DNA from: a virus
Direction: 5' to 3' (one strand)
IMG/VR virus record: IMGVR_UViG_3300042520_000681
Span: 4,095 to 68,094 of that record
DNA length: 64,000 bases
Below, piece by piece: positions 1-64,000 of this stretch. The notes under the pieces were generated by a model. The model was not told where the DNA came from. It ran no database searches and saw only the letters and a program-made list of their open reading frames with translations. The translations under genes and the position numbers were made by a program. Positions within the stretch are counted from its first letter, which is position 1. Every line of letters starts with the position of its first letter.

Positions 1-250
1 AACCATTGCGGAAGCCCGTCAGCATAAGGCTACCCACTTCACAGGGCTAATGGACATGGGCTATTCTGCCATCCTTGACGGATTGTGGGCTATTAAAGCC
101 GCCCTCAACTGCGTTGGAACCAAACCTAACGAAATCGGATGCGAAATCATCGTCAATGGCAATCGTTGCTTCACCGACATTCGGCTGAATCAAATCGACG
201 ATGCCCTCAACACCCTCATCAAACCAAACCGATTCAACAGCTAAACAAAT

Positions 251-649
251 ATGGAACCGCAACTATACATTCGATTCAGTATCCGTGGAGCAGTAGGTAG
301 CCGAGAAAGAATGAATATAACATTCCCGCTCCGTGGTGCTTGGCAAGAAGGCTCTAACGACCTTCATGTTGCCTTTGCATACAAAGGGGCAGACCCCGAA
401 GACGGGTGCTGGTATCACCCAGCAGTTGACAAGAAAACTGGCGATTACCTGCTACCTGTCCCCGATTGGGCGAAAGACGAATATGCGATTGTTTGCCGCA
501 AGTCTCCACAAACCGGAGCTACGACAAAGTGCGTTCTTGCTTACTGCATGGAATGGGTAGGATTTCTTCCGCACATAGATAACGAAGAACTTGCTACACC
601 ATTATACATAAAGCAGGTAGAAAGGTTCTGGCATTCACCAAACATCTAA
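251..649 (+). CDS. hypothetical protein
   Basis: 132-aa ORF with an A-rich leader, co-oriented with its neighbours; no motif recognised. Confidence 0.6.
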   Translation: MEPQLYIRFSIRGAVGSRERMNITFPLRGAWQEGSNDLHVAFAYKGADPEDGCWYHPAVDKKTGDYLLPVPDWAKDEYAIVCRKSPQTGATTKCVLAYCMEWVGFLPHIDNEELATPLYIKQVERFWHSPNI

Positions 650-660
650 ATAAACACACT

Positions 661-921
661 ATGAAAAAGATACTAACAGCACTAGCCTTATCACTCATCA
701 CCCTAAATGCAGACGCTAGATTCTATGAACGGATATGCGATCCGGTCTTCACGGACTACTGGCAACGCAAAGCGTATGACCAAGGATTCAAAGACGGCTA
801 CGAATGCGGATTCAATTACAACGATTACCGCAAGGAACTAGACAGAATCGCATACGAGATTGGTTTCATCGACGGATGCGAGATGTTTGATCGTGTCCAC
901 AGGATCATCAGAATTAAATAA
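661..921 (+). CDS. small exported protein with signal peptide
   Basis: MKKILTALALSLITLNADA is a Sec-type signal; duplicated AYxxGFxDG motif. Confidence 0.65.
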   Translation: MKKILTALALSLITLNADARFYERICDPVFTDYWQRKAYDQGFKDGYECGFNYNDYRKELDRIAYEIGFIDGCEMFDRVHRIIRIK

Positions 922-922
922 A

Positions 923-1111
923 ATGGTTATCCTATCTACAACCTACGAGAATCGGGCGTTTGATTCCCTGCCACTCGCCGAGATTTACGGAGTCGAGCGC
1001 ATCAAGGACAACTGCTGTATTATGACAGAAGACGGCAAGGTTCTGGCATACAAACGGAAAGGAGGAACGAATGAGTTCACGCGCATCAAGCGGGATTCGC
1101 AGGAAGATTGA
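923..1111 (+). CDS. hypothetical protein
   Basis: ATG at 923 directly after the upstream stop (MVILSTTYENRAF...). Confidence 0.5.
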   Translation: MVILSTTYENRAFDSLPLAEIYGVERIKDNCCIMTEDGKVLAYKRKGGTNEFTRIKRDSQED

Positions 1112-1229
1112 ACTGATAATAAAACTCAAACAGAAAATCGGATTGCCGATAGGTGATGTCTGGAACTACCGAGAATCCGATGCAGATAAAGTAATCTGCC
1201 TGCTAAAAAACTACGCAAGAAAAATATAA
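1071..1229 (+). CDS. small hypothetical protein (52 aa, not in ORF track)
   Basis: GGAGG 5 nt upstream of ATG; MSSRASSGIRRKIELIIKLKQKIGLP...; ends just before the terminator. Confidence 0.45.
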   Translation: MSSRASSGIRRKIELIIKLKQKIGLPIGDVWNYRESDADKVICLLKNYARKI

Positions 1230-1237
1230 CACACAAC

Positions 1238-1279
1238 AAAACGGGGATTGGCCTTAAAAACCAATCCCCTTTTGCTTTT
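1238..1279. terminator. bidirectional intrinsic terminator
   Basis: GGGGATTGG-loop-CCAATCCCC flanked by A and T runs, between convergent genes. Confidence 0.8.
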
Positions 1280-1427
1280 ACTTCTTGGCAGTCTTCGCTG
1301 ACTGCTTAAACGCTTTCGCGGTAGGTGCGCCCTTACTCCCAACCTGCCGCATCCTCTCGTTACTTCCAGCCGCGATACGATCACGCTTGGCGTTGATGTT
1401 TGCGTATAGTCCTTTATTACTCTTCAA
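1278..1427 (-). CDS. small basic conserved phage protein (49 aa, not in ORF track)
   Basis: TTG start; KGLYANINAKRDRIAAGSNERMRQVGSKGAPTAKAFKQSAKTAKK resembles a small protein I recall from aquatic phages. Confidence 0.7.
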   Translation of the reverse strand: MKSNKGLYANINAKRDRIAAGSNERMRQVGSKGAPTAKAFKQSAKTAKK

Positions 1428-1914
1428 TTTCCTTCACCTCCCCCATGCTTGGCATTTCCAGCCTGTCATTAACAAGCTGGATCAAAATTTGGTTCTTCTG
1501 ATCGTCGCCGGAAAGCTCACCGGAAAGTCGGCTGTCTAGCTCGATAGCTTTTAGTTTGTCCCCAATCTTCGGGCCTTGCAAACTCCGATTACCCTCTCCA
1601 TCCACGGACAAAGATGCAATCGGAGACTCCTCGGTGATGTCTGCTGGCTTTGATCTTGCAACATCAGCAAGCAAAGAACGCTTCTCGGCGATGCTCATTG
1701 CGTTCTGAACCCAAACAGACTCCTTCAACTCCTCCATATACTTCTGCACATGAGGTCTGTTTTCAATCTTCGCACCACGGATTGCCGCATATTTTCCATG
1801 CGTAGCGGCGTAACCAGACGCTTCGTATGCCTTGGCGAGACTCTTCCCGCGAACTCTCTCCATGCAGTATCGCTTCTCTCCCTCTGTCAACTCTCCGTTC
1901 TTTCGTTTAGGCAT
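1417..1914 (-). CDS. terS: terminase small subunit
   Basis: N-terminal LTEGEKRYC...AYEASGY...A.KIENRPHVQKYMEEL HTH pattern and C-terminal DKLKAIEL typical of TerS. Confidence 0.75.
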   Translation of the reverse strand: MPKRKNGELTEGEKRYCMERVRGKSLAKAYEASGYAATHGKYAAIRGAKIENRPHVQKYMEELKESVWVQNAMSIAEKRSLLADVARSKPADITEESPIASLSVDGEGNRSLQGPKIGDKLKAIELDSRLSGELSGDDQKNQILIQLVNDRLEMPSMGEVKEIEE

Positions 1915-2518
1915 CTTGTGTAATTGCAGTATCTTGTGGGTTGATCAGGTTAGGAGACTCGCAATGCCAAGTCAAATTCGCCATGACCTTGTATTTGGGA
2001 AGGGGAGATTCGCTATTCGCAAATGACGGATCATGCCAACGGATTCGATTGTTAGGCATGGCCGCGATCTGCGAGCTTCCATCCTCCAGAAGAAGAAGAT
2101 GGTAACACTTATGCTGAACTGGCGAGAGGCTGTATCCGTTGTCGGTATGATCTAATGTGAACCAATATCGTGCAGGAATCTCTTTACCGCTCCTGCTACT
2201 AAATGTGCAGGACATCTCGCGGAAGTAGGAATACTGGCAAACTGAAAACTCCCAGCCCATGCAATCCCACATTTGCAGGTCTTCAAGCGGATGGTATTCA
2301 TCACCCGGTTTGTCGTGATACAGGTAGTGCAATGGTATCCTTGCCCATTGCGCTCCGCTTTCGCACAGGATGGAGAAATGCAAGGCGCGAGACGGGATGG
2401 ATGTAACACCCGTTATAACGCACGGCTCTGTCCCTGCCTCCATATCAAGCCCGTAAAGAATTTCCTTCTCCACGAACCCGTAAATGTGTTGAGGAACAGA
2501 TGCGTTGAGCGTGTGCAT
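1907..2518 (-). CDS. conserved phage hypothetical protein
   Basis: 203 aa; GVTSIPSRALHF...GA.WARIP, LQMWDC, HK, AMPNNRIRW motifs resemble a widespread aquatic-phage family. Confidence 0.65.
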   Translation of the reverse strand: MHTLNASVPQHIYGFVEKEILYGLDMEAGTEPCVITGVTSIPSRALHFSILCESGAQWARIPLHYLYHDKPGDEYHPLEDLQMWDCMGWEFSVCQYSYFREMSCTFSSRSGKEIPARYWFTLDHTDNGYSLSPVQHKCYHLLLLEDGSSQIAAMPNNRIRWHDPSFANSESPLPKYKVMANLTWHCESPNLINPQDTAITQDA

Positions 2519-2838
2519 TACTTCAAGCCAGACTTAATCTTTTCCAGATTTTCTAGGAAAGACTGAACACTCTGGTTGCCTTGGAAGAACTCCGCGAACG
2601 ATGTCAGGTATGCGTCTGTTAGCAGGCACAGGAAACGAGCCTCATCGAACTTCTCGATTATCTCTTTCGGGAATTGATAGCCAAGCGGTGTGCCGTCTTT
2701 GTCTGACAACTCACTATCGTTCAGCTCGATTGTCTTTTGGATGCTTGCCGCAATGTCTTTGAGCGACAAGATTCCAGCCTCGCCCATCGGGCCTGTTTCA
2801 ATTTCAATTTGTTTGCTTTTGTTTTTATTTGTCTTCAT
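2518..2838 (-). CDS. hypothetical protein
   Basis: 106-aa ORF coupled to its neighbours. Confidence 0.6.
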   Translation of the reverse strand: MKTNKNKSKQIEIETGPMGEAGILSLKDIAASIQKTIELNDSELSDKDGTPLGYQFPKEIIEKFDEARFLCLLTDAYLTSFAEFFQGNQSVQSFLENLEKIKSGLK

Positions 2839-3896
2839 TTGGAAAGTTTCTTTAGTTCTTGAATTGTATCCTCGTCAAACAAACCAGCCTTGCCAGACTT
2901 CTCTAGAGATTCATGTTCCTTTAGACGATCTCCGATGATTAACTTGATTGCTGATCTAGTTTCTTCGCGCAACTGGTGGAAAATCTTCACCAGTTTACCG
3001 ACGAAGTGATACTGGTCCAGCTCGCCTGCTCCACCGCCGATGTTGTATTGGCTGGCAACGATCAGCAATTCCTCCGCACTACCGAACTCCTTAATCCACG
3101 GAGCTTGCTTGGGAGCCTTGCCTAGCGGTTCCTTTCCCTGCTCCATGCGGACATGGGAGCGAGCTTCTAGTGCCGTCCAGCCTTCCTTGCAGGCTTTCTC
3201 TACCAATTCGATAACCTTCTTGTTGTTCTCTTTTTCATCTTCCGAGTATTTAGAACAAGCAATCTCGACTGCTACTGTTGGAGAAATCTCCGAACGATAC
3301 TTAATAGGAATGCGTTGCGCTGTCCTTGCCCATGCGGATACATGAGAGTAAGACAGCTTTAGGTTAGCCGCGATTTGGGTTACGACATTTTCGTATCCGA
3401 GCGCATACAGATGACGAATGCCTTCTCCAGCAAGCCACATACCTTTGCTGGACATATCCACACCGAGTCCGATAGCCGCCGCATAATCCTCTGGACATGG
3501 GATAACGCCTTCGCGTGGGGTGAATTGAGTTAGATTGTTGAACTCATAGCGTTCTGCCAAGGCCGAATAACCATTGTGCATTCCGGTTGTGATCGCTGCC
3601 TCCAGAATACTCTGCTCTGTTCCTTGCTTTAATTCTTCCTTAACGATTGTCATCTTTAGTTCCCTTGCGTCGATCTCCCCGCGATCAAATGCGAGGATTG
3701 CACAGGCTTCTTCCAGCAACTCAAAATGATTTGGTGGTGCGTCCTCGTCAATCATATCGTCTTGTTCGCAGACCTTGATAAGACGGAGTGCTGTCTTCAC
3801 ATCTGTTTTGTATTTAGCAGAAAGCATTTCCGCTAATTGTGTGCGCTCGATTATTCCTTTAGGGGTTTGGAATGAACCCTTTAGTGTTGTTGTCAT
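2835..3896 (-). CDS. putative DNA-binding protein with LmbU-like domain
   Basis: WLAGEGIRHL...IAANLKLSYSHVSAWARTAQRIPIKYRSEISPTVAVEIA resembles the LmbU-family pattern (WxxGD...xYxTxxxYxxVAxxxxxxxRxxxLSxxHHxEVA). Confidence 0.5.
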   Translation of the reverse strand: MTTTLKGSFQTPKGIIERTQLAEMLSAKYKTDVKTALRLIKVCEQDDMIDEDAPPNHFELLEEACAILAFDRGEIDARELKMTIVKEELKQGTEQSILEAAITTGMHNGYSALAERYEFNNLTQFTPREGVIPCPEDYAAAIGLGVDMSSKGMWLAGEGIRHLYALGYENVVTQIAANLKLSYSHVSAWARTAQRIPIKYRSEISPTVAVEIACSKYSEDEKENNKKVIELVEKACKEGWTALEARSHVRMEQGKEPLGKAPKQAPWIKEFGSAEELLIVASQYNIGGGAGELDQYHFVGKLVKIFHQLREETRSAIKLIIGDRLKEHESLEKSGKAGLFDEDTIQELKKLSK

Positions 3897-3906
3897 GTGT
3901 TGGTTT

Positions 3907-4065
3907 TTATTTTGGTTTTTGTTTACTCAGGTATCGTTCAACAATAACGCGAACCATACCGGAAAGGCTTCTGTGTTCAGACTTTGCTATCTTGCCAAGC
4001 GATTTCTTAATATCGTTGGTGACATAAAGTCCAAGGAAAGAATCGTTGTTATTCGTTTTCTTCAT
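3907..4065 (-). CDS. ribbon-helix-helix (Arc/CopG-like) DNA-binding protein (52 aa, not in ORF track)
   Basis: MKKTNNNDSFLGLYVTNDIKKSLGKIAKSEHRSLSGMVRVIVERYL: beta strand, helix, then RSLS helix. Confidence 0.75.
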   Translation of the reverse strand: MKKTNNNDSFLGLYVTNDIKKSLGKIAKSEHRSLSGMVRVIVERYLSKQKPK

Positions 4066-4291
4066 CAATCATTACTGCGTTGCGAACATCTATGTAGGTA
4101 TCAATCAAATCTTCGTCATCAAAATCATGCGTCACCTTGAGATTGCTTTCGGAAATTACACGGATGTCTCTTTGAAATTTGTCTTGAGGGGTTGATTGGA
4201 TATGGTCAACAACCTCGTCTTCGCCCTTAAAGAACTTGGCGAATGTGTAGTGATCTTCGTTGATCTGCTTCGTTAAGACTAGGTATTCCAT
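4049..4291 (-). CDS. hypothetical protein
   Basis: MEYLVLTKQI..., 80 aa. Confidence 0.55.
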   Translation of the reverse strand: MEYLVLTKQINEDHYTFAKFFKGEDEVVDHIQSTPQDKFQRDIRVISESNLKVTHDFDDEDLIDTYIDVRNAVMIDEENE

Positions 4292-4300
4292 AGGATTATT

Positions 4301-4350
4301 GCGAAGTGTGGGCGGGAGGAAAACCATTAACTCCCGCCCACTTGTCGCAC
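4301..4350 (-). terminator. strong hairpin after SSB-like gene
   Basis: AAGTG(TG)GGCGGGAG...CTCCCGCCCACTT inverted repeat; weak U tail. Confidence 0.5.
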
Positions 4351-4356
4351 AACAAA

Positions 4357-4551
4357 TTAGAATGCTTCAGGCTGTTGTTGCCGAGGCTCCGAGAGTTTCA
4401 AGGAATAATACTTCCCGTTATCGTTTGTCTTCTCCCAGCCTGCAAGCTCGTAATCCTTACCGCCGACATTGATTTTACCTTTGATGTCGGGATGTTTGTC
4501 TTCCTTCTTGAACTTGTTCTTCGATAGGAATCCGCTGTTTTCTTTAGCCAT
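4357..4551 (-). CDS. small ssDNA-binding-like protein (DUF736-like)
   Basis: KHPDIKGKINVGGKDYELAGW...GKYYSLKLSEP with C-terminal Phe; directly downstream of ERF. Confidence 0.65.
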   Translation of the reverse strand: MAKENSGFLSKNKFKKEDKHPDIKGKINVGGKDYELAGWEKTNDNGKYYSLKLSEPRQQQPEAF

Positions 4552-4570
4552 ATATTTGATTTAGTTAATG

Positions 4571-5302
4571 TTACTCTGCAATAGCTTTGTAAGCTACGAT
4601 TGTTTTCTTGATAGCATCCATGCCATCGAAAAGGAATAGTGATGAAGTGTTGTCGCTCATCTTGAAGAAGTCTTTAGCCTGCGCTGGAACACGCTCGTCT
4701 TTGGCCCACTTGTGAGATTCAAGAAACTCTTCTGGCGTGTAACCGAGCTTCATCAACTCTTGGAAGAGTGCCTGATGATTCTCTCCGTTGAATTTAGATG
4801 CCACTTCTTTCGCTTTAGGAGCCTCTGTAGGCTTCTTTTCCTGCGGCTTGGCTGGCTCTGCCTTCTGGACGGGCTTCGGAGATTCTACGGGCTTCTGAGC
4901 TGGAGCGTTCCGACCCATTGCCGCTTCCCCATCGTCGTCGTCAGGGCAAACCATAGTGACAGCTTGCAACGCATAACGGCGAGCATACGAAATCAGCGAA
5001 CCGATTCCTTGCGGATCGTCTTTCGCTGGCTTCATGTATGTCCGGCTCTTGATCCATTGTCCCGAGCCGTGCATCAACATGGTTTCGACATAGTATCCAG
5101 ACTCGTCGTGAGACGGAAGCTGGACAACACTCAAGCCATGCTTTGACAGGATAGGACGGGTAGCTTCCCATACTGCCGCGAGAGAAGCGTAGTTTGATTT
5201 GAAGAACGGATTCGCGGAATCCTTGTGGACTGTGCCAACCTCCGCTTGCGCCTTTGCTAAAGCGGCTGCGAGGTCGCCGATGTTTTCAGATTGTGTGTTC
5301 AT
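4571..5302 (-). CDS. erf: ERF-family single-strand annealing recombinase
   Basis: NPFFKSNYASL, H.SGQWI, DPQGIGSLISYARRYAL, DDDG motifs. Confidence 0.92.
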   Translation of the reverse strand: MNTQSENIGDLAAALAKAQAEVGTVHKDSANPFFKSNYASLAAVWEATRPILSKHGLSVVQLPSHDESGYYVETMLMHGSGQWIKSRTYMKPAKDDPQGIGSLISYARRYALQAVTMVCPDDDDGEAAMGRNAPAQKPVESPKPVQKAEPAKPQEKKPTEAPKAKEVASKFNGENHQALFQELMKLGYTPEEFLESHKWAKDERVPAQAKDFFKMSDNTSSLFLFDGMDAIKKTIVAYKAIAE

Positions 5303-5311
5303 TGAGCATTC

Positions 5312-5339
5312 AGATTAGTTTTTCTATCGGTAATGTCAA
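5312..5339 (-). promoter_or_regulatory. sigma70-type promoter for erf operon
   Basis: TTGACA-N16-TAATCT; ATG 9 nt after the -10 box. Confidence 0.7.
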
Positions 5340-5487
5340 AATAATTTTTAAGATTTTTTTTCTTGAGGCAAAGATTCCATCACCTTTGCATACTTTAAAG
5401 CCCAATCGTCTCTCTGCTTGAGAGCTGATGTGAGCCTGCGTTTCAAAGATGCGATTTCTTTTTTTAGTTCTTCGTTTGTTTCCATAA

Positions 5488-5796
5488 TTAGTCGTGCGAT
5501 TCCCCATCGTGGATGGTGTCAATACCGAAAGACAGGTTGAGTTTTGTCCAAGGCCCATCCTTATCTGTTCCGTCAGTAACCCAAGCTCGGAAGCCACCAG
5601 TAGCGCAATCTTCTCCTGCGATTGCTTGCTTCATCAATCTCCTAGCCTCTTGCCGCAACTCACGCTGATCTGGAACACCATTTTCTGATCGCGCCCATAT
5701 CCAATCGGTGGCTGACATCATTTTCCCGACTTGATAGAAATCAAAGGTGTCCATGATCTCGTCCAGTTGGTTGTTCAATACTTCTTGTCTTGTCAT
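5488..5796 (-). CDS. hypothetical protein
   Basis: MTRQEVLNNQLDEIMDTFDF...W.W; ATG adjacent to the upstream stop. Confidence 0.6.
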   Translation of the reverse strand: MTRQEVLNNQLDEIMDTFDFYQVGKMMSATDWIWARSENGVPDQRELRQEARRLMKQAIAGEDCATGGFRAWVTDGTDKDGPWTKLNLSFGIDTIHDGESHD

Positions 5797-5797
5797 G

Positions 5798-6556
5798 TTA
5801 TTTCTTTGGGGGTTGATAGCCTGTGCTGAACTGCCAATACTTGCAGATGTGGGTGAAGGCTTCGTAGTTTTCGTTAAGAGTTTTCTCGTCATACCAAGCC
5901 TCACCGATACGCCCCGGCTCGGTTGTCGAGATGTAAAGGTTGACTCCTCTTACTGCGCCAGCGACCTTGGCGTATGCGGCGATCTGCATTGGCTCCTTTG
6001 CCCAAGGCTTGATGTCAAAGTCTGGCTTGGTCTTGCGGCTCTTGTAATCCAAGATATGCAACACACCATCCTTCATAATAAGTGCGTCTGTTGTGCCAGC
6101 GTAGCCAACTTCGGGAGACACTAAACGCAGTTCGTGCTGTAGGAAGGTGACATTATTCTTCTCCACCCACTTCTTGACTGGCTCGACATAGCACTCCATT
6201 ACGGGATCGTATGGCTCGCCTTGGAAGTGGTTCTCTAGTGCCTTGTGGATGTTCGTTCCGAGGTCTGCTGCATCGTCAACCTGCTTGAATGCGTCTTGCA
6301 TAATGCGGGAACAATACTCTTCGTCGCTCTCGTCTTGCTGGCGAGGAAGGGTAAGACTTGCCATCAGAACCTGCTGTTGTTTCCAACGGTCAAGCTCCGG
6401 TGATGCGAGGCACTTGAAGATTGTTGTGACTGACGGCAGTAAACCGAGTCCTTTTGCGTCTCGCAATGTTGTCTTGCGGTATCCGCCTTTAGTTTTATTT
6501 GGGACTTCAAAGACTGCTTTGCCTTTTAGGTCGTAGTAGTGTCCTGATTCGTTCAT
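5798..6556 (-). CDS. PD-(D/E)XK exonuclease (recombination partner of ERF)
   Basis: LPSVTTI, GT.IH, E, YAGTTD, ILDYKS, QIAAY motifs. Confidence 0.88.
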   Translation of the reverse strand: MNESGHYYDLKGKAVFEVPNKTKGGYRKTTLRDAKGLGLLPSVTTIFKCLASPELDRWKQQQVLMASLTLPRQQDESDEEYCSRIMQDAFKQVDDAADLGTNIHKALENHFQGEPYDPVMECYVEPVKKWVEKNNVTFLQHELRLVSPEVGYAGTTDALIMKDGVLHILDYKSRKTKPDFDIKPWAKEPMQIAAYAKVAGAVRGVNLYISTTEPGRIGEAWYDEKTLNENYEAFTHICKYWQFSTGYQPPKK

Positions 6557-6598
6557 GTGTGTGTTTCTTTTTTTTGTTATTTACAAAATTTAATGGAA

Positions 6599-6946
6599 TT
6601 ATCGTTCAACAATAGCGCCACAAGTATCAGTCTCAAAGACAGTAACCTTTGACACATTGCCCAATTGATCGTTTGCTTGCTTAAATATCCAAGACGCAAT
6701 GTATTCAGATGTTGTTGTTCCAACAAGTATATCGTTTATAACCGAGTGATCTAGTTTATTAATTATTGGATTAATTCTTTTTTTGATCTCGTTGAAATCA
6801 ATGACCATTCCGAGTGCGTTTACTTGCCCAGAGCATTCTATCCTCACCTTGTAATTGTGTCCATGCATTACAGAGCATTGGTGATCTGGTATATTTAGAT
6901 AATGCGCCGCGCTAAATGTGAAGTCTTTGAATACTGTAGTTTTCAT
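6599..6946 (-). CDS. queD: 6-carboxy-5,6,7,8-tetrahydropterin synthase
   Basis: F.FSAAH.L, CxxxHGHNY, GMVIDF, LDH, T.E.IA, V.V.ET motifs. Confidence 0.93.
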   Translation of the reverse strand: MKTTVFKDFTFSAAHYLNIPDHQCSVMHGHNYKVRIECSGQVNALGMVIDFNEIKKRINPIINKLDHSVINDILVGTTTSEYIASWIFKQANDQLGNVSKVTVFETDTCGAIVER

Positions 6947-7185
6947 TCTCTTGTGCAGGTTATTTTGATTCTGTAGTGCCATCCGATTACTTCTACCTTT
7001 GCTCCGATCTTGGCGCGGAGATGGTCTGCCAAGTCTTCTTGGTAGATTTCTTTTGGCGAGTTAGCGAGGATTTCCATCAAATCCTCAACGATGAGCGTGT
7101 TGTGGCTCGTTATCTTGATCTCGTAAGTATCTATCAGTTTTCCGTTCGGGCAAGCAGCCCGGTGCGTAGTCTCGTAGGTGTTCAT
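6943..7185 (-). CDS. minimal T-fold QueF-like protein (80 aa)
   Basis: CP motif followed by D.YEI.I, VE and YQE, matching the QueF/QueF-L catalytic Cys and substrate Glu; ATGA-coupled to queD and the upstream gene. Confidence 0.65.
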   Translation of the reverse strand: MNTYETTHRAACPNGKLIDTYEIKITSHNTLIVEDLMEILANSPKEIYQEDLADHLRAKIGAKVEVIGWHYRIKITCTRE

Positions 7186-7772
7186 ATTAGCTTGGGTTGG
7201 TTGTGAAGTTCGTAGATTGCTTTTCGCATGTGGGTGTATCTGCCGAGTCCTGTTCCGTCCAGACTATCAACGCCGAAATTCTCGAAATACTCAAATCGTC
7301 CGGGCGTGTTTACTCTTCCGACATGAACCCACTTTTCTAGGGCTTGTGCAGCTTTTATGATTTGAACGACATGGTTTGACATCTTCCATTGGGTTGTGCC
7401 GCCGATGAAGATAGCCGATACTTCATCCCAAGGAATCTCCAAGTCTTCCTGACCATCTTGGCACACGAACGCAAGAGGAAAATCTATTCTATTCTTCCAC
7501 CTATGAAATACCTCAATGGTTCTCCGTGCGCTACCAACTATATCTGGAACAGCTACCCATCGACATAGATGCTTTTCCGGTTTTTGCCTTTCCAATAAAG
7601 TAAGGAAACCTTTTAATTCAAATGTAGCGAATGCTCCATTGTCGATACAATAATGTTTATTTGGTGCTTGGATGGCGCGTCTAGTTAATGGAGTTATCAA
7701 TTGTTCTACCTCGCATCCAATCTCGTCTTGCGCTTTTTGTAAGCTCCCAGATGTATCCAGCATTACAATCAT
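7182..7772 (-). CDS. TGT/DpdA-like deazaguanine DNA transglycosylase
   Basis: IDNGAF, PDIVG, QDG, IFIGG, VHVGRVN, DSLDGT motifs of the TGT-like barrel; likely start MIVMLD at 7772. Confidence 0.75.
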   Translation of the reverse strand: MIVMLDTSGSLQKAQDEIGCEVEQLITPLTRRAIQAPNKHYCIDNGAFATFELKGFLTLLERQKPEKHLCRWVAVPDIVGSARRTIEVFHRWKNRIDFPLAFVCQDGQEDLEIPWDEVSAIFIGGTTQWKMSNHVVQIIKAAQALEKWVHVGRVNTPGRFEYFENFGVDSLDGTGLGRYTHMRKAIYELHNQPKLI

Positions 7773-7972
7773 ATACTTTATTTGCGTAGGATAAAATTGG
7801 TGATGTTTCCGAGAATAGTGACGAATATGAGTTGTGCTATATACCATTCCCGCTTGATGTAGAGCCATGTCATCTTGCCTGCGTATTTGAGTTGGATACC
7901 CACAAGTTTGAGGGTCGTGTGTTTCATAGGTTTCATTACTTTGGTTGGTTTGTTTTGGTTGGTCAACGAAAA

Positions 7973-8872
7973 TTAAAAATATCCGTTGGTTTTTTTGAAT
8001 GCGATGAACTCGACTAGCCAGCGGTCTTCTACCGTGGTTAGGTAATCCCGCTGAATATCCGTTCTGTCCATGATTCCGTGGAGCCATGTCCAGAACTCGT
8101 CTGTCCATCCGTTTTGTCTGACTGCTTCTGCTGGTGTCATCCTGCCTTTCGGCGCGGAAGATTCTTGTTTAACAATAGTCTCGTCCTCCCATCTGCGTTG
8201 GTTAAGCCATGTCGCAGGGTGGGGAATAAATTGAGGATCGCTCCAAGTCTTCTTGTGCTTCTCTAGGGCTGGTAGAACTTGCTCTAGGTTGCACTTGTTT
8301 TTGTCCCATGCTTTCCGAGCATTTGGCTTGGCTACTTTCTTCGGGTATGAGGAATAGAATGAATCAAATTCCTCGCTTGAGGCTTTCAATTCTTTCTTCT
8401 TTTCATCACGCTCTTGTATTTGTTTACCATTAAAAGGTATTTCATTTACCATTAAAGGGTATTTGTCTGAGGTTTTTCCACCCTGTGGGATTTCCGTAGT
8501 GTGGAATTTCCCTAGGGTGGAATTCATGGCGTATCGAACCTTTACATACCATCCATCTATTCGGTTTTCTTCAGTCCTAACTTTTACATCCGAAATAAAC
8601 CCCTCCTCTACAAGTTGGCTTTTTGCTCTTGAGAACCTATCTCTTCCCCAGTCTAAGGCTTTCATGGCATACTCAGAGGTGGCAAACACATTGCTGTTCT
8701 TCTGCCATTTTCTCACATAACAATAAAAGGCATACAGAGCAATGCAGTCTCCGGGGCTTTGCATCTTGAGCAGCCTGTCCATTGATGGCTTCGTAACTCC
8801 GATCAGTATATCTTCAATGCTTCCATCGTGCATTGTTTCGCATCGTTCGTATTGCTCAATTTTATATTCCAT
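7973..8872 (-). CDS. phage replication initiator protein
   Basis: N-terminal winged-helix-like region plus C-terminal FDSFYSSYPKKVAK..A.KAW and FIPHPATWLNQRRWEDE. Confidence 0.8.
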   Translation of the reverse strand: MEYKIEQYERCETMHDGSIEDILIGVTKPSMDRLLKMQSPGDCIALYAFYCYVRKWQKNSNVFATSEYAMKALDWGRDRFSRAKSQLVEEGFISDVKVRTEENRIDGWYVKVRYAMNSTLGKFHTTEIPQGGKTSDKYPLMVNEIPFNGKQIQERDEKKKELKASSEEFDSFYSSYPKKVAKPNARKAWDKNKCNLEQVLPALEKHKKTWSDPQFIPHPATWLNQRRWEDETIVKQESSAPKGRMTPAEAVRQNGWTDEFWTWLHGIMDRTDIQRDYLTTVEDRWLVEFIAFKKTNGYF

Positions 8873-9061
8873 ACAAAGAGGGGCCACCCCCCGCTACGGT
8901 TGAAGACCGATTGATTGTCGGGTGGAAATATTCCGTAGCGGAGAGGTGATATATTTATATTTCGATTTAATCTTCAGTTGGCATCCGTTTCCACACGGAC
9001 GACTGTATCGCTACAGCAACTCAGACTCTACACTCTCTCGGTGTAGTGTCCAATCTTTTTT

Positions 9062-9235
9062 TTACAGGTCGGAATATTCTCTGGCGATTGCGTATGCCTG
9101 CATGATCTTCTCGTTGGCAAGATCAATTTCATCAGCGGCATAATTGATCTGATCTCGCACGGTGTAGAGCATGGCAGACTCAATGAGTCGAATAGATTCT
9201 TCTAGGTAGGTTTTAATTTTTTCTTCTGGCTTCAT
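9062..9235 (-). CDS. hypothetical protein
   Basis: 57-aa helical ORF MKPEEKIKTYL... Confidence 0.5.
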   Translation of the reverse strand: MKPEEKIKTYLEESIRLIESAMLYTVRDQINYAADEIDLANEKIMQAYAIAREYSDL

Positions 9236-9282
9236 AGAATTTGAATGTTGACACAACATGAAGTGGCATTCAAGTTGGATGT

Positions 9283-9687
9283 ATGAACACATACGAAACA
9301 TCCTGCATAATGTCTATGCCGGAATCCGAAGAAGGCTGGAAATATAATGTCCGTCCAGCCGATGAGCCAGAACTAGCCAGCCCCGGACTGCTGACTATTT
9401 GCGAGATGGATTCTTTACGATCCGAGCTACGCAACGAAAGGTATAAGCGAATGCTCGCAGAAGGTGAGGTTGCACGAATGAAGTTTGAACAGGCATGGAC
9501 TCCACACCAATCGTTTCTTGGGTTCCCGCTCCGCTCATACGACTCAAGCGATGACGACTGCAAGCGCACTAGCTATGAGGTCAAAATTGATGGCGTCTGG
9601 TGCGAGGTTGTCACTTCTGGACTGAATTTCGATACACAAGAAGCAGTCGCCACGATCTGTCAAATCCTAAAGAATAAAGCGAAATGA
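9283..9687 (+). CDS. hypothetical protein
   Basis: first gene of a rightward operon; TTGACA at 9248. Confidence 0.6.
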   Translation: MNTYETSCIMSMPESEEGWKYNVRPADEPELASPGLLTICEMDSLRSELRNERYKRMLAEGEVARMKFEQAWTPHQSFLGFPLRSYDSSDDDCKRTSYEVKIDGVWCEVVTSGLNFDTQEAVATICQILKNKAK

Positions 9688-9956
9688 AAACCGCAAGCGA
9701 TCCAGTAATAAAATTACTGGCTGGGATGATGCTTTATGCGGTGGATGATGTTCGCAAGAAAGTTCCCTCTGCATGCCCAAGGAACGAGAGAGAAGAAGCG
9801 AAGCGAACTGCAAGAGATTTTTTCAACACAAAATTCTACGAGGCGTGTTGCGATATGCTGAACATCCCAGCAGACCGAGCCAGAACCAAGGTTCTCTCGG
9901 AAGAATCAACCGAGGAATGGAAGCCAAACGATGAACTGCCCGAACTGCCAATCTAA
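9684..9956 (+). CDS. hypothetical protein
   Basis: ATGA-coupled ORF. Confidence 0.6.
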   Translation: MKTASDPVIKLLAGMMLYAVDDVRKKVPSACPRNEREEAKRTARDFFNTKFYEACCDMLNIPADRARTKVLSEESTEEWKPNDELPELPI

Positions 9957-10215
9957 AACTAAAGTCATCGACTCTCGCATTGCTGGAGACAGGACCGTTG
10001 TTTCATCCGAGCATGAATATAGCGGCCCCAAGATTCGTCGCAGGCACAAATGCGACAAGTGCAACACTAGATTTTCCACGATAGAAATTATCTGTGAAAT
10101 CATCCCCCCGAAATACAATCGAAATCGAAGGCTCGATTGGAAAGAACAAAGAACAAAAGCAACACCCGAACCATCCGACTGGTTGGAACGGATCAACCAG
10201 AAACTAAAAGAATGA
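9931..10215 (+). CDS. NrdR-N-like zinc-ribbon protein
   Basis: MNCPNC...TKVIDSR...RRRHKCDKCNTRFSTIE; no ATP cone. Confidence 0.8.
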   Translation: MNCPNCQSKTKVIDSRIAGDRTVVSSEHEYSGPKIRRRHKCDKCNTRFSTIEIICEIIPPKYNRNRRLDWKEQRTKATPEPSDWLERINQKLKE

Positions 10216-10559
10216 AATACGAAGAGTTCGTTACAGCCCTTGTTAAAGACGGGGATAAGATTAAATCAGAACTAACAGGCAACGAGTGCCACACAATCCA
10301 CATGATTATGGGAATCTGCGGTGAGGCAGGGGAGCTACTGGATGCGGTGAAAAAAGCAGTCATCTACCGCAAGCCGCTTGACCGAGTTAATGTCATTGAA
10401 GAACTAGGTGACATTGAGTTTTACCTTGAAGGATTCCGTCAGTCAGTTGGAATCTCGCGTGATGAGACAATTAAAGAGAACATGGACAAACTTTCCAAAA
10501 GGTATTCCAAAATCCAATACACAGATGAAGACGCACAAACCCGCGCCGATAAGCCCTGA
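10212..10559 (+). CDS. MazG-like nucleotide pyrophosphohydrolase
   Basis: GICGEAGELLDAVKK, EELGDIEFY, N..KL..RY motifs. Confidence 0.88.
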   Translation: MKYEEFVTALVKDGDKIKSELTGNECHTIHMIMGICGEAGELLDAVKKAVIYRKPLDRVNVIEELGDIEFYLEGFRQSVGISRDETIKENMDKLSKRYSKIQYTDEDAQTRADKP

Positions 10560-10616
10560 TACGGTCCTATTGGTATCAGTTGTTTTTATTTGCGTTATTT
10601 ATAAAGTTTTCTTGGA

Positions 10617-10832
10617 ATGATTCTACATCCGTTTATTGGCTTGGATGATTCTGGAAAACTACGAATACATATATCGCCGTTCAAACTTTACCCATTGAGT
10701 CCAATGCACAAGCGCAAGGATGACTTCCCTTCTGGATGCGATGGTATTGTTGAACAAGACATTGAAGAAGTATTACAGAAGATGAAGGATTACTTTCAAG
10801 AACATGAAGCGAGGAAGCCTAAAAAGAAATAA
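10617..10832 (+). CDS. hypothetical protein
   Basis: 71-aa coupled ORF. Confidence 0.5.
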   Translation: MILHPFIGLDDSGKLRIHISPFKLYPLSPMHKRKDDFPSGCDGIVEQDIEEVLQKMKDYFQEHEARKPKKK

Positions 10833-11079
10833 GCCGCTCAACAAAATCTCCGACAGGCAGAGAGGTAAGCTAAAGGAGTATTCTGTTGTAAGGAAAGAAT
10901 ATATGATGCTTCATCCGTTCTGCGAAGTCTGCGGACAACCAGCAACAGACATACATCACAAGGCAAAGCGAGGAGCCAACCTGTGCAACAAGGATACCTT
11001 CTTGGCGATTTGCCGTATATGTCATACAAAAGCGCACGACAATCCAGCTTGGGCAAAAGAAAATGGCTACACATCCTAA
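10804..11079 (+). CDS. HNH endonuclease
   Basis: CEVC...DIHH...CRICH...H. Confidence 0.85.
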   Translation: MKRGSLKRNKPLNKISDRQRGKLKEYSVVRKEYMMLHPFCEVCGQPATDIHHKAKRGANLCNKDTFLAICRICHTKAHDNPAWAKENGYTS

Positions 11080-11524
11080 AACAATATTCGCAATAGACCC
11101 CGGCCCAGAGAAGTCAGCATTCGTTCAATGGAACGGAAAGGTTATCGACCACGGACACATCGACAACTTTGATATGCGGCAACTCTTGATCGGAAGGGAG
11201 TATGACATCGTAGCCTGCGAGATGGTAGCCAGCTACGGCATGGCGGTAGGAGCCAGCGTGTTTGATACTTGCCGATGGGTAGGTAGATTCACTGAGGTTG
11301 CTAGGACGGATACAATCCTGTGCTACAGGAAGGACATCAAGATGTTCCTATGCAAAACGATGAGGTCTAAAGATAAAGACATCCGACAAGCATTACTGAA
11401 CCTAGTAGGACAACAAGGGACTAAAGATAATCAAGGTCCAACCTACGGATTAAAATCTCACACTTGGTCAGCACTAGCCGTTGCGGTGTATGCAGAAAAC
11501 AAATTGACTACGCTAAAGCATTAG
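11063..11524 (+). CDS. RuvC-like Holliday junction resolvase
   Basis: IFAIDPG, VACE, K..D, W.ALAVA RNase-H-fold motifs. Confidence 0.75.
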   Translation: MATHPKTIFAIDPGPEKSAFVQWNGKVIDHGHIDNFDMRQLLIGREYDIVACEMVASYGMAVGASVFDTCRWVGRFTEVARTDTILCYRKDIKMFLCKTMRSKDKDIRQALLNLVGQQGTKDNQGPTYGLKSHTWSALAVAVYAENKLTTLKH

Positions 11525-11531
11525 TTAATGT
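11504..11531 (+). promoter_or_regulatory. promoter of candidate sRNA
   Basis: TTGACT-N16-TAATGT with no downstream + strand ORF. Confidence 0.6.
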
Positions 11532-11534
11532 TGT

Positions 11535-11612
11535 CTCACCCCTCGTTCAGCGTGGGTGTTTCATGTGTGTTCATAGGTGAAGAGGGGGGCGCAAGCTCCC
11601 CTCTTCTATTTT
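11535..11612 (+). ncRNA. candidate trans-acting sRNA with anti-AUG loop
   Basis: TCACC/GGTGA stem enclosing TGTTTCATGTGTGTTCATA, then a GCAA-loop terminator AAGAGGGG/CCCCTCTT plus T tract. Confidence 0.55.
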
Positions 11613-11866
11613 AGTCTGTAGAAAATAATTTGACGGACTGAATTATCGCTTACAACCGAGAATATCTTTTTATCAATTTTTAACTTCTTCATTCTATGTG
11701 TCGCTCCACCTATCGACAGCTTGAGGTTCTCAGCTATTTCATATACATCAATCCACCCCTTATCCCTTAATTCTTCCTTTTCGTATGTTTTGTTTTGATT
11801 GAAAAACTCCTGCCAAGCATTCTTTATATTGGCAACATCCACGGGTTGTTTCGTTTTCTTTCGCAT
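11606..11866 (-). CDS. putative HTH protein
   Basis: GWIDVYEIAENLKLSIGGATHRMKKL helix-turn-helix pattern. Confidence 0.5.
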   Translation of the reverse strand: MRKKTKQPVDVANIKNAWQEFFNQNKTYEKEELRDKGWIDVYEIAENLKLSIGGATHRMKKLKIDKKIFSVVSDNSVRQIIFYRLK

Positions 11867-12588
11867 AGGTTTACTGTTATTTGTGTGTCTGAATAATATC
11901 CGTAGCCAAACCCTTGGCTCCAAGAAAGTGTCTGTCTTTTCGTCTTAGCGTAGTCCGCATCAAATCGCATAAGCATTCCAACGGAATATCCGGCAGCTCC
12001 GTTAAGCGTTCTAGCCTGCTCTATACCGACTCGGTGGATGTGTCCCATTACACAGGAGCCAAATGTTTCAGCATGATCTCGGATAGCCGCAACATTAAAC
12101 ATGAAGCCGTGGATGAATCTTGTTCCTCCAATGATAGGATGGGATTGCATATCGTATGAATACAGCCTCGCCTTGAGGTTCTTTGCCGTCTTCTCGATCT
12201 CTTGTATGACAAGTGTGGATGCATGGGCAGCTAGAGCATTCGGCGAGCTAGCGAGGCGAAACAAGCGATCTTCGTGGTTTCCGTAAAGGATGTGGTTAGG
12301 TCTAAACTCCTGAAGGAAGTCAACACCAGCCGCCAAATCTTCAGCTACAGATGCAGCCCTGTCCGAAGCATTAGGATCATTCATCGCGCCAGAGCGAGCT
12401 GCTGCCATATCCACGAAGTCTCCAAGGTGAATCGTTGTATCAGGCTTGAACCTGTCCTTAAAAGCAAGGACAGCATCCCTAGCCTCTGGGTCAATGTGAT
12501 CTCCGTGGGAACAGCTAACCGCCATCCACTTCTTCCATTTCTTTGTGATGTTGAACGGCTGGAACCGCTCGCTAGTCTTAGCTTTCAT
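11824..12588 (-). CDS. calcineurin-like metallophosphoesterase
   Basis: CSHG, LGDFVD, GNHE, HG, GHIHR motifs (first Asp replaced by Cys). Confidence 0.85.
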   Translation of the reverse strand: MKAKTSERFQPFNITKKWKKWMAVSCSHGDHIDPEARDAVLAFKDRFKPDTTIHLGDFVDMAAARSGAMNDPNASDRAASVAEDLAAGVDFLQEFRPNHILYGNHEDRLFRLASSPNALAAHASTLVIQEIEKTAKNLKARLYSYDMQSHPIIGGTRFIHGFMFNVAAIRDHAETFGSCVMGHIHRVGIEQARTLNGAAGYSVGMLMRFDADYAKTKRQTLSWSQGFGYGYYSDTQITVNLCERKRNNPWMLPI

Positions 12589-12790
12589 TTGGTATCTTTG
12601 GGCATTCAAAGTCGTCTTGGCTGAAGACTGGTTTGCCAGTCTCGTCCAAGTGCGGGAAGTGACGCAGGCAGCTATAGGCTCGGTCTGAAATCTCAGTCAC
12701 GGTCTTTGGCCTAGTAGTGTGATGGAGTAGATCGCGGAGGAATTTACGAGTCTTGTATAGCGAATACTGCTGTTCGTAGCGTAGGCTCAT
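12578..12790 (-). CDS. small protein, BPSL0761-like
   Basis: FL.DL...A..CLRHFP motif. Confidence 0.55.
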   Translation of the reverse strand: MSLRYEQQYSLYKTRKFLRDLLHHTTRPKTVTEISDRAYSCLRHFPHLDETGKPVFSQDDFECPKIPNES

Positions 12791-12984
12791 TGTATCTCCT
12801 TGTGTTGTTTTATTTCCGTTGGAGTGAATAACTTTAAGAATAATTCAGTAGAGCCAATCCATGAGAATCCTTCTCCCCATGAAATTGTTTCGCCTGAACT
12901 CGACATAACTACCTGCTGGTCTTTTCCGCGTCCAGATTGATCTCCACGGAATGTCCACCAGCTACTAGGCTTGGGTATCATCAT
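12787..12984 (-). CDS. hypothetical protein
   Basis: coupled 65-aa ORF. Confidence 0.45.
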   Translation of the reverse strand: MMIPKPSSWWTFRGDQSGRGKDQQVVMSSSGETISWGEGFSWIGSTELFLKLFTPTEIKQHKEIQ

Positions 12985-13267
12985 GTAATAGTTCTTGTGG
13001 GAATTTGTGAAGCAAGTCAACCAAGGCATCTTCCCCGTCGATAATCGCATCCTCGCTCAACTGAGGGTAAACAGCATGTAGCACTTCGTGGATGGCGGTT
13101 GATAGGACGGAAGAAGGGTCTGGATCAACAAGTATCTTCTTTTCTTCTTCGACGCACAACCCAATGTCATCCTCTTCCACTCCGATATAATCGTCTTCAG
13201 TTGGCTTCTTGAAAAGAACCTTCCAAGTTTCCGATTTGACACGAACACTTATCCGTTTGGGTCGCAC
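12965..13267 (-). CDS. small zincin-like metallopeptidase
   Basis: G.C...KKI.V...TAIHEVLHA (HExxH) with a downstream E. Confidence 0.7.
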   Translation of the reverse strand: MRPKRISVRVKSETWKVLFKKPTEDDYIGVEEDDIGLCVEEEKKILVDPDPSSVLSTAIHEVLHAVYPQLSEDAIIDGEDALVDLLHKFPQELLHDDTQA

Positions 13268-13334
13268 AACAATAGAATTTCAGATTGTTTTAAGAAGTCA
13301 AAAGATATTTTTATATGCCAGTGTAAGTTGCTTA

Positions 13335-13619
13335 CTACCATTTAGTCACACAACTCCAGTATCGAGCAGAAAATTTATCTTTGGCCGAAGAACATTTATG
13401 ACGAGCCTTGAAGCTCTCTCTACGCTTGCGGTCAGCAGCAGACTCGCCTTCGCGTTTGGGAGAACCTGATACACCTTGTTGCCCGAACCTGACAGTCTTT
13501 GTCTTTCCATTTTGACTTGCCAAAACTACATGGGATTTCTTGGCTCCCGGCGTTCTCTTGGGTTTATTAACACCAGAAACACCGAGCCTTTTCATTGCAG
13601 ATTTAATTGCCTCGCTCAT
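13335..13619 (-). CDS. conserved basic phage protein
   Basis: NKPKRTP..KKSHVVLA...VRFGQQG...RR.SFKARH.C...SARYWS..KW. Confidence 0.7.
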   Translation of the reverse strand: MSEAIKSAMKRLGVSGVNKPKRTPGAKKSHVVLASQNGKTKTVRFGQQGVSGSPKREGESAADRKRRESFKARHKCSSAKDKFSARYWSCVTKW

Positions 13620-13620
13620 G

Positions 13621-13923
13621 TTATTTGCCCTTGTAGAATTCCGCTTGTTGATTGTGAAGTGACTCGGCATACTTATCCGCTGACGCTCTATCCTTAAAAA
13701 TGCCAAGATGCTTTTTGTTTTTCATTGCATAGGAAATTGCATCCTTGGGATTCATTACAGTTCCATCATCAGCGATTGTAGGAACCAATACAACTCCTCT
13801 GTCTGTATCAAAGCTCATTGATTTGACGGTGCTGATACTGCCATCTGGATTCTTAACAATCGGTCTATTAAATAAGTCTATGTTACCAAACTCTACTATG
13901 CCATCAATCTCTTCCTTACTCAT
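13621..13923 (-). CDS. conserved phage protein
   Basis: GNIDL.NRP.VKN.DGSISTV.SMS...LVPT...HLGIF....A..YA..LH. Confidence 0.7.
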   Translation of the reverse strand: MSKEEIDGIVEFGNIDLFNRPIVKNPDGSISTVKSMSFDTDRGVVLVPTIADDGTVMNPKDAISYAMKNKKHLGIFKDRASADKYAESLHNQQAEFYKGK

Positions 13924-14296
13924 TGCTCAATGCCTCCCTGATAATTTGTTTTACATGGTTGATCTGTCTCGCCTTCAAGCATTGTCTCAAAATGCTTTTT
14001 AGTTTTGCGTTCTCTTTTTTTAGTTTTTCAATTTCTTCTTCAGACATAAATCATTTTAGCAATTACATATAAAGAAAGTAACGAAACGATCATTACAATA
14101 GCGGCTAGTATCCATAGATTTACTTTATGCATTATCGTTTATTTTTGTAGTAATCCGTAAGCGTTCCTTTACGACGAGCTTCGTTCTCATCCCACCAATC
14201 AGAAACACCTTCTTTTACTTTCTCCCAAATACTTTTTTCCTTGTAGCGTTCTAATAACGCTTGTTTTTTTTTCTTATATTCATCCGATTCCATAAT

Positions 14297-14872
14297 TCAA
14301 GAGATAAATTTTTTACTGAACTCAAGAGCGTTGTCCCACCTATTCTTTAGGCCGTTCCAGAACTTAGCCCTAGCGCCAACTGGAGGAGCAACACGAATCT
14401 CGTATGTTTCCCTAGCGATACGAAGATGGTTGAGAAGGTCTGGAATGTTCTTCATTGCTTTAGCAAGAGTAGCTTTGGTAATAGGTCCGAACTTTCCGTC
14501 ATCGGCGATCTGTAGCGCAATCTGTAAGATTCTTAACGCACCTTTAGGGCCGCGATTAAAAGCAGTATCCCGAAGGAATGATTCAATAGCAGGCTCCTCT
14601 GTCCAAGCCTTAACGACATCAGTGTATTCCACTAGATACTTCTTGATATAATTCTCAGCGTGAGCGTGTCTATTGTTATCCAATAATGACTTGATATGGT
14701 TAGCCGCTTTAGGATGATACCTATCGTTGATCCCAGCTATCTCAAATGTTCCACCGCCATCAGCTTTGGGTAGTAGATATACTTTAAGTCTGCCTAGTTT
14801 GTCACGCCTAGCCTCTGACTTCAGAATAAAGTCAGCCATCTCTAGCCGTTCTGCTGTCGTAGAAATTCTCAT
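14297..14872 (-). CDS. endolysin, GH108-like with peptidoglycan-binding region
   Basis: E near N-terminus, D.GG...AGI, D.AFN.G...A..ILQ.AL....DG..GP.T, F..G..NR. Confidence 0.8.
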   Translation of the reverse strand: MRISTTAERLEMADFILKSEARRDKLGRLKVYLLPKADGGGTFEIAGINDRYHPKAANHIKSLLDNNRHAHAENYIKKYLVEYTDVVKAWTEEPAIESFLRDTAFNRGPKGALRILQIALQIADDGKFGPITKATLAKAMKNIPDLLNHLRIARETYEIRVAPPVGARAKFWNGLKNRWDNALEFSKKFIS

Positions 14873-15333
14873 TAGAAGTCAGCCTGCCCTTTAATTTCCC
14901 CTTTGATCGGAAGGATGGATATACTCACCCAAAGGCTATCAATTAAACGAATCAAGAATGGGCGATCATCCACGATGGGAGTAACCCTAATTGGATTCTC
15001 ATACCAAACATGGCTAGGATACGGCATAGCTGACATGCTTGTTGCGGCAAAGATTAGGAAGATGCCTAGAAACTTTTTAACTGGCTTGGCCTTTCTTACT
15101 TCAGCATTAGGGTTAAACAATCCCCCCGGCCTTGTTCGTCTGATATTCTTTCTAGCCTTAACCCTCCCGTAAACAGCAAGCCCAGCACCAACAGCTTCCA
15201 TCGCTATCGTTACAATATCCGTCAACTCTTCATTAATAATATCAACCCTGAACCACTTCAGGGCTTGAGCTAATAGCATAACAACGATTCCGATAATCGT
15301 CCGGCTCTGCCACCATGCCTTCTCCTCGTTCAT
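14872..15333 (-). CDS. holin-like membrane protein
   Basis: K.WWQSRTI.G...G..LAVYGR..A two-TM motif plus a further hydrophobic segment; next to the endolysin. Confidence 0.65.
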   Translation of the reverse strand: MNEEKAWWQSRTIIGIVVMLLAQALKWFRVDIINEELTDIVTIAMEAVGAGLAVYGRVKARKNIRRTRPGGLFNPNAEVRKAKPVKKFLGIFLIFAATSMSAMPYPSHVWYENPIRVTPIVDDRPFLIRLIDSLWVSISILPIKGEIKGQADF

Positions 15334-15623
15334 TTATCGGTCAGCTTGGCAAGAGCAAGCTCGATAGCAAGGTTGACCGTGCGATTGGAGGCATTGATAC
15401 CCTCCTTAACAGCGGCATCTTTAATCTTATCTACAGCAATCTTACGCTTCTCATCGCCGCTCTTATCTGAGGTTAGCAATGAAGACACGACTTCCATAGC
15501 GATAGGCAGAAGTTCTTTCAATAAAGAAGTAGCAGACTCCCGAAGGATCGGGATGATGAATTCAATAACAGACTTGGACGCTCCAGTAATAGCGGAGATG
15601 GCTTTAATAAGTAGTGCTTTCAT
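15330..15623 (-). CDS. LL-H-like holin/lysis accessory protein
   Basis: SG.EKR..A.......N.AIE.A motif in the lysis cassette. Confidence 0.55.
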   Translation of the reverse strand: MKALLIKAISAITGASKSVIEFIIPILRESATSLLKELLPIAMEVVSSLLTSDKSGDEKRKIAVDKIKDAAVKEGINASNRTVNLAIELALAKLTDK

Positions 15624-15820
15624 TTGTCTTTTTTATCGTTGTTTCGTTTCTCTATCATTACAATAATTGATACGATAGCTGCAATCGTCCCGAATGCAAG
15701 TGAGCTAATACGCAACCACTGCTCTACATGCGGCAAGATAGAGATAACTACAGCTAGTAAACTTGTGATGGAACCCATAATTCCAGTGTGATGAGGGTAA
15801 GATTGCGGATCAAGATTCAT
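15620..15820 (-). CDS. two-TM holin-like protein
   Basis: two hydrophobic helices and a basic C-terminal tail. Confidence 0.6.
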   Translation of the reverse strand: MNLDPQSYPHHTGIMGSITSLLAVVISILPHVEQWLRISSLAFGTIAAIVSIIVMIEKRNNDKKDK

Positions 15821-15863
15821 TTCGCATTATTTTATTTGTATGTAATTCTAATATTTATTTCAA

Positions 15864-16106
15864 TTAAGTAACAGGTAATGAGGAAAAATACTCTTCCTCT
15901 GTTATTTCTGTTGCTCCAGAAACATCGAAATGTGAAGCAATAATTGGAATTGCGGCTATGAGGCAACGATCTTCGGCATCACGGGGAGCTTCGTTGGATG
16001 GAACGAACCAAGTTGATGCTATGGAATTCGGGAATCCGCTGGAGGAGTCCATTGCAGCACGAATGGTTTCATATGATTCTTGAGATGATCGGAAGAAGCG
16101 CCTCAT
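15864..16106 (-). CDS. hypothetical protein (possible fibre chaperone)
   Basis: ATGA-coupled to the upstream fibre gene. Confidence 0.5.
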
Positions 16107-17554
16107 ATAGCAATTCCCCATTTGGCGCTCAAGTAGCTCTCGACTTGTTGGCGCTCGACGGTGGTGAGGAGGCGGTCGTAAAAAATAAGCTCAGCCAATT
16201 CGATGTTGCAAGTTACACCGATTGAGATTGTTGCAACATCCGTATCGCTTGTTGTTCCAGCCGTTCCTTGAGGATTCTGATAAATCAGAACGCCATTTTT
16301 ATACATAAAAACTGTTGACTCAGAATAATCTACAGCGTCTGCGATCAACTCAAAATCTAGCGAAACACTCCCACTAGGCGACCTCGAATCAGATGTTGGA
16401 TCGGAATCTAGTCTTCGTGTCACGATTGAGCGTTGCGCCATGCCAATTCGGCGAGATTCAAAGCGCCTAAGGCCACCTACGCGAAAAATAGCCTTCCCAG
16501 CCGTGGAAAGTATTTCTTTGTGTTTTAATACAGCAAGAAAAGTTGCCCCTGTTTTTGAACGCAAGAGTCCGGGCGCACTCACTAATGAAAGAGAATCATC
16601 CGTGCCGTCAAAAGAGATGGTGTTCTTTCCGTTAAGCGATGCGGTAGACAGGATCGGTCGGCTGTTGACGGTGCTTTGAGTGAAATTTCTAGAGTTAGTT
16701 GAAAGGTCTTCCCATCGTCCAATCGCCGCCCCATTGGTTGTGACAATTGAACCTCCACTTGTGGAGTCATAAATGCCGTTTGTGGCATCAAGCCAAATAG
16801 CCAGAGATGTAATAGAATTTGGATCGAATCCGCCGCTCCTATCAGCTACAACAGAATCGTCTGAAAACTTCTTCCAAAACCCGTTCCAAAAATAAACTGG
16901 TATCTCAAGAGTTGAATCAAACGCAAAATTGCCTGTAGATGGGAGAGATGTTGTTGCGTATGATTGTATCTGGAAACTTGGTCCTGTGGCTCCAGTTGAC
17001 CCTGAAACTCCAGCCGCTCCGGTTGCTCCCGTTGCTCCTGCTATACCATTCTCTCCAGAAATACCCGTAGCTCCTGTAGCGCCATTCACCCCATTAACTC
17101 CCGTTGCCCCCGTAGCTCCGTTCACTCCGTTTGGACCAGTTGAACCAGTTGCCCCAGTCGCTCCACCCGGACTTCCAGCGGGTCCAGTCGCTCCAGTCGC
17201 ACCATCACTCAAGTCTCCAGCATATAGCCAATCAGAAAGATTTCCGTTATTTGCTATTCGCGTATAGAGTCCAGATGGATGCCTATTGATTAATGGGATT
17301 CCAGTTGACTCAAGAACGATATAAACAGAACGAAGCGGAGGATTGTTAAGCGTTATAGGAAGATCGTTGTAGGTTTGAACTTCGCCAGAGATTCTTCCGC
17401 TTCCACTAACAGCAGTCTCGTATGTATTCTGGACTACCTTGTATAAAAGATTCCACCTTCCATCTCCGCGAGTTGGCGGATTAGGACCAGTGTTAATTGC
17501 AATCTTGGCGATTAGATTGTTTTCGGAATCTCCGAATTGTGGAAGAAGTGGCAT
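16103..17554 (-). CDS. virion fibre: collagen GAT repeats plus LamG/ConA-like C-terminal domain
   Basis: GATG triplets; [25 protein letters not shown]...ER..VE.YL..KWG. Confidence 0.8.
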
Positions 17555-17585
17555 TGGTTTATAGTATTAACATACACTATTTTAA

Positions 17586-19247
17586 TTATTTAGCTTCAAG
17601 TTCAGCAACTTTAGCAGAGAGTTCTTGAACTGCTTTGATAAGAGGAGCAATCAATTCTTCGTATCCAATTGAAAGAACATCGTCGCCTCCTTTGACAGAG
17701 TGATCTTGGAAACCGCCAAAATCAATGCCTTTAGCGTCAAGAACTGCTTTCACTTCTTGAGCAATCAAACCATGATGGAAACGACTGCGCTTCTTGCTAC
17801 CATCGTGAGTGATGTTGGAAAGTTTAACATCTTCAAGCCACTTATCTCTTTCAACAACATAAGCGTTGTATGCGGCAAGTTCTTGAGCGTATTTTGCTTT
17901 TTCTTCTTCAGTAGCACCATCTTCAAGATCAATGGGCTTATTAATAGTAGCTGGTGCTTCCGGGCGATAATCCTCGCGCATATCCCACTTGAAATCGACG
18001 GGACGAAGTGCGTTTACGAAATCAAGACCAAGTTCAGTATCACGGACATCAGCTTTGTCTCGGATGTCGGAACGATTTTGAACTGCTCCGTAGGCATAAG
18101 TTGTAGTAGCAGAATTGCCAAGTTGAACTTGATTTGATCCTGTTACAGCAGACGAATGACCAATTCCTGTTGAATTATTAATATCATCATTTTCATGCAA
18201 CGCATATCTTCCAAGTGCTGTATTGTATGAACCAGTAACCAGATCACGCAATGCCGAGGCTCCACACGCAGTATTTTCAATACCACCAATACTTTCTAAT
18301 AAAGAATTATAACCAATTGCACAATTGTAGCCATTAGGCCCAGATGCAATATTGTTTTGTAATGCATATCTTCCAACTGCTGTATTATTTACTCCGTCAG
18401 TATTAGAATAAAGTGCAAGATAACCAAGTGCTGTGTTCCCATTTCCTTGTGTATTTAACGCCCCTGCTTGAACTCCAACTGCGGTATTTTGGGTTCCGCC
18501 TACATTATTTCGTAATGAATTAATTCCAATTGCCGTATTATTCACTGCATTATTAAAATATAACGCTCCAGCTCCAATAGCTGTATTATTAATACCAACA
18601 ATATTTTGATTTAATGCACCATTACCAACGGCAGTATTGTTATTTGCTGTTTCGTTATTTGTTAAAGCTCCAGCCCCAACTGATGTATTGTTAATTCCAG
18701 TTGTGTTAGCAAAAAGCGCATTTACACCAACTGCGGCATTATTGTTTCCAGTAGTATTTGATTGAAGCGCATCTAAACCAACTGCTGTGTTGTTACCTCC
18801 AGTTGTGTTGTCTTTAAGTGAACCATAACCAACTGCCGTATTGCTGTTACCAGTTGTGTTTAAATTTAAAGAAGCCCACCCGATTCCTGTATTTTTACTT
18901 GAAGAAGTGCTATTTGCAATTGCGCCATATCCAATTCCTGTATTATTGCTTCCGCTAATGTTGGCATCAAGCGCAAATGAACCAATAGCGGTATTTTCAA
19001 CACCTGTCGTATTTAATTCAAGCGCATGAAATCCAACTGCTGTGTTATTAGATGCAGTTGTATTATTTTGCAATGCATCACGGCCAAGTGCTGTGTTATT
19101 ACCTCCAGTTGTGTTTACTGAAAGTGCATTTTGACCAAATACAGTATTGCCTACAATATTTCCAGACCCCTTTCCAGCGGTGAGTCCGTTGATAAGCGTA
19201 TCTTTGTCGAGGTTGACTACATTAGTTGTTGCTTTAGTTAGTGGCAT
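17586..19247 (-). CDS. tail fibre/spike with NTAxG beta-roll repeats and S74 intramolecular chaperone
   Basis: many 14-aa NTA(V/I)GxxAL repeats; SD.R.K, LRPV.F.W, HGLIAQEV, Y.ELIAPLIKAVQEL. Confidence 0.9.
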   Translation of the reverse strand: MPLTKATTNVVNLDKDTLINGLTAGKGSGNIVGNTVFGQNALSVNTTGGNNTALGRDALQNNTTASNNTAVGFHALELNTTGVENTAIGSFALDANISGSNNTGIGYGAIANSTSSSKNTGIGWASLNLNTTGNSNTAVGYGSLKDNTTGGNNTAVGLDALQSNTTGNNNAAVGVNALFANTTGINNTSVGAGALTNNETANNNTAVGNGALNQNIVGINNTAIGAGALYFNNAVNNTAIGINSLRNNVGGTQNTAVGVQAGALNTQGNGNTALGYLALYSNTDGVNNTAVGRYALQNNIASGPNGYNCAIGYNSLLESIGGIENTACGASALRDLVTGSYNTALGRYALHENDDINNSTGIGHSSAVTGSNQVQLGNSATTTYAYGAVQNRSDIRDKADVRDTELGLDFVNALRPVDFKWDMREDYRPEAPATINKPIDLEDGATEEEKAKYAQELAAYNAYVVERDKWLEDVKLSNITHDGSKKRSRFHHGLIAQEVKAVLDAKGIDFGGFQDHSVKGGDDVLSIGYEELIAPLIKAVQELSAKVAELEAK

Positions 19248-19282
19248 AATTTAAGTTTGTTTAATTTTTTGTTAAAGTTATT

Positions 19283-20068
19283 CTATGCTGTAGATAATGA
19301 AACAACTACAAGGGAGCTTCCACTTGGAACTGTTGATATTGTAATCGTTCTTGGAGATACATTGTTTATTGTATAATTTGCTGGAGCCTGCATAACCCCG
19401 TCAGCATGGACAATGTATAATGCTGACACCAAACTTCCACTCGTATTTCCAGTCAATGTCCAAGTATTCGTTGTCCCATCCCCGGAAAATGTCCAAACAT
19501 TCCCTGCATTTGATGCCGGAATAACACCAGTAGCACCTGTAAGACCAGTTGCGCCAGTAAGCCCCGTAGCTCCAGTCGATCCGATATCACCCGTAGCTCC
19601 GACAACACCAGTTGCTCCTTCAGGGCCAGTCGAACCTGCGGCTCCGATGTCTCCCGTAGCTCCTTGCAATCCTGTGGCTCCGGGGATTCCAGTAGCACCA
19701 GTTGCTCCGATGTCTCCTGTAGCGCCTTGCAAGCCAGTTGCTCCTTCAGGGCCAGTCGATCCCGCTGTTCCAGCTTCTCCGGTAGCGCCTTGAACACCTG
19801 TAGAACCTTGAGGCCCAGTAGCACCTTCGCCACCAACATCACCAGTAGCACCCTGCAAACCCGTTGCACCCTGAATTCCAGTAGCACCTTGAGGGCCGAC
19901 ATCGCCAGTAGCTCCAATACCCGTAGCGCCTTGAGAACCAGTAGCACCAGTTGCACCAACAGCGGTTTCAGTCACGGCATCCCATGCGTAACCATTCCAC
20001 ATCCATGTCTTGCCTGCGGCGGTAAACAACTCGCCTATAAATGTTGGTATCGGGAAATTAATTGGCAT
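19283..20068 (-). CDS. collagen-like virion fibre
   Basis: uninterrupted Gly-X-Y (GAT/GxQ) run; C-terminal F.GDG..., V..DGV.Q.P..Y domain. Confidence 0.8.
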
Positions 20069-20163
20069 AATATTTTATTAAATCTTATTTGGTGTTATTG
20101 TCGTGTCAAGACTAGTAAAACTTGTAGTCGTTACTAAAATACCTGTCAATGTTGCGTTGTCGT

Positions 20164-20376
20164 TCATTCTGTTTCCTCGGTTTCTGGGAAATGTAAGCCC
20201 AGTTGGGATATGTGTATTTCGCATTCTTCGTGAGTCCCTACAAATAATGTGCCTCCAGTTGCTATTGATTGGTCTGTTTGCTCGTAGAAAATAATAATTT
20301 TATCTTCATATGCCAATTTCCACATTCCAACAGAATCGTCGTATGACCAACCATTTGCGTTTGGAGAAATTATCAT
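20164..20376 (-). CDS. hypothetical protein
   Basis: ATGA-coupled to the PATR protein. Confidence 0.55.
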   Translation of the reverse strand: MIISPNANGWSYDDSVGMWKLAYEDKIIIFYEQTDQSIATGGTLFVGTHEECEIHISQLGLHFPETEETE

Positions 20377-21880
20377 GGGACTGTTACAGAAAGGGTTGAG
20401 GTTGCAGAAGTATAGGTTGCTGTGGTTCCAACTGGAACGCCTGACAAGGAGATAACTCCCGGTGCGTAAGACTGAGTTGTTGTTCCTTGGAAGAAACGGA
20501 AATTGGTTGTTGCTCCCGATGGAGGTGAAACATTGAATGAGACTGAAAGTGCGCTTGTGGTGAATGTTGCCGTTGCCGTTGAAGAACCATTTGTTTTTGA
20601 TGCGCGAAGTGTCCCCGCTGAAATACTAGTCGCTCCCGTGTATGTGTTATTTCCGCTGAGAGTTAGCGTTCCAGTCCCTGATTTTGTTAGTCCTCCAGAG
20701 CCGCTGATCACGGCACTGATCGTGAGGTCTGAAGTCGCCGCAGTCGAATTACCTATTGTAAAGGTTCTGGTGGTAGCACCAAGGTTGAGGTTTCCGCTAA
20801 TGCTTGCTCCGTTGGCGTTGTTCGTGGCCGAGAAGGTCACATTTCCGCCCAGAGTAAGAGTGCCGCTTCCAGTTGTAACTGCCGCTGTAGTGCCTGACGA
20901 ACCGCCGCCCAGAGCGAGCGTGGTGATGGACTGGTTGATTCCATTCAGGTCGAGTGTGCCGTTGAATATGTTAGTGGCGGCAGTTGATATTTTACCCGAT
21001 CCACTGAGCCGCAATGTGCCAGCATTTGAGGAATTTGAAAATCCAAGGTTTGTTGATCCACTGTAGGTGTTGTTACCGGAGAGTATCTGCGTGCCGCTTC
21101 CGGTTTTCACAAGGTTCAATGTTCCCGTGGTGACACCAGTGTAGCTGTCTGGACCTTTGATCACCCCGGAGAAAGTCGCTGTATTGCCCGAAACACCGTA
21201 GGCGGCGTTGTTGGTTGTGTTGCTGACTCCCAAGGTGATCGTAATAATTCCGTTGTAAGCATTAGCAAGCGTGCCTGAACCCGTGAGTGCGTCGAACTGA
21301 ATTGCGAGGTCCGAACTCCGGTATTCGGCTCCGGAGGCGACATTGAGCGATCCGAGATTTGTCGCGGTCGAAGCACGACCATAGCCCCATGCCCAGCTTC
21401 CGCTTTGCACATCCAGCACCGCCCCTGCGGAGAGGTTGGTTTTCATGGTTCCGCCGCTTCCTCCGGCACTAATAAAATTGGTTCCGTTAAGAGCGACAAC
21501 TCCCCCCCCAGTGATGGAAGCGTTCACGGAATTAAATGAAGTCCATGTTCCTGCGGTGTTTGCACCCAAGGAAGTCGCATTGCCAGTCATGGTGATGCCG
21601 AGCGTGGCTCCCGAGGCGACCGAGAGGTCGGTGGTTTTGTAGCCGCTCACGCCTGTCATACTTAGGGTTCCGGTGCTGACCGTGGTTGTGCCAGTGTAGG
21701 TGTTGTTGCCAGTAAGAGTAAGCTGTGCCGCGCCATTTTTAATAATTCCAATTGCGCCTGTAATCGTTTGCGAAATCGTAAGTGCGGCGTAGCACATGAA
21801 TTGGCGAAAAGTCGCCGTTGCAGACGCTATTGCCGTAACATCGCTAGTTCCCACTTCTCCCGCGTTGGAATCAGTCAGTT

Positions 21881-21884
<4 letters not shown>
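20373..21884 (-). CDS. autotransporter-associated beta-strand repeat (PATR) protein
   Basis: three K.G.G.L.L.GNNTY.G.T....GTL repeats; no beta-barrel or signal peptide. Confidence 0.85.
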
Positions 21885-24851
<2,967 letters not shown>

Positions 24852-24863
24852 TAGCTTTAGGTT

Positions 24864-24898
24864 TAAGTGCGGTGGGGGATAGAACCCCACCACACTTA
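24864..24898 (-). terminator. hairpin after major capsid gene
   Basis: TAAGTG(C)GGTGGGG/CCCCACC(A)CACTTA stem. Confidence 0.6.
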
Positions 24899-24921
24899 TT
24901 ATTGTTTAACCAGACCGACTC

Positions 24922-26109
24922 TTACGAGCAGGATTGATAAAGCGTAGCAGGCGAGCAACGGAGATGCATAAGAGCATAACCCCACTCGACACGCTTCGGC
25001 TGAGAACCTTGCATGAACAAGGCGTAGAAGTAGCCATTAACACCAAGGATGTTATTAGCATTGTCCTTGTTGTTGATCCACATGAACTCACCGCGATAGT
25101 TGACAGGATCGAACTTCAGACCCGAACCGGGGCTGGTGATGACCTGCGCAACACGGGAAGTGAACACATGAGGGTTGTAGATGAAGCTGACTTCATAAGC
25201 GGCAGAGCGATATTCTGGGTTCACGATAGCCTTGTTGCCAGTGCTGGCAGGGCTGGTTGTGAAGAACGGAACACGCACAAACGCGCCATCAACGAAGTTG
25301 TAGCGAGGAGCTTGACGATCAACCAAGTGGACATAACCACTGTAGCTGAAGGCTGCACCGAATGGCTTGATAAGCTCGTCAACCTGCGAAGAGAAGCGCA
25401 AATCCTGACGGATGTCAGCGTTCTGCTTCTTGAGGTAGTTGCTCGTTTCAGGCGAGCAGATGAGAGCGTATTGAGGCTCACCGTCAACCATTGCGTAATT
25501 GCCTTCAGCGGCATCACGGGAAAGGTCGAGGTAGAACTGATCAAGGATACCTTGGTCAAGCGCATAGGCAGGAGCCACAGCAGGGAACGCTTGGTTGGTT
25601 CCGCTGCTGGACATCGCCAGCGTATCAGGCACATCAAGAACAACCTTGTTGCCAGCGAGACGAGAGAACTCATCACGGTAGCGGTTGCTCCAGAACCACT
25701 GACTGTTTTCTTTGAGGACTTTGACCTCACCAGCCAATTGCTCTTCAGCCTTCCATGCAGTGCGAAGATCGTTCACACAGAAACCGGGCGAACGAATAGC
25801 AGCCTGTTGGAGGTTGTAGGAACGAAGGGTGCGAGCAAACTCAACAACCTGAGGAGTCGGGTTGCAGTTGTTGCCAGAACCATCGTTAGTTCCCACATCA
25901 GCCCAAGCAGTGCTGGAGGCGTTAGGAACGGTGGTGCGCTCTTGAATGAGCGTTTGGATGGATTCGCCCATGCCAGCAGGGAATGTGTCCTGCTTGATGA
26001 GACGGTTCCAAGGGTCGGTAGCAATGAGCTTGGCGGCGATCATCTCGCCGATACGCCCTGCTTCCTGTTGAAGCTGATTGTTTACATCAGCAATATTGTA
26101 TTGAGACAT
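24922..26109 (-). CDS. major capsid protein
   Basis: 395 aa, follows portal and scaffold, strongly biased codon use, own leader and downstream hairpin. Confidence 0.8.
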   Translation of the reverse strand: MSQYNIADVNNQLQQEAGRIGEMIAAKLIATDPWNRLIKQDTFPAGMGESIQTLIQERTTVPNASSTAWADVGTNDGSGNNCNPTPQVVEFARTLRSYNLQQAAIRSPGFCVNDLRTAWKAEEQLAGEVKVLKENSQWFWSNRYRDEFSRLAGNKVVLDVPDTLAMSSSGTNQAFPAVAPAYALDQGILDQFYLDLSRDAAEGNYAMVDGEPQYALICSPETSNYLKKQNADIRQDLRFSSQVDELIKPFGAAFSYSGYVHLVDRQAPRYNFVDGAFVRVPFFTTSPASTGNKAIVNPEYRSAAYEVSFIYNPHVFTSRVAQVITSPGSGLKFDPVNYRGEFMWINNKDNANNILGVNGYFYALFMQGSQPKRVEWGYALMHLRCSPATLYQSCS

Positions 26110-26357
26110 ATTATTATCTTTCTATTTAAGTTAAATTTAGTTTTGAATCCAAGTCGTCGTTTAGTTGCCCAACTTAAACTCGGTTTATTTTCCTTTACTG
26201 AGCCAGTGTAAAAGCCTTTCGGTGTTTATAAGCTCGGATTTATTTTGTTACTGATGTTGAGGAATCAGCGATCCATAACATTTTTTTCAACAGCTTAGTT
26301 ATGCTGCATCGCAACTAATATGTGAACAAAGCAATATTTGCAAGTTAATTTTAAATA

Positions 26358-26397
26358 AAAAAAAGGACTGCCTAATTAAAGCAGTCCTCTTTTATTT
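26358..26397. terminator. intrinsic terminator after scaffold gene
   Basis: AGGACTGC/GCAGTCCT stem with A and T tracts. Confidence 0.75.
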
Positions 26398-26414
26398 TGT
26401 GAATGCTTATTTAA

Positions 26415-27599
26415 TTAAGCAACCATTCTTCCGACAAGATTCTTAACGAAGTCGTCTGTATCCATCTTTGCGTAGTTGGTCGGCTTGTTTGATTCTGCTG
26501 GAGTTCTGGGGGAATTCCCACCAGCAGCAGGAGCAGAGCCACCGCGAAGTTTAACATTATTCTCCTTAGTTTCCTTCAGCTCGTTCTGTAATGACTTAAC
26601 TGTATCAATCAAGTCTGGAAGAACAGCGGCTCCAAGGATGCCATATACTTTAAGGTTTTCAGGCCACTCGTCGTAGCTCATTACTTCTTGCTGAAGTTTA
26701 GCGATGTCTGGTCGCTTGTCTTCTGGAAGAAGATTGTAAACCTTTTCAGTCATCTTCGGAACAACCTCTTGAATTGCTGATTCCCGTTGAGCGAAATACT
26801 GTTTGTAGAACGCTTGCTCTTCTTGCTGCTGTCGCTCCATAGAAGCCTTATATGCCTCTTTAGAATTAGCCTCCAACTCCTCCTTGCGTTTCTCAATCTG
26901 AAGCAGGTTGTCAGCAAGATTCCAAATCTTCGTCTTATCTCGCTCCGACCAATCAGCCATCAACGCTTCAAGTTTCTGAGGATCGCCGTTTGTGTCTGCT
27001 TGTAGGGCATCAATCAAATCAGAGGTTTCAACTTTATTCCTTTGAGCAAAGAATTCAGCGCCCTCGATAATCTCGTTGATAGGTTCGGAAACATACTGCT
27101 TCCATTCCTTTGTAGCCTGAACACGGGTCATGTATAGCTCGCCATCCACGGCTTCACGCTCACGCTGAATTTCTTCAATCTGAGTCTTTAGGTCTTGGAC
27201 TTCCTTACTGGCTTGCTCGTATTCGCTTCCTTTAGCCTTGAGTTCAGCAAGCTCTTTCTGAGCCAACTTGAGTTCCTTTTCAGCCGACTTCAGTTCCTTC
27301 CAGCGAATCTTTTCTTTTTCGCCAGTTGGCTCTACCTCGGCAGGAGCATCTGTATTAGCTTCTTCAGTTTTTGCCCCCTCATTAGTTCCAGATTTGTCAG
27401 TATTTTCGACCTCTTTTTTAGGGGCTTCTGTATTTTCTGGAGCAGGCTGAGTTGGATTTGACTTCGGCTCTTCCTTGGGAGGGGTGACGCTGAGATCATT
27501 GGATGCAATAGAATCAAGCGCACTGCGGAGATTTGTGATCGCCGAGTCCGTTGATGCTGGTTCTGTTGGTGTGGGTGTCGGTGTTGCTTGGTCGGACAT
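26415..27599 (-). CDS. capsid scaffolding protein
   Basis: acidic disordered N-terminus and long coiled coil; lies between portal and capsid. Confidence 0.7.
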   Translation of the reverse strand: MSDQATPTPTPTEPASTDSAITNLRSALDSIASNDLSVTPPKEEPKSNPTQPAPENTEAPKKEVENTDKSGTNEGAKTEEANTDAPAEVEPTGEKEKIRWKELKSAEKELKLAQKELAELKAKGSEYEQASKEVQDLKTQIEEIQREREAVDGELYMTRVQATKEWKQYVSEPINEIIEGAEFFAQRNKVETSDLIDALQADTNGDPQKLEALMADWSERDKTKIWNLADNLLQIEKRKEELEANSKEAYKASMERQQQEEQAFYKQYFAQRESAIQEVVPKMTEKVYNLLPEDKRPDIAKLQQEVMSYDEWPENLKVYGILGAAVLPDLIDTVKSLQNELKETKENNVKLRGGSAPAAGGNSPRTPAESNKPTNYAKMDTDDFVKNLVGRMVA

Positions 27600-27614
27600 A
27601 TAAGATAATAATTT

Positions 27615-27737
27615 TTACTTAATCTTGGCACGATGACGCTCACCCCAAGATTTCTTAGTGGTAGCTGTCTTCTTGCCAGATGTTGCCATTGGTTTCTTTG
27701 CTGCTGGTGCAATGCGTTTTTCTGTTGCCATTTTCAT
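27615..27737 (-). CDS. small basic protein
   Basis: MKMATEKRIAPAAKKPMATSGKK... Confidence 0.45.
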   Translation of the reverse strand: MKMATEKRIAPAAKKPMATSGKKTATTKKSWGERHRAKIK

Positions 27738-27741
27738 ATTT

Positions 27742-28077
27742 TTACTCCTGTTGGTTGTTTGTTTGTGAAAGCCTCTCAGCTTCCATGATTTCGTCCTCGG
27801 TGTATAACCCTGTGGACAAAAGTTTCCTACGAGCTTGAATGATATATTCCTTATCCAGATCATTCAACTTCTTTGGATTGATTCTAATCAATGAATTAAG
27901 TTTGTTTTGAAACTCTTCGGAACCGATGGCTTTAGCGGCCTCAATATCCGTTGGAGCTTTAGGGGCGCATTCTTGTCTAACAATAATAAATGCTTCTTTA
28001 AGAACTGGGTTGTCTAGTAGTTTCTCCAATTGAGATACCTTGTCGGCATTCATTTGGAATAGTTGTCTTTGTGTCAT
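27742..28077 (-). CDS. hypothetical head-module protein
   Basis: ATGA-coupled to the portal gene. Confidence 0.6.
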   Translation of the reverse strand: MTQRQLFQMNADKVSQLEKLLDNPVLKEAFIIVRQECAPKAPTDIEAAKAIGSEEFQNKLNSLIRINPKKLNDLDKEYIIQARRKLLSTGLYTEDEIMEAERLSQTNNQQE

Positions 28078-30386
28078 ATTCTAATTCCCTGCGATTGTAT
28101 CTTGCTGGCTGCTTCTGCGTCACGGATTGCCATCTTTTGGTTGGCATCCTGCTGGCGCATAATCATTCTCTGCTGGTGCATTTGCATATCCATATCAAGT
28201 TTCGCCTGCCGCTCGGCTCTCTGTGCCTCTATTTTAGCAAGCGTGGCTGGATCAATTTGCTGTTGACCTTGCGCCAAATTCGCATCTTCCATTCCGCTCA
28301 ACATGGATTGCTGTTCTTGTTCAGCCATTAGCTTCTGAACTTTCAGCGTTCCGTTGTGCAAAATTTCGTCTGCGTTTTGAAGAACCTTGCGGTATAGCGC
28401 GGATTCCTCACGCATTGCAGGGTCGCCAGACAACCTCTCGACATGCTGTGCGACATGGGCATTAAGAGCATTGATTCCCTCAAGCATCGGAGCAAGTTGC
28501 ATTGGGTCAACTTGCAAGGCTTCTTGCGCCTTTTCAATAATCGGGTTGAGTGCTTCGATGTGAACCTTTGCGTGAACCAAGTCATTCTGCCCATCAAGAA
28601 CCATGATCTGACCACCAGTAAGGAGTGAGTTATTTTCGAGTTGAGCAATAGAAGCATCCATTGTTGGCTTCTCTGATTCACCGGGCTGGATAGCATATCT
28701 CGACGCATTCTCGTAGCCAGCAGTCTCGGAAGCAATATCCCAAATAAGGTTCTGCTTTCCGTAGTCTGGAAGGCTACCAAAGATTCCCATCAATCTATCA
28801 AAGGCTACCATTCTGGCTGCTTCCGATCCAGCCCCAACAGGTTTAACTACTCTGAGTCTATCTGTATCCAAGTTGAAAAAGGCTTGCAGGTAACGATCTT
28901 TTGCACCGAATCCTTCAGCACCACGGCGAAGGAGGCGTTTATGGAGTTCAATGATATAATTGCCACCCGGCTCCCGTGCATCGTAATCTTTGCGCTTCAT
29001 TCGGCGAATCATTTCGCGCATCAGGGATTCCCAAGGATCGAAGAAAAGATTCAAAGCTGACACGCTCATTTTAGCAATATTGCTAAGTTCAGCACGCACT
29101 TGTGTTGCAGACTTCTCAACCGATGTATTGACTAGGGATTCTGTATTGTATGCAGATGTTCTTTCTCTGAACAACTGTGTAAACGCGCTAACAATCGGCA
29201 ATGTTCCGTTAGATACATTGGGAACTATAGTATCCTTAATGACCTCAATTCCCGGTGAAAGCAAATTATAAACTCCATTCGGGATAAACTGCATCTCTTG
29301 CAAAGCAGTCTCGTCTTTAGGTTGGAATGTAGGCGCACTACCGAAGGATGCGATCTCAAGAAGCGAACAGTATGCACGATTCAATGCGCCGTTAATTGCA
29401 AAGACATCGTAGCCCTGACCACGAACTCCGTGATAGTATCCGTTAGTTCCAACTCCATAGGTAAAGACAGTGTAGGCTTCGTAGCTGTTATCAAATCTAC
29501 CGATCTTTTTATACAAGAAGTCCTGCACTCCATTGTCATCGTTAATCATGTAGTGCGAAACCTTGCCGTCAAATTCAGTTACCCACAAATGGACAACACG
29601 AATTGACTGCTGGTTCGCGGCTTGAGTCGTAAAGAACAGGTCGTTATTACGAAGCTCCATCTCTAGCTTCTCCCAATCATACTGACGGAAGTTGTAATAA
29701 TTGTTATTATTATTTACAGAAGATGTAATTGCTTTACGGCAAGCCTGAATATTGAATCCGTTAATCTGTGCTGTCTCTTCGTCTTTAATCAACTGGTAAA
29801 GTTGCGTAGGGGAATAGAATCGCAAGCAAGCGGCAACATCAATATTGTCCTGACCGATCTCAGTCTTACGAGGAATCTTGAAGTCAGACATATCCGTTGA
29901 CTTCCAACGCCAGTCCCACTCATCATTGAACAACGACACACCAACTCCATGCTTAATAAAGCTATTGCAGAGCTTGAGATATGTAGGGAAGAAGTTGCGC
30001 CAAGAGCGAACAGCAGCGGTTACTTCCTGTGCTACAACTTGCTCAAGTTCGTCACGCTCCGTCTGGCTCCCGTAAAGAGTCGGGCAACGGAAGAATGTTT
30101 GAGGCGCATTAATGATGTCAACATACCCAGCAAGTGCCGTATCAAGAACTTGCTTCGCAAACCCCCACGACACATTGACTCGGTAGGATTGCCCTGCATT
30201 GATAAGCGCCCTTTCGTCGTAGGGTCGTTCGTTGTCGTAAGCAGCGTCAATCTTGCTACGGTCAAAAGCTGAGACGGCATCCGCTCGTCGTAGAGTCTCC
30301 CAAATCTCATAAGCTGATTTAGCGTCCTTAATGCGAGAAACCGGAGGCTTCCCGCTGTTTGAAATTGTTTCTAGTCGATCACTCAT
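28074..30386 (-). CDS. portal protein
   Basis: 770 aa, KSATQV motif, Gln-rich helical C-terminal barrel, position before scaffold and capsid. Confidence 0.8.
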   Translation of the reverse strand: MSDRLETISNSGKPPVSRIKDAKSAYEIWETLRRADAVSAFDRSKIDAAYDNERPYDERALINAGQSYRVNVSWGFAKQVLDTALAGYVDIINAPQTFFRCPTLYGSQTERDELEQVVAQEVTAAVRSWRNFFPTYLKLCNSFIKHGVGVSLFNDEWDWRWKSTDMSDFKIPRKTEIGQDNIDVAACLRFYSPTQLYQLIKDEETAQINGFNIQACRKAITSSVNNNNNYYNFRQYDWEKLEMELRNNDLFFTTQAANQQSIRVVHLWVTEFDGKVSHYMINDDNGVQDFLYKKIGRFDNSYEAYTVFTYGVGTNGYYHGVRGQGYDVFAINGALNRAYCSLLEIASFGSAPTFQPKDETALQEMQFIPNGVYNLLSPGIEVIKDTIVPNVSNGTLPIVSAFTQLFRERTSAYNTESLVNTSVEKSATQVRAELSNIAKMSVSALNLFFDPWESLMREMIRRMKRKDYDAREPGGNYIIELHKRLLRRGAEGFGAKDRYLQAFFNLDTDRLRVVKPVGAGSEAARMVAFDRLMGIFGSLPDYGKQNLIWDIASETAGYENASRYAIQPGESEKPTMDASIAQLENNSLLTGGQIMVLDGQNDLVHAKVHIEALNPIIEKAQEALQVDPMQLAPMLEGINALNAHVAQHVERLSGDPAMREESALYRKVLQNADEILHNGTLKVQKLMAEQEQQSMLSGMEDANLAQGQQQIDPATLAKIEAQRAERQAKLDMDMQMHQQRMIMRQQDANQKMAIRDAEAASKIQSQGIRI

Positions 30387-31338
30387 TATTGTCTTCCTTT
30401 GTTGGTTTCTTTTGGAAGAACCTTAAGTTGGCTATTCGCTTCTGATAAATCCTCATCTTTTTCTCAAGTTCAGATTCATCAATATCTTCAATGCCTTCAG
30501 CGATCTCTTGCGCTTCCTCAACTGTTAAGTTCTTTGCAACTTTCATATCGTCATTATTTATATTGTTCAACAATAACTTAACAAGTGAGCTATCCTTGCA
30601 CCCGTGAACGAGAACTGCGTCCTCGCTTACAGATTTGTTCCAATGGACATCCCACGCTAAATTAGAGATAGAATCACATACCATTTCTCCGTTAATATTG
30701 CGATACTTTTCTGTCCTCCAGTTGTTTTGGATGAGATTAGATTCTTTCATCCGATTAACTACATACCACTGGATGATGTGGGTCCAATGCCTGTTAGATA
30801 TAGAAAGGGAATTCAATACAGGTGCAGAACAGATTTTTGTGGAATACACTCCAACTTGAGCCATCCTGTGTCCTGTGACAGACTCAGGAACGAGTTCCCC
30901 GTTCTTGCCTTCATACACTCGTTCTTTAACTCCAAGATAAATCAATGGTTCACGCTTCTCCTTAACCGCCCTAGTCGTGTCTGCGTAATATTCAAACGCA
31001 ATTAGATCAAGCCAATTCTCTCGCATTGGAACGGTGTCTAACTCAAACCAAAGAAACGCATCCGTCTCTTCATCCTTACGGAGATGAGCGCAAGTCTGCT
31101 GGAAATAGAAGTTGCAAGACATAGGCCAACCCATCATCGTGTCTGGAATAATGCAAGCCTCAGAAGATTTGAACAAATGTTTAATTTGCTTTTCAAATCC
31201 AATGATGACTTCCTCGTTTTCTCTTGACCCAATAACTAGTAGGTCGTGTTCTTCGCCTACTGGAAATTTATTAATCGCACTGATGAAATCAGGGATCAAA
31301 TGCCGATCATGTTTTGATACAGGAATAACTAGCTTCAT
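30379..31338 (-). CDS. GT-A-fold glycosyltransferase-like protein
   Basis: LVIPV start, WP..CN, FLWFELDTVP...WL..I..EY, GVY, VLVHGCK; paralogue of 33567..34124. Confidence 0.5.
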   Translation of the reverse strand: MKLVIPVSKHDRHLIPDFISAINKFPVGEEHDLLVIGSRENEEVIIGFEKQIKHLFKSSEACIIPDTMMGWPMSCNFYFQQTCAHLRKDEETDAFLWFELDTVPMRENWLDLIAFEYYADTTRAVKEKREPLIYLGVKERVYEGKNGELVPESVTGHRMAQVGVYSTKICSAPVLNSLSISNRHWTHIIQWYVVNRMKESNLIQNNWRTEKYRNINGEMVCDSISNLAWDVHWNKSVSEDAVLVHGCKDSSLVKLLLNNINNDDMKVAKNLTVEEAQEIAEGIEDIDESELEKKMRIYQKRIANLRFFQKKPTKEDNNE

Positions 31339-31339
31339 A

Positions 31340-31693
31340 TTAAAAAATCATCTCAAACTCAGCCGTGAATTTAATCGGCCTAGAAGGAATCGCATCGTCA
31401 AATTCAAACCCACTTACCTTCCTCCACACCCTCCGAGGCATAAAGAAACAATACTCGTAAATACCGCGAGAAATAACGAGAACTTTAAAACCCGCTCTTT
31501 CCACCCGATACGGAGTTCCCTCAACTGCCCTTTGCAAAGCCAGAGCAAGAGGAGATTTTGTAGGGTTGCACTTAGTTCCATTGACATAATCTTCGGGTTT
31601 AACAATCACATCAAATAAAACAGATTGCCGATGTTCGTCAATATAAAGTTCTGCCCTCGTTTTTTGAAAACCAAGTTCCTTTAGTATGTTCAT
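31340..31693 (-). CDS. hypothetical protein
   Basis: follows a divergent promoter; CNP..SPLALAL motif. Confidence 0.55.
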   Translation of the reverse strand: MNILKELGFQKTRAELYIDEHRQSVLFDVIVKPEDYVNGTKCNPTKSPLALALQRAVEGTPYRVERAGFKVLVISRGIYEYCFFMPRRVWRKVSGFEFDDAIPSRPIKFTAEFEMIF

Positions 31694-31697
31694 CACT

Positions 31698-31770
31698 TCC
31701 CCCATACTATTATAATATGACTTATTTTCAAGAAATAATTGAAAGAGTTTTATATTTTTGTAAAGTGAGC
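31698..31770. promoter_or_regulatory. divergent promoter pair
   Basis: + strand TTGAAA-N16-TAAAGT (31739-31766), 7 nt before the terL ATG; - strand TTGAAA-N16-TAGTAT. Confidence 0.6.
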
Positions 31771-31773
31771 TAG

Positions 31774-33570
31774 ATGAATTCAGCACCAATTTACGGTGAT
31801 CCACTTGATGGATACCTTCACCTTTACGGGTTTAACTGGAAAAAAGGGACACACCAAATCGCAATCGAACTTGCGATGTTCAGAGAAAAGATTAAAGGGA
31901 GGATTCCTAAAGATACTGGTGGATACGATATATTCCATCACTTCCAAAGAATCGCCAAGGCTCTCTGGCCTGAGAAAGATAGCAAGTCAACAGTAAACTT
32001 CATCTGGCATCCTTGGGCAGAACGAATGATCCGAGCTGCTTGCAATCACGAATACCTTGCAATCGCTGGCTCTGGTGGTTGCGGTAAATCGGAGGCTTAC
32101 GCAATATGGGCAATCGTGAACTACCTAGCCGATCCAGAGAACACAACAGTCCTTGCTACCTCCACGACAATCAAGGCATCCAAGCAGCGTATCTGGGGTA
32201 AGATTACTAGGTATTGGGGAGTATGCGAACAGCTAGGTTTGCCGGGGCATCTTGTGGATTCGGAGAATAAGATCAGTTATGTAGGCAAGGATGGCAAGCG
32301 TTCTGACTTGTCTGGCATTGTTCTTATCCCCGGTGAAAAGAAGAAGGAGCGTGACGCTACTGGCAAGATGCAGGGTATCCACAACAAGAATGTTATCTTT
32401 GTTGCTGACGAGTTATCTGAGCTATCTGAGGCTATTACAGAGGTTGCATTCTTCAACTTGTCCAAGGGTTGCGAACGCTTTCAGTTCATCGGAATCTCCA
32501 ACCCTGCCTCGTATGTGGATGCGTTTGGAAAGTTCGCCAAGCCTAAAGATGGATGGGAAACTATTACTGTTGACGATGAAGAATGGGCCACTTCCCGTGG
32601 AGTATGCTTGCACTTCGATGGGTTGAAAAACCCAAACATGATAGCCAAGAAAAAGATTTATTCTTGGATGGAGGGTCCGCAGGATTTTGAGAAGATTCCA
32701 GAAGAGGCTAAGAATACATCCTCGTTTTGGCGAATGTATCGTGGCTTCTGGTGTCCTGCTGGTATTACAGATCAGATTTATTCCGAGGTCGAGATACTTA
32801 ACTCTAAGGCTACCGACAAAGCCGTATGGCTTGATAACGAGAAAACCAAGGTCGCCTTCCTCGATCCATCCTTCACTAATGGTGGAGATAGAACGGTTCT
32901 TTACTTTGGGACGGTTGGCAAGCTGGCAGAGCCACATGGATACAAGGGTCTGCAATACGATGAGTTCTTGGTCTTCCAAGAGGATGTCACAGACCAATCC
33001 ATGACTCGTTCTCAGCAGGTAGTTCAATGGTTCCGTAATGAGTGTCTAGCTAGGGGTGTTCAGCCTCGTAATGCAGGATACGATAAGTCCGGCGCTGGTG
33101 GGCCTCTAGGCGACTTTATATCCGTTGCTTGGTCAAAGGATGTGTATGGCTTGCAGTTCGGCGGCAGGGCTTCAGATCAGCCTGTATCGGCATACGATCC
33201 AACCCCGTCACACGAAAGGTATGTCAACTCGGTTTCCGAGATTTGGTATTCCTGCAAGGAGTATATGCGGACTGGTCAAGTCAAGGGTATCGGCGATGAG
33301 TTGATGCGAGAGATGTGTATGCGGAAACTTGATCCTAATGGAGAGAAGAACCTAGCATTACGCATTAAGGTTCTGCCTAAGTCTGAGATGAAACAACGAT
33401 TCGGCATATCTCCTGACATTGCAGATGCGGGGATGGGACTACTCGCCTTGGCTAGAGAGAGGCTTAACCTAGATAGCAGCACAGCTACAAAGGCTCTTAA
33501 TCCTAACAATAAGTCTGACTCTAAAGGCTGGAAGCAAGCCTTCAGTAAGTTTAAGGCTATTTATGGTTAA
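31774..33570 (+). CDS. terL: terminase large subunit
   Basis: Walker A GSGGCGKS, Walker B VIFVADE, ISNP, nuclease LDPS...GGD, YD.SG.G, SPDIADA. Confidence 0.92.
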   Translation: MNSAPIYGDPLDGYLHLYGFNWKKGTHQIAIELAMFREKIKGRIPKDTGGYDIFHHFQRIAKALWPEKDSKSTVNFIWHPWAERMIRAACNHEYLAIAGSGGCGKSEAYAIWAIVNYLADPENTTVLATSTTIKASKQRIWGKITRYWGVCEQLGLPGHLVDSENKISYVGKDGKRSDLSGIVLIPGEKKKERDATGKMQGIHNKNVIFVADELSELSEAITEVAFFNLSKGCERFQFIGISNPASYVDAFGKFAKPKDGWETITVDDEEWATSRGVCLHFDGLKNPNMIAKKKIYSWMEGPQDFEKIPEEAKNTSSFWRMYRGFWCPAGITDQIYSEVEILNSKATDKAVWLDNEKTKVAFLDPSFTNGGDRTVLYFGTVGKLAEPHGYKGLQYDEFLVFQEDVTDQSMTRSQQVVQWFRNECLARGVQPRNAGYDKSGAGGPLGDFISVAWSKDVYGLQFGGRASDQPVSAYDPTPSHERYVNSVSEIWYSCKEYMRTGQVKGIGDELMREMCMRKLDPNGEKNLALRIKVLPKSEMKQRFGISPDIADAGMGLLALARERLNLDSSTATKALNPNNKSDSKGWKQAFSKFKAIYG

Positions 33571-34124
33571 ACAATAAGTCCTTGAAACTTATCTCGGTGG
33601 AATATAACTGATTCACTTCTAATCATATTCCTATCTCTTGGAAACATATGAGGATTTAACCCATTCGTGTAATCTCCGTAAGAGTGCTGTATTAGGTTGG
33701 TGAATGAAACAAGTGGTTTTATATTCTTGATAATCCATCCATCCCATCCGTCTCTTTCAATTCCCTTTGGGATTAATTTCCTAGCAATACCTCCATACAC
33801 ACCGATCCCGCCAATCATATCGTGAGGTGGATGAGAATCTGACGATAGCATTATTGGCTTTCCGAGTTTCGTATATTCTCGCTCAAGCGCATAAAGCCAT
33901 CCAACCTTTAGAGGTATGCTATCAGGCTCTAACCACGCAAATGGTTCTGAACCCATAGCATTAAATGCCTGCTGTAATGCGTGATTATTTCTTTCTGGAT
34001 ATGACACTACAAGCCCATCATTTATGATAACTTTTACTTCAGTCCCATCCAATCGCCTGCAATGCTCGATAAGTTTATCAACCTCTTTAACCTGTGAAGC
34101 GGCTTTAACTATTACAGCTTGCAT
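33567..34124 (-). CDS. GT-A-fold glycosyltransferase-like protein
   Basis: YP..NN, FAWLEPDSIP...WL..LE.EY, GIGVY, VIFHRDK. Confidence 0.5.
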   Translation of the reverse strand: MQAVIVKAASQVKEVDKLIEHCRRLDGTEVKVIINDGLVVSYPERNNHALQQAFNAMGSEPFAWLEPDSIPLKVGWLYALEREYTKLGKPIMLSSDSHPPHDMIGGIGVYGGIARKLIPKGIERDGWDGWIIKNIKPLVSFTNLIQHSYGDYTNGLNPHMFPRDRNMIRSESVIFHRDKFQGLIV

Positions 34125-34690
34125 AAAACTATTTCTATAAATGCCTCCACTCCATTTGATTCAATGAATGTTTGATCTACGCTTGATTCGATCTTGTAAT
34201 CGTAATTAGTATCCACAAGCATAGCTCTCTTCGCGTAGCAGTGTGGCTTCAAGTAATCCAAGAACTTGTAGATGTTCACATGATACTTTGCTGGACTCGT
34301 TTCATGCGTGAAACTCCAAGTGCTTTTATGGTCTGGATTGTATCTTGAGGGCCACTTGTTTCCTTCATACAAATCCCAATCAGGAATAGATACAATTAAA
34401 TGCCCACCACTCTTAACAATCTTAATCCACTCAATGATTGCTTCGTATGGATTGTGCATGTGTTCAAGGCATTGAGAGGCGTGTAGGTAATCAAACTTTG
34501 CAGGAAAGTATTTTGAAATACAATTAGCATCTCCGTCATTCATATCAAACGGGATGCAATTGTCATACCAAATCTTATCATCCCCACACCCTACATCAAT
34601 TCCTTTACCACTAAAAATTTCAGACCAGTTGAATACTTGAAGCTCATTTTCAATCAATCTCCTTCGCATTGCCTTACTCGTTTCATTCAT
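34112..34690 (-). CDS. class I SAM-dependent methyltransferase
   Basis: GIDVGCG, FDYLHASQCLEH, W...VK.GG.L...PD. Confidence 0.9.
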   Translation of the reverse strand: MNETSKAMRRRLIENELQVFNWSEIFSGKGIDVGCGDDKIWYDNCIPFDMNDGDANCISKYFPAKFDYLHASQCLEHMHNPYEAIIEWIKIVKSGGHLIVSIPDWDLYEGNKWPSRYNPDHKSTWSFTHETSPAKYHVNIYKFLDYLKPHCYAKRAMLVDTNYDYKIESSVDQTFIESNGVEAFIEIVLCKL

Positions 34691-35634
34691 CCGATCAGTT
34701 CCTTTACTTTCTGTATGGATACAAGCAATCGTTCTGTAATTGGATCAAGAGCAACGAAAGGAAGCGTCTCTGCTACAACCATCTTTTCTATCTCAGATTT
34801 AGGCTTCTCCATTCCCGCTGATTGAGCCTGAATTACCAGCACATCAATTGAGTAACTATTTAATGTTTTTCCGTTTATAGTTAATCTCCAACCGCCGCTT
34901 GGGGTATGCGACTTGTCTATATATCGCTCTGGAGTTTTGGCCGAAACTTGTATGCGTTTTTCTGACAAAACTGTGTCGATCTTTCCATCGTAGCAAAATG
35001 TAGCATTGTCTCGTTTATAGATACAATCTGGAGTCCATAAACAGACTTCTTGTATCGTCCGATGCTTTAGCCCTTCAGCTACGCAATTCGCTGAACTCTG
35101 ATTCCCGATAAAGCATTCCGAGCTATTGATAGCAATCGCAAGTTCAAGATAGTCCTTAACGATCAATCGCTCAACCTTTCCAAATCTCCTACAGAACAAG
35201 TCATACTCGTTGTCGTGTCCAACAAATAGAATTGATTCACCGAGTTGATTAACTATTTCTTTCCACGGGAATAACGGATTAGCATATCTATTCGTCTTGT
35301 TAACAATAATCCTGCCTTTGAACTTATTATCCTTTGGACAAAAAAGCCACTGTTTATTTAAATCTGTATGCTGTTTTATCCATCTGGCGTGTAGCTCTGC
35401 AAGCGGAACGCCATACGGGAGTCCGCCATTTCTGAAATCAACAAAGGATTTATCTATTTTATATATAAGTTTCTTGCCACACTTGTTTATATATGGCTGA
35501 TGCTCGATTAGTGGGGCAAGCATCCTTATAGCATTTGGATTATTTTGAATGTAGTAGTTCCCGCCACCTGCTGCTTGGACTGATGCCAAGCTAAGAATAA
35601 TATCCCCTAAATCTCGTTCATGTAAAAAGTTCAT
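34687..35634 (-). CDS. GT9-like (heptosyltransferase-fold) glycosyltransferase
   Basis: LGDIILS, FVG...E, FIGNQSS....AEGL. Confidence 0.75.
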   Translation of the reverse strand: MNFLHERDLGDIILSLASVQAAGGGNYYIQNNPNAIRMLAPLIEHQPYINKCGKKLIYKIDKSFVDFRNGGLPYGVPLAELHARWIKQHTDLNKQWLFCPKDNKFKGRIIVNKTNRYANPLFPWKEIVNQLGESILFVGHDNEYDLFCRRFGKVERLIVKDYLELAIAINSSECFIGNQSSANCVAEGLKHRTIQEVCLWTPDCIYKRDNATFCYDGKIDTVLSEKRIQVSAKTPERYIDKSHTPSGGWRLTINGKTLNSYSIDVLVIQAQSAGMEKPKSEIEKMVVAETLPFVALDPITERLLVSIQKVKELIG

Positions 35635-35636
35635 TA

Positions 35637-36263
35637 CTATCCTTTCTTCCAGCAATAATTTATATCGTCAAAATCTTTCTTAATATCCTCGCTCAATCCC
35701 TGCCTCTGAATGTCAATCGGAACATGAACAGCCGCCTTGAGAGAACAACTGCAAACAAGGCAGGCTCCAAGCCTATCATCGTATTGTGTCTTTCTTTTGC
35801 CTATAACGCCCTGTATGAGCGTTAGCACCGCACCCATGCAAGCACCGCAGGAGAACTGCAAAGTCGTGTTAAACGGGCAACCAACGCAAATGCCAGCCCT
35901 TCTATCAGCCTCCTCTTGAGATACGAAGGCATCCTTGCCGGATAAGGTTGATTGCACCCAGATTCGCATCATGTTCAAGAACGAAAGAACGGCAGTCAAA
36001 GATAGCCTTCTGCGGGTTACTTTTTTAGAGCTATTCGGAATGCACTTTGATCCCCAGCTTGGATTCTGTTTACACATTTCAGATAAGAATTCTTCCTCCC
36101 AGTTTGGAGACAGCAAAATCCCATTAGCGTTGCAGTGGGATTTGTATGCATTGGTTATCGCTCGATAGTCGTAGTGTTTAAACTCAACCCCAGTTTGTGG
36201 AACTTTAATTCTCCAGTTCCCAGAAGGGGAACTAGACTTGTCTATCAGTTCATATTCGATCAT
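35637..36263 (-). CDS. Cys-rich hypothetical protein
   Basis: RR..IC..CP.N, C..C, C.VC.C.LKA zinc-binding pattern. Confidence 0.65.
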   Translation of the reverse strand: MIEYELIDKSSSPSGNWRIKVPQTGVEFKHYDYRAITNAYKSHCNANGILLSPNWEEEFLSEMCKQNPSWGSKCIPNSSKKVTRRRLSLTAVLSFLNMMRIWVQSTLSGKDAFVSQEEADRRAGICVGCPFNTTLQFSCGACMGAVLTLIQGVIGKRKTQYDDRLGACLVCSCSLKAAVHVPIDIQRQGLSEDIKKDFDDINYCWKKG

Positions 36264-39200
36264 TGTCTCATGCGCTTAACCGCTTGGACTGCCATATCCG
36301 ATGCACCCTTCACTTTGAAGTCACCAGCGGAGTAGCCTCTTGCGTATTTTTCAAGCTCATCATCGTAATCGCTTGGCTTCATTCTTTCAAGTTTTGATCT
36401 GTTTTTAAACATTCGATCCGACATTACTTTCCCGTATTCACGGACATATGACTCAAACTCATCATCTGTAAGAATGTCTCCGAATCTCTTTTGAGCATTT
36501 GTTCTAGTTGGGATTGAGGGTCCACCACCTTGCTTTAGAATAAGCTCATTCAGTTCGTTCATTGGTGTATTTTTCGGGAACGAGAATACAACAGGAACTC
36601 CTAGCTTAAATAGCTTGTCGCCCCAGTCATCAGCCCTGACTGGTTGGCCTAGAGCGTTAAGAGCTTTAGCGCCCATCCACGGCCCAACAATCGGTGTATT
36701 TGCGTAGATAGCTCCCTCGACTGAAGACCTATCGACTGGATCGTTTATGAAATCAGTAATGTTCCTTGCGACAGATGTTCCGAGAAACGGGATAAATGTC
36801 TTTCCAAAGTATCCAGCTTGGCTCGCAAGTTCCTCTGTTACTCTTCCGTCTTTAGATGCATCGAACAGTGGTTTGGTGAAAGCAGCATACGGGCCTCTCT
36901 GTGCAAGAGCAAAGAATGATGATCCAAGCATGGATGCCATTGCGCTTAAATCTTCAGGCTCTTTCTTCGTGTCGTTCTGCTTCTTCTTAATTTCCCAGTC
37001 ATCCATAGCTCCAGCAAGCATGATCGGGAAGAATAAAGCTTCACCACCGCGCCCGATGTTAATTGGGATAATTGTATCTCCAACTACAATATGGATGCTG
37101 TATGGCTTCCACTTCTTGTTCCATGAGTCAAAGTATTGCCTGTCCGTTGTGGCACTGGGGCCGTTACCTGTAATAACAATCCTAAACTGCCTGTCGTCTT
37201 CATCGTCGGATGATCCAGCTCTCAATGCGGCAAGGCCAAGCATAACGATTGAACCCGCAATAGCTTCTGTTAGCCTTTGCTTGAATTGAGCGTCTGTTTG
37301 AAGAGACATTGCGTATGGAGAGTCTTGTCCTTTATTCTTTTTCATGTTATCAACCCAGAGTCTAACGAACCCATACGGACTAAACCAAGCAACATTGTGA
37401 AACACTCTAGCTGGAACCAATGCGAATCCGTAAAGCATCTTTGAGAAAATCTGCATTCCAGAACCTTGTCTTGCTGCACCAGAAGCTATTGTTTGCAAGA
37501 ATGAAATCGGAAGATATGACAACATTCCTTCGTCAGAAAGGTTTGTGGTTTCATTTTCTGCGCCCTTGATTGTAATCGCCTTGTTTCTACCTACAGAAAG
37601 AAGCGCATCATTGATCGAGGCATCAAGAGTATCTATCGGGCTTATTCCTTCTGAAGATAGGGCAGAGATAACTTCAGATTTAACCGCCAAGTCTGCCAGC
37701 ACTCCAGCACGATCCCTTGGCATCCCGCTGGCTATGCTTTCTGCAATAACTCTCCGCTTTGTATGGAGAACCATATTCGCAAACTCTTTCAGCTTATCTT
37801 TAGGAATCTTGCCTTTAGTGTTGGCAGCTAGAGCCTCCATCGCATATCGAGTAATATTCTGATTCTCCAGCATGGCGATTGCGCCTTGGTCAAGAGATGA
37901 AAGGACTCGCCCTGTAATCTGCGTCATACCTACAGCCATGTTCACAAATCCAGCGGCATACTCTCCGTTAGCCCACTGCTTCTTGCCTTTATCGAAAAGC
38001 TCCCTCAATACATTCTGACCTTGCAAATATTCGACAACATCATTTAAGTAAATTTGATTCTTGAAAGCGTAAGATGTCTGGTCATACCAAGACCTCATGC
38101 TGTCGAGGAATGATTCAAATGCTATTGGAATTCTAGCTGGATCGGTGAAAGCGTATTTACCGATGTCAGTCATCATATTCCTAACGGTAAATCCAATCGG
38201 AGATGCAATGTTGACAGTTACTGTCGGGATACCCATCAGTGCGTTTCCAACATAATAAGCACCTAGAGCATCCTTAAATCTTACGGGAAGTTTAGCATCA
38301 ACGATAATCTTGTTAAGGTCACTCATCGCTTCGCGGCGAGTCACATCATCGTTATCTGGGTTGTTGATTATATTGTCTAGCTGGACGATCTTCTCAAATT
38401 GTTCCTTCGTAAATCCATCCCATCCGTTCTCTTTCGCAATAACGCTTTCAATAGTTTTAGAAGGATCGAGAACACCAGTTCTAATTGCGACTTGAATCTT
38501 CTTCAGCGAGTCTTTCGCCATGCGACTGTTTCTTGAAAGATAGTTATTCCAAGGTGCTGATCTTCCTAGAGTTTCTTCAAATGCCTTTTGTTTCGCTGCA
38601 ACGAATCTCTCGGACAGAATACTGTCGTATAGTTTAGCGGCAGTCGTAGCGGCATCTCCAGTAAGCCCTGCTTGCTCAAGGTAGCCTTTGATAACTTTCT
38701 CTATCCAGCCGGGAGTCTGCTGTTCCTCAAGCGGGGTATTCTTAATGCTCGCAATCATCTCCTTGAGCGAACCTTTCTTGAGAAGGGTTTCCAGCTTCTT
38801 CGTTATGTTCCTCTTGGTGCGCTTTTCAATTTTCTCTACATCAGAAGCAACCTCTTCTGGAGTTCCAATCGTTGCGTTATCAGCGGCATCTATCGCATCG
38901 GATACAGCATCAACCTGCTCCTTGGTAGGATTCCCTCTTGCAAATATCTCTGCGGCTGTTCTGTCTCTCTTGGCTTTCTGCTCAACTTTAAGTGCGCCGT
39001 ATCCATCAATGTCGTATTCTCTGGCAGCTCTCAATGCCTCGCCAGCTTCCTTTCTTCCTCCAGCCCTGTTATCTACTGGCATACGATTAATTCTGCGAAC
39101 CAAGAATGAAAGCATTGTAGAGTCACCCAAGGCTGCTAATTTCGCGGAGTAATTCGCTAGAGATACAGAGAACAAACTAGCACCCATCCTAGAATCGGAA

Positions 39201-42200
39201 TTCGTCTCAACATCTACAAGATCGTTAATCTGACCAGCCAAATTGTTTGCTTCTCCAGATTTAATGTCTAGCAATCTGGATATGTATAGCCAAGCATTCT
39301 TAGTTGCCTCATCAGATACAGTCGTTCCGTCAAAGAAGTTCTTTCTCAAGACTTCATTCGTTTGTTTGATGATTCCAACTGGAGTCGTGATGATGGGAGT
39401 CCCGCGATCAGTTCTTCCTGCTACTTGTTCCGTGCGAGGCTCTGCTTCTACCGCCATCATTCTTGGCCCTTCAACTTCTCCTTCTCTGACAATCTCCTCG
39501 CCAGCGGCAAAGCGTCTCTTAGCCGTGGATAGGATAGCAAGTGCCGTCCTATTCGGATCGGACATTTGGAAGTTCTTACCAAATACTTTATTTGCGAATG
39601 CCTTCAGCGCATCAAGCACAGCATTCCAAAGGCTTCTGCGTTGCGGATTAACGATTGTATAGGAAGTGAATGCAATAACTTTACTCTCTTCGATTTGGGA
39701 TTCTTCAGTCTCCTCGTTATAGCTTTCTTCTACGATCTTATCTATCTTCGCTTTGTCTTCTGGTGAAAGAGAGTTGTAGAAATTATCGAATGCCGCCTTA
39801 AATTTCTTATCTCCGAATGCGTAGTGACCTAGTTCGTGAGCGATGATGTCTCCAACATTCGCGTTCTTTTTAATGTAAGCATTGTTTACAATAAGGATTC
39901 CCAAGTCAGGGTAGTATGCCGCTTGGTATTTTTTCTCTTTATCTACTGCGTCATCCACTACATATACTCGGTCTGGAATCTTTCCACCGAAATACCTTTG
40001 GATTCTTTGGTTCAGTTTAACCTGCCCGTATCTTTCATTCTCTGGAAGCGGGTCTGGCTCTGATGCCATCTTGCGCCTTCTGCTACTGACAGGCTTCATG
40101 TCGTTCTTCTCGACTACTTGCGTCTCGCCTGTCTTCTCGTTCTTTACATTGTAATACTGCTCGCCGAACTTCTTGTCGTTGGCACTCTGCGGGATTACTT
40201 CTTCGATGGTGTATGTCTGCGGACTCTTGCCTAACTTGACTCGGTTGCCTACTGCGATGCCTTCCGGTTGAGCTGGTGTAGTCGTTTGTTTAGATACAAT
40301 ATATCCTTTTGTGCCAATTTCGGCCCTGCCTTCTTGAACATCTAAAATATCAGAAGCGGTTTGATCTATTTGAGAATCCGAATAATTTTCGTTGATCTGC
40401 CAATTAACATCGCCTTTTCTTTTTGCGTTATGACTTTTAATCATTTCGCGGGATGATGCTTTAGCCAAAGATGCAGCATCTTGAAGACTTGCTCCATTAT
40501 CAATTGCTTTACGCATTTCAACAAGACTTGCTGCTTCTATCTGTTCTCTCACGCCTCCAGAGCCAACGGAAGTTCCTCTGCCTCCAGACACTTGATTTGC
40601 TTGTTCGTAAAGACGACCGACTCTTCCTGTTATTAAAGAATCGGATATTGATTTTATATCTGACGCAGGCGCAACCTCTGGCGCGGGAGCTTCTGCGGGT
40701 GCAGCTTCGACGGATTGAGCTTTAGGCTTGAAACTTCTAATATCAACAATCTCGCTTGTGTAAGCTGGTCTGTTTGGCCCCTTTGAAGGTTCAATAGTTA
40801 CAATCCCATCGTAACCTGCATCTCGTATTGCTTGAGATAATTCAGCGCCTGTCTTACCTCCATACTGATTTGATAGAATGTTTTTCCAGTTGGATGAATC
40901 GCCATATCCACCACCAAATTCAACAACAAGCGGGTTTTCAAAACGAACTGTTCCTTTTTCAAATCTTGAGTCAAGATTTTGAGATGCACTTGGCGTTGAC
41001 TCAACCATGTATTTCCCACTAGGTTCAATATCTTGTCCAAATCGTGATCCAAGTTGTGGAGATTTCTCTGTGTTTCGTATTGAGAAAAATTCAAATGGAT
41101 TACCTGTAGTTGGAGTGGTTACAGCTTCTGTTGGTGCAGCTTCCCGCTCAGTAACAACTTGCTCTTCGGCGGTTATGGCAGGCTCTGTTATTCCCGTTCG
41201 GGAAGGTTCTACTACTGGCTCGGTGACTGGTGCGGTTGGTGCAATGGTTGGTTCTGCTTGCTGAGTAGCGATCCTTGCTTGGAATGCAGATGAAGCCGGA
41301 TCGTTTTTAGCGTCCCATGCGCTAACAGTCTGATCTGTAACTCTGTCTGTAATGTCACCGATAGCCATTTCCCTATCTCTTGCCACTCTATCGCCATCTG
41401 TAACAAGACTTCTTCCAGACTCTGTTAGTTTTGGAACTTTTGTTTTTGTAACTAGTCCCGCTTCTTTCGCTGCGGTTATATTTTCTTCCGTTAGAGCGTC
41501 AGCGTTGTATGGTCGGCGACCTGCTTTATCTGAAATTGCTTTAACGATCTCGTATTCAGCAGAAGGTGGTGGAGGTAGCGATGGGTCAAGTGCTGCGAAA
41601 TCACGACCTATTTGACTAGCTTCTTCTCTAGTTGCTGCGCTTTCTGCGCGTTGAATTAGATTTTCAATTTCTGGAGAAACCTGCGGTTCTTCCGCGATAG
41701 TAGGTGTTGGAGTTATCTCGGAAACTTGCGCTCCTTCTTCTGAGACAACAGGTGCTTCAGCAATAGGTGCTGGTGTAACGGCTTCTTCTAGTGCTGGAGT
41801 CGTTACGGGTTCTTGTTCAACAATAGCGGGGGCCGCTGGCTGCGCTAGGATCGCCGCTCCGTCTTCGTTAATAACAGGCTTGCCTTTGACTATATCGACC
41901 AGTCCTGCTTCGGATAGCGCGGAAATCTGTTCGCGGGTTGCCGTGTTATCCGCGACAGACCGCAAACCAAATATTACTTGCCCTTCTTCTTCGCCTCTCG
42001 CTGGAGGCTGTAGGCCACCGCTAACGCCTGCTTCTTCGGTTTCGACTTGAGTTCCGTCTTGAGGTTCTTGACGAACGCCTTCTTGCTGGATGATTTCTTG
42101 AGTGGCATCTGTTGGTATGGGTTGTGCAGTTGGTTCTGCGGGTTGTGTAATATCTAAAGGCTTTCTTCTTATTCCAGAAAATACATCGTATATTCCTTCT

Positions 42201-43726
42201 TCTCTTCCGTATGTAGCTCCGGGCGTCTCTACTGGTAAAAAATCAGTTGGCAGTTTTCCAGCTTTAGCAGGCTTTGCTTCTGGCGCGGCTACCCTAGTTG
42301 CTTTAACTTCTTTAATCGCTTCTAGGGCGTTCTGTGCGTTAGCACGGGCTTCTTCTGTAGCAGCAGTAGCGAGTTCGCTTGTGAATGATTGCTCTGCTCT
42401 TGTAAGCTCTTCTGGCGCGACCTGTGCAATTGCGGAATACCTTGCAACATAATCATCCTTTGTAGGGATCGCTGTTGGAGGTGCTTCAGTTGTCTTTACG
42501 GCTTCTAGCTGCTCGTCCAACTGCCTAGCAAGCTCGTCTTGGCGCAAGATACTTGAGGATTTATCCTGCAAAACACTTGCAGTAAGCGGTGCGCCATTCT
42601 CTGCAACTTTTCTTGCAATGTCGTTTGTAGCCTCAAAGTTCTCTTCGGTTAATGTTTTTTGCTTGATAGGAGACGGACGCTCTAAGCCTCCAACAACTCC
42701 ACCCATTGCGGCTCCAGCGATGCCTTCCATCGTTCCAGCAGAGACAACGCCACGCATTGTCGGGACATCAAAGCCTTCCCTCTGTAGGGCAATGTTTGTC
42801 GCTAGTTGCTCTTGGGCGGCTTGTGCTGTTTCTGGAATAGCTTCAGTAATACCGCCCTTTAGAACGCGAGAAACCATGCCTGCTGTTGGCGCTGTTCCTT
42901 GCTTGGTAAGCATTCTAGTAATGATAGATTCAGCACCTATTGTAGATGCGGCTCCAAGCCCCGCTCCAAGCAGAATCTGATCTAGGTTCTTTCCTCCGTA
43001 AGATTGTGCATCTACCGCTGCCTTTTCTGCCTCTTGCTCTCCGATGCCAGCCTTGACTAGCTCATCCTTAACCTCACTGTAAATATTCCCCTTCGTCATA
43101 CCAGCACCCATGCCAGCACCAACACCAGTTTGAACCGCTCTAATTCCCAAAGAACCTAATTTAGCAGCACTTCCCGCAAGCCCAGTAGCCAGCACGGGAG
43201 CCATCGTTCCCAAGGCTTGAGAGAGTGTATCAACGGGAGCAATGCTGAATGCCTTGATACCTGCCTTAACTTGCTCGCCGAATCCTTTGTCCTCGGCATC
43301 CTGCATGATCCTAGCAATCTCAGTTTGATCTTCCTTGGCTTGCGCCGAAAGAAGGTCTGCCATATACCCCTCAACTCCAGACAATGATTTCGATACAGGA
43401 TTATCAGCACCGAGAATATCGGTCATCATCTTGATTCCCTGCACCCCACCTCTTGCGATGTTTACAGGAATATCGAGGGCTTGGCGGAATACGCTCTCTT
43501 CTTCTACCTTAGGCTTGGCTCCTAGTGCAGTTGCGCCTTTAGGCCGAAAACGAGATTTATCGTATTGGTATGGAATTGACGCTTGGGTTCCAATACTGGA
43601 TTCATCAACTTCTTCAAATGGTTGATTTATATCAAAGGATGAAGCGGCAGGTTTTACAATAGGTTCCTCATTGATGGGTTCAAGCTCATCAACTTCTTCA
43701 AATGGTAAGGTAGGATCAAAAGCCAT
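36260..43726 (-). CDS. giant internal virion / DNA-ejection polyvalent protein (2488 aa)
   Basis: Gly/Ala-rich membrane-like N-terminus, ART-like NPL...GYDGI...EIV module, HELGH zincin module, helical C-terminus. Confidence 0.75.
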   Translation of the reverse strand: MAFDPTLPFEEVDELEPINEEPIVKPAASSFDINQPFEEVDESSIGTQASIPYQYDKSRFRPKGATALGAKPKVEEESVFRQALDIPVNIARGGVQGIKMMTDILGADNPVSKSLSGVEGYMADLLSAQAKEDQTEIARIMQDAEDKGFGEQVKAGIKAFSIAPVDTLSQALGTMAPVLATGLAGSAAKLGSLGIRAVQTGVGAGMGAGMTKGNIYSEVKDELVKAGIGEQEAEKAAVDAQSYGGKNLDQILLGAGLGAASTIGAESIITRMLTKQGTAPTAGMVSRVLKGGITEAIPETAQAAQEQLATNIALQREGFDVPTMRGVVSAGTMEGIAGAAMGGVVGGLERPSPIKQKTLTEENFEATNDIARKVAENGAPLTASVLQDKSSSILRQDELARQLDEQLEAVKTTEAPPTAIPTKDDYVARYSAIAQVAPEELTRAEQSFTSELATAATEEARANAQNALEAIKEVKATRVAAPEAKPAKAGKLPTDFLPVETPGATYGREEGIYDVFSGIRRKPLDITQPAEPTAQPIPTDATQEIIQQEGVRQEPQDGTQVETEEAGVSGGLQPPARGEEEGQVIFGLRSVADNTATREQISALSEAGLVDIVKGKPVINEDGAAILAQPAAPAIVEQEPVTTPALEEAVTPAPIAEAPVVSEEGAQVSEITPTPTIAEEPQVSPEIENLIQRAESAATREEASQIGRDFAALDPSLPPPPSAEYEIVKAISDKAGRRPYNADALTEENITAAKEAGLVTKTKVPKLTESGRSLVTDGDRVARDREMAIGDITDRVTDQTVSAWDAKNDPASSAFQARIATQQAEPTIAPTAPVTEPVVEPSRTGITEPAITAEEQVVTEREAAPTEAVTTPTTGNPFEFFSIRNTEKSPQLGSRFGQDIEPSGKYMVESTPSASQNLDSRFEKGTVRFENPLVVEFGGGYGDSSNWKNILSNQYGGKTGAELSQAIRDAGYDGIVTIEPSKGPNRPAYTSEIVDIRSFKPKAQSVEAAPAEAPAPEVAPASDIKSISDSLITGRVGRLYEQANQVSGGRGTSVGSGGVREQIEAASLVEMRKAIDNGASLQDAASLAKASSREMIKSHNAKRKGDVNWQINENYSDSQIDQTASDILDVQEGRAEIGTKGYIVSKQTTTPAQPEGIAVGNRVKLGKSPQTYTIEEVIPQSANDKKFGEQYYNVKNEKTGETQVVEKNDMKPVSSRRRKMASEPDPLPENERYGQVKLNQRIQRYFGGKIPDRVYVVDDAVDKEKKYQAAYYPDLGILIVNNAYIKKNANVGDIIAHELGHYAFGDKKFKAAFDNFYNSLSPEDKAKIDKIVEESYNEETEESQIEESKVIAFTSYTIVNPQRRSLWNAVLDALKAFANKVFGKNFQMSDPNRTALAILSTAKRRFAAGEEIVREGEVEGPRMMAVEAEPRTEQVAGRTDRGTPIITTPVGIIKQTNEVLRKNFFDGTTVSDEATKNAWLYISRLLDIKSGEANNLAGQINDLVDVETNSDSRMGASLFSVSLANYSAKLAALGDSTMLSFLVRRINRMPVDNRAGGRKEAGEALRAAREYDIDGYGALKVEQKAKRDRTAAEIFARGNPTKEQVDAVSDAIDAADNATIGTPEEVASDVEKIEKRTKRNITKKLETLLKKGSLKEMIASIKNTPLEEQQTPGWIEKVIKGYLEQAGLTGDAATTAAKLYDSILSERFVAAKQKAFEETLGRSAPWNNYLSRNSRMAKDSLKKIQVAIRTGVLDPSKTIESVIAKENGWDGFTKEQFEKIVQLDNIINNPDNDDVTRREAMSDLNKIIVDAKLPVRFKDALGAYYVGNALMGIPTVTVNIASPIGFTVRNMMTDIGKYAFTDPARIPIAFESFLDSMRSWYDQTSYAFKNQIYLNDVVEYLQGQNVLRELFDKGKKQWANGEYAAGFVNMAVGMTQITGRVLSSLDQGAIAMLENQNITRYAMEALAANTKGKIPKDKLKEFANMVLHTKRRVIAESIASGMPRDRAGVLADLAVKSEVISALSSEGISPIDTLDASINDALLSVGRNKAITIKGAENETTNLSDEGMLSYLPISFLQTIASGAARQGSGMQIFSKMLYGFALVPARVFHNVAWFSPYGFVRLWVDNMKKNKGQDSPYAMSLQTDAQFKQRLTEAIAGSIVMLGLAALRAGSSDDEDDRQFRIVITGNGPSATTDRQYFDSWNKKWKPYSIHIVVGDTIIPINIGRGGEALFFPIMLAGAMDDWEIKKKQNDTKKEPEDLSAMASMLGSSFFALAQRGPYAAFTKPLFDASKDGRVTEELASQAGYFGKTFIPFLGTSVARNITDFINDPVDRSSVEGAIYANTPIVGPWMGAKALNALGQPVRADDWGDKLFKLGVPVVFSFPKNTPMNELNELILKQGGGPSIPTRTNAQKRFGDILTDDEFESYVREYGKVMSDRMFKNRSKLERMKPSDYDDELEKYARGYSAGDFKVKGASDMAVQAVKRMRQ

Positions 43727-43738
43727 ATTTCACGAATT

Positions 43739-44545
43739 CTAGGGCAATTCAACAAATTGTCCATTCGTGTATCTATACATCTTTCCGCCCTGCCTGTAAA
43801 CCTTTCCTTCTTTAACCTGTGAATTAGTTGGCGTTGATGCAGTAGATGGCATTGATGGTTCTGGAATTCCTTGCTGTTTTGGTGTTGGCTGATTTACTGC
43901 TCCCATTCTAGCTTTCGCCGCATCCATCCTTTGAGCTTGTATGCTCATATATATTTCATCTTCTGAAGTAAATTCACTTTTATCCTTAGATGCCGTTAGT
44001 GCATTCATGTTCTTATATGCATCCTCGTATTCCTTGTATGCATCTCCTGAAGTTGGCGGCTTAATCTTGTTGATATATCTCTCGTTGATTCTATCCAGCC
44101 TGCCAACAGTTCTTGACATGAATTCCTTACTATCCTCGATCATCGGATATTTAATCAAAAGCTGATCCCGCTTTTCCTGATAGTCAGGGTCTTGAGGATT
44201 AAGCGATGCAAACTCTGGCCTTGCTTGTATAACTTGTTCGGCAATAGACCTATCTTCATTAAGTTTTGAATCGTAAGTATTCAATTGTGCTTCACGGACT
44301 CTCAAAGCTACTTCGTTGGATTTCCTAGCAAGGTTCTCCTCGTCTAGCTGATTCTGAATATACGAAGGAACCATCGGCATAACCTGCCTAGTAGGATACT
44401 TCTCTTCAAGCGATCCGTAATTAAATGCCTCAGGTGTTCTTGATAAAGCAGATTGACTAGCCCTTTCCCAAGGCGTGTATCCGCCTTCGTAAAGATCGAC
44501 ATCTCTAATGCTTGTCTGACCACCGTATCTTCTATCTCTTGGCAT
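43739..44545 (-). CDS. putative internal virion protein
   Basis: helical; C-terminal EGKVY.Q.G..Y.Y.NGQF motif; upstream of the giant protein. Confidence 0.6.
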   Translation of the reverse strand: MPRDRRYGGQTSIRDVDLYEGGYTPWERASQSALSRTPEAFNYGSLEEKYPTRQVMPMVPSYIQNQLDEENLARKSNEVALRVREAQLNTYDSKLNEDRSIAEQVIQARPEFASLNPQDPDYQEKRDQLLIKYPMIEDSKEFMSRTVGRLDRINERYINKIKPPTSGDAYKEYEDAYKNMNALTASKDKSEFTSEDEIYMSIQAQRMDAAKARMGAVNQPTPKQQGIPEPSMPSTASTPTNSQVKEGKVYRQGGKMYRYTNGQFVELP

Positions 44546-44547
44546 AA

Positions 44548-45747
44548 TTATAAGTTTGAAAATGTTATATTATTTGCGAATTGTTCTGGATATGAATTTC
44601 GCTGATATGTAGGCTGTGAATTAAATTGGTAATAGTCAGGATTCGCTCTGCTTGTTCTTTCAGCTGCGATTCTAGCTTCCCTATCTCTTCTGACCTTTTC
44701 GGCAAGCTCTTTATTTCTAGCTTCGATCATACCTCTTTGTGATGCCTTCTGTCTAGCTCCCATTTCTTTAGGAATTCCAGCAGTATATGAGTTGATAAAA
44801 TCACCAAGCCTGTATTGCTCTACATAATCTCCAGCCATACCAGCATTACGATATGCTTTCTTTAGAGATGATAGCTGTTTATTATATTGGTTTAATTGAT
44901 CTTCACTAGACCTTTTAGCAGCAATATCCGAGGCGAATTGTGAATAACGCTGCTTTGATTCAGCTTCTCTTTCTTTTCTGCCAGAGCTAAGTCTTTCTAG
45001 ATTCTGAAAATATTTATCTTGCTGTTCTTTTGTTGCGCCTAGATTTTGCAATTTGCTACGCAATACATCTTCTTTTGATTTTGGTTGTGCAGTGACATTT
45101 CCAATAGCTGCATTCTGCATGTATTGATCTCTAAGAGCCTCTTCTTCTGTTGCGGTTTTTGCCGGGAATTTAATCCCTGCAATAGCTCCAATATTCTTTT
45201 TTTCCTTACCAAGTCTTTTATTTGTTTCTTTTTCTCCAATGGTTTGCACCATGTAATCTCGTTCAGCTTTTCTTCTAGCTCGCTCCCTATCTAACGCATC
45301 TTTAGCTGCTTTTTCTGAACCATAGAATTTATCTTGTGATGGTTCGCCACCCTCAAACATTACGCGCCAAATTTTACTTGATTCAGCTTTTGGAATTGAA
45401 GTGGTAATTGCAGGAGTTTCCTCTCGCTCAACTTTAACTGGCTCCTCTTCAGTTTTCTGCGGTTCAGCCTGTTCGTCAAATTGAGTTGGGATATTGTAAT
45501 ACGGATACCTTCCAAAACTAGCTGGCTTTCCCGCAAGTCCATAAGCTGCCTCAGTTCCAGCAGCAGTAAGGTTTACAGATTGCGGATATAAATTAAGAAG
45601 TGGCTCTTGACCATATTCCTTAACAACATCCTCGATGAAGTTATATCCGCGCCCGATTCCGCTTTTAGCAGAACGGTATGCGCTGCCTAATGCAGATCGT
45701 GCTTTTCTACCGAGTTCTCCTGCTTCTGTGAATTCTTGTTCAGCCAT
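44548..45747 (-). CDS. putative internal virion protein
   Basis: charged helical 399-aa protein in the ejection-protein cluster. Confidence 0.55.
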   Translation of the reverse strand: MAEQEFTEAGELGRKARSALGSAYRSAKSGIGRGYNFIEDVVKEYGQEPLLNLYPQSVNLTAAGTEAAYGLAGKPASFGRYPYYNIPTQFDEQAEPQKTEEEPVKVEREETPAITTSIPKAESSKIWRVMFEGGEPSQDKFYGSEKAAKDALDRERARRKAERDYMVQTIGEKETNKRLGKEKKNIGAIAGIKFPAKTATEEEALRDQYMQNAAIGNVTAQPKSKEDVLRSKLQNLGATKEQQDKYFQNLERLSSGRKEREAESKQRYSQFASDIAAKRSSEDQLNQYNKQLSSLKKAYRNAGMAGDYVEQYRLGDFINSYTAGIPKEMGARQKASQRGMIEARNKELAEKVRRDREARIAAERTSRANPDYYQFNSQPTYQRNSYPEQFANNITFSNL

Positions 45748-45813
45748 ATCTTTAATCTTTTATTGTTTAACAGTATTATAGACTACTTGATTTAATTTCA
45801 ATGTATAAAATAG

Positions 45814-46908
45814 TTACTTCGGAGATGCGTTGTAATAAGAGGATAGCAATACATTTTTATTGAATCCAGTATTGCCTCCGTAAGCTCTTGATCTAGAACT
45901 AAGCGAGTCATCAGTTAGCAGAACCTTCCCATTTGGTAATGATGTATATATTGGATATTTATTTGATCCTGATGGGAAAACAACAGACGATGTAGTTAGT
46001 GCATCTAGATTAGCATCGTAAATTTGAGCAGATGTGGCGCTATTAGGGACAAGAAATATCTTTCCGTCCGGTAAAAGAATACTTCCATTCAGCCCAGAAA
46101 TCGGAGTTGCTGATGATATAATAGATATATCAAGGTTTGGGTAATATATTTTAATTGATACTCCATTAAAAATAAACACTCTTCCATCTTGGAGTAATAA
46201 TGAACGCCCACCGCCAGAAACATTTGGCGTTACAATTGTATTAGATACTGGATCATAAATTCTGCAAGAAGACCCTGATAAAAAAATCCTGCCATCCTTT
46301 AGTAGTATTGCGTTATTTATGGAAAAATTTATTGTTCCTCCTGCGCTTGAATATGTATTGTTTACTGTATTAAAAATACTTGCGGTGTTTGAAGAAGCAC
46401 CATCTGGATAGCAATAAACATTCCCACTCGTCATCAATACGCCACCTCTAAGGTAATTAGGAGCGCCACCAATTATCTGTGATGGATATGAACGCGGAAC
46501 ATAAATATTTGTATTTCCGCCGTAATATGGTATAAGGAATATACTCCTATTTTTTAATAGGACTCCACCGGAAAATCTTATATTGTATGTATATTGAAAG
46601 CCAAACGCTTCATCAATTGAAAACGAGTTAGTTGATGGATCATATATGTATCCATTTATTGCCGGGAAGCCCTCAAACCAAAACGGAATCATATACACCT
46701 TTAAATTACCAGAATTATCCGGAAATGAAACGCATCCATTCACAAAAACGCTTCCGCCTGCGGCAGTAATGGCTGTAGCAGAATCAGAAACGGTAGCAGT
46801 TGCTATCGTTGAATTCATTGAATTCTCGAAAGCACTCCAATATGCAGGACCGATTAATCTCCAGTCTAATGCAGAGCCAGCGCCACTATAGTTTCTTGCC
46901 GCGAACAT
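45814..46908 (-). CDS. Kelch-like beta-propeller protein (candidate receptor binding)
   Basis: repeated (GG)xLLxDGRxF...IYDP motifs; AT-rich. Confidence 0.75.
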   Translation of the reverse strand: MFAARNYSGAGSALDWRLIGPAYWSAFENSMNSTIATATVSDSATAITAAGGSVFVNGCVSFPDNSGNLKVYMIPFWFEGFPAINGYIYDPSTNSFSIDEAFGFQYTYNIRFSGGVLLKNRSIFLIPYYGGNTNIYVPRSYPSQIIGGAPNYLRGGVLMTSGNVYCYPDGASSNTASIFNTVNNTYSSAGGTINFSINNAILLKDGRIFLSGSSCRIYDPVSNTIVTPNVSGGGRSLLLQDGRVFIFNGVSIKIYYPNLDISIISSATPISGLNGSILLPDGKIFLVPNSATSAQIYDANLDALTTSSVVFPSGSNKYPIYTSLPNGKVLLTDDSLSSRSRAYGGNTGFNKNVLLSSYYNASPK

Positions 46909-46910
46909 TT

Positions 46911-48680
<1,770 letters not shown>

Positions 48681-48683
48681 AAT

Positions 48684-49664
48684 TTATCTTCCGGGCCAAA
48701 GGTTTTCAAACTGCATAGTTGATCTGTCAATGTTTAGCCTCCATTGTGATCCTCCGCGAACTTCACGGCTTTCTCCATTTAAAAGTTGTAACGCTTTCAT
48801 GAAATACATTTCTGATCTATCCATATCACCCTCGTCTTCCCATTTCAATGACATTAGCATGTTTTTGAGTGCGCCGAGGTTTGATACGATAACTTCGTCT
48901 GTATCGTAAACGCATGGAACGAAGCGAATCTTGCACAGAACATCAAGATAATCTACAGTTGGCTCGTTAGGAACTGCGTAACGGTGATAGCTTGCGGTTG
49001 TCTCCGTGGACTCGTATGCGCCGATCTGTTCTTCGCTTGCTCCGCTAACAGCATAAAGGTTCACATTGCCAACGGTCATCGGCTTACTGAAGAATGTAAT
49101 TGGCCCCTTGAATACTTGGGCGTTTGTTGCTGTTGGATTAGCAAGCATCACTTGAATTGTAACATCGTTATTATTCTCGTCCTTGCCTTTAATAACAACA
49201 GACTCATCTGCATCACTAACATTCTCAATCTCCAGCTTGAGCGTGTATGTCTCGTATGTCGTGTTAGCGAATGTCACGAATCCATCTCCAAGGTCATCAA
49301 AGAATGTTTCGTTGTAGCCATATCTAGGCCAATACGAAGCTGTCCACAAATCAGAGATAGGATTAAGGTATGAGAACCATCCGTTGCGAATCTTAATTGG
49401 TCCGGTAGCCCAGCTATCCGCTCCCGTGTTCTTATTCCACTTCGCAGCGAGTGCAGATACGAACCTGCGAGGAAGTGTAATCATCCCGCTAGGTGAGTAG
49501 AATCGGACAGGAAGGATCGTGCCGTTCCACTTCCCGCTGTTAATCAATCTTTCCTGCGCTAGATTAAGATATGAATTAAAGCGTTCTATACTAGACTGGC
49601 TATCTATAGATGGGACGATAGCAGAGTATAGTTGCGATCTTGCCTCTGATAGAGTTATTCGCAT
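48684..49664 (-). CDS. head-tail adaptor (tail tubular protein A-like)
   Basis: TL.EAR..L, YLN.AQERL, ITLP, and a C-terminal helical pattern typical of podovirus adaptors. Confidence 0.55.
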   Translation of the reverse strand: MRITLSEARSQLYSAIVPSIDSQSSIERFNSYLNLAQERLINSGKWNGTILPVRFYSPSGMITLPRRFVSALAAKWNKNTGADSWATGPIKIRNGWFSYLNPISDLWTASYWPRYGYNETFFDDLGDGFVTFANTTYETYTLKLEIENVSDADESVVIKGKDENNNDVTIQVMLANPTATNAQVFKGPITFFSKPMTVGNVNLYAVSGASEEQIGAYESTETTASYHRYAVPNEPTVDYLDVLCKIRFVPCVYDTDEVIVSNLGALKNMLMSLKWEDEGDMDRSEMYFMKALQLLNGESREVRGGSQWRLNIDRSTMQFENLWPGR

Positions 49665-49686
49665 TTAATTAAATCAAATACTATTG

Positions 49687-50052
49687 TTATGCAATACCTT
49701 TAAGGTTTTTAAGATATGCTGAATAATCAGACATACTTTTTTTCATTGTTTCACGGCTTTGCCCTTTTCCAAGTTGACTTGATAATTGATTTTCGTATTG
49801 AGATAATGCTTTCTTTGGGCCTGCTACAGCAGACCTCGTTGCATCAAGACCTCTCATGGCAATGTTTGTTTGAATCCTAGCCCTTTCAGCCGCAATTTTC
49901 TCTTCATCTAATTTCCTTTGCTCTTCAAGACTTAAACGCTGCTGAGTAGCTGCGCTCAATTGTGGACCGGGGGTCGTCTGCTTGATTACAGGAGTAGCCC
50001 CACCAATTCTTTGATACGATGACGATATTGATGTTGTAGGTGTAGTTGCCAT
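49687..50052 (-). CDS. hypothetical virion-region protein
   Basis: 121-aa ORF. Confidence 0.5.
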   Translation of the reverse strand: MATTPTTSISSSYQRIGGATPVIKQTTPGPQLSAATQQRLSLEEQRKLDEEKIAAERARIQTNIAMRGLDATRSAVAGPKKALSQYENQLSSQLGKGQSRETMKKSMSDYSAYLKNLKGIA

Positions 50053-50110
50053 AATTTATTTATATTTACATGTTGAATTGAAAAAGTAAACAATAAAATG
50101 TTTCTGCGAT

Positions 50111-50590
50111 TTACGGTGTTGGTCCAGTTGCTCCGCAGTCCGTTGTTTGCATCCACTCTAAAACCCCATCAACATATCCCAAAACAAATGTTCCTGTGTC
50201 TGATGGCGATCCCAGTGTTGTCCAATTGCTAATACTAGGATCATAGAAAATTAAAGATTTATTGCTTGCGACAATCCAGCTTGGAACTCCTGCTGTAATT
50301 GTTAATATTCCATCTGTTAGTGGTTTAGGAAATGTAATCCAGTCAACTCCATCATTATACAGCATGTCCCCTTGATCTCCCGGAACAAGCTCTCCGGGTG
50401 GTCCTTGAATCCCTTGCGGTCCTTGTCCGCCACCTGAATTATTTCCACCAGCCGATCCATTGACTCCAGCAAAATCAACTACATCTCCAGAAAATCCCCT
50501 TGCTCCCTCGCTTGGATGTCCTCCAAATCCAAATAATCCTTCGTTCTTTAAAGGTAATGGCTTTTGTTGATATTGATAATCGTCTGTCAT
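50111..50590 (-). CDS. short fibre-like protein
   Basis: short GPQ collagen plus GDMLY.DG..W fibre repeats. Confidence 0.6.
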   Translation of the reverse strand: MTDDYQYQQKPLPLKNEGLFGFGGHPSEGARGFSGDVVDFAGVNGSAGGNNSGGGQGPQGIQGPPGELVPGDQGDMLYNDGVDWITFPKPLTDGILTITAGVPSWIVASNKSLIFYDPSISNWTTLGSPSDTGTFVLGYVDGVLEWMQTTDCGATGPTP

Positions 50591-53025
50591 CTTAATGTAA
50601 CATATCCAGTTCTTTTAAACCAAATTCCAGACCTGTAATATTCAACATCAGAAAATATAACTTTTTCTAATCCGATCTGAGCTTGATACGAACTTCTCGA
50701 TGGAATTGATGAAGGAAATGTAACAGTTTCACTTAATCCAGAATATCTCATATCAAACGAATTCGCTGTAATTGGACCTATCGTAACATTGTTGCATATC
50801 ACATCTCCAAAGTTGAATGAAAATAATGATCCGTTAAATGATATATTTTGCGTTGATATTTGAAAAATAGGATCAGGAGTTGGTTGCGAAGAATAAAAGG
50901 TTGTAACAATTTTAATTGGAGCCGGAACACTTAAAGCTGCCCTTAGATTTGGTTGAACGGAAACATATTTATTTATTCCTGTTTGATATTGAGATTCATC
51001 TACGCTAATTGGAACCCTTCCAAAACCAAGGTTTAATGATGTTACGACAACTGAATCTAAAATTGCAGGAAATGTAAATTGTTGAGTTTTATATTCCGTT
51101 CTAGTTGGAGGCAAGTTTGCCATCCTGCTAGTAATTCTAAGCGTCTTCCATTGGTCAATCGGCCTATCGTTTGAAGTTAAAACAAGCGGAGGAGCGACAT
51201 AAGGAGTATTGTGATCTATTACTGTCCTCTCGTTAATGATAACAACATCAAGTTGCTCATCCAAATCGTATGTCGTCAGATTTGGATACGAAGGAACAGT
51301 AACCGTTTCTCTGCGAGCTTTAGCTGAATCAATGGCGTTGATTTGATCTTGTAAAACAAATTTACCTCCAGCGGGAGTGTCGCCAATTGGAACAATTTTT
51401 TGAGCTACAGTTGCCTGAACTTGACCAACTGCGCTATCAACAAGAGATGTTGTTTCTAAAACAATTGGCCCAGTTGATTCTACTGTTGTCTTTTTACTCT
51501 TTGTTGAATCAATTGGATCAACAACTGAAGAAACGATTGTTTCAGTAAGTGTATCTGGTTCTGTTCCTGCCGCAACTATTTCTTCAGTAACAGTTGTCTC
51601 TCCAAGAAGACCATCTTTCTTTTGCCCACCAGAAAGAGTAGTTGGGCCTATTGAAGTAATAGTAACCTTTCTACTTTTAGCGGAATCAATAGGCTCGATT
51701 ACAGAGGAAACCACTGTTTGGCTTAATGCGTCAGGATTTGATCCTGCGGTAACGATTGATTCTGCAACGGTAGTCTCTCCAAGCAAACCATCCTTGTTTT
51801 GACCACCAGACAATGTTAATGGCCCTAAAGATGATACTGTTACTTTCCTGCTTCTAACAGAATCTATCGGTTCAACAGCAGACGAAATAACGGATAATGA
51901 TAATGGGTCTTCTGAAGTTCCTGCTGGAACAATACTTTCAACCGTTGATTTAAGCCCAAGCAACCCTTGCTCCCCTTGTTTTCCTGAAAGAGTCGGGGTG
52001 CTATTTATCACAACATTCTGCTTGATAGCCTTGCCGGAATCAACCTGCCTCACCTCGCTTGATAGAATGGTTGAGCTTACTGCATCAGGATTGGAACTTG
52101 GAGAAACAACGCTCTGAGTAGATGTAATGTCTCCTAACAGCTTCCCGTCTTTACTTTTTTGAGTAAGGCTAGTCGGGCCGCTTGAAGTAGTCGTTCTCTT
52201 CCTAGCTTTAGTTGCAGAAAATTGTTCAACAACAGATGAAACGATTGTCTGCGATAACGCATCTGGGTTTGTAGATGGCGCAACAATATCATCCGTTGTT
52301 ATTGTTTCTCCGAGCAACCCCTCCTTCTTTTCTTTAATCTGAAGAAGCGAGTGGTCTTGAACTGTAGATGTTGTCTTTACTCCCTTGCCCATCTCTTCCT
52401 GCACAACTTGCGATCCAGTTACAAGCAAGCCATCTGGGTCTGGAGGGGTAAATGGAGGAACAGTCTGAACGATTACAGTCTCCAAGTCTCCACGCTCATT
52501 ATATCTCTTCGTCGGAACTTCTGGCCCCGGCAATGTCTCGTAAACTCTGGTTACGCTGACATACTTGGAATCAAGTTCTCCTTCAATTCGATTAGCTTCT
52601 TCATCTACAAGAACTGCCGTAGGGAATAGCGGATCAGGAGTCCCGTCAGGCAGGGGAGCGTAACCTTCTCTAGGGACAACATATGTCCTGATGTAGATCG
52701 GGTGCTGTTGCGAACCCGCACTATACTTAATAGCATAGTTATACGAGTCTTGATTTACACGATCATTAACCCAAATGCGTTTGATCCATTGCCCATCCTC
52801 GCTAGTGGGCTGCTGATAAACCAGCTTGTGTTCTGGGAAGCTGCCTTGATTTGGCGCGTGGCTTACATCCTTCCAGAGCGTTCCGTATTCTAGCTTTTGG
52901 TAATCGCCCTTCCACGAATTGACTACCTCCGCAATAACAACATCGTCTATTACTGGAGTTGGAAATGATTCAATGCCCTTTGCTGGAGCTGGGTTCATTG
53001 CGTTCGTTGTTTTAATCGGCTGCAT
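50587..53025 (-). CDS. virion-region protein with tandem 59-aa repeats
   Basis: GLLGETT...PDAL...SS...PIDS.K repeated; DNA period of 177 bp (51601 vs 51778). Confidence 0.75.
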   Translation of the reverse strand: MQPIKTTNAMNPAPAKGIESFPTPVIDDVVIAEVVNSWKGDYQKLEYGTLWKDVSHAPNQGSFPEHKLVYQQPTSEDGQWIKRIWVNDRVNQDSYNYAIKYSAGSQQHPIYIRTYVVPREGYAPLPDGTPDPLFPTAVLVDEEANRIEGELDSKYVSVTRVYETLPGPEVPTKRYNERGDLETVIVQTVPPFTPPDPDGLLVTGSQVVQEEMGKGVKTTSTVQDHSLLQIKEKKEGLLGETITTDDIVAPSTNPDALSQTIVSSVVEQFSATKARKRTTTSSGPTSLTQKSKDGKLLGDITSTQSVVSPSSNPDAVSSTILSSEVRQVDSGKAIKQNVVINSTPTLSGKQGEQGLLGLKSTVESIVPAGTSEDPLSLSVISSAVEPIDSVRSRKVTVSSLGPLTLSGGQNKDGLLGETTVAESIVTAGSNPDALSQTVVSSVIEPIDSAKSRKVTITSIGPTTLSGGQKKDGLLGETTVTEEIVAAGTEPDTLTETIVSSVVDPIDSTKSKKTTVESTGPIVLETTSLVDSAVGQVQATVAQKIVPIGDTPAGGKFVLQDQINAIDSAKARRETVTVPSYPNLTTYDLDEQLDVVIINERTVIDHNTPYVAPPLVLTSNDRPIDQWKTLRITSRMANLPPTRTEYKTQQFTFPAILDSVVVTSLNLGFGRVPISVDESQYQTGINKYVSVQPNLRAALSVPAPIKIVTTFYSSQPTPDPIFQISTQNISFNGSLFSFNFGDVICNNVTIGPITANSFDMRYSGLSETVTFPSSIPSRSSYQAQIGLEKVIFSDVEYYRSGIWFKRTGYVTLR

Positions 53026-53053
53026 ATATTAATACTTATTTCATTCAATAGAT

Positions 53054-53293
53054 TCAATCAATGTAATTTTTGGCAGAGTCGCAACATCCACTTACTTTTG
53101 GTTTATCGCTAGGATGCGATTTGGAGTATCTGTAATTTAATTCATTAGCATAATCTTTATTGTTTTGGCTTGAACTAATACACTGTATGCAATTCCCGAT
53201 GTATGGATGTCCGCCAAACAATCCTATTTTGCAAACAAAAAGATTCTTCGCTTTTGTTTCTATTTGATGTTCGCAAGAAATTCCACTTCTCAT
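53054..53293 (-). CDS. small Cys-rich protein
   Basis: C, C..G..GG.P..G.C..C, SGCCD. Confidence 0.55.
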   Translation of the reverse strand: MRSGISCEHQIETKAKNLFVCKIGLFGGHPYIGNCIQCISSSQNNKDYANELNYRYSKSHPSDKPKVSGCCDSAKNYID

Positions 53294-53829
53294 ACATCTT
53301 CTAAATAAAATTGAATATTTTCAAATCCAACAGCTTCAAGTTCAGCTATACCTGTAAAACTAAATCCCATTGTTATTTTACTTGTTGTATTTATAATTAT
53401 AGCTTCAGCCGTTCCTGTTTGAGTATTGGGATTTGATCCGCCGCAATTTTCAGAGTCCTCTAATGAATATCTTATTGTTTTTCCACCATTGCTTATCGTC
53501 CAAGGATTTCCAGTTGTTCCGCCATATGTAGTAGTCCATGTAATGCTCATGTCTGGGTCTAATGTGTAATTAGCCTGATAATATGATCCAACATGATATA
53601 ATCCGTCTCCAGAACTAAAATTAATTCTCAATTTATACTGCTTGTTTTTTATTAAATTATATGGGGGATTTATGAAATATGTCTGAACCGCTGCCCCCAT
53701 ATCGCATCCTTGCCCACCACCAGCAGAAGTTGCAGATGCTAATAATCCAAATGGTGTAGCGCAACAAGAACAACTAACTTTCCCTTCTTTCGTAATAACC
53801 TTTCCTCCTTGTAGCGCAATCGTAGCCAT
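53290..53829 (-). CDS. hypothetical beta-rich virion protein
   Basis: N-terminal KVSCSCC, Gly/Thr-rich. Confidence 0.55.
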   Translation of the reverse strand: MATIALQGGKVITKEGKVSCSCCATPFGLLASATSAGGGQGCDMGAAVQTYFINPPYNLIKNKQYKLRINFSSGDGLYHVGSYYQANYTLDPDMSITWTTTYGGTTGNPWTISNGGKTIRYSLEDSENCGGSNPNTQTGTAEAIIINTTSKITMGFSFTGIAELEAVGFENIQFYLEDV

Positions 53830-53830
53830 A

Positions 53831-54703
53831 TCAATATCTCTTCAATCTATTCTCAATATCTTCAACACTATAATTTAATTTACGCAAAAAGCAATCAGCC
53901 CGTGTTAGCGCGATGCAGATATGCTTGTCTTTAGCTCGCATTGTCTTTCCTTCTATTTCGCACTTCCACCCGTTTCTTGGGAAAGTGTTTTCTATAATGC
54001 ACGGTTTCCCGTAAAATTGTGCAGTAAGAGTCCCGTCATGCACATATTTAATATTGCCCCGTTCATATATGCAATCAAACGCATATAGGCAAGTTTCTAC
54101 TATAGATGGGGAGCCTAGCCCTACAGCAATCGAGTTAGGCGAGCTTTGATTGCCGATGAATAGGTCAGCACCCGTAATTGCAGTTGCGACATCGTATAGG
54201 TCATTTGTGAGCAAATGCGGGATGGTTCCGAACTCGTTGCAGAACGCTTGATGTTCTTCATTCAGTCCGACGAATAGCATGTGTTCTCCGTAGGCTTCTA
54301 CTAGCTGCTTCCACGGAAAGAATTCTCCGTGCCACCTAGCTCCGCGACTGACGATGATATTGCCTTTCGTTTCTAGATTCTTTTCTTCTATGCGAATCCA
54401 CGGCTTGGAAAGATCAACCTTAACCCCCATCCACCTAGCTACACGGGTTGCGATGTTGTCTCCGTATCGCATTCCTCCGTTCCTGTATGTCGATAGATCG
54501 AAGTCGATATGCTCTCCTTCGTGTTTCCTTACAAGTATCCCTTGTGATTCTAGTAGCCTTGAGAACGCTCCAATCCTATTAACAATTGGCTTTGTCCAAG
54601 GTCTATCGTCTACCAGAAGCGTTGTTGCCCCTAGAGCCTTGATCGTAGGGATAGAGTAAATAATATCCCCGATGCAGCCGGAATGAAATGCGTTCACTTG
54701 CAT
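53831..54703 (-). CDS. GT9-like glycosyltransferase (second paralogue)
   Basis: HSG.IGDIIYSIP, FVGL.EE, LFIGNQSSP..IA.GLG. Confidence 0.75.
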   Translation of the reverse strand: MQVNAFHSGCIGDIIYSIPTIKALGATTLLVDDRPWTKPIVNRIGAFSRLLESQGILVRKHEGEHIDFDLSTYRNGGMRYGDNIATRVARWMGVKVDLSKPWIRIEEKNLETKGNIIVSRGARWHGEFFPWKQLVEAYGEHMLFVGLNEEHQAFCNEFGTIPHLLTNDLYDVATAITGADLFIGNQSSPNSIAVGLGSPSIVETCLYAFDCIYERGNIKYVHDGTLTAQFYGKPCIIENTFPRNGWKCEIEGKTMRAKDKHICIALTRADCFLRKLNYSVEDIENRLKRY

Positions 54704-54756
54704 TATTGTTAAACAAGACTTGAAAGAATTCAATAGCATTTTTTCTTTCAAAAGAT

Positions 54757-54784
54757 TTGACGCTCGTTGAAAATAGTGTATTGT
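54757..54784 (+). promoter_or_regulatory. sigma70-type promoter
   Basis: TTGACG-N16-TATTGT. Confidence 0.6.
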
Positions 54785-54789
54785 ATTTT

Positions 54790-55240
54790 CATCTTTCTTG
54801 ATTCATCACAGGATTCGAGACAACAGTTTTCCTTCCCCGAAAATACCCGTCTTGATACTGTGATTATCAAGGCGGGTTTTTCGTTTAGCATGAAGCCTAA
54901 CGGCAGTTCCCTAAAATGAGCCTAAAGATGAGCGTAGCACGGCAGGTTCTATCCCTGACTGCGGAACTACCTGAAAAGGACTCCCGTGTGAAGGAGAGGC
55001 GTTGGGAGGGTTAAAAGACTACCGACTTAATGCGTTCTGCCGAAAGGCTAGAAACTGCGAATCAAACTGGCTCTCGCCGCAAGGCGTAAACTAAAGTAAG
55101 GCTAGGCAAAGGACGACCTCTAGGCCGAGTGATTCATAAATGCATACGAACGGCTCCACGCGAGAAAGTGATATGTTGTTTAAGCAGTTTCCTAGAAGTA
55201 GGAACTGCTATGCCCGAAGCTCTCCATCAAGAAAGTGCTA
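54790..55240 (+). ncRNA. candidate large structured RNA
   Basis: ~560-nt gap with no ORF of 60 aa or more, many helices and GNRA loops (GCC-GAAA-GGC, CGCC-GCAA-GGCG). Confidence 0.5.
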
Positions 55241-55317
55241 GTTGAATAAACGAATAACCGATTAAATCCTGTTACAAAAATGTATCAATAATTGTAACAC
55301 CAAGCTAAAGTCTAAAC

Positions 55318-55707
55318 ATGAACTGGAACGAATACGCAATTAAGATTGCTGAAGTAGTCGCACTGAAATCTAAAGACCCGTGGAAGAAAGTTGGGTGTGT
55401 TCTGCTACGACACGACAACTCTATTGCATCTGTAGGCTACAACGGCTTTCCTCCTAACGCAGAAGAAGACTGGAGCGATAGAGATAAACGCAGAGCATTC
55501 GTTATCCACGCAGAACAGAACGCTCTTAGGTATGTTAGGCCAAATGAATGCAGACTACTTGCCTGCACATTGCTCCCGTGCGGGAATTGTTTACGCATGG
55601 CGTCATCGTATGGAATTAACGCCGTTGTTTACAAAGAGCATTACGACCACGATTCTTCAGCTATTGAAATAGCTGAAAGGTTCGGGATAAACCTTATTAA
55701 GCTGTAG
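55318..55707 (+). CDS. dCMP deaminase
   Basis: SKDP..KVG, GYNG.P, HAEQNA, PC..C. Confidence 0.92.
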   Translation: MNWNEYAIKIAEVVALKSKDPWKKVGCVLLRHDNSIASVGYNGFPPNAEEDWSDRDKRRAFVIHAEQNALRYVRPNECRLLACTLLPCGNCLRMASSYGINAVVYKEHYDHDSSAIEIAERFGINLIKL

Positions 55708-56143
55708 CTCCAATCCGATTGTATGAGCCTTGAAGATAAGACGGGGTGCTGATTCCCATCCCGCGATTTCTTTTCAATTTTTCAGCTTCGCTTCCAACGG
55801 ATTTCTCTATTCCCATCGAGCCTTCAGGTTTGAATTTTTTACGAAATTCTTCAGTTCTGGCCTTGGCTTCATCCTTCATTGAGCCTCTTTCTGCCATTTT
55901 ATCTCTAGGGCTTTTCTGCCCATTGTATGCATCTAGTGTAGAAGGACGCTTGCTAGGGAATGCAGGCTTGCGTTGAGTTGCTTTTGCCCCATATTTACCT
56001 GACTCGGACTCGTATCTTTCCATGTAATCCCCGTCACCCATATCTTCATCAATATACAAATCTGCACCTCTAGCTTCCCTTCTGGCATTAATTCTAGCCA
56101 TTTGCTCTGGACTCCATCCGTGACTTCTTGGTTTTTGACCCAT
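55697..56143 (-). CDS. hypothetical basic protein
   Basis: 148 aa; C-terminal SY.RIG.T echoes the N-terminus of 49687..50052. Confidence 0.5.
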   Translation of the reverse strand: MGQKPRSHGWSPEQMARINARREARGADLYIDEDMGDGDYMERYESESGKYGAKATQRKPAFPSKRPSTLDAYNGQKSPRDKMAERGSMKDEAKARTEEFRKKFKPEGSMGIEKSVGSEAEKLKRNRGMGISTPSYLQGSYNRIGATA

Positions 56144-56144
56144 A

Positions 56145-56297
56145 TTAGTAATTTAGTTTTCCAAGTTGACTTGCTTTAACTTTTCCGGTTTCACGATTTT
56201 TCGTAAAAGCCTTCTTAGCCTTCTGCTGTTCTTTCGTGATCTTCTTTCCGTCTTTCGGTTGATCGTAGAAAGATTTTAATGAGTTGTATTTTTTCAT
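56145..56297 (-). CDS. small basic protein (50 aa, not in ORF track)
   Basis: MKKYNSLKSFYDQPKDGKKITKEQ...; stop abuts the next ATG. Confidence 0.45.
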   Translation of the reverse strand: MKKYNSLKSFYDQPKDGKKITKEQQKAKKAFTKNRETGKVKASQLGKLNY

Positions 56298-56326
56298 CGC
56301 TTGCAATATAATAACAATATATTTTT

Positions 56327-56584
56327 ATGCGTAAAGATAAATTATTTGCATACTACCTGCAAAAGAACCCGTCACTCTTCACTCAACTAGAGAGCGGGAA
56401 GGTTACGCTAACCGCATCTGGGTTCAGGAAGTTCTTTAATACAACCTACGATGCTGCCTACAAGCAGGGCTTCAGCCAGCTTCCAGATACAGAAGAAGCA
56501 GAATTGGATGAATGTGAAGAGCCGCGAGCATACGGTAATTCTGCTGCATTTAACGATCTGCTGAATATTTTCGGAATGAAGTAA
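56327..56584 (+). CDS. hypothetical protein
   Basis: 85-aa ORF ending LLNIFGMK. Confidence 0.55.
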   Translation: MRKDKLFAYYLQKNPSLFTQLESGKVTLTASGFRKFFNTTYDAAYKQGFSQLPDTEEAELDECEEPRAYGNSAAFNDLLNIFGMK

Positions 56585-56591
56585 AATAGTC

Positions 56592-56619
56592 TTGACGATG
56601 GTTCGTGCGAGAATAAGAT
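56592..56619 (+). promoter_or_regulatory. promoter for dnaB
   Basis: TTGACG-N16-TAAGAT, 13 nt before the ATG. Confidence 0.65.
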
Positions 56620-56632
56620 TTTTGGCTCGCAC

Positions 56633-57904
56633 ATGAAAAAAGAACTACCGCATGATCTAGATGCGGAGCATGGATTCCTATGCTCCTGCATGAACGAAAA
56701 TAAGGTAATCGGGAAAACCGCAGATAGGGTAAACCTAGATTACTTCCACTTCGACGCCAACAAGCACATCTGGCAAGCAATGCTGGATATGTGGGTATCC
56801 AAGAAGCCAATTGACCTCCTGACTCTAACCTGTGAGTTGAGAGGCAAAGGCACACTGGATGAGGTCGGAGGAGAACAGCACATCACGAATGTCTATACAT
56901 TTGTTCCATCCCATGTGAACTGGGATTCCTACTTGCACACGATGGAGGACTTGATGGTTCGCAGGAGAATCCTCAATACCTGTAAGAGGATTTTCTTGGA
57001 TGCATTCGACAGGACGATTGATACCGAGACGCTACAGGCTTCCGCTAGTAAGGACATCACTGGAATGGTATCTACCAAGACGGAGGTAAGACTAGCTAAA
57101 GATGTTTTGTCTGCCTGCGTTAATCGGTGGGAAGAGGCCGCTAGAACTGGTGGCGAGATTAATCGGGGGCATCCATCAGGTATATCCAAGTGGGATATAG
57201 CAACGAGAGCATTCAGGCCCAAGACACTTCACATCATCGCTGGTGCAGCTAAAGCAGGAAAGACTACATCAGCTCTACAGATGGTTACAAATCCTGTAAT
57301 CAAATGTAATGTCCCGATTGCGATTATCAGTATGGAAATGTCCGCTGAAGAGATCATGGACAAGCATATCGCCTCTATATCGCAGATTGCTCTATCTGAC
57401 CTGCTAGACGGCAAGCTACGCAAGGAAGACCACGCTAGGCTCTCTAAGGCTATCTCTGAGACGATGAACAGACCGATCCATATCGTTGACGAGGCTTGCA
57501 TGAATGTCAGCCAATTCAGGGCTAGATGCAGAAGGCTTGTCGTAGAGAACAAGGTTGAGATTATTATGGTGGACTATGCTCAGTTGATGGAAGGATCGAA
57601 TGATCCCAAGAGCCGCGAGCGTGAGGTTGCCGAAGTATCTAGAACAGCAAAGATCGTCGCCAAGGAACTGAATGTATGTATTGTCCTTCTAGCGCAGCTA
57701 AACGAGAACGGGGCCGTCCGTGAATCAAGGACATTCTACATGGACTGCGATTCCTTCACTAAGATCATGCCAGACGAGGAAGGAGATAGTGGAGAGGATT
57801 ACATAATGCATATCACGCATAATCGGCATGGTGGGACATTCTCCATCCCGCTCCGCTTCATCAAGCATCAAGCTAGATTTGAACAGAAGATTGTTGAACA
57901 ATAA
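56633..57904 (+). CDS. dnaB: DnaB-like replicative helicase
   Basis: P..LDAE N-terminus, Walker A GAAKAGKT, SMEM, VDYAQL, LAQLN, RES, NRHG. Confidence 0.93.
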   Translation: MKKELPHDLDAEHGFLCSCMNENKVIGKTADRVNLDYFHFDANKHIWQAMLDMWVSKKPIDLLTLTCELRGKGTLDEVGGEQHITNVYTFVPSHVNWDSYLHTMEDLMVRRRILNTCKRIFLDAFDRTIDTETLQASASKDITGMVSTKTEVRLAKDVLSACVNRWEEAARTGGEINRGHPSGISKWDIATRAFRPKTLHIIAGAAKAGKTTSALQMVTNPVIKCNVPIAIISMEMSAEEIMDKHIASISQIALSDLLDGKLRKEDHARLSKAISETMNRPIHIVDEACMNVSQFRARCRRLVVENKVEIIMVDYAQLMEGSNDPKSREREVAEVSRTAKIVAKELNVCIVLLAQLNENGAVRESRTFYMDCDSFTKIMPDEEGDSGEDYIMHITHNRHGGTFSIPLRFIKHQARFEQKIVEQ

Positions 57905-57907
57905 CCC

Positions 57908-58159
57908 ATGAAAACAATACAAGAAAAAGTGGACGAACTAATCGGGGAGGATGAGTCAATCCTACTAGCTGACGGATTCGATTCTGCCTTCATAGGTGTA
58001 GCTAGGCAGTTCAATACTCCGTTTGCTGTTTATGACAGGGAACAATGCATTGAAATCCTAATGGAAAATATGTCTCACGAAGATGCGGAGGAATATTTCC
58101 AATACAATGTTGAAGGCGCATATGTCGGTGAAAACACCCCAGCGTTTTTGATAAAATAA
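57908..58159 (+). CDS. conserved phage protein
   Basis: ADGFD.AFIG...VYD...EDA.EYF.YN..GAYVGE.TP.F. Confidence 0.75.
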   Translation: MKTIQEKVDELIGEDESILLADGFDSAFIGVARQFNTPFAVYDREQCIEILMENMSHEDAEEYFQYNVEGAYVGENTPAFLIK

Positions 58160-58283
58160 ATTACGGTTTATTTTAAAAGAATTTGATTATCAGCCATGCT
58201 GTGATAGTCTAAAAATATAAACACACCCGCTGTTCCTCTAGCACAGCAATGAACATTATGGGCGGGTTAGCTCTTTGAAACAT

Positions 58284-58761
58284 TTTAGGTCTGGGGCGCA
58301 GGAGCCAACGGGATATTCAGTTATCCTGTGAATCTGATTGAATTCAGACAGACTAAATTTAGGATTATTCCGTGACAAATACTACCCATTATTTGTCACG
58401 AATAAATCTGATTTTAGATTTGTCCGAACGGTTCGATGCATGTCTCCACGGCATGGGCAAAACCGCAGAGGATGAATCTTATTTTGATCGGCGGCGTGGA
58501 AGCCACTTCCCAATGGGTTGTGCTGTAGCCAAGGGCTATAGAGACACGCAGGTAGAGGATGACGAACACCTCATTAAAAACGGCTATCGAACTAGCTAGG
58601 GTAGCGTCTAGCCCGATCAATAATTTTCAGCAGGTAGGTGTCTAATTACCTGATGAGCGAACTGCGTAGCGGAACGCCACATCGAACTGGGGGAACGCTG
58701 GGTCGTTCACAAGTTTGGCAACCCCCGCCTAAAAAGAGGATGCATACTCGTTCCTGCTGAA
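58284..58761 (+). ncRNA. tandem array of five structured RNA elements, two tRNA-like
   Basis: successive elements each closed by a terminal helix and separated by short A/T spacers. Confidence 0.55.
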
Positions 58762-58805
58762 TATCCTTTATTCAGTATAAAATATAAATATACAAACTAA
58801 CGCAT

Positions 58806-58952
58806 ATGAAACTAAAAAACAGCGAAGATAGAAAAGCCAGAATCAATCAGGTAAAATCTCAAACGACAGGAGCAGGGAAGGGCGATAGGCCAAGACCTGT
58901 GACAAGCAAGTATTGGGATAACTACGATTCCATTGACTGGAAGAAAAAATAA
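58806..58952 (+). CDS. small conserved phage protein (48 aa, not in ORF track)
   Basis: GAGKGDRPRPV...Y.DNYD.I.W motif. Confidence 0.65.
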   Translation: MKLKNSEDRKARINQVKSQTTGAGKGDRPRPVTSKYWDNYDSIDWKKK

Positions 58953-58977
58953 AACATAATAAATAAAGTTATAACAC

Positions 58978-60099
58978 ATGAAACATACATATCATATATT
59001 GGGGCTTCCACATACTGTTACATCTAAAGAGTTTAACGCTTGTGCATATACGCAAAAAGTCGTTAAGTTCGGAAAGATGATGACGGAGCGTGGACATGAA
59101 GTCATCCATTACGGACACGAAGATTCAGACTTGATCTGCACAGAGCATGTATCCGTCCTAACGAACGACGACTTCAAGAAGAGCTACGGATCGCACGACT
59201 GGCGCAAGACATTCTTCAAGTTCAATACGCAAGACCACGCATACCAGACATTCTACCGCAATGCGATTAAGGCTATCGGTCAGCGCAAGAAGAAGAATGA
59301 CTTTATCCTTCCATTCTGGGGCAGCGGAGTCAGGCCGATTTGTGACGCGCATAACGACATGATTGTTGTAGAGCCGGGAATCGGATATGCAGGAGGACAC
59401 TGGGCAAGATGGAAGGTATGGGAGAGTTACGCGATTTATCATGCCTATTGTGGCTTGAAGAATGTTGGTCAGTGCAATCAAGATTGGTATGATGTTGTAA
59501 TTCCTAATTATTTCGATGAAGAAGACTTTGAATTTAACGATAAGAAAGAAGATTACTTTTTGTATCTTGGCAGGGTTTATTCAGGCAAAGGCGTTGATGT
59601 TGCGATTCAAGCCACGGAAAAAGCAGGAGTTAAGCTTGTCATTGCAGGACAGAAAGAAGAAGGCTATAAATTGCCAGCGCATGTTGAATATGTCGGATAT
59701 GCCGACGTGGTAAAGCGCAAGAAATTGATGGCAAATGCGAAGGCTAGTTTTTTACCTTCCATGTATGTTGAGCCATTTGGAGGCGTCCAGATTGAGAACT
59801 TGCTTTGTGGAACTCCCACGATAACGACAGACTGGGGTAGCTTTGCAGAAAATAATTTGCATGGGATTACAGGCTATCGTTGCCGGACTATGGGTGACTT
59901 CGTAGATGCTATCAAAAGAATTGATGAGATCGACCCAGCGGATTGCCGTAAGTTCGGAGAGAACTTCACGCTTGAAAAGGTAGCCCCGATGTATGAGAAG
60001 TATTTCAACGATGTCATGGATGTTTATACAGGCAAGGGTTGGTATGCAGATGGAAATGACATTGACGCAATGACACGATTCTACCCCAGCATTTACTAA
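58978..60099 (+). CDS. GT4-family glycosyltransferase
   Basis: LYLGR...KG, AG, PS.YVEPFG.V.IE...CGTP.I.T..G. Confidence 0.88.
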   Translation: MKHTYHILGLPHTVTSKEFNACAYTQKVVKFGKMMTERGHEVIHYGHEDSDLICTEHVSVLTNDDFKKSYGSHDWRKTFFKFNTQDHAYQTFYRNAIKAIGQRKKKNDFILPFWGSGVRPICDAHNDMIVVEPGIGYAGGHWARWKVWESYAIYHAYCGLKNVGQCNQDWYDVVIPNYFDEEDFEFNDKKEDYFLYLGRVYSGKGVDVAIQATEKAGVKLVIAGQKEEGYKLPAHVEYVGYADVVKRKKLMANAKASFLPSMYVEPFGGVQIENLLCGTPTITTDWGSFAENNLHGITGYRCRTMGDFVDAIKRIDEIDPADCRKFGENFTLEKVAPMYEKYFNDVMDVYTGKGWYADGNDIDAMTRFYPSIY

Positions 60100-60101
60100 T
60101 C

Positions 60102-60677
60102 ATGCCATTTTCAGCAGATGTATTTAATGGACTAATTGAAAGTCACATTAAAAAAATAAATCCGCAATCAATCTTGGATGTTGGAGCTGGAGCCGGAAAG
60201 TATGGAAAGATTCTCAAGTCAATCTCTACAGAATTCAAGGTTGATGCGGTTGAGCCAACATTGCAGTATCTAGTTGACTACAAGTTGAATGATATTTATA
60301 ATAAGGTTCATTGCGATACAATCCAAGACTTTGCAAAGCGCAATTCAAGGAACAGATATAATGCGGTAATATTCGGAGATGTTCTTGAACACTTTTTTAG
60401 ATCAGAAGCTATAGATTACATTGATTACTTTTTGTATCGCAGTGATTGGGTATTTGTATTGTGGCCCACGTTCATGCCGCAGGATGATGCTATGGACAAC
60501 TCATACGAAATTCACAAATCAAACTTCAACCTAATTGATTTGGCTGCAAAGTTTGACATACACCATTATGAAAAAAGGTTTGGATGGTATCATTGGAACG
60601 ATCCGCAGTTTACGCATTGCGAATACAACTACTGTCTAATGAAAGGATATGTCACACGCAGGCATTTAGGATTATGA
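60102..60677 (+). CDS. SAM-dependent methyltransferase
   Basis: ILDVGAGAGKYG, GDVLEH. Confidence 0.85.
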   Translation: MPFSADVFNGLIESHIKKINPQSILDVGAGAGKYGKILKSISTEFKVDAVEPTLQYLVDYKLNDIYNKVHCDTIQDFAKRNSRNRYNAVIFGDVLEHFFRSEAIDYIDYFLYRSDWVFVLWPTFMPQDDAMDNSYEIHKSNFNLIDLAAKFDIHHYEKRFGWYHWNDPQFTHCEYNYCLMKGYVTRRHLGL

Positions 60678-61573
60678 AGAGAGTTCTATTCTACACGCAG
60701 AATAGGTGGGCATTCGGTTCTATCCATCACGGGCTATGCAAGGAATTGTATAAACATGGAATATACGCCAACCTACTTGACTGGACTATTCCGTATTCAC
60801 AGCATGAATTTGATTTCCTAAATAGAACATACGATGTATTTGTGACAACGCCGGAAGCAGTAATTCCGCTTCACCAACGAGGCATTGCGCTAAACAAGAT
60901 TGTAAGTATTGCACATGGTCAATGGGACATCTTGCTGGCAAGGCGAAATTATGGCGTTGACTTCTACTCGCAGCTTAAAGGTTATGCCGTTATATCAGAT
61001 GTCCTAAAGAATAAATCGATTGAGTTTGGAGTTAGCCGAATTCCAGACATTGTAAAACTTGGAATCCATACAGATGTATTTAAGCGGAACATATCTGACA
61101 GGTTGCTCGTAGTTGGATATGCTGGAATGAAGGAAACCAAAAACTTCTTTGGTGATGAGATCAAGCGAGGCAAGTTGGTTGAAGATGCGGTAATCGGAAT
61201 GAATGTGGACTTGAGGTCATTTCCAGAAATGAATCACCTATGTATGCCGTCATACTATGGCATCGTTGACTGCGTTGTGATGTCATCAACAGAAGAAGCT
61301 GGAGGCTTGCCAATGATGGAAGCAGCAGCGGCAGGAAGATTGACTATAGGAACTCCAGTTGGGTATTATGCAGGAGACGCAATCGAAAGCGGAGGAGTTA
61401 TAGTCTCGATTGAGCCGAATGATTTCATCAAGGAAACAAGAGAAGCGATTCAGCGATACCAACAAGACAATCAGTTGTATCGCTCCACTTGTGCAAAAAT
61501 ACAAGAATATGCAATTGAGACATTTGATTGGAGCAATAGAATAGAAAGCTGGATTAAATTATTTAATAAATAA
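60674..61573 (+). CDS. GT4-like glycosyltransferase
   Basis: KRG, S..EAGGLPMMEAAAAGR..IGTPVG, FDW. Confidence 0.85.
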   Translation: MKRVLFYTQNRWAFGSIHHGLCKELYKHGIYANLLDWTIPYSQHEFDFLNRTYDVFVTTPEAVIPLHQRGIALNKIVSIAHGQWDILLARRNYGVDFYSQLKGYAVISDVLKNKSIEFGVSRIPDIVKLGIHTDVFKRNISDRLLVVGYAGMKETKNFFGDEIKRGKLVEDAVIGMNVDLRSFPEMNHLCMPSYYGIVDCVVMSSTEEAGGLPMMEAAAAGRLTIGTPVGYYAGDAIESGGVIVSIEPNDFIKETREAIQRYQQDNQLYRSTCAKIQEYAIETFDWSNRIESWIKLFNK

Positions 61574-61575
61574 AT

Positions 61576-62145
61576 ATGAGTGACTATACATTTGAAGCAA
61601 ACTACTGGGGCGATTGTTGTAATACATTTGACGAAGACCAAAAGCACTATGTCTATGCAAGATATATGGGATTGAAGCGGGTTGGTTACTCGTTCGATGT
61701 AGAGGGTAAATCCATCATAGATATTGGAGGAGGGCCAACATCCATGCTTCTCAAGACGATTAACCTTGGACAACGCGGAACTGTAGTTGATCCACTAAAG
61801 TATCCAGATTGGACTTATGATCGGTATGCCGCAAAAGGAATTAAACCAATCGTAATGCGAGGAGAAGATTTAATTATCAAACATTTCGCAAAAGGATATG
61901 ACGAAGCGTGGATATACAACTGCCTCCAGCATACCGACGATCCAGACCAAATCATCAAGAACGCACTAAAAGCCGCAAAGACATTAAGAATCTTTGAATG
62001 GGTGGACATCCCGCCGCATGACGGGCATCCAGTAGAACTCACCAAAGAGAAGTTAGATGAATGGACTGGGGGTCTTGGGCAAGTAATTACACTTGCGGAG
62101 TCTGGATGTTTTGGTAAAGCGTATTACAACATGGTAACACAATGA
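61576..62145 (+). CDS. SAM-dependent methyltransferase
   Basis: IIDIGGG, VDPL, YNCLQH..DP. Confidence 0.8.
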   Translation: MSDYTFEANYWGDCCNTFDEDQKHYVYARYMGLKRVGYSFDVEGKSIIDIGGGPTSMLLKTINLGQRGTVVDPLKYPDWTYDRYAAKGIKPIVMRGEDLIIKHFAKGYDEAWIYNCLQHTDDPDQIIKNALKAAKTLRIFEWVDIPPHDGHPVELTKEKLDEWTGGLGQVITLAESGCFGKAYYNMVTQ

Positions 62146-62459
62146 AAGTTGAAGAGATACTAAACGATCTAGACTGGGCTATTGCCGAGATAGAGAAGCC
62201 AGACTGCAATTTCGAGAAGATCGGTCCTGTAATTGTTAAAAGCTGTCAGTTTATGACAGATTCTATCAAATTGAATAAGGCAACAGACTCGGAGTTGGAG
62301 AAAGAATTGAATGACGCATACGAGGCAATCGACGCTCTAACCGAGGAGAACGAAACCCTCCAGATCGACCTACAGATAATCTTGGGATTCCTAAAGAAGA
62401 ACAACATCGACATCTCGTATATCGTAAGCAAGAGCGAGAAGAAGAAAAAGAAAATCTAA
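62142..62459 (+). CDS. coiled-coil hypothetical protein
   Basis: ATGA-coupled; heptad pattern. Confidence 0.6.
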   Translation: MKVEEILNDLDWAIAEIEKPDCNFEKIGPVIVKSCQFMTDSIKLNKATDSELEKELNDAYEAIDALTEENETLQIDLQIILGFLKKNNIDISYIVSKSEKKKKKI

Positions 62460-62465
62460 GCACAA

Positions 62466-62852
62466 ATGAAAGATACGCCTGAAACACAGGAAGCCGTAGA
62501 GCGGTGGAACCAAGGCAAGATTAATGCCTTTGACGAGATGGCTAGGCTGGAGCGCGAGCGCGACGATTATATGGAACGATGCAGATTTGCACTTTCCGAA
62601 CGGGATAGCTGGAGAATGCGAGCAGAGCAAAAATATGCAATGCGACGAGAGCTTGAAGAATTACTCGGCGTTGATCGCAATGATGCTTCTGATGAGCAGT
62701 TTCAAAAAGGACTTGATGCTATTAAAAATATAATACGCGAGCGCGACAAGGCTAGGAAGTTTCTACTGGAAATCGCAAATGCCAGTCATTTTGACAATAT
62801 TGGGAACTGGGCAAGGAATAAGGCAAAGGAAGCATTGGGGGGAGCGAAATGA
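62466..62852 (+). CDS. coiled-coil protein (DTPET / ERERD family)
   Basis: MKDTPET...RLERERD. Confidence 0.65.
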   Translation: MKDTPETQEAVERWNQGKINAFDEMARLERERDDYMERCRFALSERDSWRMRAEQKYAMRRELEELLGVDRNDASDEQFQKGLDAIKNIIRERDKARKFLLEIANASHFDNIGNWARNKAKEALGGAK

Positions 62853-63361
62853 GCGATACACCTGAAACGGATTCTAAGACAAACTCTACATTCGGGAACC
62901 ACTCCTGCGCTACCGTGCTTGCAGACTTCGCTAGGAAACTGGAACGCGAGAGGGATGAAGCAATCCGCCAACGAGACGAAACCAACCGTTCCTCAAAATA
63001 TGCCTGCGATTACTATCAAGATGAAAAGGTAAAAGCGGAACGCGAGAGAGACGAGGCGCGACACGAAATCGAAGGATGGAGGAACAAATGGGAATGCGCC
63101 GTAGAGATGGCTGCAAGAGCAGAGATTGAGAGAGATGAGGCTAGATACGAATCTGACGCACAAGCCAGACTGCTAGGTATGAGCGCGGAGAGAGAAGAAT
63201 CCGTTAAAGGGAAACTATTCCTAGCAGAGAGAGAACTAGCAAAGCTAAAAGCCGCCGCAAAGGAAGTCGTTAAAGTATGGGAAACCCCACCGTGGAAAAT
63301 AGGCGAAACCCCAAGTAATGCGATAACCCAACTCAGGGACACAATAGGCTACGAAGACTAG
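62849..63361 (+). CDS. coiled-coil protein (DTPET / ERERDEA repeats)
   Basis: MSDTPETD...FARKLERERDEA with repeated ERDEAR. Confidence 0.7.
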   Translation: MSDTPETDSKTNSTFGNHSCATVLADFARKLERERDEAIRQRDETNRSSKYACDYYQDEKVKAERERDEARHEIEGWRNKWECAVEMAARAEIERDEARYESDAQARLLGMSAEREESVKGKLFLAERELAKLKAAAKEVVKVWETPPWKIGETPSNAITQLRDTIGYED

Positions 63362-63592
63362 CCAAATTGCAATCTAGACCCCAAAATGCAATTTACCCTT
63401 TTTCTAAAAACAACAGGTGATCTACCCTCGATAGCGTAATGATTAAGTTATCCGAGGAAGACAGACCAACGCAGAACACACAATACCTCTAGATTAGCGT
63501 ATAAGCCTCTAGGAATGCTCGGAAGTAGAAAACCGATACATCGTAGCAGTAAGGTAACAAAACGCGTTTAACGGGCTTCTAAACGAAATTAC

Positions 63593-63666
63593 GCCCTCGT
63601 AGCTCAATAGGACAGAGCGACAGATTTCTAATCTGTAGGTTGCTGGTTCGATCCCAGCCGAGGGTA
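63593..63666 (+). tRNA. tRNA-Arg(TCT)
   Basis: acceptor GCCCTCG/CGAGGGT, D arm GCTC..GAGC, anticodon arm ACAGA-TTTCTAA-TCTGT, T arm GCTGG-TTCGATC-CCAGC; CCA not encoded. Confidence 0.95.
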
Positions 63667-63928
63667 AGTATCTCAATCAACGAGAACTTACGAAAACTAA
63701 AACCTACTAACTGCGAAAAATTGCGAAAATAGCGAGATAGTAGGTCGAGAAAGGCGTAAATATTTTATTTTTATATTTTTATATTTTTACCTAGGTCTTG
63801 TTTTACGCCTGATGCACGGCCCGCGTCCCCCCACCCCCTGCCACCCCTGCCGTCCCCTAGCTCACGGCCCCACGGCTCACGGCCTGCCCTGCCCTCCCTC
63901 CCGCCGTCCTTGCTAGTGTGTCCTGCCG

Positions 63929-64000
63929 TCCTACCTACCTACCTACCTACCTACCTACCTACCCTACCTACCCTACCTACCCTACCTACCCTACCTACCT
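63929..64000. repeat. (CCTA)n then (CCCTACCTA)n tandem repeat, truncated by window end
   Basis: read directly from the sequence; preceded by a C-rich tract from ~63818. Confidence 0.9.

Follow-up and report, generated by a model that had tools for sequence, protein, structure and literature searches.

Where a probable early operon of this uncultured freshwater phage meets a convergent gene, positions 11537-11613 of the window (the whole stretch of 64,000 nucleotides that was analysed) carry a conserved plus-strand element, which folds into a 5' hairpin, a partly open GU-rich linker of about 20 nt and a strong terminator. The linker is complementary to the start of the first gene of the same operon, more than 2 kb upstream, and to several further translation starts. 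We therefore propose, with the chances about evenly balanced, that the element is an antisense RNA, acting as a 3' UTR, as a small RNA or as both, which would occlude start sites composed of an AUG and a CA repeat.

Anatomy and conservation of the element

In the minimum-energy fold, hairpin 1 (11537-11558, plus strand) is formed by a CACCC/GGGUG stem, with CACCC at 11537-11541 pairing with GGGTG at 11554-11558, and by an inner CGU/GCG helix. It is followed by the linker UUUCAUGUGUGUUCAUAGGU (11559-11578), with the conserved core UGUGUGUUCAU at 11564-11574. In the ensemble this core is only about half unpaired, the mean unpaired probability being 0.49 in this genome and 0.48-0.68 over the six genomes that have the element. 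The terminator (11579-11613) consists of a 12-bp stem with eight GC pairs, a GCAA loop and a UAUUUUA tail, that is, the GC-rich stem-loop and U-tract on the transcribed strand that characterize an intrinsic (Rho-independent) terminator; the minus strand has no U-tract at this place. An earlier note, made from the sequence of the window alone, had already described the GCAA-loop terminator, which is present as GAAGAGGGGGGC-GCAA-GCTCCCCTCTTC at 11579-11606, followed by TATTTTA. The TCACC/GGTGA stem of the same note is absent from the minimum-energy fold and, by sequence reading, has no counterpart in types B to F of the six sequence types (A to F) in which the element occurs. The stretch that this stem was thought to expose, TGTTTCATGTGTGTTCATA, does exist at 11556-11574, but its CAU triplets are not universal, since type D has none and types C, E and F have one. 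An antiterminator, in which the 5' arm of hairpin 1 would pair with the 5' arm of the terminator, as it can here, was considered and rejected, type B being, by sequence reading, devoid of such complementarity.

Relatives were retrieved using the resolvase gene 11063-11524 as the query. The element is found in one copy per genome in six genomes, representing a clade of about 68-kb freshwater phages, and has the same fold in all six. It was not found in 68 distant loci or in 100 further loci, and in a 14-mer scan of viral contigs it was detected in 3 of the 80 loci listed, all three already among the contigs studied. One model match in genome G004 (L173 14902-14985, E = 0.06) turned out to be a gene start beside a hairpin and not a second copy.

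Model-based alignments were used because MAFFT failed to bring hairpin 1 into register between the types. In the alignment of 15 distinct sequences, which was fitted to the structural model, 98.9% of cells are paired, and both sides vary at 16 of the 18 base pairs of the two helices; the observed level was reached by none of 500 shuffles, and slid controls are 53-62% paired. Both helices contribute: all six modelled pairs of hairpin 1 change on both sides among the 15 sequences, as do 10 of the 12 terminator pairs, for which 100% of cells are paired. For instance, two double compensatory changes distinguish hairpin 1 of locus L019 from that of L020. This hairpin is more stable on the plus strand in 20 of 21 loci through its G·U pairs, which indicates a plus-strand RNA. 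In the linker, TGTGT is invariant and GTTCA at least 90% conserved over the 15 sequences, forming the sole invariant block ahead of the terminator. Types A, B, C and E retain the UUCAU beside the GU repeat; in type D, which has a pure GU repeat devoid of CAU, the architecture is preserved. The conserved loop and covarying stems anticipated by the earlier note are thus seen in part: the open stretch is conserved and the helices covary, but the conserved hairpin is CACCC/GGGTG only and not TCACC/GGTGA.

These comparisons support a conserved, structured element of RNA type on the plus strand rather than the start of a decayed gene. The earlier note itself had named the remnant start of a decayed minus-strand gene as a possible undoing of its proposal. 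Taken further, the minus strand, reading MNTHETPTLNEG*, would be the relic of a second copy of the first operon gene, reduced by decay to its start, or a functional mini-ORF. The minus strand does resemble the first 22 nt of gene 9283, and the minus-strand operon, having no U-tract terminator here, may read through the segment. The encoded peptide, however, varies after MNT[HQ], with 12, 17, 19 and 20 codons in the ORFs that start with ATGAACACA, and is not conserved as a gene would be: type D has no ATG, type F has TTG, and sequence reading reveals no promoter geometry on the minus strand. The helices with their G·U pairs favour the opposite strand. Neither a covarying hairpin nor an invariant core would persist through six sequence types in a relic that evolves neutrally. 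We regard this origin as very improbable.

The element directly follows the last operon gene (11063-11524, plus strand), which encodes a RuvC-like Holliday junction resolvase of 153 aa (phrog_1770, E = 4e-15). A sigma-70-like promoter candidate, TTGACT-N16-TAATGT (11504-11531, plus strand), overlaps the end of this gene. The motifs of the promoter postulated earlier are in place, with TTGACT at 11504-11509 and, 16 nt further on, TAATGT at 11526-11531, but the candidate is weak, scoring 8/12, and was not called by a consensus scan. Its −10 box stands just past the stop codon, whereas the −35 hexamer lies inside the resolvase gene, so that the unit, thought to be self-contained between genes, is not wholly intergenic. 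A promoter-like site is found 3-7 nt ahead of hairpin 1 in five of the six genomes, compared with a background of 1.5-2.4% of genome positions. It reaches 10/12 in type B, and no qualifying site precedes hairpin 1 in type F; the predicted promoter is strong in B and C, in contrast to the weak one of this genome. This candidate promoter at the resolvase stop would probably also make the same RNA of about 75 nt independently. Within the operon (9283-11524) no internal terminator is predicted on the plus strand.

On the other side, the stop codon of a convergent HTH-like gene (11606-11923, minus strand; weak HTH_24 match) overlaps the 3' foot of the terminator. By sequence reading, the C-terminal F-Y-[RK]-x-K of its product is kept in types A and C-E, and the type B protein ends in ..YCKPK. 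Downstream of the terminator the sequence differs among close relatives, as at a module boundary.

Database searches returned little for the region. The segment 10800-12700 has no blastn match in deposited phage genomes. Rfam at the gathering score detected only a tRNA in the window, and with E up to 10 the segment 11450-11650 gave only chance-level matches, none of them to GcvB. The tail-fibre-family protein (46911-48680) gave only four weak partial matches in tblastn, and the best relative of the resolvase among 185,579 species genomes has 51% identity. Two of the 24 sequencing runs listed are recorded as RNA; their assembled contigs, which cannot show RNA ends or levels, fall only on parts of the operon coding sequence, and none on 11384-11700.

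Complementarity to translation starts

The best predicted target is TATGAACACATACGAAACATCC (9282-9303, plus strand), the 5' start of the first operon gene, in which 19 of 22 nt are identical to the element read as its reverse complement. The earlier note had counted 10 nt plus a wobble at this site and so under-rated it. The gene itself (9283-9687) encodes a protein of 134 aa with no Pfam or PHROG family, for which the best protein atlas score, 0.82, is uninformative. Partners were ranked by a duplex scan with the 3' arm and the linker and by a DNA alignment scan; these replaced a scan with the whole pre-terminator RNA, which was too noisy because G·U pairing yields long spurious duplexes. The duplex with 9282-9303 has a predicted energy of −32.2 kcal/mol (z = −5.6), rank 1 of 17,014 windows in G000. 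By the same measure the 5' end of the first gene takes rank 1 of 5,136 in G005 and rank 3 of 16,956 in G001, and falls outside the top six in G002, G003 and G004. By DNA alignment the first-gene start is the top-ranked partner in three genomes (G000, G005 and G001) and the seventh of 9,982 in G003; the match fails in G002 and G004, and in types D and F the start does not stand out as a partner (663 of 13,701 and 248 of 5,562, respectively). Full pairing with 9283 would require the opening of hairpin 1.

Types A, B and E differ from one another in the extended match, and do so on both partners. The mean energy is −24.4 kcal/mol for cognate duplexes versus −20.7 kcal/mol for non-cognate ones (permutation p = 2e-4, with sequences that are not independent), and in types C, D and F the cognate duplex is not the best in its row. 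Exceptions also occur at the level of single loci: in L008, L010, L086, L087 and L088 the first gene starts with ATGACCACG and the element has no matching change, and in L082 both partners have changed without compensation.

The first gene is preceded by a promoter-like sequence, TTGACA-N17-CAAGTT (9248-9276, plus strand), from which, at standard spacing, transcription would begin at the A of the 9283 ATG; the mRNA of the first gene is for this reason probably leaderless. TTGACA and a distance of 29-32 nt to the first-gene ATG are kept in all 20 loci listed. Because the −10 box is poor, the site also being uncalled by the promoter scan, we infer the leaderless state rather than assert it.

All seven start matches reported earlier are present: 12 nt at the GT4 gene, 11 at the exonuclease, 11 at erf, 10 at 9283, 9 at dnaB, 9 at the QueF-like gene and 8 at the LmbU-like gene. 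The second-best conserved candidate target is the erf start ATGAACACACA (5292-5302, minus strand; gene 4571-5302), which has a TTGACA 31 nt upstream and reads ATGAACAC[A/G]CAATC in all six genomes. Secondary candidate sites are the start of the GT4 glycosyltransferase gene, ACACATGAAACA (58974-58985, plus strand), an exact match of 12 nt whose AUG-centred pairing register is specific to type A, and the exonuclease start ACACACATGAA (6552-6562, minus strand), an exact match of 11 nt whose upstream ACACAC is missing in G001-G004.

Of 60 predicted ATG starts, 9 have an exact ATG-anchored match of at least 8 nt, versus 3 of 1052 internal ATGs in the sense orientation (Fisher p = 4e-10); among the 2233 other ATGs, 11 have one. 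In all six genomes, start windows are enriched in sites complementary to the linker; for instance, in G000 these windows hold 11 of 37 matches in 1.8% of the sequence. The six genomes contain 19 exact ATGAACACA sites, 13 of which are starts of ORFs of at least 57 aa and four the element itself. The exact 11-mer with at most one mismatch occurs three times in the window versus 1.2 expected, a count reached by 10 of 100 shuffles. By duplex energy, start windows (mean −13.2 kcal/mol) equal internal ATG windows (−13.3 kcal/mol), only 9283 standing out, and thus much of the multi-target signal may be composition, GU-rich against CA-rich. Part of the pattern does reflect the AUG and CA-rich context that starts share, and not specific targeting. 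The check named in the earlier note, whether matches centre on AUGs beyond composition, comes out in favour by exact-match counts, which exceed chance, but not by energy, which does not separate the classes. The multi-target silencer proposed with it is similarly reduced: complementarity to gene starts is enriched, and the description of the genome as poor in Shine-Dalgarno motifs is borne out (7 of 70 genes have one), but the 5' end of the element's own operon is the single outstanding target.

The equality of start and internal windows also favours another function, in which the element is a 3'-end module only: a terminator with a protective hairpin for the operon mRNA and a linker kept for reasons other than antisense pairing, for example because a host RNA-binding protein binds it or a host RNase cuts it, so that complementarity to starts is a by-product of GU facing CA. 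Such a module would agree with the strength and plus-strand specificity of the terminator, with the pure GU repeat of type D and with the absence of a special first-gene match in types D and F. It does not account for a 19-of-22-nt match with genome-wide rank 1 in three genomes, which is not a composition effect, for the UUCAU retained in four types, or for an extended match that varies on both partners between types. We consider this function unlikely.

The conserved motif could instead act at the DNA level, ATGAACACA(C)A serving as an operator or recombination site for a phage DNA-binding protein, for DNA looping or for exchange at a module boundary. Two TTGACA promoters, those of 9283 and erf, indeed share a 9-11-mer at their predicted +1, and it recurs inverted 2.3 kb away, flanking the operon; by sequence reading, another half-site, GAAAC or TGAAC-like, is often present 10-16 nt further on, an HTH-like gene adjoins the element, and the variable sequence past the terminator resembles a module boundary. 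The motif is not palindromic, however, and the covariation and strand specificity of the flanking helices argue for RNA. Moreover, where the target has a G facing a U of the element (ACACGCA; locus L010 and the erf start of G003), the combination is tolerated as a wobble, in keeping with pairing between RNAs. A role as a DNA site thus seems quite improbable. We also considered an invertible segment, as the operon is flanked by inverted repeats, and rejected it: all 20 loci with both ends have the same orientation and one DNA run contains no joints, so that there is no sign of inversion.

Finally, the RNA could mainly target host mRNAs, or those of superinfecting relatives, with CA-rich ribosome-binding regions, the matches to phage genes being secondary. 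The universal conservation of the GU-repeat core, type D included, would fit such targets; the R1 region of GcvB, as characterized in the relevant part of PMC3879156, is likewise GU-rich, unstructured and multi-target, and the pertinent part of a preprint (bioRxiv 10.1101/2024.10.31.621285) reports a phage-encoded small RNA acting on host functions. The strongest partner found is nevertheless a phage gene, no Rfam family, GcvB included, matches the element, and the resolvase has no relative above 51% identity in the species genomes. We rate primary action on such mRNAs as quite improbable, slightly more so than the DNA site.

Proposed regulation and its significance

Returning to the antisense RNA, we envisage the following scheme. 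The element would be the structured 3' end of an early plus-strand operon (9283-11524), with a linker antisense to the start context, AUG and then a CA repeat, of early genes that have no Shine-Dalgarno sequence; its best partner would be the very 5' end of this operon's first gene, and the erf start would come next. Base pairing would hide the start codon together with the CA-rich enhancer, ribosomes would fail to initiate, and the outcome would be feedback or a timed shut-off of early recombination and replication genes. Action in trans as a small RNA is a possible route, and pairing in cis between the two ends of one operon mRNA a less likely one. More tentatively, the element could be a natural regulator dedicated to leaderless and Shine-Dalgarno-less translation, with a seed directed against a 5'-terminal AUG and its CA-repeat enhancer, and could give the operon an internal timer or a feedback loop: when transcription reaches the end of the operon, the 3' end of the transcript, or a small RNA released from it, would stop initiation at the operon 5' end and at erf.

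The regulation of translation of leaderless and Shine-Dalgarno-less mRNAs is largely open, and small-RNA control of leaderless mRNAs is given as 'Unknown' in Table 1 of a 2022 review (PMC9031893). Judged by that table, a dedicated regulator of the kind suggested here would, if real, be the first RNA described as controlling leaderless mRNAs. The system offers a compact test case, with an RNA of 75 nt, a conserved 11-nt core, a 22-nt partner at a probable 5'-terminal AUG and six natural variants of both partners. If one of the competing explanations is right, the element still is a clade-specific, covarying structured RNA motif without an Rfam family.

Comparison with known systems

Phages are known to use small RNAs that block translation of their regulatory genes, namely sar of P22, OOP of lambda and c4 of P1/P7. 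The sar and OOP RNAs are encoded directly opposite their targets, whereas the best target of the element lies 2.2 kb upstream on the same strand, so that it is not a cis-encoded antisense RNA. The c4 RNA is cut from the transcript that it controls and is directed at a Shine-Dalgarno region. No Rfam family matched the element. With respect to its origin the predicted RNA resembles DapZ and MicL, which are derived from 3' UTRs through a promoter inside the upstream gene: the promoter candidate overlaps the upstream coding end, and the RNA would share the terminator of the mRNA. DapZ and MicL are host-encoded and Hfq-dependent, and RNAs of this type are not known to target the first gene of their own operon.

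Pairing between the two ends of one mRNA has been described for icaR of S. aureus and hbs of B. subtilis, where, according to the relevant parts of PMC3868564 and PMC5737220, a 3' segment is complementary to the mRNA's own translation-initiation region and controls translation or decay. The phage element stands at an operon 3' end, and a comparable complementarity to the start of the operon's first gene is seen in G000, G005 and G001 and weakly in G003, but not in G002 or G004. The icaR and hbs transcripts, as presented there, are single-gene mRNAs with an anti-Shine-Dalgarno motif, whereas here the partners are 2.3 kb apart in a seven-gene operon, the target is an AUG with a CA repeat and no Shine-Dalgarno sequence, and the match between element and first gene is strong in only three or four of the six sequence types. 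An autoregulatory role of this operon 3' end, if true, would join a short list of bacterial 5'-3' mRNA interactions.

On the target side, CA repeats after the AUG enhance leaderless translation (the section of PMC9031893 that cites Martin-Farmer and Janssen 1999). The putative targets begin with AUGAACACACA, an AUG and a CA repeat at a probable 5' terminus, and are similar to these enhancers; the parallel covers the targets and not the element.

For the element, GcvB is a precedent of the design for which the earlier note knew of no described family. In the portion of PMC3879156 devoted to it, the conserved, unstructured GU-rich seed R1 of the enterobacterial RNA pairs with CA-rich or ACA translation enhancers at or near the ribosome-binding sites of many mRNAs and silences them by blocking initiation. 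The element differs in having no sequence or structure homology to GcvB, in being phage-encoded at an operon 3' end, in adding the anti-AUG UUCAU to its core, and in having as its best partner a probable leaderless 5' end instead of a leader upstream of a Shine-Dalgarno site. It shares with GcvB a conserved and partly unpaired GU-rich core, and complementary CA-rich sites that concentrate at several translation starts, here without a class-wide difference in duplex energy. If the proposed pairing takes place, the element would be a phage example of GcvB-style enhancer silencing.

The operon and the element at its 3' end

The virus record comprises 68,094 bp and was judged 99% complete; the window spans its bases 4095-68094. 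Seven tightly packed plus-strand ORFs form the operon analyzed here: an ORF with no known family (9283-9687, the first gene), a second ORF (9684-9956), an NrdR-like zinc ribbon (9931-10215), MazG (about 10137-10559), a further ORF (10617-10832), a DUF968-like ORF (10804-11079), and a RuvC-like resolvase (11063-11524; phrog_1770, E = 4e-15) with its stop codon at 11522-11524. Within the operon, the plus strand has no predicted terminator, so the element that closes it forms the mRNA 3' end in any case. The element consists of hairpin 1 (11537-11558, plus strand, predicted fold), a GU-rich stretch or linker of about 20 nt (11559-11578), and a terminator (11579-11606) with a 12-bp stem and a GCAA loop, followed by UAUUUUA. 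Its fold energy is -34.6 kcal/mol (z = -4.2 versus shuffles). The terminator serves the plus strand, as a U-tract is lacking on the minus strand at this place.

A convergent minus-strand gene (11606-11923) has its end within the terminator's 3' foot. The 105-aa minus-strand ORF, read from a TTG start, overlaps the end of a 261-aa metallophosphoesterase ORF by 100 nt (11824-11923); an internal ATG some 19 codons downstream is the likelier start. Directly past the terminator (11610-11700), the sequence diverges from that of two relatives, L002 and L013, that are otherwise 97-98% identical, and thus the terminator forms a mosaic module boundary. Elsewhere, a tRNA gene lies at 63593-63666 (Rfam tRNA, 71 bits).

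With the resolvase protein as query, 80 viral-contig loci (the best 80 among 352 relatives) were retrieved, along with 80 loci from metagenomes. The conserved motif follows the resolvase gene in 22 of the 80 viral loci, all with at least 78% protein identity, and in none of the 57 viral loci with resolvase identity of at most 55%. The same architecture occurs in 22 of 24 distinct downstream sequences examined. The element sequences sort into six types, A being that of the window, D that of locus L018, E that of L019 and L020, and F that of L024. A covariance model built from the relatives finds exactly one copy in this genome and in each of five related ones, no copy in 68 distant loci or in 100 further loci (80 of them from prokaryotic genomes), and nothing new in 80 loci fetched by 14-mer. 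One additional weak hit (L173 14902-14985 in genome G004, E = 0.06) contains CAUGUGUGUUU beside a GC-rich hairpin; it is not a second copy, because the opposite strand reads as a gene start, ACACACATGGG. No Rfam family matches the element, and no deposited phage genome matches the locus. That the element is a small RNA directed at the host appears improbable. A search of 185,579 species genomes for resolvase relatives pointed to no host, the best one having 51% identity.

A plus-strand structured RNA

Across 15 distinct sequences, in an alignment fitted to the model, which favours structure, 98.9% of cells form standard pairs and 16 of 18 pairs change on both sides (6/6 in hairpin 1, 10/12 in the terminator). 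None of 500 shuffles matched these values, and sliding the partners by 1-3 columns left 53-62% of cells paired. Independent support comes from the six genomes, each of which, folded alone, gives the same fold. Between the close relatives L019 and L020, hairpin 1 shows two double compensatory changes.

Hairpin 1 includes G·U pairs, and in 20 of 21 loci its plus-strand form is the more stable one, with a mean margin of 3.6 kcal/mol, which argues both against a minus-strand RNA and against a pure DNA feature. An operator or boundary site acting as DNA is improbable. Weakest of the alternatives, and very improbable, is a relic or mini-ORF on the minus strand: such an ORF is not conserved, and type D has no ATG.

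Ahead of the terminator a single block is invariant, TGTGT, and at least 90% of sequences continue it with GTTCA; the mean unpaired probability of this core is 0.48-0.68. A seed region is usually marked in this way, by covarying stems around an open stretch that is conserved. The earlier note, which read 11504-11612 as a phage small RNA with an anti-AUG loop, had proposed to look for this pattern in relatives; there, the core is indeed conserved and the stems covary. The terminator given in the note is present as written. The note's TCACC/GGTGA stem is absent from the minimum-energy fold, and the hairpin conserved in relatives is that at 11537-11558 only. The element is real: a structured plus-strand RNA element that is conserved and specific to its clade.

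In types B-F and in L095, a U-rich motif, UUUUGGUU or UUUGGUUU, recurs in the hairpin 1 loop (loci L004, L015, L018, L019, L020, L024, and L095); the loop of the window itself (11542-11553) is without it. In type B, the complement of this motif, AACCA[A/G]AAG, also occurs within the first 35 nt of the first gene, and the loop of L019 is antisense to AAAACCAUGAAA, found at another gene start.

Complementarity to gene starts

All seven start-codon matches of the earlier note are present as written. Their excess over chance holds for exact counts: of 60 predicted ATG starts, 9 have an ATG-anchored match of at least 8 nt, versus 3 among 1052 internal sense ATGs (Fisher p = 4e-10). It does not hold for predicted duplex energy, the means being -13.2 kcal/mol for 70 start windows and -13.3 for 700 internal ATG windows. 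The sole outlier among start windows is that of the first gene. In a genome-wide duplex scan with the hairpin 1 3' arm and linker as query, this start ranks 1 of 17,014 windows (predicted -32.2 kcal/mol, z = -5.6; runner-up -27.5), and it also ranks 1 of 13,584 by DNA alignment. The antisense action proposed in the note, a putative function, is partly supported and sharpened to one partner; the match is 19/22 nt, not 10 nt. A plain 3'-end module whose complementarity is due to composition is unlikely.

In the related genomes, the first-gene start ranks 1 of 5,136 by duplex and 1 of 4,082 by alignment in G005, and 3 of 16,956 and 1 of 13,538 in G001. It lies outside the top 6 duplexes in G003 (of 12,512; alignment rank 7 of 9,982), G002 (of 17,158; 663 of 13,701), and G004 (of 6,984; 248 of 5,562). 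Past the shared ATGAACACAC, the extended match varies by type on both partners, being GAAACAC in type A, CGAACC(A)AAAG in type B, and TACT-GAA in type E. Predicted cognate duplexes average -24.4 versus -20.7 kcal/mol for non-cognate ones (permutation p = 2e-4, with independence overstated as the 13 loci are related); in types C, D, and F the cognate duplex is not the best in its row. There are counter-examples: in five loci the first gene starts with ATGACCACG and the element has no matching change, leaving one wobble and one mismatch, and L082 has changes in both partners without compensation.

In 6/6 genomes, start windows hold an excess of sites complementary to the linker of that genome (p from 3.5e-11 to 0.006). 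Exact ATGAACACA sites number 19 in the six genomes, 13 being starts of ORFs of at least 57 aa and 4 the element itself; with at most one mismatch, the pattern outnumbers its reversed control in 5/6 genomes. The AUG and CA-repeat start context also occurs in the early genes GT4 (a glycosyltransferase), LmbU-like, and a 57-aa gene. The erf gene (4571-5302, minus strand) starts with ATGAACAC[A/G]CAATC in 6/6 genomes and has TTGACA 31 nt upstream. As previously claimed, the genome is poor in Shine-Dalgarno motifs (such a 4-mer precedes 7/70 predicted genes, versus 14% of random 17-mers); sequences upstream of starts are A-rich, with 42% A in the last 12 nt. Leaders are CA-rich in early genes and AT-rich in late genes.

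Candidate promoters, metatranscriptome contigs, and possible mode of action

The promoter hexamers proposed for the element exist, but the unit is not wholly intergenic: the -35 sits in the resolvase gene, and the site scores 8/12 and received no call in the consensus scan. A site of at least 8/12 with its -10 ending 3-7 nt 5' of hairpin 1 occurs in 5/6 genomes, a placement found at 1.5-2.4% of genome positions. The type B site scores 10/12 (TTGACT-N16-TATATT), true of 0.09% of positions; type F has no qualifying site ahead of hairpin 1. By eye, TTGAC is retained in types D and E despite a different frame of the resolvase C-terminus. The perfect sigma-70 promoter TTGACT-N17-TATAAT in an intergenic region (60274-60302) shows the relevance of the consensus for this phage.

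Upstream of the first gene, TTGACA (9248-9253) is followed by 29 nt to the ATG, and a 17-nt spacer with a 6-nt discriminator would place +1 at the A of the ATG. TTGACA at 29-32 nt occurs in 20/20 loci listed, the search pattern having demanded such a site. Given a poor -10 and no call by the consensus scan, we only infer that the first-gene mRNA is probably leaderless. The 9248-9283 region resembles a pair of back-to-back promoters that overlap, the -35 of one being the complement of the other's -10 region. In type F (L024 1840-1930), a ATGAACACACGAAAC start on the opposite strand opens a 12-codon ORF heading a divergent transcript, and the plus-strand first gene starts with ATGGCACACATACACATGAA. 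Short contigs from two freshwater metatranscriptome runs match 9337-11310 (95-99% identity in 3/3 X22 and 2/5 X23 pieces), possibly through DNA carry-over; they lie on parts of the operon coding sequence only, and contigs cannot reveal RNA ends.

We suggest that the linker could base-pair with AUG and CA-repeat start regions and block initiation, its chief partners being presumably the 5' terminus of its own operon mRNA and erf. It would act either in trans, freed as a small RNA, or in cis, by 5'-3' end pairing of the operon mRNA. CA repeats right after AUG strongly enhance leaderless translation (PMC9031893, citing Martin-Farmer and Janssen 1999), and small-RNA control of leaderless mRNAs is entered as unknown in a passage of that review. 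The element does not belong to the cis-encoded antisense RNAs. The proposed action of the linker resembles that of GcvB, whose GU-rich R1 seed is described as silencing CA-rich or ACA enhancers (PMC3879156), and, if in cis, the 5'-3' UTR interactions described for icaR and hbs (PMC3868564, PMC5737220). New here are the occurrence in a phage, the extension directed against AUG, a target that is probably leaderless, and a position at the 3' end of the very operon to which that target belongs.

Follow-up and report, generated by a model that had tools for sequence, protein, structure and literature searches.

A tandem array of probable cassette-like structured RNAs in an uncultured lake phage

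The window analysed here, a 64,000-nucleotide stretch of DNA from an uncultured lake phage (68 kb, 99% complete), carries at positions 58183-58775 what is probably a promoter-driven operon of cassette-like structured RNAs working as RNAs. The + strand transcript would run from a promoter candidate through a leader hairpin (U0), a junction motif and five independently closed units (U1 to U5). The units would be cassettes from a repertoire of twelve or more RNA families, all missing from Rfam 15, and would be gained and lost individually, probably via recombination in short repeated A/U-rich linkers (AUUUUAG-like). They would function as RNAs and not as the leader of the next gene. The last of them, U5, would adopt a compact pseudoknotted fold whose self-complementary loop could allow two copies to pair. 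The non-coding RNAs of phages are much less explored than their proteins; the present locus alone adds several RNA families absent from Rfam 15, and the strongest of these, U5, displays covariation matching that of established families and combines a pseudoknot with a possible intermolecular contact.

Genomic context and coding potential

The stretch 58160-58805 contains no credible ORF and is flanked by two small genes outside the RNA array. The upstream gene p83 (57908-58159, + strand, 83 aa) matches the family phrog_13182 (E 2.6e-24), of unknown function. It lies immediately 5' of the array promoter in the related phages L001, L007 and L202 and is separated from the array by an additional coding stretch in L002. 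The downstream gene p48 (58806-58952, + strand, 48 aa) codes for a protein that is kept in relatives (GKGDxPRP...Y.NWD.IDW) and has no match in Pfam or PHROG; p48 often adjoins the array, yet it is also found without one. Among ten neighbouring genes compared with Pfam, only a second glycosyltransferase was recognised and no RNA-handling enzyme was identified. Neither an antisense target nor a gene for a Ro-type protein was seen among the neighbours scanned.

The longest ORF of the array stretch (75 aa) starts in U2, runs through U3 and ends in U4. It cannot be conserved because L001 is devoid of U2 and U4, L007 of U2 and U3, and L202 of U2. The variable hairpin of U5, whose length differs by 7, 9 and 16 nt between close relatives, also speaks against coding. 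With whole units coming and going and no match for the array ORFs in Pfam (0 of 6) or PHROG (0 of the 2 tested), the overlapping ORFs did not prove to be conserved as proteins; their conservation was what the initial annotation had named as contrary to its RNA reading.

The 646-nt stretch had no blastn match in 50,697 cultured phage records. The DnaB helicase of the phage is below 31% identical to that of any cultured phage, so annotated relatives could not be used for comparison. An exact U3 pattern had no match in a collection of bacterial and archaeal genomes and therefore no prophage or host clue came from there. A Bacteroidota-type host was considered through TAnnTTTG, the promoter box of that type, which is not enriched (48 found, 47.4 expected).

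Promoter candidate, leader hairpin and linkers

A sigma-70-like promoter candidate, TTGATT (58183-58188) and TAGTCT (58205-58210) separated by a 16-nt spacer, stands upstream of the array on the + strand (58183-58210), exactly where the initial annotation had placed it; a TG is found two bases before the second hexamer. A promoter consensus scan did not list 58183-58210 because TAGTCT agrees with the consensus at only 3 of 6 positions. The candidate is near-identical in the close relatives L001, L002, L007 and L202, a similarity that is uninformative at such short distance, and an analogous TTGATT-16-TATACT precedes the array of L004. In L016, L018 and L214 the array directly follows the stop codon of an ORF and no promoter-like site was seen. 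Since Shine-Dalgarno-like motifs occur in only 5 of 51 genes, a sigma-70-type consensus may not apply. Overall, we lean towards transcription starting from the named candidate.

The leader hairpin U0 (58225-58267, + strand) consists of ACCCGC...GCGGGU around an inner UGUUC/GAACA helix. Its fold alone is not significant (z -0.88 against shuffles). Relative to the version present in L004, L009, L010 and L011, two pairs have changed on both sides (an outer C-G to U-A and an inner U-A to C-G). A different hairpin, U0', replaces it in L001, L172, L202 and L209. The junction motif TCTTTGAAACATTTT (58272-58286, + strand) stands before the first unit; with up to 3 mismatches allowed, the window contains it only once, chance-level matches aside (5 found, 4.9 expected). 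Variants occur at the equivalent spot in L015, L016 and L018, whose DnaB is only 57% identical, and also before the first unit in L180, L212 and L214. Scanning with this motif returned 10 stretches, corresponding to 2 known arrays and 8 cases without array sequence after the motif. The spacers between the units are short and A/U-rich, as first described, and AUUUUAG or AAUUUAG is repeated in three of them.

Folding and covariation of the units

The initial annotation had described a tandem array of five closed units, and the analysis bore this out: the stretch is free of ORFs, is preceded by a promoter candidate and holds distinct structured RNAs on the + strand. The coordinates and stems of all five units agree with the sequence and the units fold as described. 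The stretch 58211-58800 as a whole reaches -189.1 kcal/mol against -155.1 +/- 5.8 kcal/mol for its shuffles (z -5.85, 0 of 100). Taken one by one on the + strand, U1 to U5 also fold better than shuffles (z -2.10 to -6.08). The five-element inventory was incomplete in that U0, the junction motif and a tail hairpin had been missed. The tail hairpin, CUGAAUA-UCCUU-UAUUCAG (58757-58775, + strand, z -6.26), overlaps the 3' strand of the U5 closing helix P1 and is kept in L001, L007 and L202; no U run follows it and the terminator scan did not list it.

Comparison with virome homologues, which had been proposed along with the initial description, revealed covariation in several units (U5, U3 and U4). 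In the aligned sequences, covariation is strong for U5, moderate for U3 and limited for U4, U1 and U0.

U5 (58624-58761, + strand, about 137 nt) is well supported by these alignments as a new, putatively pseudoknotted RNA family. It is closed by UCAGCAGG/CCUGCUGA, and the fold of 58626-58761 has a z of -2.11 (4 of 200 shuffles as good). The structure modelled on the + strand comprises P1 (58628-58634/58753-58759), P2 (58635-58640/58726-58731), P3 (58652-58655/58680-58683) with the variable hairpin, a pseudoknot in which S1 (58683-58687/58713-58717) is interleaved with S2 (58689-58692/58722-58725), the P5 hairpin (58693-58708) and P6 (58736-58749) with the loop AUGCAU (58740-58745). The corresponding covariance model, R1, collected 18 matches of which 17 are distinct. 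In these 17 members, the share of paired cells is 96.0% against 73.8% in shuffles and 36-44% in slid controls, the first value being somewhat inflated by the fitting of the alignment to the model structure. Both sides have changed at 28 of the 33 pairs, which none of 500 shuffles reached. S1 alone is found in five complementary forms (CGAAC/GUUUG, CGAGG/CCUUG, CGGGA/UCCCG, UGGA/UCCA and CGGA/UCCG). The first collection pattern had returned 120 stretches, among which only L058 matched the U5 model at E < 0.01; below threshold, L131 scored E 0.037 and L090 E 0.41, and the others were chance matches.

All 17 distinct members have a self-complementary P6 loop, in three independent forms and a wobble-keeping variant (GAUGCAUA, CAUGCAUA or AUGCAU, GUGCAU, GCGCGU, UAUA). 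Self-complementarity is expected by chance with a probability of 0.046, 0.053 or 0.062 per loop. The loop thus stays self-complementary while its letters change, as a symmetric kissing loop would. Because this hairpin loop both covaries and is self-complementary, pairing between two U5 copies is suggested; homodimerisation of U5 is conceivable, if somewhat doubtful.

U3 (58416-58479, + strand) is a 64-nt stem of three helices closed by AGAUUUGUCC/GGAUGAAUCU, with conserved internal loops GAA and NNGA (z -3.12, 2 of 200 shuffles as good). Among 14 distinct versions, the paired share of cells is 88.6% (82.0% in shuffles), and both-side changes affect 21 cells where 10.4 are expected (0 of 500 shuffles). 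In the inner helix, two pairs covary (GC in 8 and AU in 6 versions; UA in 6, CG in 4 and UG in 4). The homologues were collected with exact patterns of 16-22 nt taken from the 5' half of U3, which for this reason cannot vary among them. The 16-nt pattern matched 35 stretches, 12 of which are U3 units and the remainder unrelated G+C-rich sequence.

U4 (58484-58620, + strand) is a 137-nt four-way junction closed by UUGAUCGG/CCGAUCAA (z -2.10, 2 of 200 shuffles as good). It is made up of the closing stem, a GCGUG/CACGC arm with an insert, a central module that is exchanged between relatives, and a last hairpin, GCUAG-GGUAGCGU-CUAGC (58595-58612, + strand), with an 8-nt loop. This hairpin abuts the closing stem, CUAGC (58608-58612) being followed immediately by CCGAUCAA (58613-58620). 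The initial annotation had singled it out as T-arm-like; it is absent from the single-sequence fold, but compensatory changes in relatives back it, five distinct versions covarying at two positions (GCUAG/CUAGC, GCUGG/CCAGC, ACUGG/CCAGU). The 5' 18 nt of U4 were fixed by the search pattern, which matched 8 stretches including 3 chance matches in coding sequence. The diversity of U3 and U4 is under-sampled because their homologues were found by exact patterns.

U1 (58284-58357, + strand) is a 74-nt cloverleaf of -27.4 kcal/mol (z -4.15, 0 of 200 shuffles as good), with a 6-bp closing stem, arms of 3, 8 and 5 bp and a 6-nt loop on each arm; these are exactly the arms first named. Its one full homologue, in L209, has the same fold (z -5.40) and differs by five substitutions, four in loops and one turning a G.U into a G-C pair. 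Variants in runs X10 and X19 carry 58348 A>G (U-A to U.G) and 58354 T>C (G.U to G-C). No pair of U1 has changed on both sides in this full homologue or in the X10 and X19 variants.

U2 (58361-58410, + strand) is a long hairpin formed by GUGACAAAUA, an 8-nt loop and UAUUUGUCAC, extended by flanking pairs. It folds well on both strands (z -6.08 on the + strand, 0 of 200 shuffles as good; z -5.24 on the - strand). Covariation cannot be counted because its sequence is identical in L002 and L209. The inverted repeat recurs elsewhere, in the other orientation, in the more distant phages L012, L013 and L021. With no comparative support, U2 may be a DNA palindrome rather than an RNA.

The whole locus could in the same manner act at the level of DNA, through replication-origin hairpins adjacent to the gene of the helicase, through palindromes bound by proteins or as small mobile elements bearing terminal inverted repeats. 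The array stands just 3' of the DnaB gene in several phages, its units are cleanly inserted and lost, U2 is a perfect inverted repeat present in either orientation in other phages, and the palindromes of the P6 loop can be read as DNA palindromes. The strand signal points the other way. U5 holds 25 G.U cells against 6 A.C cells and U3 30 against 14, and a U.G pair kept in 14 of 14 U3 versions would be a C.A mismatch on the opposite strand. A covarying pseudoknot has no rationale in DNA, and other arrays do not adjoin DnaB. DNA-level features are therefore a highly improbable explanation. MITEs or similar small mobile elements were rejected specifically, as the 68-kb genome contains just one copy of each unit and the units have different closing stems.

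Arrays in related phages

At least two unit signatures on one strand were found in 31 records, including the window. The arrays draw on a common pool of at least 12 unit types and their order is largely fixed. Whole units are present or absent even where DnaB is 97-99% identical. The array of L001 (DnaB 99% identical) reads U0'-U3-U5 and that of L002 (97%) U0-U2-U3-U5, while L007 carries U0-U4-U5, L202 U0'-U3-U4-U5 and L209 U0'-U1-U2-U3-U5. Minimal arrays consist of two units, or of U5 alone (L013, L058).

Such a stretch could act in cis as a 5' leader, a stack of riboswitches or attenuators controlling p48 and the glycosyltransferase gene. U5 is located 10-50 nt 5' of a p48-type gene in the window, L001, L007, L013, L015 and L146, and no strong terminator separates U5 from p48. 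The association is nevertheless loose. In a protein-alignment search, U5 was found at only 2 of 14 p48-type loci; p48 directly follows DnaB, without an array, in L003, L008 and L020, where just 84 nt lie between the two genes, and it is placed upstream of the array in L172 and L214. The arrays of L212 and L217 end in a terminator-like G+C stem followed by UCUUUUUU, with reverse-strand genes next, and no gene follows U5 on that strand in L172, L206 and L209. Because arrays exist that close with a terminator-like hairpin and have no gene behind them, the array is not a 5' leader. A ligand pocket would moreover be conserved, yet few unpaired nucleotides of U5 are. The constant downstream gene expected of a riboswitch or cis-regulatory leader is thus not found and this explanation, very improbable in our estimate, was rejected.

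Comparison with known RNA families

None of the units belongs to a known family. At the gathering score, Rfam 15 recognised only tRNA in the window, and seven related loci gave true tRNAs only; Y RNA-like RNAs, C4, GOLLD, ROOL, riboswitches and the hammerhead, HDV, twister, pistol and hatchet ribozymes are among the families without a match. The top sub-threshold match near the array, RT-9 (30.8 bits against a gathering score of 46.1), lies at 58150-58226, outside the units. The sole tRNA detected by ARAGORN in the window is a tRNA-Arg (63593-63666), 4.8 kb downstream of the array; the non-coding stretch before it (63362-63592) does not fold better than shuffles (z -1.16).

Two units had been proposed to mimic tRNAs. 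A canonical tRNA has a 7-bp acceptor stem, a 7-nt anticodon loop on a 5-bp stem and a 7-nt T loop. The topology is indeed present in U1 and U4: in each of them, a 5-bp hairpin of the four-way junction lies directly against the 3' strand of the closing stem. The tRNA dimensions are not: in U1 the closing stem measures 6 bp, the central arm 8 bp and the last arm 5 bp, with 6-nt loops, and the last hairpin of U4 has an 8-nt loop. In the predicted folds, the tRNA mimicry of U1 and U4 is thus one of topology only. The further claim that no unit has a canonical TTCG loop or anticodon arm held for the anticodon arm and failed for TTCG, since U3 contains GGTTCGAT at 58430-58437.

The array resembles phage tRNA arrays in its tandem self-closed units of about 50-140 nt, its short A/U-rich spacers, the fast gain and loss of single units and the cloverleaves of U1 and U4 with their 5-bp hairpin stacked on the closing stem. 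It differs from them in the 6/6/6-nt loops of U1, the 8-nt last loop of U4, the lack of anticodon-arm geometry and the presence of units other than cloverleaves (U3 and U5); neither ARAGORN nor the Rfam tRNA model recognises any unit. The units might be decayed tRNA genes keeping a fold without function, as the cloverleaf topology, the presence of GGTTCGAT in U3 and genuine tRNA genes nearby in these phages (one directly after the L180 array) could suggest. In 58100-58900, however, neither ARAGORN nor the Rfam tRNA model RF00005 finds a tRNA, the latter even at E <= 10, and other unit types besides U3 and U5 are not cloverleaves either. U5 is retained in phages spanning 57% to 99% DnaB identity, and the compensatory changes in U5, U3 and U4 imply that selection still maintains the folds. 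Pseudo-tRNAs are accordingly hardly credible.

C4 RNA and YrlA are small structured phage or bacterial RNAs with tRNA-like elements, and C4 RNA is freed from its precursor by RNase P. The initial annotation had cited P1 C4 RNA and YrlA as precedents; this parallel was not sustained, the array differing from both in that 58100-58900 has no Rfam match at E <= 10 to them or to any other family, sub-threshold matches at chance level aside.

Self-cleaving ribozymes were considered and rejected. The catalytic core letters of the hammerhead ribozyme are conserved. Here they are not kept, CUGAUGAG (58650-58657) in the window corresponding to CGGAUGAG in L001, L007 and L207; these letters form the 5' strand of U5 P3 and no hammerhead match was found with Rfam. 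The fold of HDV-like ribozymes is a nested double pseudoknot in which the joiner leading to the last strand carries a conserved catalytic C. The strand order of the U5 core (helix 1 5', helix 2 5', hairpin, helix 1 3', short A-rich joiner, helix 2 3') is that of a nested double pseudoknot. In contrast with HDV-like ribozymes, U5 has a 4-5-nt joiner between the hairpin and the helix 1 3' strand, its joiner before helix 2 has no conserved C in 17 members (GCAA, GAAA, GGAA, AAAA), a cut at the helix 1 5' end would land within U5, and there is no Rfam match.

The T4 small RNAs RNAC and RNAD come from the part of the genome that holds the T4 tRNA genes, and they are processed together with the tRNAs. 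Their function is unknown (PMC9697503). It has been so for decades. The array shares with them the character of phage-encoded structured small RNAs that are not tRNAs and lie near tRNA genes. It differs in having five to seven distinct units within a single ORF-free array that includes no tRNA, and in the swapping of units as cassettes; the comparison with RNAC and RNAD themselves covered Rfam, where the units have no match.

The large ornate phage RNAs GOLLD and ROOL are located near tRNA islands and have variable regions and kissing loops (bioRxiv 10.1101/2024.12.08.627333). For OLE and GOLLD, covarying palindromic loops were taken as evidence for intermolecular kissing loops (bioRxiv 10.1101/2024.12.08.627333). 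These phage-borne, highly structured and pseudoknotted RNAs of unassigned function, with their variable regions, are comparable to U5, whose P6 loop likewise switches between palindromes. In contrast, the modules of the array are closed individually and also exist on their own, they have no Rfam match, and multimerisation would be a property deduced here from sequence. A full-text literature search found no description of such arrays.

Transcription and processing

In the metatranscriptome X19, contigs join U1 straight to U3 and the start of U4, omitting precisely U2, and also cover part of U5. Libraries of this type may contain DNA, the contigs were assembled at a depth of 2-8 and RNA ends are not visible in them, so that they only weakly support the array as RNA. 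X19 has no contig over 58761-59100 (p48 and the start of the glycosyltransferase gene), an uncovered part that carries no evidential weight. Run X20 is labelled RNA-Seq, is probably DNA and was excluded as expression evidence.

Cutting of a precursor by host endonucleases at the linkers, yielding stable RNAs, has slightly less than an even chance in our view, with RNase P as a candidate for the two cloverleaf units. The U1-U3-U4 contig spans two linkers, which is equally compatible with a precursor, an uncut RNA or DNA carry-over. A single uncut non-coding RNA of about 560 nt, of which U0 to U5 would be domains, some of them peripheral and optional as in ROOL and GOLLD, would agree with the unbroken contig, with the largely fixed order of units between arrays and with the fold of the whole stretch (z -5.85). 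The position of GOLLD and ROOL near tRNA islands provides a precedent (bioRxiv 10.1101/2024.12.08.627333), given the tRNA-Arg 4.8 kb downstream and a tRNA-Cys after the L180 array. Every unit nevertheless has its own closing helix, and arrays of two units or of one (L013, L058) exist. An inter-unit helix is never conserved, and the one appearing in the single-sequence fold conflicts with U5 P2 and S2, which covariation backs. GOLLD and ROOL have no Rfam match here at E <= 10. One long multi-domain RNA is thus judged rather unlikely, and separate units in an operon are preferred.

Possible functions

Cassette turnover between near-identical phages is the usual signature of host-takeover or counter-defence genes. 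Because the turnover of the units resembles that of counter-defence genes, the locus is a natural entry point to the question of whether structured RNAs, too, serve phages to fight or rewire a host. Very tentatively, the units of the operon could be accessory host-takeover or counter-defence RNAs binding host or phage proteins. Still more speculative, and improbable as a whole, is the proposal that the arrays are a new accessory phage locus that consists of a dozen or more unrelated structured RNAs in place of protein genes, shuffled like counter-defence genes, with a self-associating U5 and cloverleaves acting as tRNA stand-ins. The palindromic kissing loop of U5 would then lead to RNA-only dimers or larger assemblies, and the cloverleaf units would stand in for tRNAs towards host tRNA-directed enzymes or nucleases. 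Even with the host uncultured, the units can be tested directly in vitro since they are small (50-140 nt) and well defined.

The distribution of the arrays extends well beyond close relatives. Carriers include phages with only 57% DnaB identity as well as a separate phage group (L167, L200 and L203-L205), and further unit junctions were seen in DNA runs.

Composition and folding of the array

The array is modular and comprises at least six structured elements, a finding that is real and goes beyond the initial annotation, in which five units had been proposed. It occupies a 646-nt stretch of the + strand (58160-58805), flanked by two small genes of that strand: p83 (57908-58159), a match to phrog_13182 (function unknown), on the 5' side and p48 (58806-58952) on the 3' side. 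A DnaB-type helicase gene (56633-57904) lies upstream and a group-1 glycosyltransferase gene (58978-60099) downstream. The longest ORF of the stretch has 75 aa, and no match was obtained in Pfam for the six ORFs tested or in PHROG for the two tested.

All the stems initially named are present in the sequence. Folded alone, the units U1 (58284-58357), U2 (58361-58410), U3 (58416-58479), U4 (58484-58620) and U5 (58624-58761) all beat dinucleotide shuffles on the + strand (z -4.15, -6.08, -3.12, -2.10 and -2.11, respectively). The corresponding - strand values were -2.33, -5.24, -1.07, -1.52 and -2.96, and the fold of the whole 590 nt reached z -5.85. U1 folds as a four-arm cloverleaf. The minimum-energy fold of U4 lacks the hairpin GCUAG-GGUAGCGU-CUAGC adjoining the closing stem, which is considered the real one because it is supported by relatives. 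A leader hairpin U0 (58225-58267), a junction motif TCTTTGAAACATTTT (58272-58286) and a tail hairpin (58757-58775), all on the + strand, were added to these units. The promoter-like TTGATT-16-TAGTCT sits where it had been placed; it went unreported by a simple consensus promoter scan because it is too distant from the consensus.

Comparative support for the units

The search for covariation in virome homologues, as initially advised, gave strong support in U5, moderate support in U3 and limited support in U4, U0 and U1. A U5 covariance model built from four sequences retrieved 17 distinct sequences among 18 matches, the weakest at E 8e-5. Standard pairs filled 96.0% of 544 cells, versus 73.8% in shuffles and 36-44% with slid partners. 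Fitting the alignment to the model biases these figures towards the structure, yet the gap is large. Both sides had changed in 28 of 33 pairs, and none of 500 shuffles reached any of five measures. A pseudoknot lying outside the model is independently supported by complementary strands that differ by lineage (CGAAC/GUUUG, CGAGG/CCUUG, CGGGA/UCCCG, UGGA/UCCA and CGGA/UCCG). At least one element of the array, U5, is a robust new RNA family. Its conserved unpaired letters are few and mostly A, more in keeping with a structural scaffold than with a ligand pocket or active site.

The P6 hairpin of U5 (58736-58749) carries a loop with a self-complementary core in all 17 distinct members, in the form AUGCAU (within GAUGCAUA, CAUGCAUA or alone), GUGCAU, GCGCGU or UAUA. 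In these cases a random loop of equal length would contain such a core with a probability of 0.046, 0.053 and 0.062. Since neighbouring letters of a small loop are unable to pair inside it, the simplest reading is that two molecules pair, and we infer that P6 loops would join two U5 molecules. The same argument for intermolecular pairing has been made for OLE and GOLLD, whose loops switch between palindromes (bioRxiv 10.1101/2024.12.08.627333). Alternatively, the palindrome could act at the DNA level. The stem under the loop covaries, and G.U cells outnumber A.C cells (25 versus 6 in U5, 30 versus 14 in U3), an excess indicating that the structures belong to + strand RNA.

Among 14 distinct versions of U3, the inner helix covaries at two pairs, one U.G pair never changes and the internal loops keep the letters GAA and NNGA; overall pairing is modestly raised (88.6% versus 82.0%), the 5' half being fixed by an exact search pattern. 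A GAA/AGA internal-loop pattern is common to U3 and U4. The five versions of U4 have the closing stem and GCGUG/CACGC unchanged, show covariation at two positions of the last hairpin, and differ by exchange of the entire central module. The single full homologue of U1, in the related record L209, has the same cloverleaf (z -5.40) and five substitutions, four in loops and one turning G.U into G-C; two variants from sequencing runs also retain pairing. These sequences are consistent with the cloverleaf, short of proof. U0 shows two pairs changed on both sides relative to the L004-type version, and its fold energy is unremarkable. U2 does not vary among copies and folds equally well on either strand, and its inverted repeat recurs, inverted, at another site in L012, L013 and L021; it may be a DNA-level palindrome or a simple hairpin.

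A cassette system in freshwater phages

Uncultured freshwater phages have a wider cassette system, to which this array belongs. Relatives were collected as 21 virus contigs via DnaB, with extra loci from p48 alignment, short DNA patterns and one metagenome scan. Among them, the interval between DnaB and glycosyltransferase is hypervariable. The window has U0-U1-U2-U3-U4-U5, L001 (DnaB 99% identical) U0'-U3-U5, where U0' is a different hairpin in the place of U0, L002 (97%) U0-U2-U3-U5 and L007 (82%) U0-U4-U5. L202 has U0'-U3-U4-U5 and L209 U0'-U1-U2-U3-U5. L003 and L008 (82-83%) have no array and 84 nt from DnaB to p48, a spacing shared by L020. Public DNA runs contained two further junctions, U3 fused directly to a U5 variant and 58215-58410 replaced by 62 other letters. 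In an RNA-library contig, U1 is joined to U3 with exactly U2 omitted; five letters at the joint fit either side, placing the break within the repeated linker.

More distant phages (DnaB identity 57-65%) and one or more unrelated phage groups also carry arrays, which mix U3, U4 and U5 with other units labelled U6, U7, U8, V, W, X and Y, none with an Rfam match. U6 reads CCCCGUUCC...GGCGGGG; U7, of about 160 nt, reads GCGGUGGAGCAUUGAGGG...GCGACCUGAACUCCACCGC and has a 57-nt minimal form in L167. At least two unit signatures on one strand were found in 31 records, window counted, the signatures being our own definitions and those of the junction and U5 loose. Their order is almost always (U0) - junction - (U8/U1) - (U2) - U3 - U4 - U6 - U7 - U5 - (W). 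Every unit is single-copy in the 68-kb genome. Loci with the other closed, structured unit types are L018 (5577-5860), L146 (2030-2336) and L167/L200/L203-L205 and, on the reverse strand, L180 (oriented 481-790) and L212 (oriented 7098-7600). L016 has at 1715-1735 a tiny hairpin AGGAC-AAA-GUCC, the outermost stem of U3, where L018 has a full U3 (5505-5580), indicating that a unit interior can vanish or appear inside its own closing helix.

The interval is an insertion hot spot for protein genes too (L002, L005, L006, L007, L011, L020). About 650 nt of coding sequence separates p83 from the array in L002, and about 1.1 kb separates DnaB from p83 in L007; inserts after p48 measure 403 nt in L005 and L020 and about 1.1 kb in L006.

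U5 is often directly upstream of a p48-type gene. The array as a p48 leader was rejected: p48 is also found without any array, in L172 and L214 it precedes the array, and reverse-strand genes or a separately placed tRNA-Cys follow the terminal stem in L212/L217 and L180. The arrays of these three records end, as read by eye, in a G+C-rich stem followed by UCUUUUUU, a hairpin whose 18-nt loop exceeds the range of the terminator scan. p48 belongs to a family of small basic proteins (GKGDxPRP...Y.NWD.IDW) with no Pfam or PHROG match, conserved across phages with 57-99% DnaB identity and often, yet not always, adjoining an array.

Comparison with known RNAs

ARAGORN and Rfam 15 returned a sole match on the window, a tRNA-Arg at 63593-63666. 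Over 58100-58900, Rfam at E <= 10 gave seven sub-threshold matches, none a plausible family on a unit, and no match to tRNA, Y RNA-like, C4, GOLLD, ROOL or any ribozyme; the C4 and Y RNA precedents first suggested thus found no counterpart there. The proposed tRNA mimicry holds as the topology of U1 and U4 and not as tRNA, the units having no ARAGORN or Rfam tRNA match. In seven related loci, Rfam detected nothing but genuine tRNAs. The array belongs to none of the known RNA families tested. A weak RT-9 match at 58150-58226 (30.8 bits, gathering score 46.1, E 0.007) spans the promoter region and an A/U-rich hairpin 3' of the p83 stop codon; it is probably a terminator-like hairpin matched by chance. 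A full-text literature search brought up no account of such arrays.

The T4 small RNAs RNAC and RNAD, located in the tRNA region of that phage, are the closest functional analogues, followed by phage tRNA arrays. GOLLD and ROOL phage RNAs are closest in style, with no Rfam match to either. The function of RNAC and RNAD is reported as unknown (PMC9697503).

Expression and possible functioning

Two relevant contigs, both of depth 2-8, were present in the assembly of an estuary metatranscriptome (X19): one of 258 nt joining U1 (58282-58357) to U3 and the start of U4 (58413-58525), and one of 198 nt containing 58644-58730 of U5. They are a weak hint of expression, as metatranscriptome libraries can contain DNA and the contigs show no transcript ends.

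The array can be read as an RNA operon that is accessory and contains no ORF. Its transcript would begin a few bases past 58210, with U0 as a 5' hairpin and each later unit folding on its own. AUUU(U)(A)G is common to the linkers. Such unpaired A/U-rich stretches are preferred by RNase E-type enzymes, and RNase P recognises closing stems on which a T-arm-like hairpin is stacked; cutting of the precursor into unit-sized stable RNAs is therefore plausible, with chances close to evenly balanced against the array staying one uncut, beads-on-a-string RNA. Phages whose DnaB is 97-99% identical differ by whole units, and there are viable relatives that lack the locus. This turnover resembles that of phage accessory and counter-defence genes, for which reason protein-binding or decoy roles are favoured as possible functions.

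Other features of the genome

The source record has 68,094 nt, 64 kb of it in the window, and is rated 99% complete. Close copies occur in metagenome runs from lake water and freshwater; with five rows flagged as possible sources set aside, 11 studies contribute 13 rows that contain at least half of the sampled words. Cultured phages are all distant: their DnaB identity is below 31%, and blastn of the 646-nt stretch against them gave no match. A 2488-aa ORF at 36260-43726 (- strand) matched no PHROG family at E <= 0.001. Over its final 180 nt (63820-64000) the record is very C-rich, with CCTA/CCCTA-type short tandem repeats up to the record end; this may be a genome terminus or an assembly edge. 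A Shine-Dalgarno-like motif lies within 25 nt upstream of only 5 of the 51 predicted genes of the window and leaders are A-rich, which suggests a host that does not rely on Shine-Dalgarno pairing.
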